A stretch of DNA of 64,000 nt, taken from Methylovirgula sp. (GTDB lineage Bacteria > Pseudomonadota > Alphaproteobacteria > Rhizobiales > Beijerinckiaceae). The stretch lies in assembly GCA_052144065.1 (NCBI GenBank), contig JBKQRA010000144.1, positions 2,488 through 66,487 of the forward strand, read 5' to 3'. The notes under the pieces were generated by a model. The model searched no databases. It was given only the letters and a program-made list of their open reading frames with translations, and was not told the DNA's origin. Of this stretch, positions 1 through 64,000 are shown piece by piece (position 1 is the first letter of the stretch; each line of letters starts with the position of its first letter). The position numbers were made by a program, and so were the translations under genes.

Positions 1-2
1 AT

Positions 3-2279
3 GAGCGCATTCCGCTCCTCTTCCTGTCGTTTACGGAAGATGCGTGGTTCATCGGCAAGAACGAAGGCGGCGTGCTCGTCGTCGGCGCCCTTTTGGCGCG
101 CCTCATCTTCTTGAGCGCGATCATTCTTGCCGGCTGGGCCGTCTTCGCGCGGCAGATTCATGCCTTTGTGTTGAGCCGGCGCCGCGGCCATATGGTGGTG
201 ATCGGCAATACGCCGACGGCGTGCGAGGTCGTCGCCCATCTCGAGACCAAAAAACGCAAATTCACCCATGTCGTCGGGACGGACACGGAGCTTGCCGGCG
301 AAAGTTCGCGGCTTGCTTTGCCCTTCAGCCTGCCGGTGATCGAAAGGCCGGCCGCCCTCGCCAGCGCCATGCGGATCATCGTCGACACGGGCGACATAGC
401 GACGAATATGGCGCTGACGCGCGCGATCCATCATGCCTTCGGCGAGCGGGCGCCGCCGGTCTCCTGCAACATTGAATCGACGCATCTCGCGGATGAGTTC
501 GGCGAATTGATTACCGGACAAAGCGACATATTGATCTATGACGAGGCGCGGCTTTCGGTGCGCGATACGCTGGCGCGCCATCCGCTCTACGCCTCGGCCG
601 ATCGGCAGGGCGCGGCGCGCGTGCATTTGCTGGTGATCGGCTTCGGCCGCTTCGGCCGCGTCTTTTTCGAAGAAGCTGTGCAGGATTCGGTCGCCGGCGC
701 TCTGGAAAAGCCTTTCGTCACCGTGATCGACCGGCAGGCCAAGGCGCGCGCGGCGGCGTTCGAGCGGGACAAGCCCCAGCACCGGATGGCGGCCGATACG
801 GTCTTCATCGAAGCGGATGTGTTGGAGACGCCGCTCGATGCGCAGGCAAGTGCGGCGCGCGCTATTCTTTATGATCGCGACGATGCGGCGCCAGTGACGG
901 CGATCGCTCTGTGTCTTCCAAGCGATGCCGAGAATGTCGCGGCGGCCATGACACTGCGCGCCATGCGGCGGCGCAGCGGCCGCTGCTTTGCACCGATTTT
1001 CATGCATATGCGCGAAGGCACGATCAACGGCACAGTGTTCATTGAAGCGGACAAGGATCGCATCGCGGATCCCTTCGATTCGGTCATCCCGCTGCGGCTC
1101 AGCCGCGAGGTATTGGCGGTCGACATCCTGGCCGAAGGCGAGCGCGACAGAATCGCCAAGCGCTTTCACGCGGCTTTCCGCGAGCTTTCGGACGATCGTC
1201 AGGCGGCGAATGTGTCCTGGCTCGCCTTGCAGGAAACCTATCGGCGTGCCGATCGCCATGCCGCAGATCACATGGCGGCAAAGCTCTGGTCGCTCGGGCT
1301 TGCGACGGAACGCCATTCGACGGAGAGCCCTTTCGCCGTCGATGCGGATTGGGAAAAGGCGCGGGTCGTGGCACCGGGAGATCATGAGCGCCTGTCGCGG
1401 CTCGAACATGAGCGCTGGATTGCCGACCGTGTGTTGGAAGGCTGGCAATTTGCGGACAAGCGCGACGATGATTCACGCCTTCACCCCGATCTCGTGCCCT
1501 TCGAGGACGTGTGCGGCAAGGATCAGGGCAAGGACCGCAAGCAAGTCGAGATACTTTATGCTCTGGCCAAGGAGGCGACGCGCGACAGAGGCAAGCGATT
1601 CATGCCGGAGCTGCGCATCGGTCTGACGGTCGCGCCGGGCATCACGCCTGCTATGGTCGAAGCCGCCGGCACAGAGATCGCGCAGCGGCTTGCAGAACCA
1701 CTTGCGGATCTTGCCGCGCATCATGTCATCACAATCATTTCGTCGCTGGCGATCGGCGGCGACTTCACTCTGGTCGAAACTGCGATCTCCAAGCTCAAGC
1801 AGCGGCTGCGGCTCAAGGAGCGGGCGGAGGGATGGAGCCTCGACAATGCAGATCTGCGGCTGCTCGCGATCGAAGGCGTTCCCTATCCCGTTCAGCTGAA
1901 GCAGGCCTTCAAGACGGCGCAGCTGCGCGAACATCAAATTCATGTCGGCCTGGAAGCGCGGCGGCATTTATTCCACCGGTTCAACCGGGTCGAAGTGGCG
2001 CGCATCGGCGTGCGGGGCCATTCCGACGATGCGATTTACCGGGACGCGGCTCTCTATGAGATGGGACGGCGCAAGGTGAGCGCCTATCTGGCGCGCCGCG
2101 CCGATGTGCTTTGCGTGCTTGGGCACAAGGGTGAAACGGGCAATGCCGATCTCCGCGAGCTGATCGGATTTTGGGCTGATCCATCGTCCATTCCCGCGGC
2201 GCTCGATTGCGGCCCCTCGCGCAGCGGCGCGTCCCGAACGAAAGCGGCGATGGAAACGCTGATCCAGATCGCCGTGTAG
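3..2279 (+). CDS. Membrane protein with TM segment, two RCK/TrkA-N-like Rossmann domains, RyR domain and C-terminal SLOG-like domain (5' truncated by window)
   Basis: The frame is open from nt 3 (ERIPLLFLSF...), so the start lies upstream of the window. Hydrophobic segment VLVVGALLARLIFLSAIILAGWAVF; Rossmann-like HMVVIG and HLLVIGFGRFG; RyR-type LSRLEHERWIADRVLEGW...RLHPDLVPFEDV. The C-terminal ISSLAIGGD...YLARRADVL resembles VSPLARGAD...FVVRHSDIL of the SLOG domain at 22682. Confidence 0.75.
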   Translation, partial: ERIPLLFLSFTEDAWFIGKNEGGVLVVGALLARLIFLSAIILAGWAVFARQIHAFVLSRRRGHMVVIGNTPTACEVVAHLETKKRKFTHVVGTDTELAGESSRLALPFSLPVIERPAALASAMRIIVDTGDIATNMALTRAIHHAFGERAPPVSCNIESTHLADEFGELITGQSDILIYDEARLSVRDTLARHPLYASADRQGAARVHLLVIGFGRFGRVFFEEAVQDSVAGALEKPFVTVIDRQAKARAAAFERDKPQHRMAADTVFIEADVLETPLDAQASAARAILYDRDDAAPVTAIALCLPSDAENVAAAMTLRAMRRRSGRCFAPIFMHMREGTINGTVFIEADKDRIADPFDSVIPLRLSREVLAVDILAEGERDRIAKRFHAAFRELSDDRQAANVSWLALQETYRRADRHAADHMAAKLWSLGLATERHSTESPFAVDADWEKARVVAPGDHERLSRLEHERWIADRVLEGWQFADKRDDDSRLHPDLVPFEDVCGKDQGKDRKQVEILYALAKEATRDRGKRFMPELRIGLTVAPGITPAMVEAAGTEIAQRLAEPLADLAAHHVITIISSLAIGGDFTLVETAISKLKQRLRLKERAEGWSLDNADLRLLAIEGVPYPVQLKQAFKTAQLREHQIHVGLEARRHLFHRFNRVEVARIGVRGHSDDAIYRDAALYEMGRRKVSAYLARRADVLCVLGHKGETGNADLRELIGFWADPSSIPAALDCGPSRSGASRTKAAMETLIQIAV

Positions 2280-2287
2280 CGCGGCGT

Positions 2288-3640
2288 TCACTTCGCCTTT
2301 GCACGCTTTTCCAGTTCGGCGATGATGTCGTCGAGCTTTTTGTCTGCCTTTTCGGCGGCGCGCCAGGCATCGCGGATCAGGCCAAGATTGCGGGCTGTCG
2401 TCTCGGCGTTCCAGCCTTCTTCGAGATGGACCAGCGCCTCGGGCAGCATTTGCTTGGCCTGCTTGAGATCGCCGGCGATGACGGCCAATTCGACGAGCGT
2501 CGCGAAATCCCAATAGTCGGCGGCGCCGCGCGCGATCTTGCGCTCCACCGCATAGCGCACGACAGGTGCGAGACGTTCGATGCGCGGATCGTCGGGATCG
2601 TTGAGCGCCATGAGGGTGAGCGCATTGATGCCTGGATAGGCATCGCGCCAATCGGCTTCAAATCCTTTGAGATAGGCGTCGATTGCCTTTTTCGCCCAGG
2701 CGGGCGCTTCAAAATCATCCGCTTTTACAGCGGCGTCCCAGCGGTCTTTGTAAACGCGGCCGAGGAGGCCGTAGGTTTCGCTCGACGCGCCGTGTTCATC
2801 GATGAGAGCGATCAAGACAGTTTCAGCCTCATGACGCTGGCCATCACGATTGAGCGCCATCGCATATTGTTCGCGCGGCATGGTCGAATGGGCGAGCACC
2901 GGGTCCATCGCCTTATAAAGTTCGATCATTTTCTTCCAGGCGCTGGCGGCGCGATAGGAAAGTAATAGATCGATGACAATGCCGGCCTGCACCACGGAAA
3001 TATCGCCGAGGTCCTTGCAGATCTGATCGAGAGCGGCGAGCCGTTCGTCACCCTTGAGGCGCCGGGCCTCGGCGAGCTTGCTCTTATAGTCGCGCGAATA
3101 GGTGACCTGCTGGCGGAAGACATCGGTCTTGCTGTGCGCGATGTCGTGCGGCTTCAGCCCGTCGATCAACTTGAAAAGGGGGCTGTCCGCTTCGCCATGC
3201 GTCTTGCAGTCATCGAGGCGCTTGGCGAGGGCCGCCCGAGCCGCCGCCGCGTCCTTGGGCCTTGCGCGCTCATCAAGACCATAGGGGAGGGTCCGCAGAT
3301 GCCCGACATCGAAGGGAAGACGGCTCGCATCGGCCGCCATCAGCACGGTCGTCTGTGGCCGCAGCGCATGCCGGACACCGAGCTCGTAATAGACATTGGG
3401 ATTGAAGATGGTGAGGTCGGCGATGGCAAATTCGCTGAGCATGAGCCGCTCATACATCGCCTTGTGGATGAGGCCGGCTTGCACCTCCTCGTCGGCGCGG
3501 ATCGGCTCGAAGCCGACATCATGGATCGCCGGTTCGATAATGTCCTTGTAAATGACGTCGAAATCGATCTCGCGGCCGGAATTGTCGGACTTTTTGCCGA
3601 ATGGCATGATGACGAAACAAATGGCACGCAGCGACAACAT
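2288..3640 (-). CDS. DUF4071 / MAP3K(ASK)-like protein: nucleoside deoxyribosyltransferase/hydrolase-like domain plus TPR-like helical domain
   Basis: CFVIMPFG...IRADEE...IADLTIFNPNVYYELGVRHA...LPFDV, then a helical region with ETYGLLGRVYKDRW, AYPGINALTL and DYWDFATLVELAV. GGAGAG RBS upstream of ATG 3640. Confidence 0.8.
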   Translation of the reverse strand: MLSLRAICFVIMPFGKKSDNSGREIDFDVIYKDIIEPAIHDVGFEPIRADEEVQAGLIHKAMYERLMLSEFAIADLTIFNPNVYYELGVRHALRPQTTVLMAADASRLPFDVGHLRTLPYGLDERARPKDAAAARAALAKRLDDCKTHGEADSPLFKLIDGLKPHDIAHSKTDVFRQQVTYSRDYKSKLAEARRLKGDERLAALDQICKDLGDISVVQAGIVIDLLLSYRAASAWKKMIELYKAMDPVLAHSTMPREQYAMALNRDGQRHEAETVLIALIDEHGASSETYGLLGRVYKDRWDAAVKADDFEAPAWAKKAIDAYLKGFEADWRDAYPGINALTLMALNDPDDPRIERLAPVVRYAVERKIARGAADYWDFATLVELAVIAGDLKQAKQMLPEALVHLEEGWNAETTARNLGLIRDAWRAAEKADKKLDDIIAELEKRAKAK

Positions 3641-3908
3641 CAGATCTCTCCGGCATTCCGTGATAATCTAGGCGTGGCAGCCGAGCTTTGGAATATGAAA
3701 AGAGCCCCGATTGGCGGCTCGGAAATCGGCGGCTTTCGCGGCGGAGAGAATAAGACGGACACGTTCCAGGAAATCCGCGCCGTCCGCGCCGTTTTAATCG
3801 GCTGGACAGGCAAGGCTCGATCGTTCTAATCCTTGCGGGCTTGCAAGCGCCGACGAAGCAATGCCGATCGCTTTGCGATGGCTTCCTTTGGACGGCGCGG
3901 GGACGATC

Positions 3909-5078
3909 ATGAGCGATGATGCGCTGACAGAAGTTGTTCTGCCGTTGCACCGCGCCGCGCCTGAGGGTTCAGCCCCTGAACAGGCGCTCGTCGCGCGCAT
4001 CATCAATGGCGATGGCAGAGTTGTCGCGGAATTTCTGCGGGCAGCAATTCCGCCGCTTCTGTCGGCGATCGCGAAGCTGGAACCGGATGCTGACGAGCAG
4101 CAGGCGGCACTGCTTTATGTTCTCGGCAAGCTCAAAGAGGATGGCTATCGACGGCTTCAGGCTTTTGATGGCCGCGCCAGCCTCGCGTCCTTTCTGCCGC
4201 TTGTCGCGCGCGAACTCTTGGCATTGCGCGCGGCCGAACGGCTGTTCGCCGATCCGCAGCAGGGCTGGACGCGCTTCAAGCGCATTTTCGATCGCGATAT
4301 CCAGACCCGCATCGCGCGGCGTTTTCCCTATGATGCGGGAACTGGGCGCTGGGAGGATATCTATCAGGATATCTGCATCAAGCTCGTCGAAGGCGATTGC
4401 CGGCGGCTGCGCGATTATGGCGGCAAGGGCAGCTTCATCGGCTTCGTGCTAAAGGTCGTCAAAAACCTTCTGAACGATGAGCTGCGCCGCGACGTTCCGC
4501 GTCGGCGCTTGCCGGCCTCGATCCTGCGCATGCCGGAGCTCGAGCAGGAAATCTACAAGGTGGTCGCCTGGGACGGCTGCGCTGCAGAAGCGGCGCGGGT
4601 GAACGATGTTTTGCGCGGAAGGCTTGCGGCCGATCCGCCGTCGGACGTGATCGGGGCGGCCTTGGTGCGCGTCACCGAAGCGATGACGACGCTTAAGACC
4701 GATGCGCATAAAAAGCCGAAAGTGGTCTCGCTCGACGCGGTCGCAAGCGCGATAGAAGGCCAGCTTCCGTCATCGGCGATGGCATCGAACCCTGAGGAAG
4801 AGCTGATGCTCGCCGAAGAGGAGCGCCAGCGCGAGGCCTTGATCGCAAGGATCCGCGCCAGCGCCGCCGAGCTTCCCGCGGAGGAGCAGCTTTATCTTCA
4901 ACTCGTTTTCGGGTCGACGGAGGGCATGCCACGCCGCAATGTGGCGCAGATCATGGGCTGTTCGGTCACCGACGTCGATCGGCTCAAGCAGAAGACGCAA
5001 CGCTGGTTCGCCAGCCTGCGTCGGGAGTTGCAAGATCACGAAGCGCGTCTCTCGCTCACAAAGTCAGATCCATCATGA
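3909..5078 (+). CDS. Sigma-70 family (ECF-like) sigma factor with tandem duplicated region 2
   Basis: Two similar blocks, KLKEDGYRRLQAFDGRASLASFL and EDIYQDICIKLVEGDCRRLRDYGGKGSFIGFV; region-3-like VVSLD; region-4 HTH ELPAEEQLYLQLVF...RRNVAQIMGCSVTDV. The ORF track starts at 3861; ATG 3909 is preferred. Confidence 0.8.
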   Translation: MSDDALTEVVLPLHRAAPEGSAPEQALVARIINGDGRVVAEFLRAAIPPLLSAIAKLEPDADEQQAALLYVLGKLKEDGYRRLQAFDGRASLASFLPLVARELLALRAAERLFADPQQGWTRFKRIFDRDIQTRIARRFPYDAGTGRWEDIYQDICIKLVEGDCRRLRDYGGKGSFIGFVLKVVKNLLNDELRRDVPRRRLPASILRMPELEQEIYKVVAWDGCAAEAARVNDVLRGRLAADPPSDVIGAALVRVTEAMTTLKTDAHKKPKVVSLDAVASAIEGQLPSSAMASNPEEELMLAEEERQREALIARIRASAAELPAEEQLYLQLVFGSTEGMPRRNVAQIMGCSVTDVDRLKQKTQRWFASLRRELQDHEARLSLTKSDPS

Positions 5079-5938
5079 CGGAAAGCTTGCATATGGCGAT
5101 TGTTGAGCTGCTCGAAGAGCTGGAATTGGAGCATGACCGCTCCGATTCCGCTGCCTTCGCGACGCTGCGCGCCCGTCTCATGGCCGATTTTTCCGACGCG
5201 CTTGCAAAGGAGGGTGATCTCGACAGCGATGGTGAGCGCCTGCTCAACGCGTTTGCCGCGCATCTTGAAGGCTGCGCGACGGAGGCGCAGCGCCAGCATT
5301 TGATCGCGGTTCTCGCGCATCGACCCGAAACGCTGGCGGCGCTTGAATCGGCGGCTGCTTTTCTGAGTGATCTCAAGCCGCATGAGGCGTCGGTGTCCGA
5401 TGCACTCTTCCGCGACGCCATGGCGGCTTTTGCACCTCAGCAAGCGTTTGTGCCCGCGGCCGTTGCTGCCGCCGTGCCGCTGCCGATCGCAGCGCGCCGG
5501 CGGGTCAATTGGCAGGTCTGGGGCGCTATGGCGGCAACGATCCTCGTCGGCGTCATCGGCGGCACGCGTCTGTGGCAGATCAATCGCACAACGTCCGACG
5601 CGACGCCGCCCAACGTCGCTGTGCATGAGCAAGCGCCGAGCACCGCGCCGGCGCCGCCACCGAACAAGGCGATTGCGCCTTTGCAGACGGCACCTGCCGT
5701 AGGGAGCGCGCCTGCGCCCGAGGCAGCGGCGCAAGGCGCATCTTCTGACTGCGCTTCGCCAACGCCGCCGACTGGTGACGCGGCGTCGAGCGATCATACG
5801 CCCCAAAAGCGCAGCCCAGCGCAATCGCAAATGCCATGTGCGCCGCACGCGCCGGCAGCGGCCGCAGCACTCCCGCATGCGCGGCAACCGCCAGTGCCGG
5901 TTGCACCCGAACCTCCCCCAAATGGGTCTCCCTACTAA
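5075..5938 (+). CDS. Putative membrane anti-sigma factor with Pro/Ala-rich extracytoplasmic tail
   Basis: ATGA overlap with the sigma gene; helical N-domain (LLNAFAAHLEG...RQHLIAVLAHRPE); single TM WQVWGAMAATILVGVIGG; low-complexity P/A tail. Confidence 0.65.
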   Translation: MTESLHMAIVELLEELELEHDRSDSAAFATLRARLMADFSDALAKEGDLDSDGERLLNAFAAHLEGCATEAQRQHLIAVLAHRPETLAALESAAAFLSDLKPHEASVSDALFRDAMAAFAPQQAFVPAAVAAAVPLPIAARRRVNWQVWGAMAATILVGVIGGTRLWQINRTTSDATPPNVAVHEQAPSTAPAPPPNKAIAPLQTAPAVGSAPAPEAAAQGASSDCASPTPPTGDAASSDHTPQKRSPAQSQMPCAPHAPAAAAALPHARQPPVPVAPEPPPNGSPY

Positions 5939-6037
5939 GACGAGCGTCCTTTAGAATTGCGTCAGGCGCGGCGTGCTGGGCCTCTGGCCTTTGAATTTGC
6001 GGTGGTTGATCCGGCGCCCTTTCTGTAAGATCGGGCC

Positions 6038-9000
6038 ATGTCGCGTATTTTTTTATCTCATTCCAGCAAGGATAATTTCGAGGCGCTCGCGCTGCGCGAC
6101 TTTCTCGTTGGCGAGGGCTTCGACGATGTGTTTCTCGATCTCGATCCCGATCGCGGCATTGCCGCCGGCGAGCGTTGGGAACGCGCGCTGCATGCGGCGG
6201 CCAAGCGTTGCGAAGCTGTCATCTTCTTCATTTCCGGCAATTGGCTCGCGTCCGGTTGGTGCCTGAAGGAATATTCGCTCGCCCGCGCGCTCAATAAGAA
6301 GCTCTTCGCGGTCATCATCGATCCGCAGAAGGCGATTGACGATCTGCCGCCGGAATTGGCCGGCACATGGCAGGCGGTCAATCTGACGGCCGGCCAGGAC
6401 GGCCGCATTTTCCGCGTCGAGCTGCCCGGCTCGCATGAAGAAAAGCATGTCACATTTTCGATCGATGGCTTGCGCCGGCTGAAGCACGGTCTCGATAAGG
6501 CTGGACTCGATCCGAAATTCTTCGCGTGGCCGCCGGAGGACGATCCCAAGCGCGCGCCATTTCGCGGGTTGAAGCCGCTCGAAGGCGTCGATGCCGGCAT
6601 CTTCTTCGGCCGCGATGCGCCGATCGTCGAGGCGCTTGACCGGCTGCGCGGTTTACGCGAGGCCGCGGCACCCCGTTTCCTTGCTATCCTCGGCGCCTCG
6701 GGCGCCGGCAAATCGTCGTTTCTGCGTGCCGGCCTGCTGCCGCGCCTGACGCGCGACGACGTGAACTTCCTGCCGCTGCCGCCGATCCGGCCCGAGCGCG
6801 CCGCGCTCACCGGCGAGACGGGTCTCTTGGGAACGCTCGAAAAGCTCTTTCCCCATCGCGCTCGCGCCGAGCTGCGCGCGGCGATCCTCGCCGGCGCCTC
6901 GGGCGTCCGGCCCTTGCTCGCCGAACGGGCGGGGGCCGCCTTTGCGCAGACGCTCACCGATGCGCAGCAAGGCGGAAGGCCGCCTTTGATCGTCTTTTCC
7001 GTCGATCAGGCGGAGGAGTTGTTTCGCAGCGAGGGCATGGAAGAGAGCATGGCGCTGCTCGCGCTGCTCCGCGATCTCGCGGTCGAGGATACGCCGGCCA
7101 TTGCGGTGTTGTTCGCTATCCGTTCGGATGCCTATGACGGACTTGAGAACGCCAAGCTGCTCGAAGGTCTGCCGCAGAGTACGCTGCCGCTGCTGCCCAT
7201 GCCGCGCGGCGCCTATATGGAGGTGATCGAAGGTCCGGCCCGCCGTTATGTTTCGGCCGGTGGAACGCTCGCCATCGAACCGCGGCTGACGCAAGCACTC
7301 CTTGAAGATCTGGAGCAGGGCGGCGGCAGCGATGCGCTGCCGCTCTTGGCCTTCACGCTTGAACAGCTGTTTCTGGAATATGGCGCGACGGGTGCCTTGC
7401 GCTATCAGGACTATCGCGCCTTCGGCGGTTTGCGCGGTGCCATCGACAAGGCGGTGACGCGCGCCTTTGCCCGTGCCGATGCCGATCCGCGCATTCCGCG
7501 AGAGCAGAAAAGCCGCGAAGCGCTGCTGCGGCGCGGCCTCATTCCCTGGCTCGCCGGTATTGATCCGGACAGCAAAAATCCGCGTCGCAATGTGGCGCGG
7601 CGTTCCGACATTCCCGACGAAGCAAGACCTTTGATCGATCTCTTGGTCGAGGAGCGGCTTCTCTCTACCGATACAAAGCGCATCAAAGATCCGGTGACGG
7701 GCGAAGATACGCAGATTGTCACCATTGAGCCGACGCATGAGGCTCTGCTGCGGCAATGGGGTCTGCTCGAAGGCTGGCTTGCCGAGGATCTCGGACGGCT
7801 CGCGACACTCGAAGGCGCCAAGCGCGGCGCCCGCGACTGGGATGCGAACGGCCGCGCCGATGCCTGGCTCGCCCATCATGGGCAGAGGCTCGCCGAAGCC
7901 TCGGCGCTCATCGACGAACGCCCCGACATTGCCGCCCGTTTCGATGCCGTCGACAAGGCCTATCTCGCGGCCTGCCGGAGCAAGGAAGCCGAAGAGCAAG
8001 CAAAAGAAGAGGCGCGGCGGCGCGAGCGCGAGGAAGAACAGGCGCGCCGTCTGGCCGATGCCGAAAAACTTGCCGCCGCCAATAAACGGACGGCGCAGCG
8101 CACCGGCATCGGGCTTGTCGCAGCGCTTGCGCTAGCTGGTCTCGCCGGCTGGCAAGGCTATGTCGCCACCCAGGAGAAGCAGGCGGCCTTGCAGCAGCAG
8201 CAGCGCGCCGAGAAGGATTTCAACGCGGCGAAACAGGCGATCAACGATCTCATTTTCAATGTCGCCGAACGGCTGACGGATATGGCGGGCGTGCCAATCG
8301 TCACCATTCGCCAGATTCTCGGAACCGCGAAGACGACCATCGATACGCTCGCGGCGAGCGAGCCGGACGACAAGGAATTGCAGCGCAGCCATTGGGCCAT
8401 GCTTGTCGATTTCGTCGACACCTATCTTCGGGCTGGCGATCTGGCTGACGCCAAGACCTCCGCCGATCAGGCGCTGGTCATTGCGTTGGAACTTGCCAAG
8501 GATCTCAAAAATGCCCAAGCCCAACGCGATCTGTCTGTGTCCTACAATAAGGTCGGCGATGTCTTCGTGGCCGAAGGCCATCTCAATGATGCGCTGAAGG
8601 CCTATCAGTCGGGACTTGCGGCGATCGCTCCCATCGCGAAGGCAAATCCCGGCAATGCCGGCTGGCAGTTCGATCTTGGCGTGAGCAATGAGCGGATCGG
8701 CGACGTTCAAATGGCGCAGGGCAATCTGGCCGCGGCGCTGAAATCCTTCGAGACGCGCCGCGATATCGTCGCCGCTCTCGTCAAATCCGATCCGAAGACA
8801 TTGGCATGGCAGCGCGATCTATCTGTCGCGAATGAAAAGGTCGGCGACGTGCTTGTCGCTCAAGGCCATCTGGACGATGCCTTGAAAGCCTATCAGATCT
8901 GTCTCGAGATCGCGACGAGACTTGCCGATGCCGATGCGAATAATGCCGGCTGGCAGCGTGATCTCTCTGTGGTCGACAATAAGATTGGCGACGTCCTCGT

Positions 9001-10132
9001 CGCGCAGGGTCATGTGGATGATGCGCTGCAGGCCTATCAAAAGGCGCTGGCGATCGGCGCGCGTTTGGCGAAGTCCGATCCCGACAACGCCGGCTGGCAG
9101 CGCGATCTGGCCTTCTCTTACAACAAGATCGGCGACATGCTCAAACTCCAGGGCCATCTCGCCGATGCGCTCAAATCCTACCAGGCGGGCCTTGTCATTT
9201 CGCAGCGTCTAGCGAAGTCCGATCCAGGCACGACCTTGTGGCAGCGCGACGTCTCCTTCTCCTATACGCGCATCGGCGATGTTCTAGCGGTGCAGGGACA
9301 GATCGACAATGCGCTGCAATCCTATCAAAAGGGCTTTGCGATCATCGATAGGCTCGCCAAGCTCGATCCGGCCGATGCCGGCCTGCAGCGCGAATTGTCT
9401 GTCTTCAACAATAAGCTCGGCGATATGTATGTCGCGCAGGGTAATCTTGCGCAGGCGCTGCAAGCCTATAAGTCCGGCCTCGACATCATGCAGCGGCTGG
9501 TCAAGGCCGATCCCGCCAATGCCGGCTGGCAATTCGATCTCGGCATCAGCAATGAGCGGGTAGGTGACGTTCAAATGAGCCAGAACCAGCCGGCCGAGGC
9601 GTTGAAATCCTATTCCGCCAAGCGCGACATCATCGCCGGACTGGTCAAGGCCGACCCGGGCAATGCCGCCTGGCAACGCGATCTCTCCGTCGCGATCGAA
9701 AAAATCGGCGATGCGCTGAAGACGCAGAGCCGTCTGCCCGAAGCGCTGCAGTCCTATCGGACGTGTCTCGAGATCAGACAGCGGCTCGTCAAGATCGATG
9801 CGGGGAATAGCGGGTGGCAGCGCGATCTGTCGATCGCTTATGAAAAGGTCGGCGATGTGCTGTCCTTGCAGAAGAATAATGCCGACGCGCTGCAAGCCTA
9901 TCAGGCATCATTGCAGATCCGCCGGCTTCTCGCCAAGGACAAGTCGAATGGGCAGGCGCAGATCGATCTTGTCATTGCGCTCGCCAAGGCCGCGGATCTG
10001 TCGGCCGACCCGCGGTCGAATTACCAGGAGGTTCTGACGATCCTGACCGAGCTTGACCAGCAGGGCCGGTTGACGAAAGTTCAGCAAGGCTGGATCGAGT
10101 GGGTCAAGAAGAAGCTCGCCCCATCGCAATAG
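6038..10132 (+). CDS. TIR - nSTAND1 NTPase - TM - TPR-repeat protein (NLR-like transmembrane receptor)
   Basis: TIR IFLSHSSKD...WCLKEY; APFRGLKPL; Walker A GASGAGKSS; Walker B VDQAEELF; LPLLAFTLEQLF; HEALLRQW; charged coil; TM GIGLVAALALAGLAGW; ten 48-aa repeats. Confidence 0.9.
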   Translation: MSRIFLSHSSKDNFEALALRDFLVGEGFDDVFLDLDPDRGIAAGERWERALHAAAKRCEAVIFFISGNWLASGWCLKEYSLARALNKKLFAVIIDPQKAIDDLPPELAGTWQAVNLTAGQDGRIFRVELPGSHEEKHVTFSIDGLRRLKHGLDKAGLDPKFFAWPPEDDPKRAPFRGLKPLEGVDAGIFFGRDAPIVEALDRLRGLREAAAPRFLAILGASGAGKSSFLRAGLLPRLTRDDVNFLPLPPIRPERAALTGETGLLGTLEKLFPHRARAELRAAILAGASGVRPLLAERAGAAFAQTLTDAQQGGRPPLIVFSVDQAEELFRSEGMEESMALLALLRDLAVEDTPAIAVLFAIRSDAYDGLENAKLLEGLPQSTLPLLPMPRGAYMEVIEGPARRYVSAGGTLAIEPRLTQALLEDLEQGGGSDALPLLAFTLEQLFLEYGATGALRYQDYRAFGGLRGAIDKAVTRAFARADADPRIPREQKSREALLRRGLIPWLAGIDPDSKNPRRNVARRSDIPDEARPLIDLLVEERLLSTDTKRIKDPVTGEDTQIVTIEPTHEALLRQWGLLEGWLAEDLGRLATLEGAKRGARDWDANGRADAWLAHHGQRLAEASALIDERPDIAARFDAVDKAYLAACRSKEAEEQAKEEARRREREEEQARRLADAEKLAAANKRTAQRTGIGLVAALALAGLAGWQGYVATQEKQAALQQQQRAEKDFNAAKQAINDLIFNVAERLTDMAGVPIVTIRQILGTAKTTIDTLAASEPDDKELQRSHWAMLVDFVDTYLRAGDLADAKTSADQALVIALELAKDLKNAQAQRDLSVSYNKVGDVFVAEGHLNDALKAYQSGLAAIAPIAKANPGNAGWQFDLGVSNERIGDVQMAQGNLAAALKSFETRRDIVAALVKSDPKTLAWQRDLSVANEKVGDVLVAQGHLDDALKAYQICLEIATRLADADANNAGWQRDLSVVDNKIGDVLVAQGHVDDALQAYQKALAIGARLAKSDPDNAGWQRDLAFSYNKIGDMLKLQGHLADALKSYQAGLVISQRLAKSDPGTTLWQRDVSFSYTRIGDVLAVQGQIDNALQSYQKGFAIIDRLAKLDPADAGLQRELSVFNNKLGDMYVAQGNLAQALQAYKSGLDIMQRLVKADPANAGWQFDLGISNERVGDVQMSQNQPAEALKSYSAKRDIIAGLVKADPGNAAWQRDLSVAIEKIGDALKTQSRLPEALQSYRTCLEIRQRLVKIDAGNSGWQRDLSIAYEKVGDVLSLQKNNADALQAYQASLQIRRLLAKDKSNGQAQIDLVIALAKAADLSADPRSNYQEVLTILTELDQQGRLTKVQQGWIEWVKKKLAPSQ
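8522..9958 (+). repeat. Ten in-frame 144-bp (48-aa) TPR-like repeats
   Basis: Units start at 8522, 8666, 8810 ... 9818, with consensus QRDLSVxxxKxGDVLxxQGxxxDALxxYQxxLxIxxRLAKxDPxNAGW. Confidence 0.9.
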
Positions 10133-10195
10133 ACCATATTATTTATTTCGCCGCACCGGCGGATCTCAGCGCGGAGACCGAGAAAGGCCTTTGCT

Positions 10196-12088
10196 GTGAC
10201 CGATACCAATACAGCCGAGACCGATGATGCGGTCTTGTCCACCGAGGCGATCATCAAAGCCTGCCGCGAGGCGCTTGTCGCCAATGCGCCGGAAGGCGAA
10301 GTCAGTAAGCGCCTGCGCGCCATCGAGGCCGCCGCCTGCGCCGAACCGGCGCTGCACGCGCAATGGCTTGTCGCCAAAGGCATCGCCACCAATCGGCTGG
10401 GTCTGCGCGGCGAAGCGCTGGGCGATCTCAACGAAGCCGCCGATCTCTTCGCGCAATTGAACGATGCCGCGCATGTCGCCGAGGCCAAGCGTGAAGCCGC
10501 CATTGTGCATTCCTGGTGCGGCGAAGGGCGCGAAGCCGGATTGGCGCTGTTGCGGGCGCTCGGCGAGAGCCTGTCGATCAAGGATATGACGGGGGCGGCG
10601 ATCGCACTCGCCGATGCCGGCCGTCTCGAATTGGAAATGGGCCGGCCCCGCGCTGCGGCCCCTTTGTTCGATCTCGCGCTCAAATTGCCCGGCACCGAAT
10701 TGCCGGCGGTGCAGCGCGGTCGCGCGATGGTCAATCAGTTGCAGGCGCTTGTCGCCTCCGGCCAGATCGATGCGGCCGTGACATTTCGCGCTGAGATGGC
10801 CGCTGAACTCGCTGCCGGCAATGAACGCATGCATCTTTTGACGGCGATCGAGGAGATCCGTTGCGCCAGCGCGCAAGGCGTGTTCGCGGAAGCGCATCGC
10901 GTACTCGATGCGGCGCGTCCGTTGGCGCCGGAGAGCAAAAGGTTCGAAGTCTTCGAACTCGCCGAGGCCGAGGCCGAACTCGCTCTCGCCGAAAAGAATT
11001 TCGTGCTCGCGGACGCAAAGATCAAAGACGTTATCGCCTGCTTCGCAGAGCGCGATCTCAACGGTCGCGAAGTGAAGGCGCGGCTGTTGCGCGCCAAAGC
11101 GCTCGAAGCGTTGCAGCGGCATGACGAAGCCCAACAAGTCCTCTCGACCGCGCTCCGCATCGCCGTGATGCGTGGTCTGATCGGCCACGCCGACGAAGTG
11201 CGCACCGCGCTTGCGGCCTCGGGCGGGTCGGAGAATATGGCGGCGCTCGACAGCTTCGCCGTCAGTCCGGCAGCGCAAGATCCGGGTCGCCGCTTTGTGC
11301 ATCGCAGGGCGCTGGGGGCAGGGGCGCAGGCCAGCGTCTATTGCGCCTATGATCTCGAGCTCGGCGGCGAAGTTGCGGTCAAAAGCGTCGATCTCTCGAC
11401 GCTCTATGATACTACGCAGAGAGAGATGGCGATCGAGACGGCGCGAACCGAGATCGCCGCTGCATCGCGCATCGATCATCCAGGCGTAGCCCGGGTGCGC
11501 GGCTTGATTGTGGAGCCGGCCGGCAATGTCACTTTGATTGAAGATATGATCAACGGCCCGAGCCTGCGCAGCGTCTTGCACGATCCGAGCAAGAAGGATC
11601 TCGTCAAGGGCCAGCGCGGCCTCGATCTCATCAATCGCATTGCCTATGCGCTCTCAGCCATCCATGCGGCGAAGATCGTTCATTGCGATCTCAAACCCGA
11701 CAACATCATGATGGCCGGCCCGACGCAGCCGGTCATCGTCGACTTCGGCATTGCTCTGCTTGGCCTAGGGAAGCGCTCGGGGCGCGGCACGCCGGCCTAT
11801 ATGGCGCCCGAGCAGAAAAGCGGCGGGCGGATCGACGCGCGGACCGATCTCTTCGCGCTCGGTGTCATCGCGCTTGAGTTCTACGGGATAGAGCCGAAAA
11901 TTGGCCGAAATTTTTGGGCACATGACAATGACATTACGGATTCACTGGCTGATGCCGGCGTTCCTTCGCAATGCATCAGCCTAATGCGGCGGCTCGTGGC
12001 GCCGATAAAATGGCTACGACCGCGGTCGGCTTCCGACGTGAGCCGGATCGTCGTTGCGGCTGCGGAGGCTGGGCGCCAATCACGTTGA
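10196..12088 (+). CDS. TPR-like helical domain fused to C-terminal Hanks-type Ser/Thr kinase
   Basis: GAGAQASVY loop, VAVK, HCDLKPDN, DFG, GTPAYMAPEQ, DARTDLFALG; the N-terminal ~360 aa are Ala/Leu/Glu-rich helical repeats; GTG start after GAAAGG; no TM seen. Confidence 0.88.
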   Translation: MTDTNTAETDDAVLSTEAIIKACREALVANAPEGEVSKRLRAIEAAACAEPALHAQWLVAKGIATNRLGLRGEALGDLNEAADLFAQLNDAAHVAEAKREAAIVHSWCGEGREAGLALLRALGESLSIKDMTGAAIALADAGRLELEMGRPRAAAPLFDLALKLPGTELPAVQRGRAMVNQLQALVASGQIDAAVTFRAEMAAELAAGNERMHLLTAIEEIRCASAQGVFAEAHRVLDAARPLAPESKRFEVFELAEAEAELALAEKNFVLADAKIKDVIACFAERDLNGREVKARLLRAKALEALQRHDEAQQVLSTALRIAVMRGLIGHADEVRTALAASGGSENMAALDSFAVSPAAQDPGRRFVHRRALGAGAQASVYCAYDLELGGEVAVKSVDLSTLYDTTQREMAIETARTEIAAASRIDHPGVARVRGLIVEPAGNVTLIEDMINGPSLRSVLHDPSKKDLVKGQRGLDLINRIAYALSAIHAAKIVHCDLKPDNIMMAGPTQPVIVDFGIALLGLGKRSGRGTPAYMAPEQKSGGRIDARTDLFALGVIALEFYGIEPKIGRNFWAHDNDITDSLADAGVPSQCISLMRRLVAPIKWLRPRSASDVSRIVVAAAEAGRQSR

Positions 12089-12183
12089 ACTCAAACGGTG
12101 CTTGCTTTTTGAAAAGCCACCACACACTATAGCGTTGCTCCAGTGCGTGGCTGCATGTCTTTATCTTTATTTGAGTATCGGTG

Positions 12184-14031
12184 ATGATTACAATTAGCCA
12201 CCTGTCCGGGCCGCTCGCCGGAAAAAGCCAAAGCTTTGACGATACTAAAGACAAGATTGAATTTGGACGCGAGTCAGATTGCGACGTCGTCTATCCCGCC
12301 GATGAAGAGACCATAGGCCGCCGGCACTGCGCGCTCGTACGCCAGCTGAGCGATTGGGAGCTTCATATTCATGAGGGCTCGCACGGCCTGCATTTCGTCA
12401 GCGTCAACGGTACGCCGGTTGGCGCCGATCAGCCGGTTGATCCGAATTCCGTATTTCATCTTGGCCGCAAGGATGGTCCGAGCTTCGAAGTGAAATTCGA
12501 TCAGGCCGGCCTGACACCGAACATCGGCGCGACCGGCCGCGAAGACAAATATGTGCCGCCCACCACGCAGCTTCGGCATGTGCGCATTGTCGGCGCCATC
12601 GTCGCCGTTCTCATCGTTGGTGTGCTTGGCTTCTGGTATCGCGCCTATGATGCGCAGCAAAAACAGGTCGCAGCAACAATCGCCAGTCTGACTGAAGACG
12701 AGGCGAAGGCGAAGCAAGCGCTGGCGGACAGCCAGAAGGCGGCCGCCGCCAGCATTTCGCAAAGCATCATCGACAAGGTCTGGAACGCGACCTTCCTCGT
12801 CATTCTGCAGGACGCGCAGGGCCGCAAGACGGCGCTCGGCACGGCCTGGGCGATCGGCCCGAATGTGCTCGCGACCAATGCGCATATCGCCGGCATCTGC
12901 GACGACAAATTTCCGGTGGCCGACCGCAAGATTGCCGAATGCGATGATCTGAAGCCTGGCGACAAACTCCTCGTTCTGCAATCCGGGACCGGCCATACGC
13001 CTTACGAGGTTGTCGGCCACAGCTTCCATCCGGGCTATATCGATTTCCCGAAGCTTGTGTTTGGCCAGGACCCGGCTTTCGTCGCCTCGATCTATAATGG
13101 CACCCCGAGCCAGATCAGCGGCTATGGCTATGATGTCGGCCTCTTGACGATCAAAGAGACTTTGCCGGCCGATCTTGCGCTGCAATTTGCATCGAAGGAT
13201 GAGATCCTGGCGCTGAAGCCCGGCATGCCCGTCGCCTCGGCCGGCTTCCCTTATGAGAATGTCTCAGGCGATCAGGTGCTGACGCTCGCGGCGACGCCGC
13301 AAGTCCATTATGGCAACATCACCGCCTTGACGGATTTTCTGTTCCTGCAGACCGATCCCGCGCATCGCTACCTCGTGCAGCATTCGGTGCCCGAGACGGG
13401 CGGCGGCTCAGGCAGCCCGATCGTTGCGGCCTCCGGCCATATCGTCGCGATCAACAATGCCGGCACCTTCGGTCCGAAGGGCGAGTGGAGCTATCGCGGC
13501 GCGCCGAGCGGCGTCGAGATCAATTATGCGCAGCGCGTCGATATTGTGGACGATATTTTCGCCGGTCGGGCGGCCGCGGCTTTCGAAGCCGACAAGCCCT
13601 ACTGGACTACGCAAATGGCGAATTTCAAGCGCGGTATCGATGTGATCGGCGCTTGGGTCCTGGATAAGGCGAAGCCCGATGCCAAATCAACCGCACAGCT
13701 CGTCTCGACGACGCCGGGTCAGCTGACCACAGGCGATATGCGCATCGATTCGACGACGAAGAAGAATGAGCGCATCAAGGTGCAGACGCTCAATCTGCAG
13801 GCGGGTGTTTCCTATTTCATTTTTGTGTACGCCGACAAGGAAACGCCGATCGCGGTCTATCTCAAGGACGCCAATAACCGGACCCTTGTCAGCAATACTG
13901 ACAGCCAATGGTATCCCGGCCTGTCCTTCAAGCCGACGGCATCGGGGCCTTTATCCCTAATGATCGTCGGTCCCGACCGTGATACGACTTACACAACAAA
14001 AGTGTATTCCTGGCAGCAATCGAATTCCTAA
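12184..14031 (+). CDS. FHA-like - TM - trypsin-like serine protease - C-terminal beta (PPC-like) domain, paralog 1
   Basis: FGRESDCDV...RHCAL...VNGT (FHA-like); TM IVGAIVAVLIVGVLGFWY; catalytic TNAH, YDVGLL, GGSGSP; upstream in-frame GTG at 12181. Confidence 0.85.
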   Translation: MITISHLSGPLAGKSQSFDDTKDKIEFGRESDCDVVYPADEETIGRRHCALVRQLSDWELHIHEGSHGLHFVSVNGTPVGADQPVDPNSVFHLGRKDGPSFEVKFDQAGLTPNIGATGREDKYVPPTTQLRHVRIVGAIVAVLIVGVLGFWYRAYDAQQKQVAATIASLTEDEAKAKQALADSQKAAAASISQSIIDKVWNATFLVILQDAQGRKTALGTAWAIGPNVLATNAHIAGICDDKFPVADRKIAECDDLKPGDKLLVLQSGTGHTPYEVVGHSFHPGYIDFPKLVFGQDPAFVASIYNGTPSQISGYGYDVGLLTIKETLPADLALQFASKDEILALKPGMPVASAGFPYENVSGDQVLTLAATPQVHYGNITALTDFLFLQTDPAHRYLVQHSVPETGGGSGSPIVAASGHIVAINNAGTFGPKGEWSYRGAPSGVEINYAQRVDIVDDIFAGRAAAAFEADKPYWTTQMANFKRGIDVIGAWVLDKAKPDAKSTAQLVSTTPGQLTTGDMRIDSTTKKNERIKVQTLNLQAGVSYFIFVYADKETPIAVYLKDANNRTLVSNTDSQWYPGLSFKPTASGPLSLMIVGPDRDTTYTTKVYSWQQSNS

Positions 14032-14076
14032 TTTTCTCGAGCGGCAACGCAGGCCGCAATTGTTTTGAGTTTTGCA

Positions 14077-15915
14077 ATGATCACAATAACGCATCTCTCT
14101 GGGCCGCTCGCCGGGCAAAGCCGGACGTTCGACGATAGCAAGGGCAAGATCGAATTCGGCCGTGAGTCGGGCTGCGATGTCGTCTATCCCGAGGAAACGG
14201 ATATCGTCGGGCATCGGCATTGCGCCTTGAAGTTTGAAGACGGTGACTGGCTGCTGCACTTGCACGAAAGCTCGCGCGGTATGCCGCATGTCGTTTTCGT
14301 GAATGGCACGCCGGGCGACACGGGGCAGGCGATCAATCCGAATTCCGTCCTTCATCTTGGCCGTAAGGATGGTCCCGGCTTCAGCTTCAAATTCGATCCG
14401 GTCGGGTTGGAGGAGAGCATGCTGCGGACGCGGGTCGAGGCGAAAGTCTCATCGACGCGCGACCTCTACCGCCGCCTCGCTGTGACGGGCGGCGTCATCG
14501 CGACGCTGCTGATCGTTGTCATTGGCGGCTGGATCGCCAAAAACATCGCGGATGAAAAGCAAAACGCTGCGATCTTTGCGAGCCTCGCCAAAGATCAGCA
14601 GAATGCCGCGGCGGCGATCGCGAATATGCGGACGGCCGCGGTCGCGAGCTTCTCGCCGAGCCTCATCGATCACATGGTGCACGCGACTTTCCTCGTCTAC
14701 AAGCAGGATGCGCAAGGCCGGCAATTCGCCGATGGAACGGCCTGGGTGATCGGCCCGGATCTGTTGGCGACAAACGCCCATATTGCGGCCTTATGCAGCG
14801 ACTTCCAGCCGGGTGACGACAAGCTCGCTTCTTGCGATCAGCTTGACGCTGGGCAGAAGCTTTATGTGCGACAACCCGGAGCGGGCGGAGCGTCCTATGA
14901 AGTCATCGGCCATAGCTTTCATCCGGGCTATGTCGCATTTCCGCGCTTCGTCCTGGCCAAGGATCCGGTGATTTCCACTTTTGCCGGGCCAAGACAGGTC
15001 GGCACGGATGGCTATGATGTCGGACTCTTGCGCATCAAGGGACAGTTCCCGGCGGATCTCGCGCTCAAAGTCGCCTCGAAAGAGGAACTGATGGAGTTGA
15101 AGCAGGGGACGCCACTCGCCTCGGCGGGCTATCCGAGCGAAAACATCTTCAACAGTGAGGTGCTTACGGTCGCTGCCACGCCGCAAGTCCATTACGGCAA
15201 TATCAGCGCGCTGACGGATTCGCTCTTTCTGCCGACCGATGCGGCGCATAATTTCCTCATTCAAAATTCAATTCCGATGACAGGAGGCTCGTCGGGCAGT
15301 CCGGTTATTAACACGGCAGGCCATGTCGTCGCCCTGCTGAACTCCGCTAATTTCGGTCCGGCGGCAGGCGGCTGGTCGCGTGGTGCGCCGAGCGGCGCCG
15401 AGATCAATTATGCGCAGCGCGCCGATTTCGTCGCCGATCTTCTCGCCGGCACGGCGCAAGACGTGTTTGCGAATGATTTGACTTATTGGGCCGGCCAGAT
15501 CGCCAAATTTCAGCGCGGCATCGATCTGATGAGCAAGACGCTGGTCGATCAAGCGACGCAAGGCTCGAAGGCGACGGCGCAGCTCGCGAGCGAAACGCAT
15601 GGCAAGCTTGTCGCCGACGACATGCGCATCGACTCTAAGACCAATCGCAAAGAGCGCATAAAGATCGAAAAAATCAATTTTTCGGCCGGCGTGCATTATT
15701 TGATCTTGATCTATGCGGAGAATGACGCCGCGGTTAGTCTTTATCTCAAAGACGCCAGCAACCAGACGATCGCCAACAATACCAATGCGGGATGGTACCC
15801 GAGCGTCTCCTTCAGCCCGGCGGCGAATGGGACCGGCTCTATCCTCATCGTCGGTCCGGATGCCGATACGGCCTATACGACGCGGATCTACAGCTGGCAG
15901 GCGTCCGGCTCATAA
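14077..15915 (+). CDS. FHA-like - TM - trypsin-like serine protease - C-terminal beta domain, paralog 2
   Basis: Collinear with the 12184 gene (MITITHLSGPLAG..., TNAH, YDVGLL, GSSGSP, GAPSGAEINYAQR); start chosen by alignment to paralog 1. Confidence 0.85.
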   Translation: MITITHLSGPLAGQSRTFDDSKGKIEFGRESGCDVVYPEETDIVGHRHCALKFEDGDWLLHLHESSRGMPHVVFVNGTPGDTGQAINPNSVLHLGRKDGPGFSFKFDPVGLEESMLRTRVEAKVSSTRDLYRRLAVTGGVIATLLIVVIGGWIAKNIADEKQNAAIFASLAKDQQNAAAAIANMRTAAVASFSPSLIDHMVHATFLVYKQDAQGRQFADGTAWVIGPDLLATNAHIAALCSDFQPGDDKLASCDQLDAGQKLYVRQPGAGGASYEVIGHSFHPGYVAFPRFVLAKDPVISTFAGPRQVGTDGYDVGLLRIKGQFPADLALKVASKEELMELKQGTPLASAGYPSENIFNSEVLTVAATPQVHYGNISALTDSLFLPTDAAHNFLIQNSIPMTGGSSGSPVINTAGHVVALLNSANFGPAAGGWSRGAPSGAEINYAQRADFVADLLAGTAQDVFANDLTYWAGQIAKFQRGIDLMSKTLVDQATQGSKATAQLASETHGKLVADDMRIDSKTNRKERIKIEKINFSAGVHYLILIYAENDAAVSLYLKDASNQTIANNTNAGWYPSVSFSPAANGTGSILIVGPDADTAYTTRIYSWQASGS

Positions 15916-16074
15916 GGGTTACCGAACCAAGAGGCATCGGAACCCTAGAAGTAGTGAACTAAGACCTGGAAGCCGGAGCATTTTCAAATACGGCATCTTG
16001 GTCTTCGTGGAGCGGATTGCGCAAGTGATCCTTCAACGTGTCTCGTAAACTGCCGTCATGGCGGGGGAGGTAAG

Positions 16075-16728
16075 ATGATGCGTATGCGATCTTCTGTGAT
16101 TGGGCTTTTCGCGATGGGTGCCGCCGCTCTTGTGGCGGGGCCCGCTTCTGCCGCTTGTACCGGCAAGCCGTCTTTTCAGGACACGTTCCAGACGCTGGAC
16201 CCCAGCTGGGGTGCCGCCGACGCGACTTTGTCCGTCGCCAATGGCGCGCTCGTCGTGAAGCCGCAGCCGGGCTATCTGCGCTGGGCCGTCAGCCAGAGCG
16301 ATTATTACGGCGACGGCAGCATCTGCGTGCAGGCGACGATCGCCCAGGCGAGCGCCATCGATCAGGCGCAGGCGCTCGTTCTGTTTTGGGCCACCGACTA
16401 TTCCAACATGTATGTCCTCAACATCGGCAGCGATGGCAAGCAGGGCTATTATAAGGTCGATCGCGTTTCCAACGGCCGTTGGCTGACGCCGATCAGCTGG
16501 ACCGCGGATCCGGGCATCAAATTCCAGCTCGGCGATGCGAATCAGGTTGAAGTCCAGCTGCAAGGCCGCACGGCGTCCATCATTATCAATGGCAAGAAGA
16601 TGACGCAGTTCAACGGCAGCCCGCCCGACAATGGCGCGCTGATCGGCGTCGGCGGAGGCGCCGGCAATGGCGTGACGGCGGAACTCACCTTCCAGAACTT
16701 CGAGTTCTTCAAGGCTCCGAGCCCCTGA
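16075..16728 (+). CDS. Secreted beta-sandwich protein (concanavalin/DUF1080-like)
   Basis: GGAGG RBS; signal peptide ending PASA-A; beta-rich with FQDTF, NQVEVQLQGRTASIIING and a terminal FQNFEF strand. Confidence 0.55.
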   Translation: MMRMRSSVIGLFAMGAAALVAGPASAACTGKPSFQDTFQTLDPSWGAADATLSVANGALVVKPQPGYLRWAVSQSDYYGDGSICVQATIAQASAIDQAQALVLFWATDYSNMYVLNIGSDGKQGYYKVDRVSNGRWLTPISWTADPGIKFQLGDANQVEVQLQGRTASIIINGKKMTQFNGSPPDNGALIGVGGGAGNGVTAELTFQNFEFFKAPSP

Positions 16729-16742
16729 TAAAAACGGCGCCC

Positions 16743-16774
16743 TCATGGCTTGCAGACGCCTCTCCAAGCCATGA
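16743..16774 (+). terminator. Stem-loop after the 16075 gene (possible terminator or stabiliser)
   Basis: TCATGGCTTG ... CAAGCCATGA, 10-bp perfect stem with a 12-nt loop; no clear U-tract. Confidence 0.35.
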
Positions 16775-16861
16775 AAAGGCCACTGTAACGCGAGATAAGA
16801 CGCAGCTCACAATTCATTGCGTGAGTCACCGAATTCACGGATGGATATGAAGGAGCTTCGG

Positions 16862-17659
16862 ATGGCACTTTCAGCTCGCAAGAGTAGGGCTGCGTCATTG
16901 TCTTTGCGTTATGTGTTCGTGGCAGGGGTGGTTGCGGCGTTCGGTGTCGGTTGCGCAACAGCTTCGGCCGACGAAGCGGGCGGGCCCGCGCATAAGAAGG
17001 TCGAGATGCATGGCTCGACTAGCATGCTGGCAAGTCCCGCCGCAGCGGTTTCTGGTGCGGCGAGCCGCTTGTCCTCGCCGGCCATGCCTGGATCGGCTTC
17101 GGTCGGCGCGTCCAGCATGGGTACGACGGGACGTGCGCTGACTGGCGGGATGTCGAGCATGGCGAGCGCCGCGAGCCCGGCGAGCAGCAAGATTTCCAGC
17201 GCCGCCAGCGTCGTCGCACCATCGTCAGGCATTAAAGCGTCGACGTCCGCGCGGATGTCGGCAAGCGCGATGGCATCGCCATCAACGACCTCGACCATCG
17301 CGGCTTCTGCTACGCCGCATGAGCCGACGACGATGTCTGCCGCATCCACGCTTTCGTCTTCGAGCGCGGCGCCGACGAAATCTCTTTCGTCGATGAATGC
17401 GTCGTCGTCATTGGGATTGCGCAGCGGTCTCGTGTCGATGGCGGTGCTGCAGCCTGTCGCAGCTGCTGCCCCAGGTGTTGCTGCGCCGTCGGCGTCGGCT
17501 GCGATGATGGGCCGTCCGAACGTGCTGCGTGCGAGCGCCGTCATGCATCATGGCGCTTCGGCAAAGGTGCTGGCGCATTCAACCCTTCATTGGGAGCAGC
17601 GCGTCAAATTCAATGCAACCTCGGTGAAGATGAAGAAGCACAGTCATCTGCCGTATTGA
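16862..17659 (+). CDS. Secreted Ser/Ala/Met-rich low-complexity protein
   Basis: AAGGAG RBS before ATG 16862; signal peptide ...VAAFGVGCATASA-DE; body dominated by S/A; basic His-containing C-terminus. Confidence 0.6.
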   Translation: MALSARKSRAASLSLRYVFVAGVVAAFGVGCATASADEAGGPAHKKVEMHGSTSMLASPAAAVSGAASRLSSPAMPGSASVGASSMGTTGRALTGGMSSMASAASPASSKISSAASVVAPSSGIKASTSARMSASAMASPSTTSTIAASATPHEPTTMSAASTLSSSSAAPTKSLSSMNASSSLGLRSGLVSMAVLQPVAAAAPGVAAPSASAAMMGRPNVLRASAVMHHGASAKVLAHSTLHWEQRVKFNATSVKMKKHSHLPY

Positions 17660-17686
17660 TCGGCAAATCGACCGGAGCAGAGCACT

Positions 17687-17716
17687 AAAAAGGAAGGCGA
17701 AATGCCTTCCTTTTTT
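17687..17716. terminator. Bidirectional rho-independent terminator
   Basis: AAAAAGGAAGGC-GAAAT-GCCTTCCTTTTTT between convergent genes ending at 17659 and 17737. Confidence 0.85.
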
Positions 17717-17736
17717 ATTGAGCGCTTCGCCAGCTC

Positions 17737-20052
17737 TCAGGGCTTTGTGATCAAATCGGCGGCTTGCCAAGCGGCGAGGCCGCCTCGGTACCAATAGACG
17801 TTGGAATAGCCCATCTGCAACGCACGCAGCGCTGCATTATAGCCTTCCCATGATTTGGAATCTCTACTGAAGAATATGATAGCGGTGTTGGAGGACGTAA
17901 CTGCCTTCGACAAATCATCGAAAAGCTGCCGTTGGACTTTATCCTTAGCATCGAATGTTCCTCCCGCGCCGGCATAAGGCCAGCGAAGAGAAGACGGAAT
18001 TGTCCGTGCGTGGGGCTCACTATCAACGTCTATAAGCAATATAGATACTTTCCTGTCGGTGCCAGGGAGCTTTCCGTTTGCGAGCATATGATAAAGGTCT
18101 TGTGTTGTAATGGCATTGCCGCCAGGAATTGTTCGCGGTGTAGGACCGTTTAATTTATTCGAGAGTGCGTCTGTCGGAGCAATCTGGTCGTCTTTGTCTT
18201 CGTCTTGAAACGTTCCGACGGGCGGCGGTCCAAACTCGGCGACGATCTTGGCATTCAGCTCTTTGGCGCTTTGCTCCCCCTCATATCGCGCCTGTATCTC
18301 CTTTAGCTGCTTCACCTGCTCCTGCAACTTAACTTGTGTGCTAGCAAGTACAGCGTTCATGTTGTCGAGCGCAGCCTGACTTTTGTTTAACTGATCGATC
18401 GTTTTGTCGAGCTTGTCCTTTTGTTGCTTGAGTTCGCCGATTGTTGTTTTTAGCTTTTCGTTCGCGTGCTGAGCTACCCACCATTCCGTTCCAGCGGTCA
18501 CGGACGATGCGATCAGAATGGCAAAAATTCCCGCGCCCGATATCCAGAATAGACGCCGCCGCGCTGTTTCGGCCTTCTCGCTCTTTTCGAGAAAAGCGAC
18601 AGCATCCTTGAAATGCCCACCGTAGCGCTGAGCCCAGGCTTCGTTGGGCTTTGTCTCCTCGTACCAAGCAACAAGATTGGCAAGCTCGCGGCCGCGGATC
18701 GGTTCGGCATCCCCCATGCGGTCCTTGAGTCGACGCCAGTTCTGCGCCGCTGTCGTTTCATCGTGCAGCCATTCCGCCATTTTTTTCCACTGGCGGATCA
18801 AGCTCTCATGGCTGATGTCGATCCATTGATCGGCATCGATCGGCACGCGTTTCTCTGGGCCAGGATCGCGCAGTTCTGGTGCGAGAAAATTGCAGCCCGG
18901 CGCGCAGAAGGTATAGAGCACGTCTTCGACCGCGCGGACATTGCCGTCGCAGAGCGCGATGAGTTCGCCGAAGCGCTGCGGTCGTCGCACGGCATCGGCG
19001 ACGCTCGTGCCTGAAACGAGCGCGCGAAAGATCTTTTCGGCTGTGCCGGCGAGACCTTTCTTCGTGAGTTCCCCCAGCAAAATATTGCCGTGCGTATTGA
19101 GCGCGCCGCCCAAGCCGCCGATCGCTTTGTAGTCCGAGAGCCGTAGCTGAATATAGCCGCCGCTGCCCGTATCCTTCGCATCGAGCCAAAGCCGGTTCAG
19201 CGTATATTGCAGCAGCGGCAATTGATCCGCGCGACGGACGAGGCGATCGAGCTGATCGGCGGCCCCGCCATCGTCCCACGGCGCGAAATTGGCGAGATCG
19301 TTGAGGATCTGAGTGACTAGAGGCTCTTCGACCTTGATACCGCAGACTTCTGCCGGACCGACGATGGCGCGGCGGCACTGTTCGCGCGTCATCCGCGGCG
19401 TGAGGACCATGCCTTTGCTGATCGTCTCGGCAAGGCCCTCCATCAAGGCGCAGGCGCCGAGATATTCGGAGCGCATGGTGAGGGTGACATAGATCGGAAA
19501 TTCGGGGCTGTGTGCGCTCTCGAGCAGCAATGCGGAGAAGGCTTCAGACTCTTCCTTGCCGGCATAGTCTTGATAGCGGAACAATTCTTCGAACTGATCG
19601 ACGAGCAGCAGCAGATTGGTCTTGGGCTTCGTCGGCAGATTGCCGTCCTGGCACCATTCGATGATCGAACGTGGACCGCGGGCGAGAAAGCCACGCAATA
19701 TCTTCGTCTCGATGTCAGTCGGCTCTTTGCCCTTGGCAGTCACCTTGAGGAGTTCGCGCGCCAGATTGGTGAGCGGCGTGCTGCCGGGCCTAAAATCGAT
19801 GACGCGCCAGCGCGCGCCGGCCTGTTCCATGAGGCCGATTTCGAGCGCTTCGAGAAGGCCGGTCTTGACGATCGAGGATTTGCCGGTACCGGACGAGCCG
19901 AGGACGGCGAGAAAGCGCGTCTCGGCGAGACGATCGACGAGCGTATGGATGCAGTCTTCACGGCCGAAGAAGAGATCGGTCTCGTCGCGACGGAACGATC
20001 TTAGGCCGGGGTAGGGCGCGCGCGCGACCTCGCCCGCTATCTCGTCAAACAT
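17737..20052 (-). CDS. nSTAND1 NTPase - TM - coiled coil - rhodanese-like domain
   Basis: APYPGLRSF; Walker A GSSGTGKSS; Walker B VDQFEELF; LPLLQYTLNRLW; ISHESLIRQW; TM LFWISGAGIFAILIASSV; K/Q heptads; C-terminal PTPRTIPG...YNAALRALQMGYSNVYWYRGGLAAW. Confidence 0.88.
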   Translation of the reverse strand: MFDEIAGEVARAPYPGLRSFRRDETDLFFGREDCIHTLVDRLAETRFLAVLGSSGTGKSSIVKTGLLEALEIGLMEQAGARWRVIDFRPGSTPLTNLARELLKVTAKGKEPTDIETKILRGFLARGPRSIIEWCQDGNLPTKPKTNLLLLVDQFEELFRYQDYAGKEESEAFSALLLESAHSPEFPIYVTLTMRSEYLGACALMEGLAETISKGMVLTPRMTREQCRRAIVGPAEVCGIKVEEPLVTQILNDLANFAPWDDGGAADQLDRLVRRADQLPLLQYTLNRLWLDAKDTGSGGYIQLRLSDYKAIGGLGGALNTHGNILLGELTKKGLAGTAEKIFRALVSGTSVADAVRRPQRFGELIALCDGNVRAVEDVLYTFCAPGCNFLAPELRDPGPEKRVPIDADQWIDISHESLIRQWKKMAEWLHDETTAAQNWRRLKDRMGDAEPIRGRELANLVAWYEETKPNEAWAQRYGGHFKDAVAFLEKSEKAETARRRLFWISGAGIFAILIASSVTAGTEWWVAQHANEKLKTTIGELKQQKDKLDKTIDQLNKSQAALDNMNAVLASTQVKLQEQVKQLKEIQARYEGEQSAKELNAKIVAEFGPPPVGTFQDEDKDDQIAPTDALSNKLNGPTPRTIPGGNAITTQDLYHMLANGKLPGTDRKVSILLIDVDSEPHARTIPSSLRWPYAGAGGTFDAKDKVQRQLFDDLSKAVTSSNTAIIFFSRDSKSWEGYNAALRALQMGYSNVYWYRGGLAAWQAADLITKP

Positions 20053-21611
20053 AGCTCGCCAACAAATTTCTGAATCAAATCGTCTGTTGCGCCGTTGCGA
20101 TAATCAATTGGATCGAAACTTGTCGCCATGCCGAGTTCGTCGGGATGGGCGCCGGGAGCCAGAAGCAATTTCTTGTAACGCGGAGGCTTGTCGCGCCGCG
20201 CCGCAAGCTTGATGTAACGGCGCAACTGCGCTCGTACCCAGTGGGGCGGCGCTTCGCCGAACACGAGGAGAAGACCGTCGCAATTGATCCAATTCTCGTC
20301 GATCTCTTCGTCCTTTTGCTTGGCGTTGCCTTTGTAGCTGGCCATAAAGGCATTGCGCCGGCGGGACTGAAAAGCCTTCAGCAGCGATTTTGCGAGATCC
20401 TGATCATCGTCATAGGCGTTGATGAAGAAGGCGCTCTCGTCGACCGGCGCTTCGGCGTTCGCCTGCTCGGCGGGCGCTTCCGCCAACCGGCGCTTGGTTT
20501 CTTCCTCGCGCCGGCGGGCCTCTTCTTCCCGGCGCTTTGCGGCCGCAGCCTCCGCCGCCTGCCGTTCGAAGGTGCCTTTGATTTCCTTTAGAAATTCTTG
20601 CAGGCCCATGACCCGCACGTCGGGGCCGCTCAGCAATTGCTTGTCGTAGTGGGTCACGGCTTCGGGATTGATGTCGGGCCGATGCCATTGCAGCGTCGGC
20701 ACGCCACGGCGTTTGGCGGCGGCATATTGGAAGACGGAGTAGCTTTGCGAGGGCTCGGCCTCGCTTTGCTTGAGATCGCTCGGCCGTTTGGAAGGCACCT
20801 GGCTCAGCAGCTGGACGAAGAGATCGGCCTTTTCGAGATCGGCCCGCACCGCCTTGGCGAAATCATTGCCGCCACCCGGATAGTCGCCATCGGGAAGGAC
20901 GCGGGCGCCATATTGTTCCAGATAGGTGCGGACCTGCAACGCTTCGTCATAGAGATCATCGGTCGCTTGCGCGAGCAAGACCGTCTTGCCGCTCAGCGGC
21001 AACGATGCGGCCTTCGCCGAGGCGGGCGCCGCACCGGTTGAGGCGCGCGCCTTGAGTTCGCGCAAGAGGCTGACGCAATTCTCAGCGAGTTCCGCGATGC
21101 TCTTGCCATAGCTGTCGCTGTTGCTGGGCTTCAGCGTGTAATCGATCTTGGTCTCCAGATCCTTGTAATAGAAGCGGGTGCGCTTGATGCCCATGCCTTT
21201 GGGACCGGCAAGCAGGCCGCTGATCTGCGGATTTTCCTCGAAGGGCAGAATTTCGATCGCGACAATCCGATTGATGCTGGATAACGCACTGTCGCCTTCC
21301 CGCACGGCATCGTTGAAAGCGGTCAGCTCCTTGATCGTCCAGTCGCGCGCGACATAGGCGCGCGAAAGAACCGGGATGAAGATCGCCGATCCTTTGGCAT
21401 TTTCGACCAGCGAAGCCAGTTCTTGATGCGCCTCGAGATTCGAATTGTCGAAGAAGAGGGAGACATCGTCGCTGCCGAGGCGCTTGCGCAGATGGCTTTC
21501 GAAATTGTTGCGGAATTCGCTAACCCATCTGACTTTTTGCTCATCCGGCTCATTGTCGAGATGCGTATAGCTGATGAAAATGTCGTGCAAGAATCCTGGA
21601 ACAAAAGTCAT
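20037..21611 (-). CDS. Protein with three TIR-like domains
   Basis: Domain 1 DIFISYTHLD...SRAYVARDWTIKEL; domain 2 TVLLAQAT...ADLFVQLLS...YSVFQY; domain 3 AFFINAYDDD...CDGLLLVFGEAPPHWVRAQL; overlaps the start of the nSTAND1 gene by 16 nt. Confidence 0.78.
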   Translation of the reverse strand: MTFVPGFLHDIFISYTHLDNEPDEQKVRWVSEFRNNFESHLRKRLGSDDVSLFFDNSNLEAHQELASLVENAKGSAIFIPVLSRAYVARDWTIKELTAFNDAVREGDSALSSINRIVAIEILPFEENPQISGLLAGPKGMGIKRTRFYYKDLETKIDYTLKPSNSDSYGKSIAELAENCVSLLRELKARASTGAAPASAKAASLPLSGKTVLLAQATDDLYDEALQVRTYLEQYGARVLPDGDYPGGGNDFAKAVRADLEKADLFVQLLSQVPSKRPSDLKQSEAEPSQSYSVFQYAAAKRRGVPTLQWHRPDINPEAVTHYDKQLLSGPDVRVMGLQEFLKEIKGTFERQAAEAAAAKRREEEARRREEETKRRLAEAPAEQANAEAPVDESAFFINAYDDDQDLAKSLLKAFQSRRRNAFMASYKGNAKQKDEEIDENWINCDGLLLVFGEAPPHWVRAQLRRYIKLAARRDKPPRYKKLLLAPGAHPDELGMATSFDPIDYRNGATDDLIQKFVGELCLTR

Positions 21612-21966
21612 GGCGCAGCAATAACTCCCGCCCTGTCGAAGCAGCTCGGCTCCGAAGTCTCATACGCATTATGCACGCCTTGGCTGAGCCGAGGCAAGGG
21701 GAACGCCGCGCTTCGGGCCGGAACATTGCGGCGACCGGTAGCAGTTTGCGTGAGTCTTGCGGTCACAATCGTTGGACCGAGCTTCGGATCGAGGCGGCAA
21801 GGCTCGTGGTGGAGGCGCTGCCGCTTTCGTCTGCTTGTCACAGATTGATTGCAAGGCTGAGCCAACGTTGCGCCAGGACCGGAAATAGGCTACCTCCTAG
21901 ACCGTATCTGTGCATGCGCATGCACGCACAGATACGTCGTTTCGTTTCGTAAAATGGTTGCCCACA

Positions 21967-22497
21967 ATGCGCATTTTCAGCCCGGGAATTTCAAGCCTCA
22001 TTTTGGCCGGCGGCATTGTGATCGCCGGCTCGGATCTGGGAACGGCGCAGCCGGCACCCCAGAATACGCCGGCGCCGGCCACCCAGACGGACATCGTCAC
22101 CTCGATCACGCCGGAAGGCCTCGCCGCGATCATGCGCGATGCCGGCTATAAGGCCGATGTCTACGAATACGGCACGACAACCAAACATAAAGCCATCGCC
22201 ACGGCGATGGAGGGCTATAAAGTCCGGGTCTATTTTTATAGTTGCGATGCCCAGAACAAGTGCGGTTCGCTCAACTTCGAAACCTCATTTACGAAGAGCC
22301 CGAATTTTACCCTCGCGCTGGCGAATAAATGGAACACGGATCACCGCTATACGAAGCTCTATATTGATCCGGCCGATCAATCGCTCACATTCGACTTCGA
22401 CATCTTCATTTATGGTGGTGTCACCAATGCGACGATCAAAGACGCCGTGACTCTCTACGACAGCACGCTCGGCGATCTGGCGAAGTTCCTGCCCTGA
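21967..22497 (+). CDS. Secreted YbjN-domain protein
   Basis: Signal-like N-terminus, Pro/Gln linker, then PEGLAAIMRDAGY...FYSCD...CGSLNF...ANKWNTDHRYTKLYID...GGVT. Confidence 0.75.
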   Translation: MRIFSPGISSLILAGGIVIAGSDLGTAQPAPQNTPAPATQTDIVTSITPEGLAAIMRDAGYKADVYEYGTTTKHKAIATAMEGYKVRVYFYSCDAQNKCGSLNFETSFTKSPNFTLALANKWNTDHRYTKLYIDPADQSLTFDFDIFIYGGVTNATIKDAVTLYDSTLGDLAKFLP

Positions 22498-22681
22498 GCC
22501 TTGGTTGGGACGGCACCCCAAATCGGCGCCGACCCCGTGGCCTCCTGCGTCCAGATATTTCCATGCTCTGCCTGACCCCGATCCGCGAGCGCGCGCGACC
22601 GGACGCGCCACTCTCCTCCCCAATTTGGGGTAGACTGCGATGCGTCGTGAGTGGGCGGCGCGTGACGGACGGAGGGTGCCA

Positions 22682-24646
22682 GTGACGGAAGGGGCGTCGT
22701 CGCATTTCCCACAGCTTGCATTGCGCATCGGCATTACCGGCGCGCGCAGCCTCGATGCGGCCCGCATCGACGATCTGCGGAAAAAGCTGCGCGACGTGCT
22801 GGGTTCGGTTAAAGCCGACATGCGGCGGCTCGCCGAAGACAAAGACGTGCGCGCGCATTACGCCGGCGTGGAGACGGGCGAGCCCTGGTTGCGGTTCGTT
22901 TCGCCTTTGGCGCGCGGAGCCGACCGTCTCGCGGCCGAGACCGCCCTCGATCTTGGCTATGATCTCTATGTCCCGATGCCTTTCGACCGGGCGGAATATG
23001 AGAAGGATTTCCGGGGCGCCCAAGATCCGCATGAGCCGCCGCTGTCGGCGGCCGAGGATCTCGCGCAATTCACAACGCTGCTGCAGCGCGCGGGGCAATC
23101 CGGCCAAGCTTGGCTCACCCTCGACGGCGGTCGGGAGGAAGAAAACCGCGCCTATGAAGCTGTCGGTCGCTTCGTCGTGCGCCACAGCGACATTCTGATT
23201 GCCATTTGGGATGGCAAGCCGAGCAACGGCCGCGGCGGCACAGCGGAGATCGTCGAATATGCGCTGACAAGCGGCGTGCCGGTCTGGTGGATCCATGCCA
23301 CCGAGGCAAGAGACCCTGTCTGGCTCACCAGCCAGCTGGATTTGCGCGATCCGCGCGCGCCGACGATTGAGCCCCTTGCGGCTGTGCGGCGCTATATCGA
23401 TCGGCAAATTCCGCCGCCGCCGCCCGTGTCGCGCGAACGCGAGGGGCTGGTTGAAGCCGTTGCGCGCTTCGGTCAGCGGCGAAATGTGTCGCCACTTGAT
23501 GTCTATTTCGGCGAAGATGGGAAGCCGCCGGCGTTTTGGGCCAGCGCCTATTCCGCGATGATGCGTTGGGCAGTGCCGCCGACTCCCCCGCCGTCGTCCC
23601 CCATTTCATCGCTTCCCAAACCGTCATCGCCGACTGGCGCCGCCGACACTTATTGGCGCGAGCGTTATACGCCGGCCGATCTGTGCGCCGGCCAATATGC
23701 GAGCCGGTATCGTTCGGCCTATGTCTGGCTGTTTGCTTTTGCGACGGCGACGCTCGTGTTCGGCGCGCTCGCCGCGGTGGCGCATGGCGTGAAGCCCTTG
23801 GTCATTGCGTCCATCGCGCTTGAATTGGCGATGCTGCTGTTGATCTGCGTGGTGGTGAATTCGGCCATCCGTGGCGATTGGCATGAGCGCTTTGTCGAAT
23901 ATCGTCTGCTCGCAGAATTATGTCGCAAGCAGCAGGTCTTGGCATTGCTCGGCAGCGGCGTATCGCTGGGCGCCGTCGGCCGCATGATCCTGCGCGAAAT
24001 CGAAATCGCAGCAAAACAGAAAGATAAAGGCGTCCACCCGGTGGGGCACGTGCCGGATCGCGCCGCCTGGGTTGCCTGGCTCTTCACCGCTTGGGAACGC
24101 GCCGCGCCGATGCCGACGGGCGAGCTCGCTGCCTCATTGCATACGGTCGTCCATGAGCAGGTGATGCAAGGATTGATCGACGAGCAATTGCATTATCATC
24201 GCGAGCGTGGGGCGCGGTCGGTGCATGCCGATAAGAAATTCTCGAAATTCGGTCAGTGGTGCTTCATCGCGGTGATTGTCTGCGTGCTGTGCAAATTCGC
24301 CGTGGTAGGGTTCATTCAACCGCTGGATGAGGATAAAGCCTCTTTCGTCCGCGAGGCGGGTGAAATCGGCGTTCTGTTTCTGACATGGCTTGCGATCGTG
24401 CTCCCGGCCGTCTCGGCCGCTTTTTTCGGCATTCGCAGCTATGCGGAACTGCAGCTCCTCGCCGAGCAGTCGCGGCATATGGTCGATGAGCTTGAAAGCG
24501 CCAAGCGGCGGATCGAGCGCATTAATTTGAAGCGCCCGCTGTCAGCTGAAGATATCGGCGCCGAAACCCATGGCGTTGCGACCTTGATGCTGCAGGATCT
24601 CGACGGATGGTCGCGCTTGTTCAAAGTCAAAGCGATCGAACCTTAG
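22682..24646 (+). CDS. SLOG-like domain fused to two SLATT (DUF4231-like) 2TM modules
   Basis: IGITGAR, VSPLARGADRLAAE, VPMPF, YEAVGRFVVRHSDILIAIWDG...GRGGTAEIVEYA...GVPVWWI; SLATT-like TM pairs ending WHERFVEYRLLAE and AELQLLAEQSRHM; GGAGG RBS before GTG 22682. Confidence 0.8.
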   Translation: MTEGASSHFPQLALRIGITGARSLDAARIDDLRKKLRDVLGSVKADMRRLAEDKDVRAHYAGVETGEPWLRFVSPLARGADRLAAETALDLGYDLYVPMPFDRAEYEKDFRGAQDPHEPPLSAAEDLAQFTTLLQRAGQSGQAWLTLDGGREEENRAYEAVGRFVVRHSDILIAIWDGKPSNGRGGTAEIVEYALTSGVPVWWIHATEARDPVWLTSQLDLRDPRAPTIEPLAAVRRYIDRQIPPPPPVSREREGLVEAVARFGQRRNVSPLDVYFGEDGKPPAFWASAYSAMMRWAVPPTPPPSSPISSLPKPSSPTGAADTYWRERYTPADLCAGQYASRYRSAYVWLFAFATATLVFGALAAVAHGVKPLVIASIALELAMLLLICVVVNSAIRGDWHERFVEYRLLAELCRKQQVLALLGSGVSLGAVGRMILREIEIAAKQKDKGVHPVGHVPDRAAWVAWLFTAWERAAPMPTGELAASLHTVVHEQVMQGLIDEQLHYHRERGARSVHADKKFSKFGQWCFIAVIVCVLCKFAVVGFIQPLDEDKASFVREAGEIGVLFLTWLAIVLPAVSAAFFGIRSYAELQLLAEQSRHMVDELESAKRRIERINLKRPLSAEDIGAETHGVATLMLQDLDGWSRLFKVKAIEP

Positions 24647-24652
24647 CGCTTC

Positions 24653-25135
24653 CTAAGGCAACACTTTCCAATGATCCGCGAAGAAACCGTGTGCATCGAG
24701 CGGCTCGCTCTTGCCAAAGGTTTTGGCCTTGCGTCCGACGCAGCGCCACTCATAAGGTGTGTCATGGCCCGTCACGACCATCGGGATGAATTTCGAATTC
24801 GGATTTTTGCTGCACCATTGATCCGCAGCCGCCATGCTTCGCCGCTGGTCAGCCTTGCCGCAGGAGAGATTGGCGCCGACGTAACATAGAAGGACCTTGC
24901 CGCCAGCGCAGCGAAAATAGGCTGCTCCGGCGGCTTCTTGAGCGTCGACATCGAAGAGCTGTTTGATTGCTGCGGCAAGTGAGGCCGGCGGTGTCCGGGT
25001 CTCGTCGTCATTGCCGACACGGGCACAATATTGGCGCGGATCCTCATCCGCGCGCGCGGCTGTTACGGCGAGCGGCGCGCTCAATGCCTGCGGCAACGAC
25101 AGAAGCAGCAGAAGTCTGATGAGATGCGGGCGCAT
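24653..25135 (-). CDS. Secreted hypothetical protein with six Cys
   Basis: GGAGGAG RBS before ATG 25135; signal peptide ending AARA-DE; six Cys in the mature part. Confidence 0.7.
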   Translation of the reverse strand: MRPHLIRLLLLLSLPQALSAPLAVTAARADEDPRQYCARVGNDDETRTPPASLAAAIKQLFDVDAQEAAGAAYFRCAGGKVLLCYVGANLSCGKADQRRSMAAADQWCSKNPNSKFIPMVVTGHDTPYEWRCVGRKAKTFGKSEPLDAHGFFADHWKVLP

Positions 25136-25161
25136 ATGCTCCTCCGTCTTCAGGCGATTTT

Positions 25162-25377
25162 CTATAGCGGCTGCGGCAAGGTCGGATGGATCGGCGGCAG
25201 CGCGCAGCCGCAATGCGGCGCCGGCCTAGCCCACAGAAGTCCGATAATACTGACGATCGCGAGCGACAAAAGCGCGACGGCGATCAGCCACCGGTGCCGT
25301 CGCGGCGGCTGCGCTTTCGGGATCGTCACCCAGGAGACACGCGGCGCGCTTTCGCGCAATTCCATCGGGTGGGTCAT
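25162..25377 (-). CDS. Small single-TM hypothetical protein
   Basis: RRHRWLIAVALLSLAIVSIIGLLWA TM followed by HCGC and a Pro-rich tail; start uncertain. Confidence 0.35.
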   Translation of the reverse strand: MTHPMELRESAPRVSWVTIPKAQPPRRHRWLIAVALLSLAIVSIIGLLWARPAPHCGCALPPIHPTLPQPL

Positions 25378-25622
25378 CACAAATTCTGCGGAGGGGAGGG
25401 TTGCGGACGAACGCATTTTGTCTTTCCTCGCATTGCGGGCCGCTCGGGCCAAACGCAGCTGAAGACGGACGCGATCCGTTTTCTCGAGGCCGATTTTTAA
25501 CGCCGGCGCCCGCGAACGCATGTCCTTTTTCGAAAACCCGCCGCCTGTCCGTCTCCTGCAAACGATGCCGCGCCGCCTGCCTTTGGAGGCGGCTGCGCCA
25601 GAGATGTTTTCAGGAGGTCTTT

Positions 25623-26705
25623 ATGGGCGAGCCCTGGTTACGGTCGACCGCAATTCTTTGGACGGCGCTTTTGTCGTTCTTTTCGCCAAACTCCGGCGCG
25701 AGCGCCGAAGGCTATAAAATTTCGCAGCCGCTGACGCATGACAATTTGACCCTCTATCTCGTGCATGGACGATCGGCACCGGGTCCCGTGCCGATGACCT
25801 TGGAAGAGGCGCTGACGCGTCAAAGCGTGCGGGTCGCCGAGATCGGCAGCGTCAATGCGCTGGCCGTCGAGAATTTTGGCGACCGCGAGGTCTTCATCCA
25901 GTCGGGCGATATCGTCACCGGCGGCAAGCAGGATCGCGTCTTCGTGTCGAGCCTGGTGCTGCCGCCGCATTCCGGCCGGCAGATACTCGCCGTTTTCTGC
26001 GTCGAGCCCGGCCGCTGGACCGCGCGGCAAGGCACGCAGGACGGGCATTTCGTGGCAGCCGCCGCGGCGATGCCGTCGCCGCAGGCACGCACCATTCTCT
26101 ATGAAGCGGTTGCGGCACCGCCCGTCACGGATTCGCCAGTCCCCGATGCGCCGTCCGGCGCCAGCCTGCAGCAGCGCATGTGGGCGCAGACCGCCGAGGT
26201 ACAAAGCAAGCTCAGCCGGCAATTGCAGGGAAGCGCCGCGGATCCCGCGTCGCCGACAAGTCTCGCCCTGTCGCTCGATCTCGAGAAGCTGAAGGTCGCG
26301 CAAAAATCCTTCGTCGATGCGCTCGCCCCGCATGGCCTGCGCGACAGCGACGTCGTCGGCTATGTGATCGCGGTGAACGGCAAAGTGAGCAAGGCCGAGA
26401 TCTATGCCTCGAACGCGCTGTTCCGGGCGATGTGGATGAAGCAATTGCGGGCCGGCGCGGCCGAGGCCATTCAGGCCAAGACGTCCGACAAGACGTCCGA
26501 CAAGACTTCGGAAAAGGCAGCGCCGCCGTCCTCCGCCGCTGTCGAGAAGCTCCTGGATCTCGGCAGCTTCGGCAAGCCGATCGAAAAGCCTCTGAGCGTC
26601 TCCGGAACTGAGATCATCCGCGAAGCGCCGAGAATGGTCTTTGTCGAAACGCGCCGCGGCGACGGCAGCTTCGTGCTGCGCAACTATCTTGCAAGGGCGT
26701 CGTGA
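25623..26705 (+). CDS. Secreted ARPP-1 (DUF6569)-like protein
   Basis: CAGGAGGT RBS; signal peptide; NLTLYLVHG, LEEAL...V.EIGSVNALAVEN...FIQSGDIVTGGKQDRV, VFCVEPGRW, QQRMWAQ, VGYVIAVNG...AEIYASNALF. Family recognised from memory. Confidence 0.6.
   Translation: MGEPWLRSTAILWTALLSFFSPNSGASAEGYKISQPLTHDNLTLYLVHGRSAPGPVPMTLEEALTRQSVRVAEIGSVNALAVENFGDREVFIQSGDIVTGGKQDRVFVSSLVLPPHSGRQILAVFCVEPGRWTARQGTQDGHFVAAAAAMPSPQARTILYEAVAAPPVTDSPVPDAPSGASLQQRMWAQTAEVQSKLSRQLQGSAADPASPTSLALSLDLEKLKVAQKSFVDALAPHGLRDSDVVGYVIAVNGKVSKAEIYASNALFRAMWMKQLRAGAAEAIQAKTSDKTSDKTSEKAAPPSSAAVEKLLDLGSFGKPIEKPLSVSGTEIIREAPRMVFVETRRGDGSFVLRNYLARAS
26478..26513 (+). repeat. 12-bp in-frame tandem repeat x3 (KTSD KTSD KTSE)
   Basis: AAGACGTCCGAC AAGACGTCCGAC AAGACTTCGGAA. 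Confidence 0.8.
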
Positions 26706-26731
26706 TCGACGCTGCATATTGAGTGAAGCTG

Positions 26732-26769
26732 GCGGCGGTTTTCCTTCCTTGATTGAAGGAAGCCGCCGC
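26732..26769 (+). terminator. Long stem-loop between the 25623 and 26790 genes
   Basis: GCGGCGG-TT-TTCCTTC loop GAAGGAA-G-CCGCCGC; no U-tract, and it sits just before the next RBS. Confidence 0.4.
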
Positions 26770-26789
26770 GATGATGAGAGGAGGTATCA

Positions 26790-27095
26790 TTGACCGAGAT
26801 CAAGCCGCAGCGGATTGTCCTTCAATGTCCAGGCTGCTTACGGCCGTCCGACAGCATCAAGCGTTTCACGATGCCGGATCTCTTCGTCTTTTTGTGGATT
26901 TTCGCCTGGTGGCGGCGCGCGACCTATAGCCTCTGTCCGAGCTGCATGCGCAAGAAGATCGCGGAGAAGATGGCAATCAACATCATCCCAGCCAATCTCA
27001 TATGGCCGTTCCTGGCGGTCTTCTGGCTGGTGCTGCTCGCGCGCACTTTTCCGAAAGGCCACAGCAAGAGCCTGTTGAAACTGATTTCGCATTGA
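26790..27095 (+). CDS. Small membrane protein with CxxC...CxxC (zinc-ribbon-like)
   Basis: GAGGAGG RBS, TTG start; CPGC and CPSC flank a hydrophobic stretch; C-terminal TM. Confidence 0.65.
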   Translation: MTEIKPQRIVLQCPGCLRPSDSIKRFTMPDLFVFLWIFAWWRRATYSLCPSCMRKKIAEKMAINIIPANLIWPFLAVFWLVLLARTFPKGHSKSLLKLISH

Positions 27096-27217
27096 CCGGC
27101 GCTGGCCAACCGCCGGAGTCGGCGAAATTTCGCGTCTTGCGTCAAAAAATTCTCCCGCGCGTCCGTCTTCGAGCACAGCCGAGCCTTTGCATCGGCTTCT
27201 GCCGGAAGGGGACTTTC

Positions 27218-27604
27218 ATGGCTCAAGCGCTCATCCATTTCGCCGCCGCACTGATCGCGCTGCCGATCTGCGCCTCGGCCCCCGAGTGCCGAGCCGCGCC
27301 CATCGACCCGCTTGTGCTTTCCAGCACAGATGGCCCCGTCGCCGCCGATTATGGTCCAGCCTTGGAAAGCGGGGAACCCATGATCCGGGCTTTGGCAATC
27401 GCAGACGCGCAGCGAGACGATCCCGGCACCTCGGATTTCGCCGCCGCCTGGCGTCTCGGCGTCCTGCTCGATGAGATCGAGCAGGAGATCGCGATGCTTT
27501 GGGATCCAAGGCTTCTCGGCGTGCTGGCCTGGTTCTGTGTCCTCGCCGTGCTGCTGCGGTCGCCCAAATCGGCATCGAGGACCGGAACGGACGAGAGACA
27601 CTGA
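27218..27604 (+). CDS. Hypothetical membrane/secreted protein
   Basis: GAAGGGGA RBS; hydrophobic N- and C-terminal segments. Confidence 0.4.
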   Translation: MAQALIHFAAALIALPICASAPECRAAPIDPLVLSSTDGPVAADYGPALESGEPMIRALAIADAQRDDPGTSDFAAAWRLGVLLDEIEQEIAMLWDPRLLGVLAWFCVLAVLLRSPKSASRTGTDERH

Positions 27605-27636
27605 ACCCTTATTCGAATGCCATGGGAGATCGCGGC

Positions 27637-28341
27637 ATGAAACGCAAAGAGGCCTTGTCCAGATCCAAATCGAGTTTTTGGCTCGAGGGTCCGGTGCCGC
27701 AGCAAAAATCAACCGCGCTTGCGACTGCCGGAGACCGTCAGCGGCCGGCCTCCATCGCGCCTGGATTTCTCGCGCATCACTGGAGTGTGACGGCGGTGAA
27801 CGACTTGAAGAAGAATTGGACGGCGCTCGAAATCATCCGCCGGACACGCTCGGACCTGCTCGCCTGCCTCTGTCGCGAGAGCCTCAATCAGGACGCCGCC
27901 GTGCTGGCGCAATTATCCAGCAAGCCGATATTCGATTTCGTCGAATTCTTTTACGCCATCCATGCGCTCGCCTTGACGGGGCCAGACGACATCATCGTGC
28001 TGCTCGATCTCCACAATGCCCGCGTCGCGGCGCTCGCCAAAGGGCAAATGCCGCCGCAGCGGCTCGCGGGCGCGATCTTTCCGGATAAGGATCTGCTGCG
28101 GCTGGAGGAAATCTGGCGCGATATGCCGGGCGGCTTCGAGCAATCCACCCTGGCGCGCTTCCTGGCGCCCAATATGTCGGAAGAGACGGTCTATATGCTC
28201 GTCATCGCCTGCGAGGCCGCCGGCTTTCTGACGCGGATGGCGACGGTCTGCAATGCGGTGGTCGTCTCCTCGACCGGACTCATGGAAGAGGTGATGACGA
28301 ACTGCCTGCGGGACATGCGTTTCGCAATCAGGGAATTGTGA
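27637..28341 (+). CDS. Conserved-looking hypothetical protein (possible C-terminal winged helix)
   Basis: Globular-looking sequence (FVEFFYAIHA...EQSTLARFLAPNMSEET...CEAAGFLTR...SSTGLMEEV); start uncertain. Confidence 0.55.
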   Translation: MKRKEALSRSKSSFWLEGPVPQQKSTALATAGDRQRPASIAPGFLAHHWSVTAVNDLKKNWTALEIIRRTRSDLLACLCRESLNQDAAVLAQLSSKPIFDFVEFFYAIHALALTGPDDIIVLLDLHNARVAALAKGQMPPQRLAGAIFPDKDLLRLEEIWRDMPGGFEQSTLARFLAPNMSEETVYMLVIACEAAGFLTRMATVCNAVVVSSTGLMEEVMTNCLRDMRFAIREL

Positions 28342-28644
28342 AGCGCGGGCGCGTCGCGTGGGACTTGCTCTCGCTTCGGGTTTCCTTATTGGGGGTCCCG
28401 AGCATGCCGACCACTCTGCCGCACGGTTTCAAAGCCGGTTTTCGCCGCCCAACACGCGAATCCGGGGCGGACTTCATCCGCGTCGCGCTCGGCTTGCTGG
28501 TTTTGCAGCCCTCCGCGCCGTTCGCCCGGGGGCTCGCCGCGATCGCGCTGGTGAACGGCGGCCATATTCCCTTGGTGCTCTTCGACGACATCGGGCTGCA
28601 GCCGCTTTGAGTGGCGTTTGCGGCGAATGTGACGTTTGAATGAA

Positions 28645-28658
28645 ATGATTTAGCGCAA
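28645..28658 (+). promoter_or_regulatory. Degenerate FNR/FixK-type box upstream of the DUF47/PPDK-like operon
   Basis: ATGAT-TTAG-CGCAA versus consensus TTGAT-N4-ATCAA; centred ~65 nt upstream of the alternative GTG start at 28717. Confidence 0.3.
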
Positions 28659-28683
28659 GGCGAGGGGGCTCGCTTTCGGTTGA

Positions 28684-30651
28684 ATGGCACCACCGTCATC
28701 GACCCCGAGTCCGCCCGTGACCGCCAAGATCGAGATTGTTGAAAAACTGGGTGAGCAAGCCTTGCTCCTGCCAAGCCTGCTTGCCGAAGCCCTTGCCGCG
28801 AACGACCGAGTGAAATTGCGCCTGACATTGCTGCAGGAAGCGGCAGCGCATGCCCGCCATCCGGAGGGCGCCGCGCGCGACTTTTCATCGGAACGGCGCG
28901 CTGCCGGTCTTGCGGATGGTCCTTTCGATACGACGGTTGCCGGCGCGAAGCTCCTGTCCGCCGATCAGATCTATGCGCCGAGCGCTGCAGTGCTGCTGAA
29001 AGGCGTCGGCACGGATCTTGACGCCATGCTGGCGCCGCTGAAGGCGGCGACTGTGGAGGCATCGGCTGCTTTGGAGCAGCGTTGCGCGGCCCTCGTCGCG
29101 GCCATGCCCGCTGCGGACAATGACTCTCTCTCGATCCATGATCTCGATGCGATGACGGCGGCACGGCGGGGCGGCGCCGACAGCATCCATCTCTGGGTGA
29201 TGGATGCGCATAAAGCGATCAATCAGCTGGCTGCGGAAACCGCCGCCGAGACGATCGACGGTGCCCGCGTGCACCACGTCACCGATGCGGATCGCGCCTG
29301 CATCAAAGCCTTCATGGCGGGGCTCAACCGAACGGCAGGACTGGCCTTCGGTCATCCGGGCCTCGGCACGACGGCCGTGCGGATGGGCGCGCGGCTCACC
29401 ATCCAAAACGACATCGGCACGACCGACGCGCATGTCCTCGTCGTGCATGTTGAAGACCGCCAGGTCAGTGTCACCTATACGGATGTGCATCGACAGCGCG
29501 CGAAATTCTTCATCGCGCTCTTCGAGGGGCATAATGTCAGCTGGAGCCCGCTCGCCGAGCAATCCCAGGCGATCGGCGAAGAAGAGATGTTTTATCTCGT
29601 TACCGGCCAATTCGCGGCTCAAGACGATGTCGCGCTCATGCGCTTTCTCACCTTTCTCGGCTCGCGCATCGTCTTTCTGATCGATTGGAACAAGGCGCGC
29701 AAAGCCTTGCAGACCTTCATCGGCAAGGAGGCTGCGATCGAGATTTTGAACTGGGCCGCCGTGCACGACTACGGCCATCGCGCTTTCATCGAGCTCGGCG
29801 GCATCGATCTTGTCTTCGAGGCGATCAGGCGCTCGGCAGCCGGACGCATTCCTTATGGGGCACGGCTCGACGACGCGCTGGGCGAGGCGGAGGCCGCGAA
29901 TTTCCTGAAGCTCGTGCTGCGCCAGACCAGCGAAGGCTTGCGCGCCGGGCGCTCGACACGTCTCATCCGCGATGAATTGCAGGCCGATCTGTCGCAGCTC
30001 TTCGATACGGCAGAAGCGGCGGTCCTGACCGTGCTTCTGCGCCATCTCGGCATCACCCGCATGCTCGCGACGGAACTCACCGAAGCTCTAGTCGAAGACC
30101 AATGGGTGGCCGGCGCTGAGCGTGCGCATCTTGCCCGCAACGCCAAGCGCATGGAAGAAAAAGCCGATCGCCTGACGCTTGAAGCGCGCGAGATCTGCGC
30201 CCGCGTGCAGCATAGCGAGCGCTTGCGCCATGTGATCGACGAGGTCGAGAATGCCACCGACATGCTGGACGAAGGCGCCTTCCATCTGAGCCTTGTCCCG
30301 CGCAATGATGGTGTCGCGCACGTCGCCGCTTTGTCGACATTGGCCGATATCCTCATCGAAAGCATTGCCAATCTGATCCGCGCGGTCGAGGCGGCGTCCC
30401 GCCTGCCCGAGGGCCAGCAAGCGGATGCGACGGATGCCTTGCAGGCGATCGATGTTGTGCTTTTGGAGGAGCGGCGCGCCGATGACGCGGAGCGCGAGGC
30501 GATCCGTACCTTCATGGGCGCGCCAGTCGCCGATGCGCGGCCGCTCGTCCTTGGATTGGAAATCGCCCGCGCTTTCGAGACGGCGACCGATCATCTCGCG
30601 CATGCGGCGCTGGCCCTGCGCGATCTCGTTCTCGAGGAATTGTCTGCATGA
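28684..30651 (+). CDS. Large protein with C-terminal DUF47/PhoU-like domain (phosphate transport regulator-like)
   Basis: C-terminal MEEKADRL...DEVENATDMLDE...ERRADDAER...ARAFETATDHLAH helical pattern; ~450-aa unassigned N-terminal region; the start may be GTG 28717. Confidence 0.7.
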   Translation: MAPPSSTPSPPVTAKIEIVEKLGEQALLLPSLLAEALAANDRVKLRLTLLQEAAAHARHPEGAARDFSSERRAAGLADGPFDTTVAGAKLLSADQIYAPSAAVLLKGVGTDLDAMLAPLKAATVEASAALEQRCAALVAAMPAADNDSLSIHDLDAMTAARRGGADSIHLWVMDAHKAINQLAAETAAETIDGARVHHVTDADRACIKAFMAGLNRTAGLAFGHPGLGTTAVRMGARLTIQNDIGTTDAHVLVVHVEDRQVSVTYTDVHRQRAKFFIALFEGHNVSWSPLAEQSQAIGEEEMFYLVTGQFAAQDDVALMRFLTFLGSRIVFLIDWNKARKALQTFIGKEAAIEILNWAAVHDYGHRAFIELGGIDLVFEAIRRSAAGRIPYGARLDDALGEAEAANFLKLVLRQTSEGLRAGRSTRLIRDELQADLSQLFDTAEAAVLTVLLRHLGITRMLATELTEALVEDQWVAGAERAHLARNAKRMEEKADRLTLEAREICARVQHSERLRHVIDEVENATDMLDEGAFHLSLVPRNDGVAHVAALSTLADILIESIANLIRAVEAASRLPEGQQADATDALQAIDVVLLEERRADDAEREAIRTFMGAPVADARPLVLGLEIARAFETATDHLAHAALALRDLVLEELSA

Positions 30652-32255
30652 CATTAACGAGTGATCCGCTTCTGATCGCACGCAATACGAGTTCGCCCAC
30701 GGTTGCGCCGGAGATCGGCGGCTCCAAAGCGGCGCAGCTTTGGCACATGGCGCGGCTCGGCCTCGATGTGCCGCCGGCTTTCGTGTTGCCCACGACGCTC
30801 TGCGCTGCCGTCAATGCCGGCGACAAGGACGCGCTCGATGCCTTACGGCATGGGCTCGGCAAAGGCATCGCCTGGATGGAAGAGGTGACGGGCCTGCGCT
30901 TCGGCGACAGTCGCGCGCCTCTGCTTGTCTCGGTGCGGTCCGGTGCCGCGCTTTCTATGCCCGGCATGCTGGAAACCATTCTCGACGTCGGCTTGAACGA
31001 TCAGACGGTGCGCGGGCTCATGCGCGTGAGCGGCAATCCGCGCCTCGCCTTCGACAGTTTTCGCCGCTTTGTGCAGGGCTATGCCGAGGTCGTGAGCCAA
31101 GTGCCGGGCGTGCAATTCGAGCGGCGGCTCACCGAGATGATGCGGCGCGAGGGCGTCGAGACCGAAATCGAACTCGATCCTGAAGCCTTGGAGCGTTTGA
31201 CGCTCGAATTCCGCGAGCTCGTCCTTCGCTTTACCGGACATCCAATACCGGAGGATCCGCGCGAGCAGCTCAAAGCCGCGGCGATCGCCGTCTATCGATC
31301 CTGGGACAGCGCCAAAGCGCGCGAATATCGCCGCCTCAATCAGCTCGATCACCTAAAAGGCACGGCCGTCACCGTGCAAGCGATGGTCTTCGGCAATTCC
31401 GGCGGCAATTCCGGCGCGGGCGTCGCCTTCAGCCGCAATCCGGCGACGGGCGATAAGGAGCTTTACGTCGATTTCCTCTTCGATGCGCAAGGCGAAGATG
31501 TGGTCTCCGGCCGGCGCACGCCCGGCCATGCCTCGCGGCTCGCGGCGCGTCTTCCCGCGGTCGCAAAGGCACTCGCAGAGGGCGTCCAACGTATCGAAAA
31601 CGAGATGCATGATGCGCAGGATGTCGAGTTCACCGTCTCCGGCGGCAAGCTCTATTTTCTGCAGACGCGCGCGGCAAAGCGCACGCCGCTCGCGGCGCTG
31701 CGCATCGCGGTCGATATGGTTCATGAAGGCATGATTGATCGCAAAACGGCGGTCGCACGGCTCGCCGGGCTTGATGCCGGAAGCCTCGCGATCGCACGTT
31801 TCGAGACGGACGCGCCGGCGATCGCGACCGCCATCTCCGCCGCGCCGGGCGTGGCGAGCGGCCGCATCGCCTTCACGTCGGCACGCGCCAAGGAATTGGC
31901 GGCAAGCGGTTCGCCGGTCATTCTGGTGCGGCCGGAAACATCAACGGAAGATGTCGAGGGATTCGCCATCGCCTCCGGCATATTGACCTCGGTCGGCGGC
32001 CGCACGGCGCATGCGGCGGTGGTGGCGCGGCAGCTTGGCAAGGTCTGTCTTGTCGGCTGCCATGCGCTTGTCATTGATGAGGCCCAGGCGACGGCGAAGA
32101 TCGGCGATGCCGTCATTTGCGACGGCGATTGGCTGTCGCTTGACGGTGATAAAGGAGCGGTGAGCCTGGGCCGGCGTGTCATCGTGACCGCGCCGCCGCC
32201 GCAACTGGCGGAATTTCTGAGTTGGCAAGCCGAGGTGCGACAGATGTCGGCGTGA
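30648..32255 (+). CDS. PPDK-like protein with ATP-grasp and phospho-His domains but no PEP/pyruvate-binding domain
   Basis: PLLVSVRSGA, SMPGML, VQAMVFGN, GVAFSRNPATG, QGEDVVSG, DVEFT...LQTR, GGRTAHAAVVAR; ends ~60 aa after the His motif at 535 aa; ATGA coupled to the upstream gene. Confidence 0.85.
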   Translation: MTLTSDPLLIARNTSSPTVAPEIGGSKAAQLWHMARLGLDVPPAFVLPTTLCAAVNAGDKDALDALRHGLGKGIAWMEEVTGLRFGDSRAPLLVSVRSGAALSMPGMLETILDVGLNDQTVRGLMRVSGNPRLAFDSFRRFVQGYAEVVSQVPGVQFERRLTEMMRREGVETEIELDPEALERLTLEFRELVLRFTGHPIPEDPREQLKAAAIAVYRSWDSAKAREYRRLNQLDHLKGTAVTVQAMVFGNSGGNSGAGVAFSRNPATGDKELYVDFLFDAQGEDVVSGRRTPGHASRLAARLPAVAKALAEGVQRIENEMHDAQDVEFTVSGGKLYFLQTRAAKRTPLAALRIAVDMVHEGMIDRKTAVARLAGLDAGSLAIARFETDAPAIATAISAAPGVASGRIAFTSARAKELAASGSPVILVRPETSTEDVEGFAIASGILTSVGGRTAHAAVVARQLGKVCLVGCHALVIDEAQATAKIGDAVICDGDWLSLDGDKGAVSLGRRVIVTAPPPQLAEFLSWQAEVRQMSA

Positions 32256-32277
32256 ACTCACGTGACCTTTGAGCGTC

Positions 32278-32955
32278 TTAGACTTCCGCCCATTGCCGCA
32301 GCAGATTGTGGTAGATCGAGGTAAGCGACACGAGCGCCGGATTGCCCGGCACAGCGCGGCTGAGCTGCATGATCGAGCCGTCGAGTTCGAACAGCAATGC
32401 GCGCTTGGCGCGATCGCGGATCAGGCTTTGAATCCAGAAGAAGGACGCGAGCCTTGCGCCGCGCGTGACAGGCGTGACGTGATGCAGGCTGTCTGACGGA
32501 TAGACCACGAGATCGCCGGCCGGCAGTTTCACTGTGTGGCTGCCGTAAGTATCCTCCATCGTGAGCTCGCCGCCGTCATAGTCCTCCGGGTTGCAGAGGA
32601 ACAGGGTCGCCGAGACATCCGTGCGGATGCGGATGCCGTTTCCCGTTTGGCGCACAGCATTGTCGACATGCGCGCCGAAGGCCATCTCCGACTCATAGCG
32701 ATTGAAGAGGGGCGGGAAGACGGTGTGCGGTAGCACTGCCGAGAAGAACAGCGGATTGCGGTCGAGCGCCTTGGTGACGATCATCCCCATCATTTGATGC
32801 TCGGGGCTGCCTTCCGCGATCTGCAGATTGTTCTTCACTTGCGCCGATTGGTGGCCGGCGGTGGCACGGCCGTCGACCCATTCGGCGCGGGCCATCATCT
32901 CGCGGCATTGCGCGACTTCTTCAGGCGTCAGCAAATTGGGGATGTGAACGATCAT
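32278..32955 (-). CDS. piuC: Fe(II)/2-oxoglutarate dioxygenase, PKHD-type (PiuC/YbiX)
   Basis: [72 protein letters not shown]. Confidence 0.93.
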
Positions 32956-34250
32956 GAATCGAGTGCGGTTTCGACTGAGGGAGGCATGGGTTCACGCCGC
33001 GATGTTATGGCCGCGATGCGCCTTTGCCGCGCGAGCCAGCTCATCACGCCTGTGACAAAGAAAAGGACCGGCGACAGGCCGCAAAGCATGGAGATGATCG
33101 CCCAGATCAACCCCATGCCCTTATTTTCGTGAATGCGGCGCAGCGTATCCGAAATAACATCGCCGGCGAAAGTCGGGGCATGCGTCACGGCGCTGGTCGT
33201 GTCGTCGACAAGATAAGTCCGTTCATGGCCATCGGTGGCTGTAGCCTCGATCCGCCATGTGTGGCTTACGCGATTGGGGAAAGCGATGGTCAGAAGCTGC
33301 AGCTTTTCATCCTTGGCCGCCGCGGCGACAGCGGCATCCGGATCGAGTTGCGGATGCGCGAGAAGGGCGCTGCGCCGGTCTTCTTGCGGCGTCATCGGCG
33401 CCAGCGCCGCCAGGATCGGCTGCAGCTGCTGGCCAAAGGCCAGATAGATGCCGGTGAAGGCGATCGCCGCCAACGGCAGGGCGACCCAGGCGCCGATATA
33501 TTGATGGAGATTGATGCTGAGCGTCACGCCACGCCGAAATCGCAGCGCCGTCGCGAAAGTGAAGATGCGCGGCCACCAGATGACCAAGCCTGTAACCGCG
33601 AACAGGAACAAAACAATCCCGCCGACGCCCACGATCTGGCGGCCAATCGGACCCTGAAGCAGAAGATTGGTGTGGAAGGTGCGGATGGTCGAAAAAAGTC
33701 CCGACTGTGGATTGGCCAGATCGAGCACAGCGGCTGTCGGCGGATCGAGATAGACTTTGATGAAATTCATCTGCCGGCCGCCGCCGCCGCGCTCTCCTCC
33801 CGCTCTTTGTTCGCCATTTCCTTGTGCGCCACCCTCTTGATCGCCGCCGGCATTTGATCCGCCGTCATGATGATGATGGCGGTGTTGCGGCTCAGCGGCA
33901 TCCGTCTTCGCCGCGGCGGGGTCGGCCAACGCATGCTCGCCGCCGCGGTCGCTCTTGCGCACGAACGCAACGACGGGCGCACCTTTCGTCACGGGGATCT
34001 GCAGGCGCATCACACTGCTGCCTTGTACGACAGCAACCGCGCTCGCCGCATAGGCGGCGAGCGGCTTTGCGACGATATCGCCAGTGACGGCATAGCGCTG
34101 TGGCTCGAGCCGAGCCTCGAATTGATCGGTGAAGACGAGGATCGCTCCGGTCAACGTCACCAGCATCACCACGCCGCCAATCCCGAGACCTAACCATTGA
34201 TGCAGGCTGCGCGCGAAGCGTTTGAATTGAGCGGACGGTCGCTGGGACAA
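32952..34250 (-). CDS. PepSY-associated TM helix domain protein (PiuB-like)
   Basis: SLHQWLGL...[42 protein letters not shown]; TTG 34250 preferred as start (the ORF track gives 34331). Confidence 0.85.
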
Positions 34251-34331
34251 GTGTTCGGCCTCATATTTCAAAGCGAGAGCGAATTGCGGATCGCGCCTCA
34301 TACAGGCCCAATGCCAGAAAAAGCAAGCCAT

Positions 34332-34462
34332 AGGGTCACGTTTATACTTAGTATATTTACGATTATTGCCACCCTGACGTTTTTAGCTTGCCAGCAAAAG
34401 TTGGTGAGTCATAGAAATAGTAATCATAACAATGGTTTATACGCTTTATAAAGTGGGGGCAT
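34332..34462. promoter_or_regulatory. AT-rich divergent promoter region, possibly iron-regulated
   Basis: AT-rich intergenic DNA between the PepSY and TonB-receptor genes; AATAGTAATCATAAC only loosely resembles a Fur box. Confidence 0.25.
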
Positions 34463-36838
34463 TTGGCAGTGTATACTAAGATCGACTATGAAACGGATGT
34501 CGGAACACAAAGTACTGATCCGGTAGATAGGAATAATTCCAAGTCAGAATACATAAAATCCCAGATCCGCTCACCGCGCTCGACCTCCGTCCTCGGTCTC
34601 GCGTCGCTGTTTCTGATGGGCACGCCGGCGTTGGCTCAAGAGGCGGGCGAAGGGGGCGCCGTGCAATTGGAGCAGGTGGATGTCGCGGGCGAAAAGGGCA
34701 CAGCCTACAATCCGGGTACGATCTCGCTCCAGCGTCTGCCGACGCCGATCCTCGATACGCCGGCGACGATCAATGTGATCCCGCAGCAGGTGCTGCAGGA
34801 TCAGCACGTATCGACGGTCGTCGAGGGCTTGCACAATTCGCCGGGCATCACCTTCTTCGGCGGCGAGGGCGGCACGCAGGGCGACAATATCAACATTCGC
34901 GGCTATTCCGCCCGCAACGATTTCTATCGCGACGGCATTCGCGATCCCGGCTGGTACACCCGCGATGCCTTCAGCGTACAAGACATCGAAGTGTTGAAGG
35001 GGCCGGCTTCCTTCCTCTTCGGTCGCGGCTCGACGGGCGGCGTCGTCAATATGACGAGCAAGCTGCCGAAATTCGCCGAATTCACCACGATTGAAATGAG
35101 CGGCTATAGCGCGCCGGGTGCGCGCGTCACGGCCGACATCAATCGCATGGTCGGCGACAACGCGGCCGCGCGCATCGTCCTCCTCGGCAACGATACGGGC
35201 GTCGCGGGCAGAGACAATATCGTGACGAAAAGGATCGGCGTCGCGCCGTCCTTCACGGTCAATATGGCTCAAGATTGGAAGATGACGCTGAGCTACATCT
35301 TCCAGAAGGACGATAATGTTCCAGACTACGGCATTCCAATCCTTCCGGGATCCTATTTCGGAACGCCATATGGGCAGCCGGCGCCGGTTTCAAGCAGCAC
35401 CTATTACGGGCGATTGAGTTCGACGCTCCCCGACACGGAGCAGGTCGACGCGCATATCATCACCATGCGGATCGATCATGATTTGAGCGCCGATTGGAAG
35501 GTGAGCAATGAAACACGCTATTCCTATATCGATCGCTTCGTGCGCATCCGCGCCGTCCAGATCGGCAGCCAGGCCGTCGGATCGACGCCGAATCTCTATA
35601 GTGCGGCGAGCGGCGGCGTTCTGCTCAATCCCGTCCCTTATGACTATCCGCTCTCAAACCTCTATGTCGCCAACACCAACGACTTCCAGAACCATACGCA
35701 AAATGCACTGCTGACCAATCAGACTGATCTCGTCGGCCATTTCTCGACATGGTTTCTGCAGCACACTTTCATGAGTGGCATCGAGCTCAGCCAGGAGAAC
35801 CGCAGCCAGTATCGCACGACGCTTGTGCGGGGCGATCTCGTCAATATCGGCGATCCCAATCCCTATCCGTCTAATCCCGGCTCATATCCGGCGACGAGCA
35901 CGTTGCAGTCGGATATTTCGCGCACGGTTGGCGTTTATTTGAGCGATCAGGTCAAGGTCAATCGATATCTCGAACTGCTCGGTGGTCTGCGCTACGATTC
36001 CTTCGAGGCCTGGCAATATGCGGCGACCGTCCTCAGCAATACTTACACTGCGACCGGCCAGTATAATGCGACAACGCCCTATAATCTCTCCAATCCCGTC
36101 ACTTTTGTGAGCTGGCGCGCTGGGCCTGTCGTGCATCCGACGGAAAACTCCAGCGTCTATCTCATGTATGGCACCTCATTCGATCCGCCGAGCGAATATC
36201 TGACGCTCAGCGGCGGCCAGCAGAATTTGGCGCCGACGACCAATGCGACGATGGAGCTCGGCAGCAAGATCAATCTGCTTGGTGATCGCCTGAGCCTGAA
36301 CGGGGCTTTGTTCCGCACCACGCAGCAGAACGCGATCGAGGCGGTGAACTCGGCGCTTGGCCTCTATGCCGAGGTCGGCACGACCCGCGTGCAAGGCTTC
36401 GAGCTTGGCATAGCGGGAAAGATCACGGATCAATGGAGCGCCTTTGGCGGCTATACCAATATGGCCGGCCGTGTGCTCGCGAGCGCGACGTCGCAGACGA
36501 CAGGCACCTTTGTCAGCGCGCCGGGCAATGGCTTGCAGAATGTGCCGCGCAATACGCTGACCTTTACGACAACCTATGCGCTGACGCCGAAATTCACCGT
36601 CGGCGGCACCGCCTATTTCGTCGACAAGCGATGGACGAGCAGCACCGACGTCGCGCTCGTGCCGGGCTATTGGCGCTTCGATGCGATGGCAAGCTACAAG
36701 GTCGACGAACATATGTCGCTGCAGCTCAATCTCATCAATCTCGCCAATACGACGAATTATGAGACGATCTCCGGCTATGGCTCGGCGACGCCGGGGCCAG
36801 GTCTCAGCGCCATCGTGACGGCGAAGATGACCTTCTAG
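34463..36838 (+). CDS. TonB-dependent siderophore receptor (Fiu/PiuA-like)
   Basis: Plug motifs TPATINVIPQ, INIRGY, IEVLKGPASFLFGRGSTGGVVN; barrel GGLRYD, LFRT, VPGYWRFDAMASY, NLINLAN; terminal Phe. Start uncertain. Confidence 0.92.
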   Translation: MAVYTKIDYETDVGTQSTDPVDRNNSKSEYIKSQIRSPRSTSVLGLASLFLMGTPALAQEAGEGGAVQLEQVDVAGEKGTAYNPGTISLQRLPTPILDTPATINVIPQQVLQDQHVSTVVEGLHNSPGITFFGGEGGTQGDNINIRGYSARNDFYRDGIRDPGWYTRDAFSVQDIEVLKGPASFLFGRGSTGGVVNMTSKLPKFAEFTTIEMSGYSAPGARVTADINRMVGDNAAARIVLLGNDTGVAGRDNIVTKRIGVAPSFTVNMAQDWKMTLSYIFQKDDNVPDYGIPILPGSYFGTPYGQPAPVSSSTYYGRLSSTLPDTEQVDAHIITMRIDHDLSADWKVSNETRYSYIDRFVRIRAVQIGSQAVGSTPNLYSAASGGVLLNPVPYDYPLSNLYVANTNDFQNHTQNALLTNQTDLVGHFSTWFLQHTFMSGIELSQENRSQYRTTLVRGDLVNIGDPNPYPSNPGSYPATSTLQSDISRTVGVYLSDQVKVNRYLELLGGLRYDSFEAWQYAATVLSNTYTATGQYNATTPYNLSNPVTFVSWRAGPVVHPTENSSVYLMYGTSFDPPSEYLTLSGGQQNLAPTTNATMELGSKINLLGDRLSLNGALFRTTQQNAIEAVNSALGLYAEVGTTRVQGFELGIAGKITDQWSAFGGYTNMAGRVLASATSQTTGTFVSAPGNGLQNVPRNTLTFTTTYALTPKFTVGGTAYFVDKRWTSSTDVALVPGYWRFDAMASYKVDEHMSLQLNLINLANTTNYETISGYGSATPGPGLSAIVTAKMTF

Positions 36839-36841
36839 TGC

Positions 36842-37822
36842 TCAGGTAAAGCCCACGACGGGATGCGGCACATAAGGGGCTTCCAGTGCCGTAATCTCGT
36901 CGGGGCTGAGCGTCACTTTGAGCGCGCCGACCGCATCGTCCAGGTGCTGCGGCTTGGTCGCGCCGATGATCGGCGCGGTGATTTCGCTCTTTTGCAGGAG
37001 CCAGGCGAGCGCGATCTGCGCGCGCGGCAGGCCGCGCGTCGCGGCAATCTTCGCGACGCGCGCGATCACCTGATGATCGGCTTCGACATTCGCATTGTAG
37101 AGCGTGCGGCCATATTCGTCAGTCTCGGTCCGTGCGGTCTTTTCATCGAGATCGCGGGTTAGCCGGCCGCGGGCGAGCGGGCTCCAGGGAATGACGCCGA
37201 TGCCTTCCGCTTTGCAGAGCGGCAGCATTTCGCGCTCTTCTTCGCGGTAGAGCAGGTTGAGGTGGTTCTGCATGGTCGCAAAGCGCGTCCAGCCATGGCG
37301 TTCGGAGATGCAGAGCGCCTTGGCGAATTGCCACGCATGCATGGAGGAGGCGCCGATATAGCGGACCTTGCCGGACTTCACGACATCATGCAGCGCTTCC
37401 AGTGTCTCTTCGAGCGGCGTGGCATAGTCGAAGCGATGGATCTGATAGAGATCGACGTAATCCATGCCGAGCCGTTTGAGGCTCGCATCGATGCCCTGGA
37501 AGATCGCTTTGCGCGAAAGACCGGAAAGATTGGGGCCCGTCTCATCGGCAAAGAAGACCTTGGTCGCGACGACGACCTGATCGCGCCGAGCAAATTCCTT
37601 CAAGGCGCGGCCGAGGATTTCCTCGCTCGATCCGGCCGAATAGCTGTTCGCCGTATCGAAGAAATTGATCCCATAATCCAGTGCCTTGCGAATGAAGGGC
37701 CGGGCCTCTTCTTCGGGCAGGGTCTATGCGTGTTTGCCGCGCTTCGGGTCGCCATAGCTCATGCAGCCGAGGCAGAGGCGCGAGACGTCGAGGCCGGTGT
37801 GACCGAGTTTCACATAGTTCAT
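36842..37822 (-). pseudogene. Aldo/keto reductase interrupted by an in-frame TAG at codon 33
   Basis: ATG 37822 gives MNYVKLGHTGLDVSRLCLGCMSYGDPKRGKHA*TLPEEEARPFIRKALDYGINFFDTANSYS..., continuing in frame into the 37603 ORF (VVVATK, YVDLYQIHR, WSPLARG). The TAG is at 37726-37724. Confidence 0.85.
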
Positions 37823-38009
37823 GCAAATGACCTTCATCCCGGCGGAAGCACCGGTCACTCATACGCGATATGCTCTAAAGCAAATTTATAGAGCTGATGA
37901 GCGCGAAGGCCATGGATCAAGGAGAATTGACCGCATATGGCGCATTTTTCCTCTGCGTGCCGGGGGGACGTCACGCAGAGGACGCAATGCAAATGGCGCA
38001 ACGAAGAGA

Positions 38010-38555
38010 TCAGGCGGCCTTGATCTCGATGGTCTTATCGTTCTTCATCGATTCAGCGGATTTCGGCAGTTTGACCGTCAGCACGCCTTTGGAAAAATTC
38101 GCCTCGATCTTGCTGACATCGACGCCGGCCGGGACTTGGAAGGACCGGCTGAATGCGCCGTAGCGGCGCTCGGACATGTAATAGTCCTTGTCCTTCTCTT
38201 CTTTCTCTTCCTTCTTCTCGCCCTTGATCAAGAGCACGCCATTGGAGAGCTTGACCTCGATATTCTTCTCGTCGAGGCCGGGCAATTCGGCGGTGATCTC
38301 ATAGTCCTTGTCGTGCTCGACGATATCGACGGCCGGCGCAACGCTGAAGCCGACATCATGCGGCCAAGCGAAATCGAAAAGAGACGACGGACGCGGCAAA
38401 CGCGATCCTGTTTCACGGAAGCGATCGAAGATCTGATCGACCTCGCGGCGGAGCGTATCGAGTGGCGCCCAGGGGTTGGCGGAGACACCGAAGAGATTGG
38501 GAAGCGACGCTTTCTTCTCTGTCTTGACCGGAATTTTGCTCGTGGACTCAGCCAT
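38010..38555 (-). CDS. Hsp20/alpha-crystallin small heat-shock protein
   Basis: PAVDIVE...YEITAELPGL...GVLLIKGEKKEEKEE...SERRYGAFSRSF...ANFSKGVLTVKLPK; AAGGAGG RBS. Confidence 0.95.
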   Translation of the reverse strand: MAESTSKIPVKTEKKASLPNLFGVSANPWAPLDTLRREVDQIFDRFRETGSRLPRPSSLFDFAWPHDVGFSVAPAVDIVEHDKDYEITAELPGLDEKNIEVKLSNGVLLIKGEKKEEKEEKDKDYYMSERRYGAFSRSFQVPAGVDVSKIEANFSKGVLTVKLPKSAESMKNDKTIEIKAA

Positions 38556-38757
38556 AACAATTCCTCCTTCATGAAAGCGGATGCCGCTTTAGGGACAGCT
38601 GCGTTTTAGCTCTCGACGCATCGTGCGGCGAGCGCTGCGCCTGCCGATTCATTGGCTCCGCTTAGCTTGCATTTGGTTGCGCCTGGCGCCGTCGCAAGGC
38701 TTCGCGGCTTCAAATCGACTGACGCCAAGATAAAATCGGTTTTTGCCAAGGCAGGAA

Positions 38758-38771
38758 TTGATTTGAATCAT
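38758..38771. promoter_or_regulatory. FNR/FixK box
   Basis: TTGAT-TTGA-ATCAT, one mismatch from consensus and 13/14 identical to the ccoN box; centred ~61 nt upstream of the PRTase ATG. Confidence 0.7.
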
Positions 38772-38825
38772 CTGCCTCGATCCTGAGCGGCGCATTGCTG
38801 AAACGCGTCATCACGAGATTGCCAC

Positions 38826-39479
38826 ATGCCCTTCAAAAATCGGGTCGAGGCAGGGCGAGAGCTTGCCCAGTCTTTGCTGAAATACCAGCCGATGCATCCC
38901 ATCGTTCTGGCCTTGCCGCGCGGCGGCGTACCCGTTGCGGCGGAAGTCGCAAGGGCGCTTCACGCTTCGCTCGATCTTGTTCTTGTGCGCAAGATCGGCC
39001 TACCTGGCCATGACGAATTGGCGATGGGCGCTATCGTTGACGGCGGCACGCCGATCACCGTGCGCAATGAAGACGTCATTGAAAGCGCCGGTGTCACCGA
39101 GCCGGAGTTTGCCGAAGTGCGTGATCGCGAGCTTGCGGAGATCGAGCGTCGCCGCGCGCGCTATATCGGCGCGCGTCCCCGCGCCGATGTGCGTGACCGC
39201 GTGGTCATCGTCGTCGATGACGGTATAGCGACGGGCGCGACCATGCGCGCCGGACTGCAAGCCTTGCGGCGGCGTGGACCAAAGATGTTGATCGTCGCGG
39301 TGCCGGTCGGCCCGGCCGATACGATGGCTGCGCTGCGCGACGAGGCCGACGAAGCGATCTGCCTGGAGGAATACGAATTTTTTGGTGCGATCGGCGCCTA
39401 TTATTCAGATTTCCGGCAGGTTTCCGATGATGAGGTCATCGCTGCATTGGCGCGATGTCCTGTAAAGCCCCTGCCATAG
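38826..39479 (+). CDS. Phosphoribosyltransferase family protein
   Basis: FKNRVEAGRELA, VLALPRGGVPVA, VRKIG.PG..ELAMGA, VIVVDDGIATGATM, VAVPV. Confidence 0.92.
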   Translation: MPFKNRVEAGRELAQSLLKYQPMHPIVLALPRGGVPVAAEVARALHASLDLVLVRKIGLPGHDELAMGAIVDGGTPITVRNEDVIESAGVTEPEFAEVRDRELAEIERRRARYIGARPRADVRDRVVIVVDDGIATGATMRAGLQALRRRGPKMLIVAVPVGPADTMAALRDEADEAICLEEYEFFGAIGAYYSDFRQVSDDEVIAALARCPVKPLP

Positions 39480-39565
39480 CGTCAATCCGGCGATCGCTTT
39501 TGTGATCGGTCTGCCGCTGTCCTATGCGCGGAAACGCGGTTGGCTGAAGATCTAATGCTCAGCAT

Positions 39566-39579
39566 TTGATTCATCGCAA
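39566..39579. promoter_or_regulatory. Possible degenerate FNR/FixK box upstream of mop
   Basis: TTGAT-TCAT-CGCAA. Confidence 0.25.
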
Positions 39580-39593
39580 ACGTCATCCTATGC

Positions 39594-39639
39594 GTCGCTA
39601 TATATATCTTATTGTTATATACAGTCGGCTATAGGACAT
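39594..39639 (+). promoter_or_regulatory. Putative ModE/Mo-box upstream of the TOBE gene
   Basis: GTCGCTATATA...TTGTTATATA-N8-TATAGGAC resembles ModE-type CGNTATATA half-sites; lies directly upstream of a molbindin gene. Confidence 0.45.
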
Positions 39640-39681
39640 CGAGGTGCCGATCAGGTCCCGAACGATAAGAAGGAATATGCG

Positions 39682-39891
39682 ATGAAGATTTCCGGACGTA
39701 ATTTCATTCAAGGCAAGGTCGTCGACCTTCAAAAGGGCTCGACGACGGCGCATGTTCATATCGAGATCGCCGGCGGCGTGATCTTGACGGCGTCGATCAC
39801 CAATGAAGCCGTCGATGATCTGAAGCTCGAGAAGGGCAAGCCGTGCCATGCCCTCATCAAATCATCCGATGTGATGGTCGCCGTCGACTAA
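39682..39891 (+). CDS. mop: Molybdenum-pterin binding protein (TOBE/molbindin)
   Basis: MKISGRN...G.V...KG...ASITNEAVDDLKLEKG...ALIKSSDVMV. Confidence 0.95.
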   Translation: MKISGRNFIQGKVVDLQKGSTTAHVHIEIAGGVILTASITNEAVDDLKLEKGKPCHALIKSSDVMVAVD

Positions 39892-39923
39892 GCTTGTCGA
39901 TTGAGCTTGGCGCTGCCAAGCCC

Positions 39924-41204
39924 TTAGAGAGAAGCGCGCCGGTTCGGTTCGTCGGCGCGCGTCACTTGTTGTTCGTTCGATCCTGTCGTCGTCACCCGCA
40001 TGCCGTCGATAAGACCGACCGGCGGATTGAGAATGATCTGATCGTTGGGTTTCAAGCCCGCCCGAACTTCGACATCAGCACCATTATCGGCCAGTACGTC
40101 GAGGTGGCGCAAATGTGCGACGCCATTTTCATAGACGGCAACGCTCAGCCCCGTCTTGTCGAAGATGATCGCCTGCGATGGCACGGTGATGACCGGTTGC
40201 GGCCGCGGCACCGCCAGATGCACGGTGCAATAGACGCCCGGCAAGAGCGTTCCATCCTTATTGTCCACGTCGACTTCGGTCAGAAGCGTACGCGTGCCCG
40301 GTTGTAGTGCGCGGGCATTGCGCGCGACCGTGCCTTTGAAGACGCGACCTGGAATCTCGGGAATCAGGACATCGGCGGATTCCCCGTCTTTGATGCCGAA
40401 TGCCGAATCCTGAGGCACGTAAACCTGGACGCGCAGCACGTCGCTGCGGACGATCGAGAATAGCGCAGTACCGCTTGAGATATCCGCCGTCACGAGGCTG
40501 CCGACGTCGATGTCGCGGGCGCTGACGACACCGTCGAAAGGCGCAATCACCTTCTCGAAGCCGGTGAGCTTTTCAAGCCGTAAGACCTGCGCCTGCTGCG
40601 CCTTCAGATTGGCCTCGGCGACCTTCACTGCTGCGCTCTGTGCATCGAAGGTCAGGCGGTCCGTGTCGCCCTGCTGCTTCGTCTGCCAGCCTTGCGCTAC
40701 GAGCTGCACTGTGCGGGCATTGGTGCGCTTGGCGAGTTCCTGATTGGCATTGGCCTGGGCGATGGAGGCCTGCAGCTGGACCAGCTGAGCGCGGGCCTGA
40801 AGCAGCTGCTGGTCGAGATCGGGCGCTGCGATGATTGCGAGCACGTCGCCGGCATGCACGCGGGTGCCGATGTCGACATTGCGCTTGGCGATATAGCCGG
40901 TTGCGCGGGCAAAGATGATGGCGCTGTCGAAGGCTTGGATGTTGCCGGGCAGGCTCAGCATGCGCGGCGCACTCGTCGCTTTGACTGCGGCGGTCCGCAC
41001 ATGCGGCACGAGGCTCTGCTGCTGTTGCAGCGTCTGTTCCGCGGCGGCCGAGCGCGCCGCATGTCCCCATACGCCATAGGCAGAGAGACCGATGAGAAGA
41101 GCCAGCGCTCCTATGCCGAACATCCAGCGGCCGGCTCCTCCGGACCGCCGTGCTTCATGTTCCCGCGCCAAGGGATCGGAACTCGGGGTGACGTCATCAC
41201 GCAT
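39924..41204 (-). CDS. RND efflux periplasmic adaptor subunit
   Basis: N-terminal TM, ARATGYI, VDIG..V..GD.LA, helical hairpin, APFDGVV, TRTLLTEV. Confidence 0.92.
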   Translation of the reverse strand: MRDDVTPSSDPLAREHEARRSGGAGRWMFGIGALALLIGLSAYGVWGHAARSAAAEQTLQQQQSLVPHVRTAAVKATSAPRMLSLPGNIQAFDSAIIFARATGYIAKRNVDIGTRVHAGDVLAIIAAPDLDQQLLQARAQLVQLQASIAQANANQELAKRTNARTVQLVAQGWQTKQQGDTDRLTFDAQSAAVKVAEANLKAQQAQVLRLEKLTGFEKVIAPFDGVVSARDIDVGSLVTADISSGTALFSIVRSDVLRVQVYVPQDSAFGIKDGESADVLIPEIPGRVFKGTVARNARALQPGTRTLLTEVDVDNKDGTLLPGVYCTVHLAVPRPQPVITVPSQAIIFDKTGLSVAVYENGVAHLRHLDVLADNGADVEVRAGLKPNDQIILNPPVGLIDGMRVTTTGSNEQQVTRADEPNRRASL

Positions 41205-41315
41205 TTTCCAGCATCCTCATCGCATCGGCTCCGTCGGGCAGGATCATAAGCGCCGCCATATTTGGCGCCAGCCTTGGAGCATCAATCTTTCGAAACCGAG
41301 CATAAATCATACTTA

Positions 41316-44300
41316 TCACGCTTCGCCGATCGGATGCGCTTCGCGCTTCTCGAAACGGCCCAGCAATGAATAGAGATAGGGCACGAACAGCAGGGTCGTG
41401 ACCGTGCCGATCAAGACGCCGCCGATGACGGCGCGCGCCAGTACGGCATTCTGCTCTTCACCGGGCGCGCCGATCGCCATCGGAATCATGCCGACGATCA
41501 TCGCCGCAGCCGTCATCAGAACCGGGCGGATACGGGTGCGGCCAGCGGCCCGCGCCGCATCCAGCGCGCTCATGCCCTCCTGGCGGCGTTCGCGGGCGAA
41601 GGTCACGAGCAGAATGGAATTCGCCGAGGCGACGCCGACCGACATGATCGCGCCCATCAGCGACGGCACGCTCAACGTCGTTCCGGTGACATAGAGCATC
41701 AGAAGAATGCCGGTGAAGGCGCCCGGCAGCGCGAGAATAACCGCGAGCGGATCGATGAAGCTCTGGAAGTTCACCACCATCAGCAGATAGACGAACACGG
41801 CCGCGAAGATCAGTCCGAGCTCGAGGTTGGCGAAGGCGGAATTCATGCTTTCGATCTGGCCGCGCACGGCGAAGTGATTGCCGGGCTTCAACTCATGCTG
41901 CAGACCGGTGAGGATCGCCGACATCCGTTTGGCGACCGAGCCGAGGTCGGCATCCTGCACCGAGGCGTAGACGTCATAGACGCCCTGGATGTTGGTGTGG
42001 TTGAAGACCGACTGCACTTGCTTGCGCTGCATCGTCGCGACATTGCCCAACACATTGGGGATGGGCGAGTTCACCGTCGCTTGGCTGACAAGCGGCACAT
42101 TGTTGAGGTCGTTGATGGTCGAAATCCTATATTCCGGCGTCTGCACCGCGAAATAGTAGGGAATGCCGTTCTTCGGATCCGTCCAGAAGTTCGGCGAGAC
42201 CTGCTCGGACGAGCTCAAGGTTATGTTGAGATTGTTGGCGATGGAATTGACCGTGAGCCCCAATTGCTCGGCGCGCGTCCGGTCGATCGCATAATAGAGT
42301 TGCGGCGCGTCGAGCTCCTGCTGGATATGGACATCGACGAGGCCTGGCACTTTCGACATCTGTTGTTGCAGCTGCTTGGCAATGCGCTTGTCGTCTTCCG
42401 CATCGCGCCCCTGGATCTGAACGTCGATCTGCGACGGAATGCCGAAATTCAGGATCTGCGTGACCATGTCGGCCGGCTGGAAATAAAAGAGGACGTCGGG
42501 AAAGTCCTTCTGCAGCTTTGCGCGGAGCTGCTTGATATAGCTGCTCGTCGGCGCATGGCCTTCCTTCAGCGCGACGAGAATCTGGCCGTCGTTCACGCCG
42601 ATCGTCGAGCCGTCGGTAAAAGCGAGATTATAAAGCCGCGCCGGCAGGCCGATGTTGTCGAGGACGAGTTCGAGATCTTTCGCCGGCACTTCCGAGCGGA
42701 TTTCCTGCTCGATCTGGTTGAAGATTTGTTCGGTGACTTCGATTCGGGTGCGTGCCGGGGCTCGCACATGAAGTTGAATCAGACCCGCATCGACCTGCGG
42801 GAAGAAATCGTTGCCGACATTGATGAACATCAGCGCCGCGCCGGCGAGGACGATGATTACGACGACGCCGACGATCAGATGATGGTGCAGCACGCCGTCG
42901 AGCACGATGGAATAGGATTGTCGGAATTTCTCGAATCCATCGTTGAAGCGCGCATGAAAGCGGTCGAGCCAATTTCCCGGTTGGCCGGACTCATGCCGCT
43001 CCTGTTCCGTGCGCAACAGCATACGGATGATGATCGGGGTAAGCGTACGCGAGATCACATAGGAGGTGATCATCGCGAAGACGACGGCTTCGCCGAGCGG
43101 CGTGAAGAGATAATGCGCGGCGCCTTGAAGAAAGAAGACCGCAAGAAACACGCTGCTGATGGCAAGCGTCGATACGAGCGTTGGCAGGGCGATGCCGGCC
43201 GAGCCTTCGAGGACGGCGGTATCGAACGCGACATGCTCCTCGAACAGACGGTGGGTGTTCTCGATCGCGACGGTCGAGTCATCGACGAGAATGCCGACCG
43301 CCAACGCGAGACCGCCGAGCGTCATCGTATTGATCGTCTGGCCGAGCGCCGAAAGGACCGCGATGGAGCTCAGGATCGACAGCGGGATCGATACCATGAC
43401 GATCAAGGTCGAGCGCCATGAGCCGAGGAAGATGAGGATCATCAAGGCGGTCAGCGCAGCGGCGATGGCGCCTTCGCGCAACACGCCGTTGATGGCTTCC
43501 TGCACGAAGACCGACTGATCGAACAGCATGTGCACTTCCATGCCGGGCGGCGCCGCCTTCTCGATTTCCGGCATGGCCGCCTTGACGCGATTGACGACAT
43601 CGAGCGTCGAGGCATTGCCGTTCTTGATGATCGTCAGCAGCACCGACCGGCGGCCATTGGTGTGGACGATGTTTTGCTGCACGGCCCAGCCGTCGCGGAC
43701 ATGCGCCACATCCTGCAGATGGATGGTGGTGGCACCGATCTGGCGGATCGGGATGCGGTTCAGCGCCTCGATCGAGGGCGCCATCGCATCGACGCTGACG
43801 ATATATTGCTTGTCGCCGATCTTCACGTCGCCGGAGGGCAGTGTGAGGCTCTGCGTGTTGACGGCATTGACGATATCGCTCGGGGTCAGGCCGTTGGCGC
43901 GCAGCGCATCCGGGTCGAGATCGACCATGATCTGGCGGTATTTGCCGCCATAGGGAGTCGGCAGGGTGATGCCCTGGATCGGCGCCAGCGCCTGGCGCAG
44001 CTGATAGATGCCGTAATCATATAATTGCTGCTCGTTCATCCGGTCCGAGCTCAAGCTCAATTGCAGGACGGGGACGGCCGAGGCGGAATATTGGACGATG
44101 ATCGGCGGCTGAATGCCCGACGGCATCAAGGCGCGGATCGAATTCGAGGCCGAGACGATCTGGGCGATCGCGAGATCGACGTTCACATCGGGCTGGAAGA
44201 AGATTTTCTCGACGGCAATGCCGGCGAGCGTTTGAGATTCGATATTCTTAATATTGTTGACGTTGGAGCTGATCGAATATTCGCTGTAGGTCGTGACGCG

Positions 44301-44483
44301 GGCCTGCATCTCCTGCGGCGTCAGACCGGTGTACTGCCAGATCACGCTGACGACAGGGATATTGATGCTCGGGAAGATGTCCTTCGGCGCCGAGAAGATC
44401 GCGCTGATACCGAGAAACAGGATCGCCAGCGCCATCACATAGAACGTATGTGGAAAGCGCAAAGCGAAACGAACTATGCCCAT
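41316..44483 (-). CDS. RND efflux permease (AcrB/CusA/NolG-like)
   Basis: 1055 aa; DIFPSINIPVV, GLALAVGILVDD, RIRPVLMT; two TM bundles with large periplasmic loops. Confidence 0.95.
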   Translation of the reverse strand: MGIVRFALRFPHTFYVMALAILFLGISAIFSAPKDIFPSINIPVVSVIWQYTGLTPQEMQARVTTYSEYSISSNVNNIKNIESQTLAGIAVEKIFFQPDVNVDLAIAQIVSASNSIRALMPSGIQPPIIVQYSASAVPVLQLSLSSDRMNEQQLYDYGIYQLRQALAPIQGITLPTPYGGKYRQIMVDLDPDALRANGLTPSDIVNAVNTQSLTLPSGDVKIGDKQYIVSVDAMAPSIEALNRIPIRQIGATTIHLQDVAHVRDGWAVQQNIVHTNGRRSVLLTIIKNGNASTLDVVNRVKAAMPEIEKAAPPGMEVHMLFDQSVFVQEAINGVLREGAIAAALTALMILIFLGSWRSTLIVMVSIPLSILSSIAVLSALGQTINTMTLGGLALAVGILVDDSTVAIENTHRLFEEHVAFDTAVLEGSAGIALPTLVSTLAISSVFLAVFFLQGAAHYLFTPLGEAVVFAMITSYVISRTLTPIIIRMLLRTEQERHESGQPGNWLDRFHARFNDGFEKFRQSYSIVLDGVLHHHLIVGVVVIIVLAGAALMFINVGNDFFPQVDAGLIQLHVRAPARTRIEVTEQIFNQIEQEIRSEVPAKDLELVLDNIGLPARLYNLAFTDGSTIGVNDGQILVALKEGHAPTSSYIKQLRAKLQKDFPDVLFYFQPADMVTQILNFGIPSQIDVQIQGRDAEDDKRIAKQLQQQMSKVPGLVDVHIQQELDAPQLYYAIDRTRAEQLGLTVNSIANNLNITLSSSEQVSPNFWTDPKNGIPYYFAVQTPEYRISTINDLNNVPLVSQATVNSPIPNVLGNVATMQRKQVQSVFNHTNIQGVYDVYASVQDADLGSVAKRMSAILTGLQHELKPGNHFAVRGQIESMNSAFANLELGLIFAAVFVYLLMVVNFQSFIDPLAVILALPGAFTGILLMLYVTGTTLSVPSLMGAIMSVGVASANSILLVTFARERRQEGMSALDAARAAGRTRIRPVLMTAAAMIVGMIPMAIGAPGEEQNAVLARAVIGGVLIGTVTTLLFVPYLYSLLGRFEKREAHPIGEA

Positions 44484-44882
44484 GCCTCAGCTCCATAGGG
44501 CCGATCCGATCGCCGCCCAGGGCAGCGATCCTGCAAAACACCGAATTGTAAGGGTGCGCAGCCAAACGATTCTTCGCCGGCGACCGGGGTAACCTAACCT
44601 AAATGTAGGGAATGCATTTCGCTTGTTCGATCTTGCTCATCTGCATTGCTTCGCAGCAAGATCTAACAGGCCAATGCCTATCTAATATTCAATTGTTTGT
44701 GACGCACTGCAACATGGTTGGAAGGGGCTGCGATTCATCTGCCACAGGATTATCCGAGGGCCCGGCATTGAAGGGCGACCCGCCCGACCCATAAATGAGA
44801 CAAGCTTGGCAGAAGTTGCACGAGACGATAGGCCAAGAGCCAAAATCCGGGCCGAGACACAGGCCAACGCATAGGCCAAAGC

Positions 44883-45839
44883 ATGGCAATGAACGAACTT
44901 TTACTGAGGAAGCCGCTGCCCGACGATTCGCTGCCCGACGATTCGCTGGCCGATATGGCTGGCCGGGTGTCGCCGGCGATCGGCTTCACCCCGTCGGACA
45001 TCGCTGCCCGCGAGGCCGTCGTCTGGACCGGCATCCAGGCGGAAACCTTGCGGATCGTCGATCAGCGGCCGTTCGAATATGACTTTTGCGCTCCTTATCA
45101 TCTGCTGCTTGTCATCGAGCGAGCTGCCCGCTTCGACGGCGAGACCTCGATCGAGGGCCTGCCGGCGTCCAATCTGCGCGATCTCAGCCGCAAGCTGATC
45201 TTCGTGCCAGCCGGCACCCAATATCGCGGCTGGGGCCGGCCGCGGCTGTTGAGCCGGGTCACCTGTTTCTACATCGATCCGCGCGGGCCGCTGCTCGATC
45301 CGGCGCTTGGCTTCGACCACATCGATTTCAAGCCGCGCCTGTTCTTCTTCGATCAGGCGATCTGGGAGACGGCGCAGAAGCTGAAGGCTGAGATCGGCCG
45401 GGGCGGCGAGGGGCCCCATTACGCCGAAGCGCTGGGGCGGGTGCTCTGCCTCGAGCTGATGCGTCTCAATGGAAGCAATGGCGGCGCGATGCTATCAGCC
45501 GGACAGACCGGCGGCCTCGCCGAATGGCAGAAGAAGCGGATCGTCGATTATATCGAGGCCAATCTCGATCAGCCGATCATGCTGGCGACCATGGCGGAGA
45601 TCGTCCGCCTCAGCCCCTATCACTTCGCCCGCGCCTTCAAGCGCTCCTTCGGGGTGCCGCCGCACCGTTATCACATGATGCGGCGGATCGAGGCGACCAA
45701 GATCCTGCTTGGCAAGACATCGGTGCCGGTGACGGAAATCGCCTTTCGCCTGGGGTTCAGCGATACGAGCGCCTTCACGGCGGGCTTTCGCCGCATCACC
45801 GGGCGCAGCCCCTCCGAATATCGCCGCAGCCTCGGATAG
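44883..45839 (+). CDS. AraC family transcriptional regulator
   Basis: C-terminal GLAEWQKKRIVDYI...LSPYHFARAFKRSFG...VTEIAFRLGFSDTSAFT..FRR.TG.SP; divergent from the RND genes. Confidence 0.93.
   Translation: MAMNELLLRKPLPDDSLPDDSLADMAGRVSPAIGFTPSDIAAREAVVWTGIQAETLRIVDQRPFEYDFCAPYHLLLVIERAARFDGETSIEGLPASNLRDLSRKLIFVPAGTQYRGWGRPRLLSRVTCFYIDPRGPLLDPALGFDHIDFKPRLFFFDQAIWETAQKLKAEIGRGGEGPHYAEALGRVLCLELMRLNGSNGGAMLSAGQTGGLAEWQKKRIVDYIEANLDQPIMLATMAEIVRLSPYHFARAFKRSFGVPPHRYHMMRRIEATKILLGKTSVPVTEIAFRLGFSDTSAFTAGFRRITGRSPSEYRRSLG
44916..44945 (+). repeat. 15-bp in-frame tandem duplication (LPDDS x2)
   Basis: CTGCCCGACGATTCG twice. Confidence 0.8.
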
Positions 45840-45845
45840 AGCGAT

Positions 45846-46112
45846 CTACATCGCATCCGTCGCCGCGACATAGCCGTCGGCGGTGAGTTCGATTGTCTCG
45901 CCGTCGGTCACGACGAGCTTCTTGTTGACGAGCGAGGAAACGATCACCGACAGGATCTTGCCATCCTTGAAACCGCAAGGCTCCTCCGCCGCGTCGAGGC
46001 TCTCGCAGAAGATGGCGCTGCCGATGCGCGCTTCGCCCGGCGGCTCGCTGTGAAACTCATTCGTCAGGATCGCGCGCAGCACTTTGAATTCATCTTGACT
46101 GACGTCGGCCAT
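45846..46112 (-). CDS. Small hypothetical protein (winged-helix-like end)
   Basis: MADVSQDEFKVLRAIL...VSSLVNKKLVVTDGETIELTADGY. Confidence 0.55.
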   Translation of the reverse strand: MADVSQDEFKVLRAILTNEFHSEPPGEARIGSAIFCESLDAAEEPCGFKDGKILSVIVSSLVNKKLVVTDGETIELTADGYVAATDAM

Positions 46113-46199
46113 GCGGATTGCTCTTTGCGAGAGATGGAAAGAGGTTCTCAGCACCAATCGGGCCAGCCGCTGCAAGCGTCGCCAAAACCTGTCGCGTCG

Positions 46200-46733
46200 C
46201 TAAGGTGTTCCCGGCGTGAAGCGGCATTTGGCGCCGCCGCCGTCCTTGCTCGCGATCTCGGCCGGATCGATGCTGCAAGAGAGATGCGACAGCCCCTCAT
46301 AGATCGAGCCTGCCGCGCCGTCGGACGGGACACCGACCTCGACCAGCGTTGCATAGAGCTCATGCGCAGCGCGGCCGGTGAGGCTGGCTTTGGTCTTGCC
46401 GAAGGCGAGATCGCAGGAATGATCGGTGAGATCGACATTGCTCGCCCGGCAGGTGACGCTGTCGGCGGTGACGGTGATCGTCTTGCCGGCATGCGATGTC
46501 ACACCCGTATTGCCGGCAAGGAAAGCGGCGAGCACGGCTTTCTCATTCGCAGGCAGGCTTGAATTTTCGCCAACCAATGCGGCGAGCGCGAGTGCGCCGC
46601 TGCCGGACAGATCCTGCGGCTTCGTTTGGCCCGTATCGCTTGCAAATGCGGAAGGCGCCAAAATCGATGTCGCCAGCCAGCTCGCAACGGCAAGGCTCAT
46701 CAAAGAGAACGCGCGCAAAAAGAAGCTCTTCAT
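46200..46733 (-). CDS. Secreted hypothetical protein with four Cys
   Basis: Signal peptide ending PSAFA-SD; four Cys in the mature region. Confidence 0.7.
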   Translation of the reverse strand: MKSFFLRAFSLMSLAVASWLATSILAPSAFASDTGQTKPQDLSGSGALALAALVGENSSLPANEKAVLAAFLAGNTGVTSHAGKTITVTADSVTCRASNVDLTDHSCDLAFGKTKASLTGRAAHELYATLVEVGVPSDGAAGSIYEGLSHLSCSIDPAEIASKDGGGAKCRFTPGTP

Positions 46734-46806
46734 GACGGAAAAATGTCGGCTGTGAAGATCGACCGATCTTATCCGTCCGCGCGCAGCTTGTCACGAAAGT
46801 GCGCTG

Positions 46807-47925
46807 TCAATGCAGAAAGGCCGCCGCCATGGCACCGAGGATCGCGCCGGTGAAGAGCGCGCCGTCATGCAAGGCCAGGAGCGGCCGCGCCAGCACGCCT
46901 TTGGCATGCACCATCAGCGTCGCGCCGAACATGGCGAGCGACCAGCCGCACCCGGCAATGATCAGCACCACGCCGAAATCGACAAAGCTCGTCAGCTTCG
47001 TCAATACGAAGATCGCCGCGGCAAGGAGCGCGAGGCCGATGGCCGTCAGCACCTCGCCCTTCGGCTTCGCAAAGACGAGGCCGAGGATTGCGGCCGGCGC
47101 ATACATCGCGAGACTATGCCAGGAGATGACTTCGGCGCGTCCCGCCATGCCGATGCCGCAATGGGCCATGAGGCTGGGACTTCCCGCCATCATCAGCGCC
47201 ATGCCGAACCAGGCGAGTGCGCCGGCGATGCTCGCCCAAACATAAGTCGCATCGACGGAGATCGTTTGCGCCTCCGGTTTCGCGGCGATGCTCTTGCCCG
47301 GCAGAGCGAGACACAAAGCCAAGACGATGATTTGCACGCCGCCGCCGAAGAGCAATGCCATTGCCGGCGCGAGCGGACCGGAAAGATCTTCCGCGAGGCT
47401 CAAGAGGGTCGGCGCGGCGATGGCCGCAATCGCGCCAGCGCCGAGAACGATGGCAATCGCTTTTGTCTTGTCCTTCGCCGCGAGCGCCGCCGAATGGCGG
47501 TAGAAGAAGCCAAAACCCTGGGCGACGCCGAGCCAGAAACTGCCGAGTGCCAGGCCGGCGAATTGCCGATCGACGATGCCCCAAGCGGCGAGTGCCGCGC
47601 CTGCAAGGCCGAGACTGGCACCAAGCGCAAACGCGGATTTGCGGCCGAAGACATCAGAGAGCATTGCCGCCGGCAGCGAGGCGGCGAGCGCGCCGACGAG
47701 CGTCAGCGCATAAGGAAGGGTGGCGAGCATCGGCCGCGCAGCGAGTTCGCTTCCGGCGATCGGCAGCACGGCGATATAGAGCGATTGGACGAGGATTGTA
47801 AGGCCAAAGCCGAGCGCCGTCGGCGTCAGAGCCGGACGTTCCGCGGCTTCGCCGTCGGCCACATCGCAGCTACAGAAGAGCTGGCCGGCGCGGGCTTTCG
47901 CGGGTTCGAGATCGATCAGACTCAT
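46807..47925 (-). CDS. ccoA: MFS transporter, CcoA/CalT-type putative copper importer
   Basis: MFS motif SDVFGRK; GFGFFYRHSA; MALMM (MxxxM) and HSLAM (HxxxM) 28 residues apart; ATGA-coupled to ccoS. Confidence 0.7.
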   Translation of the reverse strand: MSLIDLEPAKARAGQLFCSCDVADGEAAERPALTPTALGFGLTILVQSLYIAVLPIAGSELAARPMLATLPYALTLVGALAASLPAAMLSDVFGRKSAFALGASLGLAGAALAAWGIVDRQFAGLALGSFWLGVAQGFGFFYRHSAALAAKDKTKAIAIVLGAGAIAAIAAPTLLSLAEDLSGPLAPAMALLFGGGVQIIVLALCLALPGKSIAAKPEAQTISVDATYVWASIAGALAWFGMALMMAGSPSLMAHCGIGMAGRAEVISWHSLAMYAPAAILGLVFAKPKGEVLTAIGLALLAAAIFVLTKLTSFVDFGVVLIIAGCGWSLAMFGATLMVHAKGVLARPLLALHDGALFTGAILGAMAAAFLH

Positions 47926-48071
47926 TTGTGCAGATCATCGTCCGAGAGGACGCGATAGGCCGCGCCCTCAAGATCGTCATATTGGCCGCTGCGCAGCGAC
48001 CAGAGAAAGGCGATAAGGCCGAGTCCGCCGAGACCGAGCGCCAAAGGGATGAGGACAAGCAGGATTGTCAT
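47922..48071 (-). CDS. ccoS: cbb3 oxidase assembly protein CcoS/FixS (not in ORF track)
   Basis: MTILLVLIPLALGLGGLGLIAFLWSLRSGQYDDLEGAAYRVLSDDDLHK, 49 aa; ATGA overlap with fixI. Confidence 0.95.
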   Translation of the reverse strand: MTILLVLIPLALGLGGLGLIAFLWSLRSGQYDDLEGAAYRVLSDDDLHK

Positions 48072-50320
48072 GAGCGCGCTTCCATCACTTGCGGCAGGGG
48101 CTGCGCCGTCGGGCGCTCCTGCGCTGGCTTGCTCGCACCTATCTTGGGCGCCGATGCGCGCAGGCGCAAGGCATTGGCGGTGACGAGGATCGAGGATCCC
48201 GACATGGCGAGCGCCGCGATGAGCGGTGTCACGACACCGGCCATCGCGAGCGGCACGGCAATGAGATTATAGAGTGCCGCAAAGCCGAGATTCTCGCGCA
48301 TGAGGCGATGCGCTTTGCGGCTGATCGATAGTGCGGTTGCGACGGGGCTTAGCTGATCGCCAAGAAAGACCGCATCGGCTGAGGCTTGCGCGAGATCAGT
48401 TGCGGTAATGGGTGACAAAGACGCAAAGGCGGCCGCGAGCGCCGGCGCGTCATTGAGCCCGTCGCCAACCATCAAGACTTTCTTGCCTTGTGCCTTCAGA
48501 TCCTCGAGGAGAGCGATCTTGTCGGCGGGCTTTAGCCCGCCGCGCCAATCCGCGATGCCGAGCTTTTCGGCGACGTCGCGGACGGCATGGGCATTGTCAC
48601 CAGACGCGACCATCAGGGCGAAGCCGCGTTGGCGCAAAGTCTCGATCGTCGCCAGCGCATCGGGGCGCAGCATCTGCCGCATCAGAAAGACGGCTTTCGT
48701 ATCGCCGCAACGGAAGGCGAGCACGGAGGCTTCCGGGTCTTGCGCCTGCGCGGCTTTGGCCTCGGCGTCGAGATCGCAGAAGGCCGGACTGCCGAGGCGG
48801 GCCTTGGCAGTGCCGATCATCGCTTCGACGCCGGAGCCGTGAATTTCCGCCGCCTCTTTGATGGTGGCGCTTCCGTGCCTGTGGCTCGCCAGCGCGCGGG
48901 CCAGCGGGTGCCGGCTTGCGGTCGCAAGCTGCGCCGCTATTTCGAGCGCCGCATGATCGATGGCGGCGACATTGGCGAGCGCCGGCTCGGGCTGGGTTAG
49001 CGTTCCGGTCTTGTCGAAGACGATGAGATCGACCTTGGCGAAGCGCTCGATCGCATCGCCGGCATTAAGCAGAATGCCGGAACGGAACAGAGCCCCGGCC
49101 GAGACCACCTGAACCGCGGGTATGGCCAGCGCCAGCGCGCAGGGGCAGGTGATGATCAGCACCGCGATGGCGGCGATGACCGCATCGTGGAAGCTTGCGC
49201 CCGTCAGCATCCAGAAGACGAGCGTCGCCGCCGCTGTCGCATGCACGACCGGCGCGTAAAGCCGGCTGGCGCGATCGGCGAGCCGCAGATAGCGCGATTT
49301 TGCCGCCGTCGCGCGCTCGATCATATGCTCGATGTCGTCGAGCAAAGTGCCGGTGCCGGCGGCTTTGACTTCGAGTGTGAGAAGGCCGTCGAAATTAATG
49401 CTGCCGGCATAGACCATGGCGCCCGGCGCGACGCTTTGATGCGCGGTTTCGCCGGTGATGAGGCTGGCATCGATTTCGGACCGCCCGGCGACCACAAGCC
49501 CGTCGACCGGCAGCTTCTCACCCGGCTTGACGATCACATGGTCGCCGGCAGCGAGCACATTCACCGGCACGATCTCGGTCGTGTCGTCGGCCCCGATGCG
49601 GGTCGCGACAGGCGCGCGCAGCGCCGCGAGATTGGTCGCGACGGCGCGCGTCTTGCGCCGCATCGCCTGATCGAAATAGCGGCCGATCAGCAGAAAGAAG
49701 ATCAGCATGATCGCCGTGTCGAAATAGGCGGCCTGGGCATGCCGAGCGGTTTCGACGACCGACATGATGAGCGCGCCGCAGATGCCGATCGAGATCGGCA
49801 CATCCATATTGAGGCTGCGGGCTCGGACGGCGGCAAAGGCACTTTGGAAGAAAGGCTGGCCGGCGAAGGCCGCGGCGGGCAGGACGATGAGCGCCGAGAG
49901 CCAATGGAAGAAGTCGCGCGTCGCAGGCGCCATGTCGCTCGCATTGCCGGCCCAGATCGAGACAGACAGCAGCATGATGTTCATCGCGGCGAAGGCCGCG
50001 ACCGCAAGGCAGCGCAACAGCCAGCGCGAGCGCCGCGTCTCTGCTTCTTCGGTCGCATCGAAGCTGAACGGATAGGCGCGATAGTTGATGCGCGCCAATG
50101 CCTCGATCGCTTGCGCCGGATCGAAGCTGCCTTCTGCCCATTCGACGGTGAGACGATGATTCGTGTAATTGACGCGCGCTCGCGTGAGGCCCGGAAGCGG
50201 CTTCAGAGCGCCTTCGATGTCGCCGATGCAGGCGGCGCAAGTGATACCATCAACGGCGAGATCCAGAGTGGCGCTGCCGTCGGCATGGTGCTTGACGAAG
50301 ACCGAGAGGTCGGCTGCCAT
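48068..50320 (-). CDS. fixI: Cu-translocating P1B-type ATPase FixI/CcoI
   Basis: GITCAAC, TGE, CPC, DKTGT, GDGLNDAP. Confidence 0.95.
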   Translation of the reverse strand: MAADLSVFVKHHADGSATLDLAVDGITCAACIGDIEGALKPLPGLTRARVNYTNHRLTVEWAEGSFDPAQAIEALARINYRAYPFSFDATEEAETRRSRWLLRCLAVAAFAAMNIMLLSVSIWAGNASDMAPATRDFFHWLSALIVLPAAAFAGQPFFQSAFAAVRARSLNMDVPISIGICGALIMSVVETARHAQAAYFDTAIMLIFFLLIGRYFDQAMRRKTRAVATNLAALRAPVATRIGADDTTEIVPVNVLAAGDHVIVKPGEKLPVDGLVVAGRSEIDASLITGETAHQSVAPGAMVYAGSINFDGLLTLEVKAAGTGTLLDDIEHMIERATAAKSRYLRLADRASRLYAPVVHATAAATLVFWMLTGASFHDAVIAAIAVLIITCPCALALAIPAVQVVSAGALFRSGILLNAGDAIERFAKVDLIVFDKTGTLTQPEPALANVAAIDHAALEIAAQLATASRHPLARALASHRHGSATIKEAAEIHGSGVEAMIGTAKARLGSPAFCDLDAEAKAAQAQDPEASVLAFRCGDTKAVFLMRQMLRPDALATIETLRQRGFALMVASGDNAHAVRDVAEKLGIADWRGGLKPADKIALLEDLKAQGKKVLMVGDGLNDAPALAAAFASLSPITATDLAQASADAVFLGDQLSPVATALSISRKAHRLMRENLGFAALYNLIAVPLAMAGVVTPLIAALAMSGSSILVTANALRLRASAPKIGASKPAQERPTAQPLPQVMEARS

Positions 50321-50341
50321 GGACGCTTACGAGACCTCATG

Positions 50342-50863
50342 TCAGGGCAGGGCGATGCGGCTGCGTGAAAGGAACATCTGTTTGGCGCCGCGCTTGGCTT
50401 GGATGACGAGGTCCCACTGGCCACTCGCGACGGCGAGCGTGCCGCGATAGACGCCGGGCGCCGTCTCGGTGAGGGCGACCTTGTGATCGTGCGTCATGTC
50501 CGTCGCGAAATCGAGCGACGCGCTGACGGTAAGTCCGGCGACAGCCTGATTGGCGCTGTCGTGAAACACGGCTTCGACGGTCTTCGCCGAGTCCGTGCCG
50601 GAGAGATGCGCCGTCACCTGCCAATGCAGTTGGTCTTGCGCTTCGGCCGCGGCGATGTCGCGATTATAGGCGAGACCATGCTCGTAAGGATGCGGATCGA
50701 CCTCGCCGCTGAAGGTCGAGATCGCCAAATAGCACATTGTTGCATTCACGCTTCCGACGACGGCGAATGAGCCGAGCAATATGGCGAGAAATCCGAGACC
50801 GGTCAGTTTGCGGCCGGAGGGGCGGGGTTCGCCGTAGTGGGCCTGTGCGGTCAAAGTCGTCAT
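50342..50863 (-). CDS. fixH: FixH/CcoH
   Basis: TM FAVVGSVNATMCYLAISTFSG, YEHGLAYN, Ig-like C-terminus (PGVYRG...GQWDL); position in the operon. Confidence 0.9.
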   Translation of the reverse strand: MTTLTAQAHYGEPRPSGRKLTGLGFLAILLGSFAVVGSVNATMCYLAISTFSGEVDPHPYEHGLAYNRDIAAAEAQDQLHWQVTAHLSGTDSAKTVEAVFHDSANQAVAGLTVSASLDFATDMTHDHKVALTETAPGVYRGTLAVASGQWDLVIQAKRGAKQMFLSRSRIALP

Positions 50864-50881
50864 GGTCGATTCTTTCTCGTC

Positions 50882-52351
50882 TCACTTGGTGAGGAAATGA
50901 TCGCGGGCGACCGCTGTGTGCCCGCCCGAGCCTTCCCGGATCGCCTGGAAGGTGATGTCGCGCGAAGCGTCGTCGCTCGCGCTTGCCGGCAAGGTTACGA
51001 GAACCCGCAGCTCATAGGTTTGATCTGGGCCAATTTCGACCTGCGGCCAGCCATCGGCGCTCTTGCTGGTGCCGATCGCGCTGACATTGGCGGCGGCGAA
51101 AGGCATGACCTTCAACTCATAGCGGTTGGTCGTCGCCGTGTGATTGAGGATGCGCACCGTAAAGGCGTTGCGGATCGAGCCGTCGGCAAGCTGCAGATAG
51201 AGCGGATTACGGTCGTGCAGGACCGAAACGCCGAGATCGCTGCGCATCGCCAGAGTCGTCAGCATGAGGCCGCCGATGCCGGCGATTAGCGCGAAATAGA
51301 GGAGCGTCCGGATCCGGATCGGCCGGAACAGATTCGGCAATCCAGCGAGACGCCGGCGGATATTGACATCGGTATCGTAGGCGATGAGACGCGGCGGGCG
51401 GCCGATCTTCGTCATCACAGTATCGCAGGCGTCGATGCAGAGCCCGCATTGGATGCAGCCGAGGCTGGGGCCTTGCCGAATGTCGACGCCGGTCGGGCAG
51501 ACCGCGACGCATTGGCCGCAGTCGACGCAGTCGCCGGCGCTCTTGCCTTCGGCGCGCAGAGCCAGGGCCTTCTTCAAGGAGACGCGCGGCTCGCCGCGGT
51601 CGTAGCGATAGGTGACGTTCAGCGCATTTTCATCGATCAAGGCCGCCTGAATGCGCGGCCATGGGCACATATAGGTGCAGACCTGCTCGCGCATATGGCC
51701 AGCGAGCGTATAGGTCGTGAAGGTCAGAATGCCGATCGAGACATAGGCGACGGCCGGCGCGTTGAAGTTGATGAGATCGGAAACGAGCGTCGGCGCATCG
51801 GCGAAATAAAGCACCCAGGCGCCGCCTGTCCACCAGGCGATGATCAACCAAATGGAATGTTTGAGGACCTTGCGCCAGATGCGGTCGGCCGTCCAAGGGC
51901 CGGCGTCGCGTTCCATCCATTCGCGCCGGTCGCCCTCAATGGCGCGCTCGACGGTGAGATAGAGATCCGTCCAAACCGTCTGCGGGCAGAGATAGCCGCA
52001 CCAGACGCGGCCGGCGATTGCGTTCAGCAGGAACAGGGTGAGCGCCGCGATGATCAACAGGCCGGTGAAGTAATAGACTTCCTGCGGCCAGATCTCGATG
52101 AAGAAGAAATAGAAGCGGCGATGCGCCAGATCGACGAGCACGGCCTGGCTCGGCTCATTCGGACCACGGTCGAACCGCAGGAAGGGCAGCAAATAATAGA
52201 TGCCGAGGGTGACGACGAGGACCGCCCATTTGATCCGGCGAAAAGTACCGTGAACGCTCTGCGGATAGATTTTCGGCGCAGCGGCATAGAGGCTGCCGTC
52301 GTCGGCAGCCTCCGGGAGCTTTCCAGTCTGGCGTGCCTCGATGCCGCTCAT
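50882..52351 (-). CDS. ccoG: cbb3 oxidase accessory ferredoxin-like protein CcoG/FixG
   Basis: GRVWCGYLCPQTVW, REQVCTYMCPWPRIQ, CVDCGQCVAVCP, CIQCGLCIDAC. Confidence 0.97.
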   Translation of the reverse strand: MSGIEARQTGKLPEAADDGSLYAAAPKIYPQSVHGTFRRIKWAVLVVTLGIYYLLPFLRFDRGPNEPSQAVLVDLAHRRFYFFFIEIWPQEVYYFTGLLIIAALTLFLLNAIAGRVWCGYLCPQTVWTDLYLTVERAIEGDRREWMERDAGPWTADRIWRKVLKHSIWLIIAWWTGGAWVLYFADAPTLVSDLINFNAPAVAYVSIGILTFTTYTLAGHMREQVCTYMCPWPRIQAALIDENALNVTYRYDRGEPRVSLKKALALRAEGKSAGDCVDCGQCVAVCPTGVDIRQGPSLGCIQCGLCIDACDTVMTKIGRPPRLIAYDTDVNIRRRLAGLPNLFRPIRIRTLLYFALIAGIGGLMLTTLAMRSDLGVSVLHDRNPLYLQLADGSIRNAFTVRILNHTATTNRYELKVMPFAAANVSAIGTSKSADGWPQVEIGPDQTYELRVLVTLPASASDDASRDITFQAIREGSGGHTAVARDHFLTK

Positions 52352-53232
52352 TGTCCGCCGCCCAAACTATGCACGAAGACCGCGAGGGTCTTGATCGCCG
52401 TCTCGTCGAGACGGCCGGACCACGCCGGCATTGTGGCGCCGCCGCCGTTCTGGACGCGCTCCATGATGTCGGCCTTGGTCGGGCCATAGAGCCAGATCTT
52501 GGTTGTGAGGTTCGGTGCGCCCATTTCGATGTTGCCCTTGCCTTTCGGCCCATGGCAGGCGGAGCAATTGTCGGCGAAGATTTTCGCGCCCTTGGCGAGA
52601 TCGGCACCGGGAGCCGGCGCATTGCCCGAAAGCGTGCGGACGAAGTCCGCGACTTGCGAGATCTGCTCCTGCGTGAGGATCCCGTCTTTGCCGAAGGAAG
52701 GCATCATCATCATATGCGTATTCGGATCGGTCGGCGAGCGGGCGCCGTGTTCGATCGTCGTATAGATCTGCTCGAGCGTGCCGCCCCAGATCCAACGGTT
52801 GGCGTTGAGATTGGGATAGCCGCGCGAACCCTGCGCGCCGGCGCCATGGCAGGGCGCGCAATTCTGCGCGAAGGCGGCACTGCCTTCGGCACGGGCAAAA
52901 GCGAGCAGCTCGGGCGTCTGCTCGATGTCCTTGAGCGAGGCCTGGGCGATCTTCGCGTTCATCGGTGCCCGCAGCGTCTGCAGATCCTTGATGTCGGCGA
53001 CGACCGCATTGCGCGACTGCCAGCCGAGCAAGCCGTGCGTATAGCCGTTGATCAGCGGCCACGACGGATAGGCGAACCAATAGAGGACCGCGAAGGCGAT
53101 GCAGGCGTAGAAAGTATAGAGCCACCAGCGCGGCAGCGGCGTGTTGAGCTCGCGAATCCCGTCCCATTCATGGCCCGTCGTCGCGGTGCCGGTCGCGGCA
53201 TCGATCGGCTTTTCGGTCGTGTGCATGATCAA
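52348..53232 (-). CDS. ccoP: cbb3 oxidase subunit III
   Basis: TTGHEWDGIRELNTPLPRWW; two heme motifs, CAPCH and CSACH; the start may be ATG 53226. Confidence 0.97.
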   Translation of the reverse strand: MIMHTTEKPIDAATGTATTGHEWDGIRELNTPLPRWWLYTFYACIAFAVLYWFAYPSWPLINGYTHGLLGWQSRNAVVADIKDLQTLRAPMNAKIAQASLKDIEQTPELLAFARAEGSAAFAQNCAPCHGAGAQGSRGYPNLNANRWIWGGTLEQIYTTIEHGARSPTDPNTHMMMMPSFGKDGILTQEQISQVADFVRTLSGNAPAPGADLAKGAKIFADNCSACHGPKGKGNIEMGAPNLTTKIWLYGPTKADIMERVQNGGGATMPAWSGRLDETAIKTLAVFVHSLGGGQ

Positions 53233-53381
53233 TCCTCTTCAAGCGGCATGCGAGCGGCTTTTTCAAATGTTTTGCGGTTCGACGGCTTCAGCGCATAAAA
53301 AAGCGCAATCGCGAAGATCACCGCGAAATAAATGAATCCCCAAGAGGCGACCCAGTGGCTGAGAGTTTCATACGTCGACAT
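53229..53381 (-). CDS. ccoQ: cbb3 oxidase subunit IV (not in ORF track)
   Basis: MSTYETLSHWVASWGFIYFAVIFAIALFYALKPSNRKTFEKAARMPLEED, 50 aa, between ccoO and ccoP. Confidence 0.95.
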   Translation of the reverse strand: MSTYETLSHWVASWGFIYFAVIFAIALFYALKPSNRKTFEKAARMPLEED

Positions 53382-53388
53382 GATCGCC

Positions 53389-54144
53389 TCACCGTATGTT
53401 GGCTTTATCGTCGTAAAGCTTGAAGTTCACATGCGTGCCGAGCTGCTGCAGATAGGCGATGAGCGCATCGGCTTCCGTGAGCTGGCCTTTGTCGGCGCCG
53501 AGATCGCGGCTGATCGCGTCGGGATAGTGCTTCTGCAGCGCGTCGGCCTGCGGCGAATCGGCGGTGCCTTGCGCGATCAGATCGGCCTGCGCCGAGGCGA
53601 TCATTTCCTTCGAGTAAGGCACGCCTTCGATCGCAAGCGTCCGCATATGTTCGCCGATATGCGCTGCATCGAGCGGCGTCTTCTCGAGCCAGGGATAGCC
53701 CGGCATGATCGAGCCCGGCACGACCGCGCGCGGATTGCGCAGATGGTCACGATGCCAGCCGTCGGAATATTTGCCGCCGACGCGAGCAAGGTCAGGACCG
53801 TTGCGCTTCGAGCCCCATTGGAAGGGGTGGTCGTACATGCTCTCGGCCGCGAGCGAGTAATGGCCGTAGCGCTCCACCTCGTCGCGCAGTGGCCGGATCA
53901 TCTGCGAGTGGCAGAGATAGCAGCCTTCGCGCACATAGATATTGAAGCCGGCGAGTTCGAGCGGCGTATAGGGCCGCACGCCGTCGACCTTTTCGATCGT
54001 GCTCTTGAGATAGAAGAGCGGCACGATCTCGACGAGACCGCCGATCGAGATGGCGATTAAAATGCCGATCAGAAGAATGATCGAGTTCTTTTCGAAAATC
54101 TGATGCCGTTCCCACAGAGAGCGGCGTTCAACCGTCGTTGTCAT
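53389..54144 (-). CDS. ccoO: cbb3 oxidase subunit II
   Basis: EGCYLCHSQMIRP, WGSKRNGPDLARVG; ATG 54144 preferred. Confidence 0.97.
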   Translation of the reverse strand: MTTTVERRSLWERHQIFEKNSIILLIGILIAISIGGLVEIVPLFYLKSTIEKVDGVRPYTPLELAGFNIYVREGCYLCHSQMIRPLRDEVERYGHYSLAAESMYDHPFQWGSKRNGPDLARVGGKYSDGWHRDHLRNPRAVVPGSIMPGYPWLEKTPLDAAHIGEHMRTLAIEGVPYSKEMIASAQADLIAQGTADSPQADALQKHYPDAISRDLGADKGQLTEADALIAYLQQLGTHVNFKLYDDKANIR

Positions 54145-54154
54145 TTGGTTGTCC

Positions 54155-55828
54155 TCACTCAGCGGGCGACAGGGCAGGGGTGGGCGCGATCGGCCGCTCT
54201 TCCGGCACGTCGGCTGCATCGGGCGACACCATCGTCATGACAAGGTTGTAGGCCATGATGATCGCGCCAATCAGGAACATGCCACCGCCAAGCGCGCGGA
54301 CGATGTAGAGCGGATGCACGGCCTCGACGGTTTCCACGAAGGAATATTCGAGGAAGCCGAGGCTCGTGTAGGCGCGCCACATCAAGCCTTCCATGATGCC
54401 CGCGACCCACATCGCCGAAATGTAGAAGACGATGCCGATGGTCGAGATCCAGAAGTGCCAGTTGACGAGCTTCAGTGAGTAGAGACCCTTGCGGTTCCAC
54501 AGCCACGGCACGAGGCAGTAGAGCGCGCCGAAGGAGACATAGCCGACCCAGCCGAGGCTGCCCGAATGGACATGGCCGATGCCCCAATCAGTGTAATGGC
54601 TGAGCGAGTTCACCGTCTTGATCGACATGAGCGGACCTTCAAAGGTCGACATGCCGTAAAAGGCGACAGAGACGATCAGCATGCGCAGCACCGGATCGGT
54701 CCGCAGCTTGTCCCAGGCGCCCGAGAGCGTCATGAGGCCGTTGATCATGCCGCCCCATGAGGGCATCCACAGCATGACGGAGAAGGTCATGCCGAGCGTC
54801 TGCGCCCAGTCGGGCAGCGCGGTATAGTGGAGGTGATGCGGGCCGGCCCAGATGTAAAGGAAGATCAGCGCCCAGAAATGCACGATCGAGAGTCGATAGG
54901 AATAGATCGGCCGGTCTGCCCGCTTCGGGATGAAATAATACATGATGGCGAGGAAGCCGGCGGTCAGGAAGAAGCCGACCGCGTTATGGCCATACCACCA
55001 CTGGATCATCGCATCCTGGACGCCGGACCACAGCACATAGGATTTCGACGAGAAGAGCGAGACGGGGATCGCGGCATTATTGCCGAGCACCAGCACGGCG
55101 ATGGTCACGATGAAGGCGAGGTAGAACCAGTTCGCCACATAGATATGCGGCTCGCTGCGCTTCATGAGCGTGCCGAGGAAGATCAGGAGATAGGTGACCC
55201 AAACGGCGACGAGCAGCAGATCGGCATACCATTCCGGCTCGGCATATTCCTTCGAATGGGTGATGCCGAGGAGATAGCCGGTACCGGCGATGACGATGAA
55301 GAAATTGTAGCCGAGGATGACGAACCAGGGCGCGAGATCACCTGCGAGGCGGGCGCGGCAGGTGCGTTGCACCACATAGAGCGAGGTCGCGAGCAGCACA
55401 TTGCCGCCGAAGGCGAAGATCACCGCAGAGGTATGCAGCGGACGCAGTCGGCCGAAGGAAATCCACGGCAGATTGAAGTTGAGCAGCGGAAAGGCCATCT
55501 CGAGGGCGACATAAAGCCCGACAGAGAAGCCGGCGATGCCCCAGAAGATTGCCGCAGCGGTCCCGAATTTAACGGGCCCGAAATTGTAGTTCGGCTTGCC
55601 GTCGATCGTCTGCGGCGGCCGCTCGGCCGGGCGCGCATAGAAGCGATTGACGATGGCGAAGCAGCCGGCCGCCGAAGCCACGGCGAAAAGCAGGGCGTGA
55701 AACCCATAAGCCGGCTCATAAGCTTTGCCGGCAACAAAGAGCGCAAAAAGCGCGAAGCAGAAAAGGCCGGCCGCGAAGATCATTTCGCTCGGCCAAAGGG
55801 TTTTAATTTGCGGCTGGGCTTGCGCCAT
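54155..55828 (-). CDS. ccoN: cbb3 oxidase subunit I
   Basis: [42 protein letters not shown]. Confidence 0.98.
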
Positions 55829-55867
55829 TGGAAAGCCTCTTTGTGGCGATCATCCGCGATCGGCAGG

Positions 55868-55897
55868 GACTTGGACTGCAAAGACTTGGACAGCAAA
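55868..55897. repeat. 15-bp direct repeat in the ccoN leader
   Basis: GACTTGGACTGCAAA GACTTGGACAGCAAA (14/15 identical). Confidence 0.75.
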
Positions 55898-55951
55898 GAA
55901 TCGACCTTTGCGGTTCACCCGCATCATTCGACGACTGCCGCATTTCAGGCG

Positions 55952-55965
55952 TTGATTTGAATCAA
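55952..55965. promoter_or_regulatory. Perfect FNR/FixK box upstream of ccoN
   Basis: TTGAT-TTGA-ATCAA. Confidence 0.92.
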
Positions 55966-56117
55966 CCATCCAAGATGTGTAAATCGCTGCAGGGCGCGAA
56001 ATCTTGTCTCAGCCAATCCGCCGCATGCGGCATGATGCCGAGCGAGATCGATGACCGCACAAAGCACAGCGCGGAAGCGGATGCTTCGGTAAAGAACGGT
56101 TGAATCGGGAGGATAGG

Positions 56118-57026
56118 ATGCGAATTGGAATCGATCTCGGCGGTACCAAGATCGAGGCCGTCGCATTGATGCCGGACGGATCGGAGCATGCGCGGCGGCG
56201 GCGGCCGACGCCGCAGGGCGATTATCGCGGCATCATGCAGGCGGTCCGCGATCTCATCGCCGAAATCGAAAGCGCGACGGGCTTGCAAGGCATGATCGGC
56301 ATTGCAACGCCGGGCTCTCTGTCACCGCACACCGGGCTGATGCGCAATTCGAACAGCACTGTACTGAACGGCATGCCCTTCAATGCCGATCTTGCGGCCT
56401 TTCTTTGCCGTGAGGTGCGCATCGCCAATGACGCCAATTGCTTCGCGCTCTCGGAAGCGGTCGACGGCGCCGCGGCCGAAGCCGCGACCGTGTTCGGCGT
56501 CATCCTCGGTACTGGGGTCGGCGGTGGCCTCGTCGTTGAGCGCAAACTGCTCAACGGCCACAACGGCATCGGCGGCGAATGGGGCCATAATCCCATTCCC
56601 TTCGAAATCGATCCGGCGACGCCGCCGCGGCCTTGCTTCTGCGGCCGCAACAATTGCATCGAAACCTTTTTGTCGGGTGGGGCGCTCGCCAAGGATCATC
56701 AGCAGCGGACCGGCAAAGTATTGAGTGCCGAAGCAATCGCTGACGCCGCAACGAAGGGCGATGCCGCAGCACAGCAAACGCTTGCGCTTTATGGCGATCG
56801 GCTGGCGCGGGCGCTGGCGGTTGTGATGAACATCTTCGATCCGGATGCCATCGTGCTCGGCGGCGGCGTGTCGAATGTGCTGCAGCTTTATGAGATGCTG
56901 CCGCCGCTGCTCAATCGCTATGCCTTCGCCGATAAGGTGACGACGCCGGTTCTGCGCGCGCTCCACGGCGATTCGAGCGGCGTGCGCGGCGCGGCCTGGT
57001 TGTGGCCGCAAGAAGAAAGCGATTGA
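56118..57026 (+). CDS. mak: ROK family sugar kinase (fructokinase-like)
   Basis: IGIDLGGTKIE, GIATPG, IANDANCFALSEA, GTGVGGG, GEWGHNP, CFCG..CIE, VLGGG.SN, HGDSSGVRGAAWL. Confidence 0.9.
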   Translation: MRIGIDLGGTKIEAVALMPDGSEHARRRRPTPQGDYRGIMQAVRDLIAEIESATGLQGMIGIATPGSLSPHTGLMRNSNSTVLNGMPFNADLAAFLCREVRIANDANCFALSEAVDGAAAEAATVFGVILGTGVGGGLVVERKLLNGHNGIGGEWGHNPIPFEIDPATPPRPCFCGRNNCIETFLSGGALAKDHQQRTGKVLSAEAIADAATKGDAAAQQTLALYGDRLARALAVVMNIFDPDAIVLGGGVSNVLQLYEMLPPLLNRYAFADKVTTPVLRALHGDSSGVRGAAWLWPQEESD

Positions 57027-57039
57027 TCAGCTACGTAAT

Positions 57040-57438
57040 TCAAGCTGAATCTACGGCTTTCTTTATCGCCTCGAAATTGAAAGAAAGTGCCCAAGTAGCG
57101 CCGTTGTTTAAAAGTGCCTTTGGGCTCTCGTTGGCCTTTTCTATCTTAACGCCTATGAGCTTTTTCTTCAGAGTGGCAGCGGTTTCAACCTCCCAGTTGA
57201 TCCATTCGCTTTTTGCGCTTTCCTTACCAACAACGCAGAGTAGGTGCGTAGCCTTGCTAATCAGTGGCTTGATCTTACTCTTGATGTAAGTGGCATCTTC
57301 GCTGTTGATCGCTTTCTTTAGAGAACCATTGTAGAGTTCGAAATCAAAGTCGTTGTTTTTGTCCCATGCCAACAGAAGATTTTTATAGTGTGCATCATTA
57401 TCAAAATCGAAACTGATAAAGATAGTTTTCTTGGCCAT
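57040..57438 (-). CDS. Stand-alone ThsB-like TIR-domain protein (DUF1863)
   Basis: IFISFDFDND...YIKSKIKPLISKATHLLCVVGKESAKSEWINWEV...KKLIGV; GGAG RBS before ATG 57438; sampled lines ~37-43% GC. Confidence 0.85.
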   Translation of the reverse strand: MAKKTIFISFDFDNDAHYKNLLLAWDKNNDFDFELYNGSLKKAINSEDATYIKSKIKPLISKATHLLCVVGKESAKSEWINWEVETAATLKKKLIGVKIEKANESPKALLNNGATWALSFNFEAIKKAVDSA

Positions 57439-57543
57439 TTTGGCGTCTCCCGTTTTTTGCCAAAGCAATTTTTGCAATTTCGGTATTCGAAAAATGCCCA
57501 CTCAACTGAATACTTAAGCCGGACAACACTGATCCACAGATAA

Positions 57544-58431
57544 TCATCCAAATGTCGTGGCCGCTTCGCGCAGCGCCGCATCATATTCGGCCCGCACCAG
57601 ATCGGCGCCATAGATACGTTCTAGGCGGCGGACCGTAAAATGTCCGCGTGCCAGCGTCTGGAAATGATCGATGAAGGCGTAATTGATCGCCGCGCCGCCG
57701 GCGGCGCCGATGATCGGTACGGCCTGCGCCGCGATTTTCTGCGAGACGACGAGACCGAAGCGCGTCGCGATCTGCGACACCACGCGCAAGATCACCGGCG
57801 CGGTTTCCTCGACGACACCGCGCTCCACGACGAAGCGCGCCGCTTCTGTGACGGATTGCGCCAAGACGGCGCGAACGGCGAAATAGCCGCTTTCGGTCAG
57901 CCCTGAAGGCTCGACGATGTTATCCGGGTTGCCGAGCCTTTGCTCCGTGTCCTGGCCACCGAGCGCAAAGACCTGCAGGCAGGCAAAGGCGGTCTCGGGA
58001 TCGGTCAGATCCTCTCCTTCCGCCCCGGCGATCGCGGCGATGGAGCGCAGCATCAGAAGTGTGGATAGCGGTAATTCGATCGGCAGGCTCGCAAGACCGA
58101 AAGCGCCGCCGGCGGCGCCCGACAAGGTCGCTGCTGCCTTGTGCCAGAGCCGGCGGTCCTGCCGCGCTTGCGTCTTCAGGCTGCGCATGGCGGCGGCAAG
58201 CCCCAGCGCAATCGCCCGTTCGGCGGCCTTATCGACGATTTCGGTGAAATTCGCCGGCAGCAGCTTGCCGAACCGGCTCAATTGCTGGCCCAGCACCTGC
58301 GACAGCCTTGTCGCGAGGCTGCGGTGTTCGAGATAGCCGACGGCGCGCCGCAGCAGGACGCGGTCAGCCTCCGCCATGACGCCGGGCGGCATCGCTTCGA
58401 CGTGATCCGTCATGACCGGGAAAAGGCTCAT
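57544..58431 (-). CDS. EcsC family protein
   Basis: SGAAGGAFGLASLPIELPLSTLLMLRSIAAIA..EGEDL, QAVPIIGAAGGAAINYAFIDHFQ..ARGHF.VRRLER.YG. Confidence 0.9.
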   Translation of the reverse strand: MSLFPVMTDHVEAMPPGVMAEADRVLLRRAVGYLEHRSLATRLSQVLGQQLSRFGKLLPANFTEIVDKAAERAIALGLAAAMRSLKTQARQDRRLWHKAAATLSGAAGGAFGLASLPIELPLSTLLMLRSIAAIAGAEGEDLTDPETAFACLQVFALGGQDTEQRLGNPDNIVEPSGLTESGYFAVRAVLAQSVTEAARFVVERGVVEETAPVILRVVSQIATRFGLVVSQKIAAQAVPIIGAAGGAAINYAFIDHFQTLARGHFTVRRLERIYGADLVRAEYDAALREAATTFG

Positions 58432-58604
58432 CTTGCGCTCCGCAGCTGGTGGACCGGCGACTCTCATCCATGCCGGTCGCGTAAGGCGCGAGCGTGGCAC
58501 GGCGAAATCCTGCCAGTTCGGGGCCTCAGCCGCAATGAAAGCGCGAAATCCCCGGCAAAGTTCCCGCTTTCCGGAAATTGCGCGCGGCTGGCGCGGCCAT
58601 GCCC

Positions 58605-59171
58605 TCAGATATAGGCCACCGCGGCGCCGATGGTTCCGGCGATGCCGAGCGCGATGGCGCTGTACCAGGGCCAGCGCGCCCCACGCAGGATGACGGAGAG
58701 TGTCGCGATGGCGATCGCTACATGAACCAGGGTCACCGACATCGTCAGGACATGATGGCGATGCTCGTGCTTTTCGCTTTCGCCGAGTTTGGCCTCGGTC
58801 TGTTTCTCAAGCGATTCACCTTTCTCCTGCAGCTCTTTTTCATCGGCGCCATAGCGCTTCGCGTTGGCCTTGAAGTCTTCGACCGGGCCGGTCCCGACGG
58901 CGGCAGCGATCTGATAGGAATTCTTCTTGATGCTTTTCGCCTGGAAGAAATTCCACGTATCTGTCGCCTTGTTCTGCAACAGCACCGCATCGTTTTTGGC
59001 ATTGATGGTCGCGGCCGTCTCGATCGATTCGAGGCTGCCGATCGTCGCGGCGGCGACCGCGAGAATCGCGATGGTCATCGAGACCGTCGAGAGAAAGGAA
59101 TCGCCAGTGTGGGCGGCATGTTCGGCGTGTTCGAGATGCTCGAAATGTTCAGTCGGGGACTCTTCGGCCAT
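58605..59171 (-). CDS. DUF4337 family membrane protein
   Basis: VSMTIAILAVAAA, QNKATDTWNFFQAKSIK, HEHRHH, C-terminal TM pair; GGAG RBS before ATG 59171. Confidence 0.85.
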   Translation of the reverse strand: MAEESPTEHFEHLEHAEHAAHTGDSFLSTVSMTIAILAVAAATIGSLESIETAATINAKNDAVLLQNKATDTWNFFQAKSIKKNSYQIAAAVGTGPVEDFKANAKRYGADEKELQEKGESLEKQTEAKLGESEKHEHRHHVLTMSVTLVHVAIAIATLSVILRGARWPWYSAIALGIAGTIGAAVAYI

Positions 59172-59372
59172 GCAATCACTCCGAGTATTGGCGGTCGGCA
59201 AAGGTTGTCGGGCGCAATGACCTGCGTCCAAGAGGCCGGCAAACTGCCATCTAGAGCGCGACCGTGCAACCGCATTCCCCAACAGGAGTCGCCAGCGCAA
59301 TTCCCCAGATGGACAGCTTTGCCGTGCCGACCTATAAGCAGCGCCGCTGCCCAACAAGAGACAGGCCTCTCC

Positions 59373-60077
59373 ATGCCCGCTTCAAATCTCACCGAACCGG
59401 CGCCGGATTATGCGGCTCAGCGGCGCACCATGGTCGATTGTCAGATCCGCACCTTCGATGTTACCGATCATGCGGTGATCGCGCGCTTCCTCGACGTACC
59501 GCGCGAAGCATTTCTGCCGCCGGAGCTTGCGCCTTTCGCTTATTCGGACATGGCCTTGAAGCTGCCGATGGGTCAGGCCGGCTGGCATCTGCTGCCGCCG
59601 GCGATCTTGGCGCGTCTCATTCAAGCCGCCGGCATCAGGCCGACCGACAAGATCCTCGATGTCGGATCGGGCAACGGCTATTCGGCGGCGATCCTGGCCG
59701 GCCTCGCGCCCGATGTCGTGGCGCTCGAATCCGACGCTGCCCGCTGCGACGCCGTCAAAGCCAATCTGGCACGGGCCGATGTGACGACGGTCCGCGTTCT
59801 CAACGGTCCGCTCGCCGATGGCGCGGCGGCCGAAGCGCCCTTCGATGTCATCGTGATCGACGGCGGGGTCGAAGCGCAGCTCGATCGCCTGCTGCAACAG
59901 TTGCGCACGGGTGGCCGCCTGCTCACCATTGTCCGCAAAACCACCGCGCCGGGCTATGGAGCGAGCCACGCAGTTTGCTTCGAGAGCCAAGCCGGCCGCA
60001 TCAGCTCATCGATGCTGTTCGATGCGGACGCTGTGGTGCTGCCGGAATTCCACAAGGCGGCCGAGTTCGTCTTCTAA
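59373..60077 (+). CDS. pcm: Protein-L-isoaspartate O-methyltransferase
   Basis: RRTMVDCQIRTFDV, VPREAF, LDVGSGNGYSAA, APFDVIVIDG; true start lies inside the longer ORF 58578..60077. Confidence 0.92.
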   Translation: MPASNLTEPAPDYAAQRRTMVDCQIRTFDVTDHAVIARFLDVPREAFLPPELAPFAYSDMALKLPMGQAGWHLLPPAILARLIQAAGIRPTDKILDVGSGNGYSAAILAGLAPDVVALESDAARCDAVKANLARADVTTVRVLNGPLADGAAAEAPFDVIVIDGGVEAQLDRLLQQLRTGGRLLTIVRKTTAPGYGASHAVCFESQAGRISSSMLFDADAVVLPEFHKAAEFVF

Positions 60078-60560
60078 TCAGACGCAAATCGTCGATACAG
60101 TTCGGATAGATAGCGCGGCGATCCGTCCCGGCGCGCTCTGTCGAAAGTGCCGCACTGTCGCATTTTTGTGCCAACTCACGGAATTCTGAATCCCAATCGG
60201 CAGCGTGAGGGTTTGCGGGCGCCGGAGAAGAGTAATATGTCCGCTGATGAGACGGCCCCGCAGCGCTGGCGCTGCGTGCCGCGATCGTTTCAAGCAGTTG
60301 GTCTGCTTGAATTATCGGAATTCGCTGCAAGCCGATCACCAAAACAAGAAACGATCCGCGCCCAAGCGTGGAAGAATGGGACGAGACGGCAATGAGGCTG
60401 CAGGCCGGCGCTATCAGCCGGTTTTGCAGGACCGCTATTGCTGAGAACAGAGTTTTCGAGAGAGGCGCCGGAAGCAAATTCAAAACAGAATTTTCCGGAG
60501 CTGCATTGCCAGGACAATATTGCCAGGACTCGAACGGGGCGTGTTTTGGAGTTCAAACGG

Positions 60561-62033
60561 GTGGGCATAGGCGGGGCGTATAAAGGCATTGGCGCGCGGC
60601 AGCTGGCGTGCGCCAAAGGACCGAACATACGATCGTCCGTCAGACTATGGGCCTTGCTGGGAGTCGCTGCTTTGCTGCAGGGGACTCTTCCAGCCCGGGC
60701 CGAAACGATGTCGAGCGCTCTGGCGCTGGCCTATCGCGGCAATCCGGATCTCAACCAGCAACGTGCTGGTGTCCGCGCCATCGATGAGACGATCCCGCAG
60801 GCGACCTCCGCCTATCGGCCGACGGTCGGTCTGACTGGCCAATTCGGTGTCACACATTTCGTCGAGACAGGCGCAGGCGTCGGTAACTCAATTTTCACCG
60901 GCGGCAGCGGCAAGATAAGCGATTTGACCGATCCGGGCAGCCTGGCGCTCACCGTCACGCAGACGGTCTTCAACGGCAACCGCAATTACAATTCGGTTCG
61001 GCAGGCGGAAAGCAATGTCTTCGGCGCCCGCGAAAACCTCCGCAATGTCGAGGAGACCGTCCTGCAGAATGGCGCCATCGCCTATATGAATGTGCTGCGC
61101 GATACGGCGATCCTCGATCTCAACCGCAACAACATCATCGTCCTCGAGCAGCAGCTGCGGCAGACGCGCGACCGCTTCAATGTCGGTGAAGTCACCCGGA
61201 CCGATGTCGCGCAGGCCGAGTCGAGCTTGGCGTCCGCCCGCTCCTCCTATTTCACCGCGCAGTCCAATCTGCAGACGAGCGTCGCCACTTATCGGCAGGT
61301 CATCGGTGTGCAGCCGACCAAGCTGCAGCCGGCCCGCACGATCGAAGGGCTGTTGCCGCGGACCATGGCGGAAGCCGTGTCGATCGGTCTCGCCGAGCAT
61401 CCCACCGTCCAGGCGGCCCTGCACGCGGCCGATGCCGCGGCCCTTCAGGTGAAGATCGCCGAAGGCGCGCTCTATCCGACCGTGACCGTCAACGGCAGCG
61501 CCCAGCGCGACTGGAACTATGACGGCCTGCCCGGCATCAAAGTCTTCGACGGCGCCGTCTACGGCCAGGTAACGATCCCGCTCTATCAGGGTGGCACCGA
61601 ATATGCGCAGGTCCGGCAGGCAAAAGAAAGCTATACCCAGGCGCGCATCCAGGCCGACGTCCAGCGCGAAATCGTCCGCGCTAATGTGGTCACGGACTGG
61701 GGTCTGCTCGACGCCGCCAAGGCGGCGATCGCCTCGAATGAAGCCGCCGTCAAGGCGGCGGAGATCGCGCTCGAAGGCGTGCGCGAGGAAGCCCGCGTCG
61801 GGCAGCGCACCACGCTCGACGTCTTGAACGCGCAGCAGACGCTGCTGAACGCACGCGTCAGCCTTGTCTCCGCCCAGCGCGACCGCGTCGTCGCGTCCTA
61901 TGTCGTGATGGCGGCGATCGGCCGGCTCGTCGCGGCCACTCTTCACCTCGACGTCACAACCTATGATCCGACCGTGCATTTCGATCAGGTCAAGGACAAA
62001 TGGTTCGGCCTGCGTACGCCTGACGGCCAGTGA
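60561..62033 (+). CDS. tolC: TolC family outer membrane protein
   Basis: ALALAYRGNPDL, RFNVGEVTRTDVAQAE, YPTV, PLYQGG, EARVGQRTTLDVLNAQQ; GTG 60561 after GGAG preferred. Confidence 0.92.
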   Translation: MGIGGAYKGIGARQLACAKGPNIRSSVRLWALLGVAALLQGTLPARAETMSSALALAYRGNPDLNQQRAGVRAIDETIPQATSAYRPTVGLTGQFGVTHFVETGAGVGNSIFTGGSGKISDLTDPGSLALTVTQTVFNGNRNYNSVRQAESNVFGARENLRNVEETVLQNGAIAYMNVLRDTAILDLNRNNIIVLEQQLRQTRDRFNVGEVTRTDVAQAESSLASARSSYFTAQSNLQTSVATYRQVIGVQPTKLQPARTIEGLLPRTMAEAVSIGLAEHPTVQAALHAADAAALQVKIAEGALYPTVTVNGSAQRDWNYDGLPGIKVFDGAVYGQVTIPLYQGGTEYAQVRQAKESYTQARIQADVQREIVRANVVTDWGLLDAAKAAIASNEAAVKAAEIALEGVREEARVGQRTTLDVLNAQQTLLNARVSLVSAQRDRVVASYVVMAAIGRLVAATLHLDVTTYDPTVHFDQVKDKWFGLRTPDGQ

Positions 62034-62225
62034 GCTCTGCACCGCGGCTGAGGCCGCGGCGCATCGCCTTGCGCGAACATTGCGACGCTTTTGCAAAAGC
62101 TTGCGAATTGCCCTTGCCGGTGATGGAGGGCTGGGACTAACCTTGCACGTCGCAGCGTCTGCGCACGCGACGGCGGGAGTTTCGTTCGCCTCAAGCTGTT
62201 ATTTGCATGCGAAAGCGTGAAAACC

Positions 62226-63026
62226 ATGAATGCGCCGAACCATCCCATTGCCGCCGATAGACGCAACGCTGATCGCAAATCCTATGAACCCTCGATGGAG
62301 GAGATTCTCGCCTCCATCCGCCGGATCATCGCGGATGATCAGGCTTTCGCCCAGACTCCTATCGCCGCCCAGGCGCCTGCCACCGCGCCAATGGCAGCAC
62401 CAATTGCAGCCCCTGCGCCAATGGCCCCAAAGCCAATGGTTCCAAAGCCTATGGCCCAAGCGCCCGTCGCAGCGCCGGAGCCGGTAAGGGCGCCAGCAGT
62501 CGTCGCTGAGGCCGCTGTTCCGCGGCCGCTGCCGAGCGTCCGGCCAGTCTCGCCGAACGATCGTCTGCTTGGCGACAGCCGCTTAGCACCGCCGCCGCTC
62601 GCGCCGTCCACGCCCTTTTCGGTCGATGCCCAGTTCCATGGCTATAAGACCGCGACCTTGCCGCCGCTCGGGCCTGAAGTGGCCGAGCCGGTCGCCGAAT
62701 CACCTGCGGAGTCTGCGCCAGTCCCGGCTGCAAGAGCCGAAATCCCCCCCGCACCCTTCGCCGAGGCCGTTTTCGAACCGGAAAGCTATGTGCCGGACGA
62801 GCGCGCCGAGCTGCCGCTTGTGTCCCCGCACACGGATGCCGCGGTCTCCTCGGCCTTCAGCGCGCTGATCGCCAGCCAGCATCTGCCCTCCGACGAAGCG
62901 CTCAGGGACATGGCCCGCGAGATGCTGCGGCCCATGTTGAAGGCCTGGCTCGACGACAATCTGCCGGTGCTGGTGGAGCGTCTGGTCCGCGCCGAAATCG
63001 AGCGCGTCGCCCGCGGCGGCCGCTAA
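62226..63026 (+). CDS. popZ: Pole-organizing protein PopZ (DUF2497)
   Basis: EPSMEEILASIRRII, Pro/acidic linker, LRPMLKAWLDDNLPVLVERLVRAEIERV. Confidence 0.95.
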   Translation: MNAPNHPIAADRRNADRKSYEPSMEEILASIRRIIADDQAFAQTPIAAQAPATAPMAAPIAAPAPMAPKPMVPKPMAQAPVAAPEPVRAPAVVAEAAVPRPLPSVRPVSPNDRLLGDSRLAPPPLAPSTPFSVDAQFHGYKTATLPPLGPEVAEPVAESPAESAPVPAARAEIPPAPFAEAVFEPESYVPDERAELPLVSPHTDAAVSSAFSALIASQHLPSDEALRDMAREMLRPMLKAWLDDNLPVLVERLVRAEIERVARGGR

Positions 63027-63175
63027 GCCAAGGTCGCTAACCCAGGCCGCTAAGCCCTCCCAGTCGCAAGCGCCGCACGCAGGCGCGTTGACTTCCGCTG
63101 TCGCATTCGCTTCTTAAGCGCCAATCTCCGGCGGGCGCCGAGCGCTACGCTTTTCATTTTCAAACCGGCTTCGTG

Positions 63176-64000
63176 ATGGACAAGACTTTCGATCCCGCCA
63201 GCGTGGAAGGGCGGATTTCCGCATTGTGGGAAGAGGCGGGCGCCTTTCGCGCGGGGCGCCCCGAACGGGCGGGGGCCGAGCCCTTCACCATCGTGATCCC
63301 GCCGCCGAATGTCACCGGCTCGCTGCATATGGGCCACGCGCTCAACAACACGCTGCAGGATATTCTCTGCCGCTTCGAGCGCATGCGCGGCAAGGATGTG
63401 CTTTGGCAGCCCGGCACCGATCACGCCGGCATCGCGACGCAAATGGTCGTCGAGCGGCGCTTAATGGAGCGCCAAGCGCCGGGCCGGCGCGAACTTGGAC
63501 GCGAAAAGTTTCTTGAAGAGATCTGGCGCTGGAAAGAAGAATCCGGCGGCGCCATCGTCAACCAGCTGAAGCGGCTGGGCGCTTCCTGCGACTGGTCGCG
63601 CGAGCGCTTTACGATGGACGAGGGTCTGTCGCGCGCGGTCGTGAAGGTCTTCGTGCAGCTCTACAAGGAAGGGCTGATCTATAAGGACAAGCGCCTCGTC
63701 AATTGGGACCCGAAGCTTCTAACCGCGATCTCCGATCTCGAGGTCGTGCAGGTCGAGGTGAAGGGCCATCTGTGGCACTTCAAATATCCGATCGTCGACG
63801 ATAACGGCCAAGAGACCGGCGAATTCATCATCGTCGCGACGACGCGGCCCGAGACCATGCTCGGCGATACCGCCGTTGCCGTGCATCCCGACGATGAGCG
63901 CTATAAGGATCTCGTCGGCAAGCGCGTGCGCCTGCCGCTCGTCGGCCGGCTGATCCCGATCGTCGCCGATGAATACTCAGATCCCGAAAAGGGAACGGGC
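63176..64000 (+). CDS. valS: Valine--tRNA ligase (3' truncated by window)
   Basis: MDKTFDP...[55 protein letters not shown]; not in the ORF track because it has no stop in the window. Confidence 0.97.

Follow-up and report, generated by a model that had tools for sequence, protein, structure and literature searches.

A pair of overlapping genes in the window, the 64,000-nucleotide stretch of a Methylovirgula contig analyzed here, represents a widespread, unnamed variant of the bacterial NLR-like immune or conflict systems. The upstream gene (20037..21611, minus strand) encodes P0001, a soluble 524-aa protein composed of three TIR-superfamily domains, namely a TIR_2 domain (D1), a DUF4062/NIR-like domain (D2), and a TIR_2-like domain (D3). 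The downstream gene (17737..20052, minus strand) encodes P0002, a predicted membrane-anchored nSTAND1 receptor of 771 aa. Both genes were delimited by their open reading frames and translations, and the coordinates include the stop codons.

Conservation of the gene pair

The end of the TIR gene, including its stop codon, shares 16 nt with the beginning of the STAND gene (ATGTTTGACGAGATAG, 20037..20052, minus strand), as read directly from the DNA. An overlap of the same length is present in loci L008 and L009, a 4-nt RTGA overlap was found in 18 of the 29 loci, and overlaps of 1-16 nt occur at 23/29 junctions. The association is more than chance: about 29 loci spread over several phyla show both the pair and its start/stop overlap, and the gene immediately downstream encodes nSTAND1 in L001-L009, in each of the 25 informative GTDB loci, and in L039. 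Translational coupling and strict co-inheritance of the two genes are strong evidence that they act together, in line with the 16-nt overlap and the coupling reported in a preliminary description of this DNA. The sole apparent fusion of D3 to nSTAND1 (P0260 in L007) comes from an assembly ridden with frameshifts. Upstream of the TIR gene, the divergent intergenic region contains a weak sigma-70-like match (21668..21697, minus strand; 9/12 consensus positions), which is only suggestive of a promoter.

The window itself contains a fused TIR-nSTAND1-TPR paralog (6038-10132). In a BLASTP alignment, residue 11 of P0002 corresponds to residue 172 of the fused protein, which is the exact end of its TIR domain plus linker. 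The split STAND thus starts where the fused TIR and linker end; a comparison with this fused version had been suggested in the preliminary description.

Almost all partner STANDs are predicted single-pass membrane proteins, in which a transmembrane helix follows 30-70 residues after nSTAND1 and the distal domains are variable, with TPR, WD40, or rhodanese-like outer sensors. In some relatives the same cassette is preceded by additional N-terminal effectors (CHAT, EAD1-trypsin, kinase, or AAA_35), and in L039 a second EAD1-trypsin gene is added, all of which fits the role of an effector platform. The pair was found in uncultured soil bacteria only, and not in plasmid or viral collections. The locus is chromosomal and syntenic in the Methylovirgula-like clade, which is compatible with a housekeeping signaling role.

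Domain composition of the TIR protein

The P0001 family comprises about 110 clusters at 90% identity. The AF2 model of P0001 (pLDDT 90.6) contains three beta-alpha units, with D2 and D3 separated by a long, helical linker rich in Ala, Glu, and Arg (residues 346-392; 20436..20576, minus strand); DSSP assigns a helix to residues 337-378, and pLDDT is low at 382-387. The motifs WTIKEL, YSVFQY, and WVRAQL singled out in the preliminary description were located by codon as W91-T-I-K-E95-L, Y291-S-V-F-Q295-Y, and W458-V-R-A-Q462-L, and the three TIR-like domains that it proposed are borne out for D1 by Pfam, for D2 by the DUF4062 matches of relatives and by Foldseek, and for D3 by the TIR_2 matches of relatives.

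D1 (residues 1-195; 21027..21611, minus strand) is a canonical TIR domain with a C-terminal extension, which passes the gathering scores of both Pfam TIR_2 (E=1.8e-14, 54.7 bits, cut-off 28) and Pfam TIR (E=1.1e-7, 32.3 bits, cut-off 21.3), and its Foldseek matches are the TIR domains of RPP1, RUN1, SARM1, and MyD88. The Glu of its W91xxxE95 motif (WxxxE; codon 21327-21329), located in the helix after strand C, is conserved in all 99 of 99 close relatives and in 209/219 sequences of a wider set. D1 alone keeps the catalytic Glu, as had been noticed earlier, and looks like a catalytically competent, NAD-cleaving TIR.

The affiliation of D2 (residues 205-345; 20577..20999, minus strand) was recognized through its relatives and its fold. 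The copy in the window matches TIR_2 weakly (E=0.003, 18 bits); among 26 family members, D2 matched DUF4062 in 11 (E<=0.1) and TIR_2 in eight, and the gathering score of PF13271 (DUF4062; 24.7 bits) is exceeded by the orthologous D2 of P0078 (26.8 bits), P0097 (30.2 bits), P0132, and P0258 (28.0 bits), the four ranging from 26.3 to 30.2. When a D2-only AlphaFold model (pLDDT 96) was compared with the PDB using Foldseek, TIR and nucleoside deoxyribosyltransferase (NDT) folds ranked first. The best match was the RPS4/RRS1 TIR heterodimer (4c6t), and NDT, DNPH1, SARM1, and the SPARTA TIR were also retrieved (E=1.6e-4 to 5e-3, probability 1.0, and TM-score 0.55-0.70 for TIR, NDT, and DNPH1).

DUF4062 has been described as a TIR-like NADase whose catalytic residue is a Glu (doi 10.64898/2026.05.01.722283), and the NIR/DUF4062 defense is abolished by the E108Q substitution in PsAvs2 (doi 10.64898/2026.09.04.749371). 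We rejected D2 as a functional member of this NADase group, of which it is a relative by fold: the catalytic Glu (E97 in KpSwz, E108 in PsAvs2, E1008 in TEP1) is replaced by Gln-295 of the Y291xxxQ295 motif (codon 20727-20729), and of 253 sequences 249 have Gln at this position and a single one has Glu. Mean pairwise identity is 55% for D2 versus 51% for D1, and D2, being the best conserved of the three domains, is a maintained pseudo-enzyme rather than a product of decay. Its putative pocket positions T217, D219, Y244, Q267, Q295, and W309 are nearly invariant. In the model, T217, D219, Y244, Q267, and W309 map to the C-terminal ends of strands 1-4, where proteins of this fold usually have their ligand crevice. 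Such conservation suggests a role of D2 beyond docking and is no less compatible with a pseudo-enzyme that binds a ligand than with an inert scaffold.

A Pfam search with the window copy of D3 (residues 393-524; 20040..20435, minus strand) gave no match. Orthologous D3 domains matched TIR_2 (PF13676) in 11/20 cases (best E=2.8e-7, profile positions 1-120 of 122), and the top TIR_2 score among ten members scanned individually was 26.7 bits, just under the cut-off of 28. In the W458xxxQ462 motif (Q462 codon 20226-20228), the position of Q462 is Gln in 189/226 sequences; the other residues are mainly His, Arg, Trp, Val, and Phe, and Glu is outside the six commonest residues in this set. Alignment with hhalign paired W91/E95 of D1 with W458/Q462 of D3 (P=1.6e-3) and Q295 of D2 with Q462 (P=2.5e-4), and in the AF2 model E95, Q295, and Q462 are each found 5-7 residues into the helix after the third strand. 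By these alignments Q295 and Q462 occupy the position of the catalytic Glu; together with the predominance of Gln, they uphold the earlier reading of Gln at the equivalent position in the second and third domains.

The STAND partner and its predicted membrane anchor

The sole candidate start of P0002 is the ATG at 20052, and the nSTAND1 NTPase module (residues 13-445; 18718..20016, minus strand; PF20703, E=1e-82, 279 bits) begins with PYPGL at residue 13, in agreement with the previous observation that the STAND starts shortly before this motif. The Walker A (GSSGTGKS, G52-S59, 19876-19899) and Walker B (LLLLVDQFEE, around D152) motifs characteristic of nSTAND1 are intact, and residues G52, K58, and D152 are conserved.

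A transmembrane helix is predicted at residues 501-519 (18496..18552, minus strand; 1.89 in a 19-residue Kyte-Doolittle window). It is preceded by RRR, and the topology, predicted only from hydropathy and the positive-inside rule, keeps the N-terminus inside and exposes the C-terminus on the outside. In the outer part, about residues 525-600 (18253..18480, minus strand) may form a helical or coiled-coil stalk; residues 527-605 gave weak matches only, to coiled-coil families, and vary in length and sequence among relatives.

The C-terminal residues 624-770 (17743..18183, minus strand) form a rhodanese-like domain of the CXXCW (TIGR03865) type, which scores above the cut-off of Pfam Rhodanese (E=1.9e-7, 31.9 bits versus 22.2) and below that of TIGR03865 (E=4.6e-17, 62 bits versus 128). 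Both Cys of CXXCW are replaced in its active-site loop, FFSRDSKSW. The same module is common to P0002 and caspase proteins, and in alignments both Cys persist in the copies linked to caspases and in some of those linked to STANDs (retained in P0120-P0122, P0128, L025, L035, and L036), whereas the clade of the window has lost them. P0002 is predicted to be a single-pass membrane STAND with a periplasmic, Cys-less rhodanese-like sensor. The term "effector-less" previously applied to this STAND is correct in that there is no N-terminal effector, but the protein is not bare, since it contains the transmembrane helix, the helical linker, and the rhodanese-like domain.

Proposed mechanism and alternative explanations

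We are inclined, by a little more than even belief, to regard P0001 and P0002 as a two-gene NLR-like conflict or immunity module, with the membrane STAND as the sensor and the TIR protein as the output arm. P0002 would be a type-II single-pass inner-membrane STAND with its nSTAND1 NTPase in the cytoplasm and with the stalk and the Cys-less rhodanese-like domain as a periplasmic sensor, and P0001, encoded by the upstream gene of the overlapping pair, would be produced in a fixed ratio with it. A signal from the periplasm or envelope would convert the STAND to an NTP-bound oligomer, on which P0001 would dock via its D2-D3 pseudo-enzyme cassette, possibly with binding of NAD-type ligands; the D1 domains gathered there would build a composite TIR active site, and cleavage of NAD+ would lead to growth arrest. 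In the clade of the window, the output may alternatively be an ADPR-derived signal that may go to the neighboring SLOG/SLATT-like membrane protein. The domain identities, the E/Q pattern with its conservation, the obligate pairing of the genes, and the predicted topology are shown by the present data, and from them we infer that P0001 docks physically on P0002, what triggers the STAND, that NAD+ is cleaved, and what kind of output follows. Neither a TIR nor any other adaptor domain known to mediate homotypic contact is present in P0002, which counts against docking. The reading as a conflict module is further weakened by the lack of a full PADLOC system, by the restriction to uncultured soil bacteria, by the absence from plasmid and viral collections, and by the chromosomal synteny in the Methylovirgula-like clade.

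A possible, though somewhat unlikely, alternative is that D2, D3, or both serve as pseudo-enzymes for ligand binding instead of as scaffolds for docking. Their pockets, intact apart from the Gln substitution, would accept NAD+, ADPR, or a signal made by a TIR and gate D1 allosterically through substrate sensing, feed-forward activation, or product inhibition, and the STAND would be contacted through some other surface. This is favored by the specific fixation of Gln, not a random residue, in both domains, by the nearly invariant positions at the crevice of D2, and by the higher conservation of D2 than of the other domains. As a general rule of enzymology, mutants of the E-to-Q or E-to-A type usually retain substrate binding. 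In published studies, E-to-Q or E-to-A changes at the catalytic position of TIR-superfamily NADases abolish activity or defense (10.64898/2026.09.04.749371; 10.64898/2026.05.01.722283). However, conserved surfaces can equally be protein interfaces, and ligand binding alone leaves the strict pairing with nSTAND1 unexplained. We give rather little credence to a Thoeris-like locus, in which D1 would make a signal instead of depleting NAD+, and its product would be read by P0274, a 668-aa divergently encoded protein (22640-24646) with a candidate SLOG-like N-terminus and C-terminal SLATT-like 2TM modules. P0274 would permeabilize the membrane, and the neighboring ARPP-1 protein (25401-26705) would process ADPR moieties; the predicted substrate of ARPP is ribose derived from ADPR (PMC9503650). 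Homologs of P0274 are encoded beside the pair in every locus of the clade of the window and in the distant Acetobacteraceae loci L026 and L030, another is tightly paired with an unrelated TIR gene on an Acidobacteriaceae contig (L010), and the family member P0369 is a SLATT-domain protein by its UniRef name. Nevertheless, synteny among close relatives is weak evidence for such a link, and the SLOG-like assignment is putative and motif-based, with no Pfam, PADLOC, or PDB sequence match for P0274. Most TIRx3-nSTAND1 loci have no P0274 homolog within 7 kb, so the pair must be able to function without it. The locus resembles Thoeris (ThsB TIR and ThsA SLOG effector) in that P0274, a putative SLOG-type receptor joined to a membrane effector, is encoded close to a TIR protein, but Thoeris has neither a STAND sensor nor pseudo-TIR domains.

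It is improbable, in our opinion, that the pair is devoted to physiological envelope or redox signaling and not to immunity. The rhodanese-like outer domain would then report a periplasmic metabolite, as relatives of this sensor are found alongside PQQ-dependent catabolism, and the role of the TIR output would be to adjust NAD metabolism or signaling. Consistent with such a role, the sensor is similar to the TIGR03865 family, the chromosomal, syntenic locus adjoins sigma/anti-sigma, kinase, and protease genes, and no link to mobile elements or phages was found in the plasmid and viral collections. On the other hand, the catalytic Cys pair is lost in the window's clade, the TPR, WD40, and rhodanese-like sensors are freely swapped, and the cassette gathers caspase-like, trypsin, and EAD modules; sensor swapping and module accretion are hallmarks of conflict systems (PMC8195603).

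Comparison with known systems

Among described systems, the pair comes closest to the TIR-ParA dyad FxsC/FxsT, which has inactive TIR domains and belongs to the TIR-ParA apoptosis systems defined by computation (bioRxiv 10.64898/2026.10.19.760177). There, too, the product of the upstream gene joins an active TIR to a further, inactive one (FxsC-C), the downstream coupled NTPase gene has variable sensors and includes nSTAND1 fusions, and a "receptor-like" type-II subtype with a single transmembrane segment has extracellular sensors; the inactive TIRs were proposed to aid multimerization (bioRxiv 10.64898/2026.10.19.760177). In contrast, P0002 has no ParA module and is nSTAND1 from residue 13, and P0001 has a pair of pseudo-domains, both with a fixed Gln and one of the DUF4062/NIR-like kind. 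Membership in the FxsC/TIR-ParA group was rejected, as D1 scores 38.4 bits with FxsC_Nterm (NCBIfam NF040588), far under the cut-off of 130, and the downstream protein lacks ParA; the FxsC C-terminal models had no match in P0001. PADLOC v2 placed neither protein in a complete system and gave weak partial matches to PDC-S66, RT-TIR (D1), and mad8 (P-loop).

Avs and other NLR-like STANDs with a fused TIR or NIR (e.g., PsAvs2, doi 10.64898/2026.09.04.749371) likewise combine a STAND NTPase and a sensor with an NAD-cleaving output of the TIR superfamily. Here, however, the effector is a separate polypeptide of three tandem TIR-fold domains, the NIR-like one being naturally E-to-Q, and P0002 is predicted to be membrane-anchored with an extracytoplasmic sensor, whereas the characterized Avs proteins detect proteins of phages within the cytoplasm.

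An outward sensor with a single transmembrane helix and a separate TIR-containing protein clustering inside recall TLR/MyD88, but this resemblance is an analogy and not pathway homology. TLRs recruit MyD88 via TIR-TIR contact, whereas P0002 has no TIR of its own for homotypic recruitment, and the MyD88-like adaptor logic advanced earlier can be kept only as a loose analogy. Moreover, the TIR of MyD88 is non-catalytic and relies on death domains and kinases for signaling, whereas D1 looks catalytic. Plant RPS4/RRS1 similarly pairs an active TIR with one that is catalytically inactive; the two TIRs reside there on separate NLRs, whereas here the active and inactive domains are arranged in tandem in one protein without an NTPase.

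Domain composition of the three-TIR protein

About 110 clusters at 90% identity make up the family of the three-TIR protein P0001 (524 aa; 20037-21611, minus strand), and almost all of them are full-length matches of 470-530 aa. The first domain of P0001 (D1) matches the Pfam families TIR_2 (E=1.8e-14) and TIR. In the window protein the second domain (D2) gives only a weak TIR_2 match and the third (D3) has no Pfam match, and neither gave a match in profile searches of PDB sequences. Among orthologous D2 domains, DUF4062 was matched in 11 of 26 and TIR_2 in eight of 26, and several D2 domains exceed the DUF4062 gathering score; orthologous D3 domains match TIR_2 in 11 cases out of 20 (best E=2.8e-7), with nearly the whole profile covered.

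The AlphaFold2 model of P0001, built on an alignment of 99 sequences (mean pLDDT 90.6), predicts three successive beta-alpha units with long helices between them. The best PDB folds found with this full-length model by Foldseek, which did not report the matched region of the query, were the TIR domains of plant proteins, SARM1, and MyD88. A model of D2 alone (pLDDT 96) has as its best Foldseek matches (probability 1.0, TM-score 0.55-0.70) the RPS4/RRS1 TIR heterodimer, nucleoside 2-deoxyribosyltransferases, DNPH1, SARM1, SPARTA TIR-APAZ, and AbTir. Because of the Pfam matches of the relatives and the fold matches of isolated D2, both D2 and D3 are assigned to the TIR superfamily, D2 being specifically of the DUF4062 type. 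Thus, the three TIR-like domains proposed in the preliminary description are borne out, D1 by Pfam, D2 by its relatives' Pfam matches and its fold, and D3 by the TIR_2 matches of its relatives.

Substitution of the catalytic glutamate in D2 and D3

In hhalign comparisons of wide alignments, D1 and D3 align across 105 columns (P=1.6e-3), with W91 and E95 opposite W458 and Q462, and D2 aligns with D3 (P=2.5e-4), with Q295 opposite Q462; the comparison is informative only with such wider alignments, since with close relatives alone it was not significant. In the model, E95, Q295, and Q462 are each predicted to lie five to seven residues into the helix following the third strand, the site occupied by the catalytic Glu in TIR NADases. 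Across the 99 aligned sequences E95 is invariant, and Gln is found at position 295 in 98 and at position 462 in 93. The pattern extends to the wider family: among some 250 representatives, Glu occurs in 209/219 sequences for E95, and Gln in 249/253 and 189/226 sequences for Q295 and Q462, respectively. These counts and the hhalign results agree with the earlier statement that only D1 keeps the catalytic Glu. Mean pairwise identity is highest for D2 (55%), followed by D1 (51%) and D3 (46%).

DUF4062, now called NIR, has been shown to be a TIR-like NADase whose catalytic Glu occupies this position (10.64898/2026.05.01.722283; 10.64898/2026.09.04.749371), and the E108Q substitution at the catalytic position of NIR abolishes defence (10.64898/2026.09.04.749371). 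The conserved Gln at the catalytic-Glu site and the conservation of the domains, taken together with these preprints, argue that D2 and D3 are, as judged from their sequences, naturally inactivated domains still maintained by selection. Furthermore, T217, D219, Y244, Q267, and W309 of D2 are also nearly invariant, and their location at the C-terminal ends of strands suggests that the D2 pocket is preserved. The protein would therefore combine strongly selected natural E-to-Q pseudo-enzymes of both the TIR and the NIR/DUF4062 type with a presumably active TIR, and so offers a clean system for asking whether inactive TIR domains template assembly, mediate docking, or sense nucleotides.

Obligate pairing with an nSTAND1 gene

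The gene of the downstream STAND P0002 (771 aa; 17737-20052, minus strand) shares 16 nt with the P0001 gene, as read in the sequence and as noted previously. Its start, the ATG at 20052, is the sole option ahead of the conserved PYPGL, which begins at residue 13. The nSTAND1 domain occupies residues 13-445 (Pfam, E=1e-82), and BLASTP aligns P0002 from residue 11 onward with residue 172 onward of the fused TIR-nSTAND1-TPR paralogue (6038-10132, plus strand; WCLKE retained), just past the TIR domain and linker of the latter; P0002 thus has no N-terminal effector, as originally described.

In all 25 informative loci among the 27 found in GTDB species genomes, the gene immediately downstream of the three-domain gene encodes nSTAND1. 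This order is also seen in Xanthobacteraceae-type loci, with TPR on the STAND, in an Acidobacteriota genome, with WD40, and in the Methylovirgula-like clade, with a transmembrane (TM) segment and a rhodanese-like domain; it is kept in a variant that has EAD1-trypsin added at the N-terminus. The junction is a 4-nt RTGA overlap in 18 cases out of 29 and a 16-nt overlap like that of the window in three; in most of the others the two genes come within 12 nt of each other. L019, L031, and L032 have another nSTAND1 gene after that of the first partner STAND. An apparent D2-D3-nSTAND1 fusion (P0260; L007 593-2407) was rejected as probably an assembly indel artefact, since on the same contig D1 is split from D2 and the STAND and WD40 genes are also broken, a pattern typical of indel errors.

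The partner STAND as a putative membrane receptor

Downstream of nSTAND1, P0002 has an RRR motif and then, at residues 501-519, a hydrophobic segment (Kyte-Doolittle 1.89), followed by a variable helical stretch and finally a rhodanese-like domain (residues 624-770) with a match, below the model's cut-off, to TIGR03865, the 'CXXCW motif protein' family (E=4.6e-17). By the positive-inside rule, the NTPase is predicted to be cytoplasmic and the rhodanese-like domain to lie outside. The CXXCW loop of P0002 reads FFSRDSKSW, with both Cys replaced; among other copies, those linked to caspases and some of those linked to STANDs retain the Cys pair. A hydrophobic helix is found 30-70 residues past nSTAND1 in almost every partner STAND, and about a third of them terminate in the rhodanese-like domain. 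In the fused paralogue, a hydrophobic helix of borderline score (Kyte-Doolittle 1.57) follows basic residues at 691-709, a position corresponding to that of the TM helix in the split STANDs. Nearly all partner STANDs have a TM segment and a sensor predicted to face outward; provided that this topology is right, they would be NLR-like switches that read the envelope or periplasm instead of the cytoplasm.

Three caspase (Peptidase_C14) proteins, P0120-P0122, each contain two rhodanese-like CXXCW domains close to the outer domain of the STAND, and thus one sensor module appears with two death-type outputs.

Genomic context

A YbjN-family gene (21910-22497, plus strand) is divergent from the TIR gene, an arrangement that recurs in the window's clade and in the more distant rhodanese-type loci L018, L019, and L021. 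In the window's clade the pair is also flanked by P0274, a 668-aa membrane protein (22640-24646, plus strand) from a large family of more than 360 clusters with invariant residues G31xTGxR, SPLAxGxDR, and WDGxxxxGxGGT. P0274 itself has no match in Pfam, PADLOC, or PDB sequences, and none of these supports a SLOG plus SLATT identity for it. One homologue is named SLATT-domain protein in UniRef; others are tightly paired with an unrelated TIR gene (L010), precede a TPR-kinase and a trypsin gene (L011), or occur near the TIRx3-nSTAND1 pair in distant Acetobacteraceae (L026 and L030). Because of the UniRef name and the neighbourhoods in L010, L026, and L030, a SLOG/SLATT identity is retained as a possible lead. 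As most loci of the three-TIR family lack a P0274 homologue, this protein is at most accessory.

A further flanking gene in the window's clade encodes an ARPP-1 domain protein (25401-26705, plus strand; E=5.7e-51), and ARPP-1 is also found near the pair in L008 and L009; the family is predicted to act on ADPR-derived ribose (PMC9503650). The other flank of the pair in the window's clade encodes a DUF1080 protein, FHA-trypsin proteases, and a TPR-kinase. In the window the segment 10196-15915 (plus strand) encodes a TPR(MalT-like)-Ser/Thr kinase and two FHA-trypsin paralogues; in L005, L008, and L009 the same genes lie beside the pair. The product of 2288-3640 (minus strand) has matches to MAP3K_TRAF_bd (E=4.5e-43) and TPR-S, and a PADLOC TIR-effector model is matched by its N-terminal region (E=1.9e-9); a homologue is present at the edge of L009.

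Possible mechanism and relation to described systems

We propose that the membrane STAND would sense an envelope-side cue and oligomerise, that the co-translated three-TIR protein would assemble on it via D2-D3, and that the clustered D1 domains would then cleave NAD+. What the analysis establishes is the identity of the domains, the E/Q pattern with its conservation, the obligate pairing of the genes, and the membrane topology as a prediction; docking on the STAND, the trigger, catalysis, and the downstream effect are inferred. The main rival explanation makes D2 and D3 ligand-binding regulators, a role with which the apparently preserved D2 pocket is compatible. A second is a Thoeris-like signal passed to P0274, a protein adjacent to the pair in the window's clade and missing from most loci of the family. 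A role of the pair in physiological signalling is less likely, because its sensors are swapped and death-type effectors have accreted. A more novel scheme is a bacterial Toll-like pathway made of different parts, in which an extracytoplasmic sensor on the membrane-spanning STAND would detect an envelope-side cue, the STAND would assemble the soluble three-TIR protein, the Gln-substituted D2 and D3 would be nucleotide-binding regulators that, on binding NAD+ or products of TIR, permit the single active TIR to act, and the product of the latter would open the adjacent SLOG/SLATT-type membrane effector; as a whole we consider this scheme rather unlikely.

The observations of the preliminary description are confirmed, and its interpretation is supported in part. 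The likeness to MyD88 that it drew holds as an analogy and goes no further, the receptor having no TIR domain. The closest described system, known from computational definition, is the TIR-ParA (FxsC/FxsT) dyad, where an active and an inactive TIR lie upstream of an NTPase with variable sensors, membrane receptor-like forms included (10.64898/2026.10.19.760177). In contrast to it, the window pair lacks ParA, falls well short of the cut-off of the FxsC model, and has its own D2/D3 cassette. Its logic is also that of NLR-like proteins, Avs among them, in which TIR or NIR effectors are fused, but the pair is split, predicted to be membrane-anchored, and pseudo-enzyme-bearing. Since the split layout parts sensor from output, reconstitution and domain swaps should be easier.

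Distribution and variants of the family

The D2 profile defines an as yet unnamed family, without a PADLOC model or a tested member, of 2,093 representative clusters at 50% identity (E<=0.001), 1,030 of them at E<=1e-10. No relatives were found in plasmid and viral collections, and the stretch itself was found only in soil and sediment DNA metagenomes. The D1-D2-D3 layout is present in 216 of the 258 proteins examined, and variants carry additional N-terminal modules, namely CHAT, EAD1-trypsin, protein kinase, or AAA_35. The gene order in L039 is EAD1-trypsin-TIRx3, nSTAND1, and another EAD1-trypsin, an arrangement that agrees with the 'EAD principle' of effector recruitment (PMC8195603).
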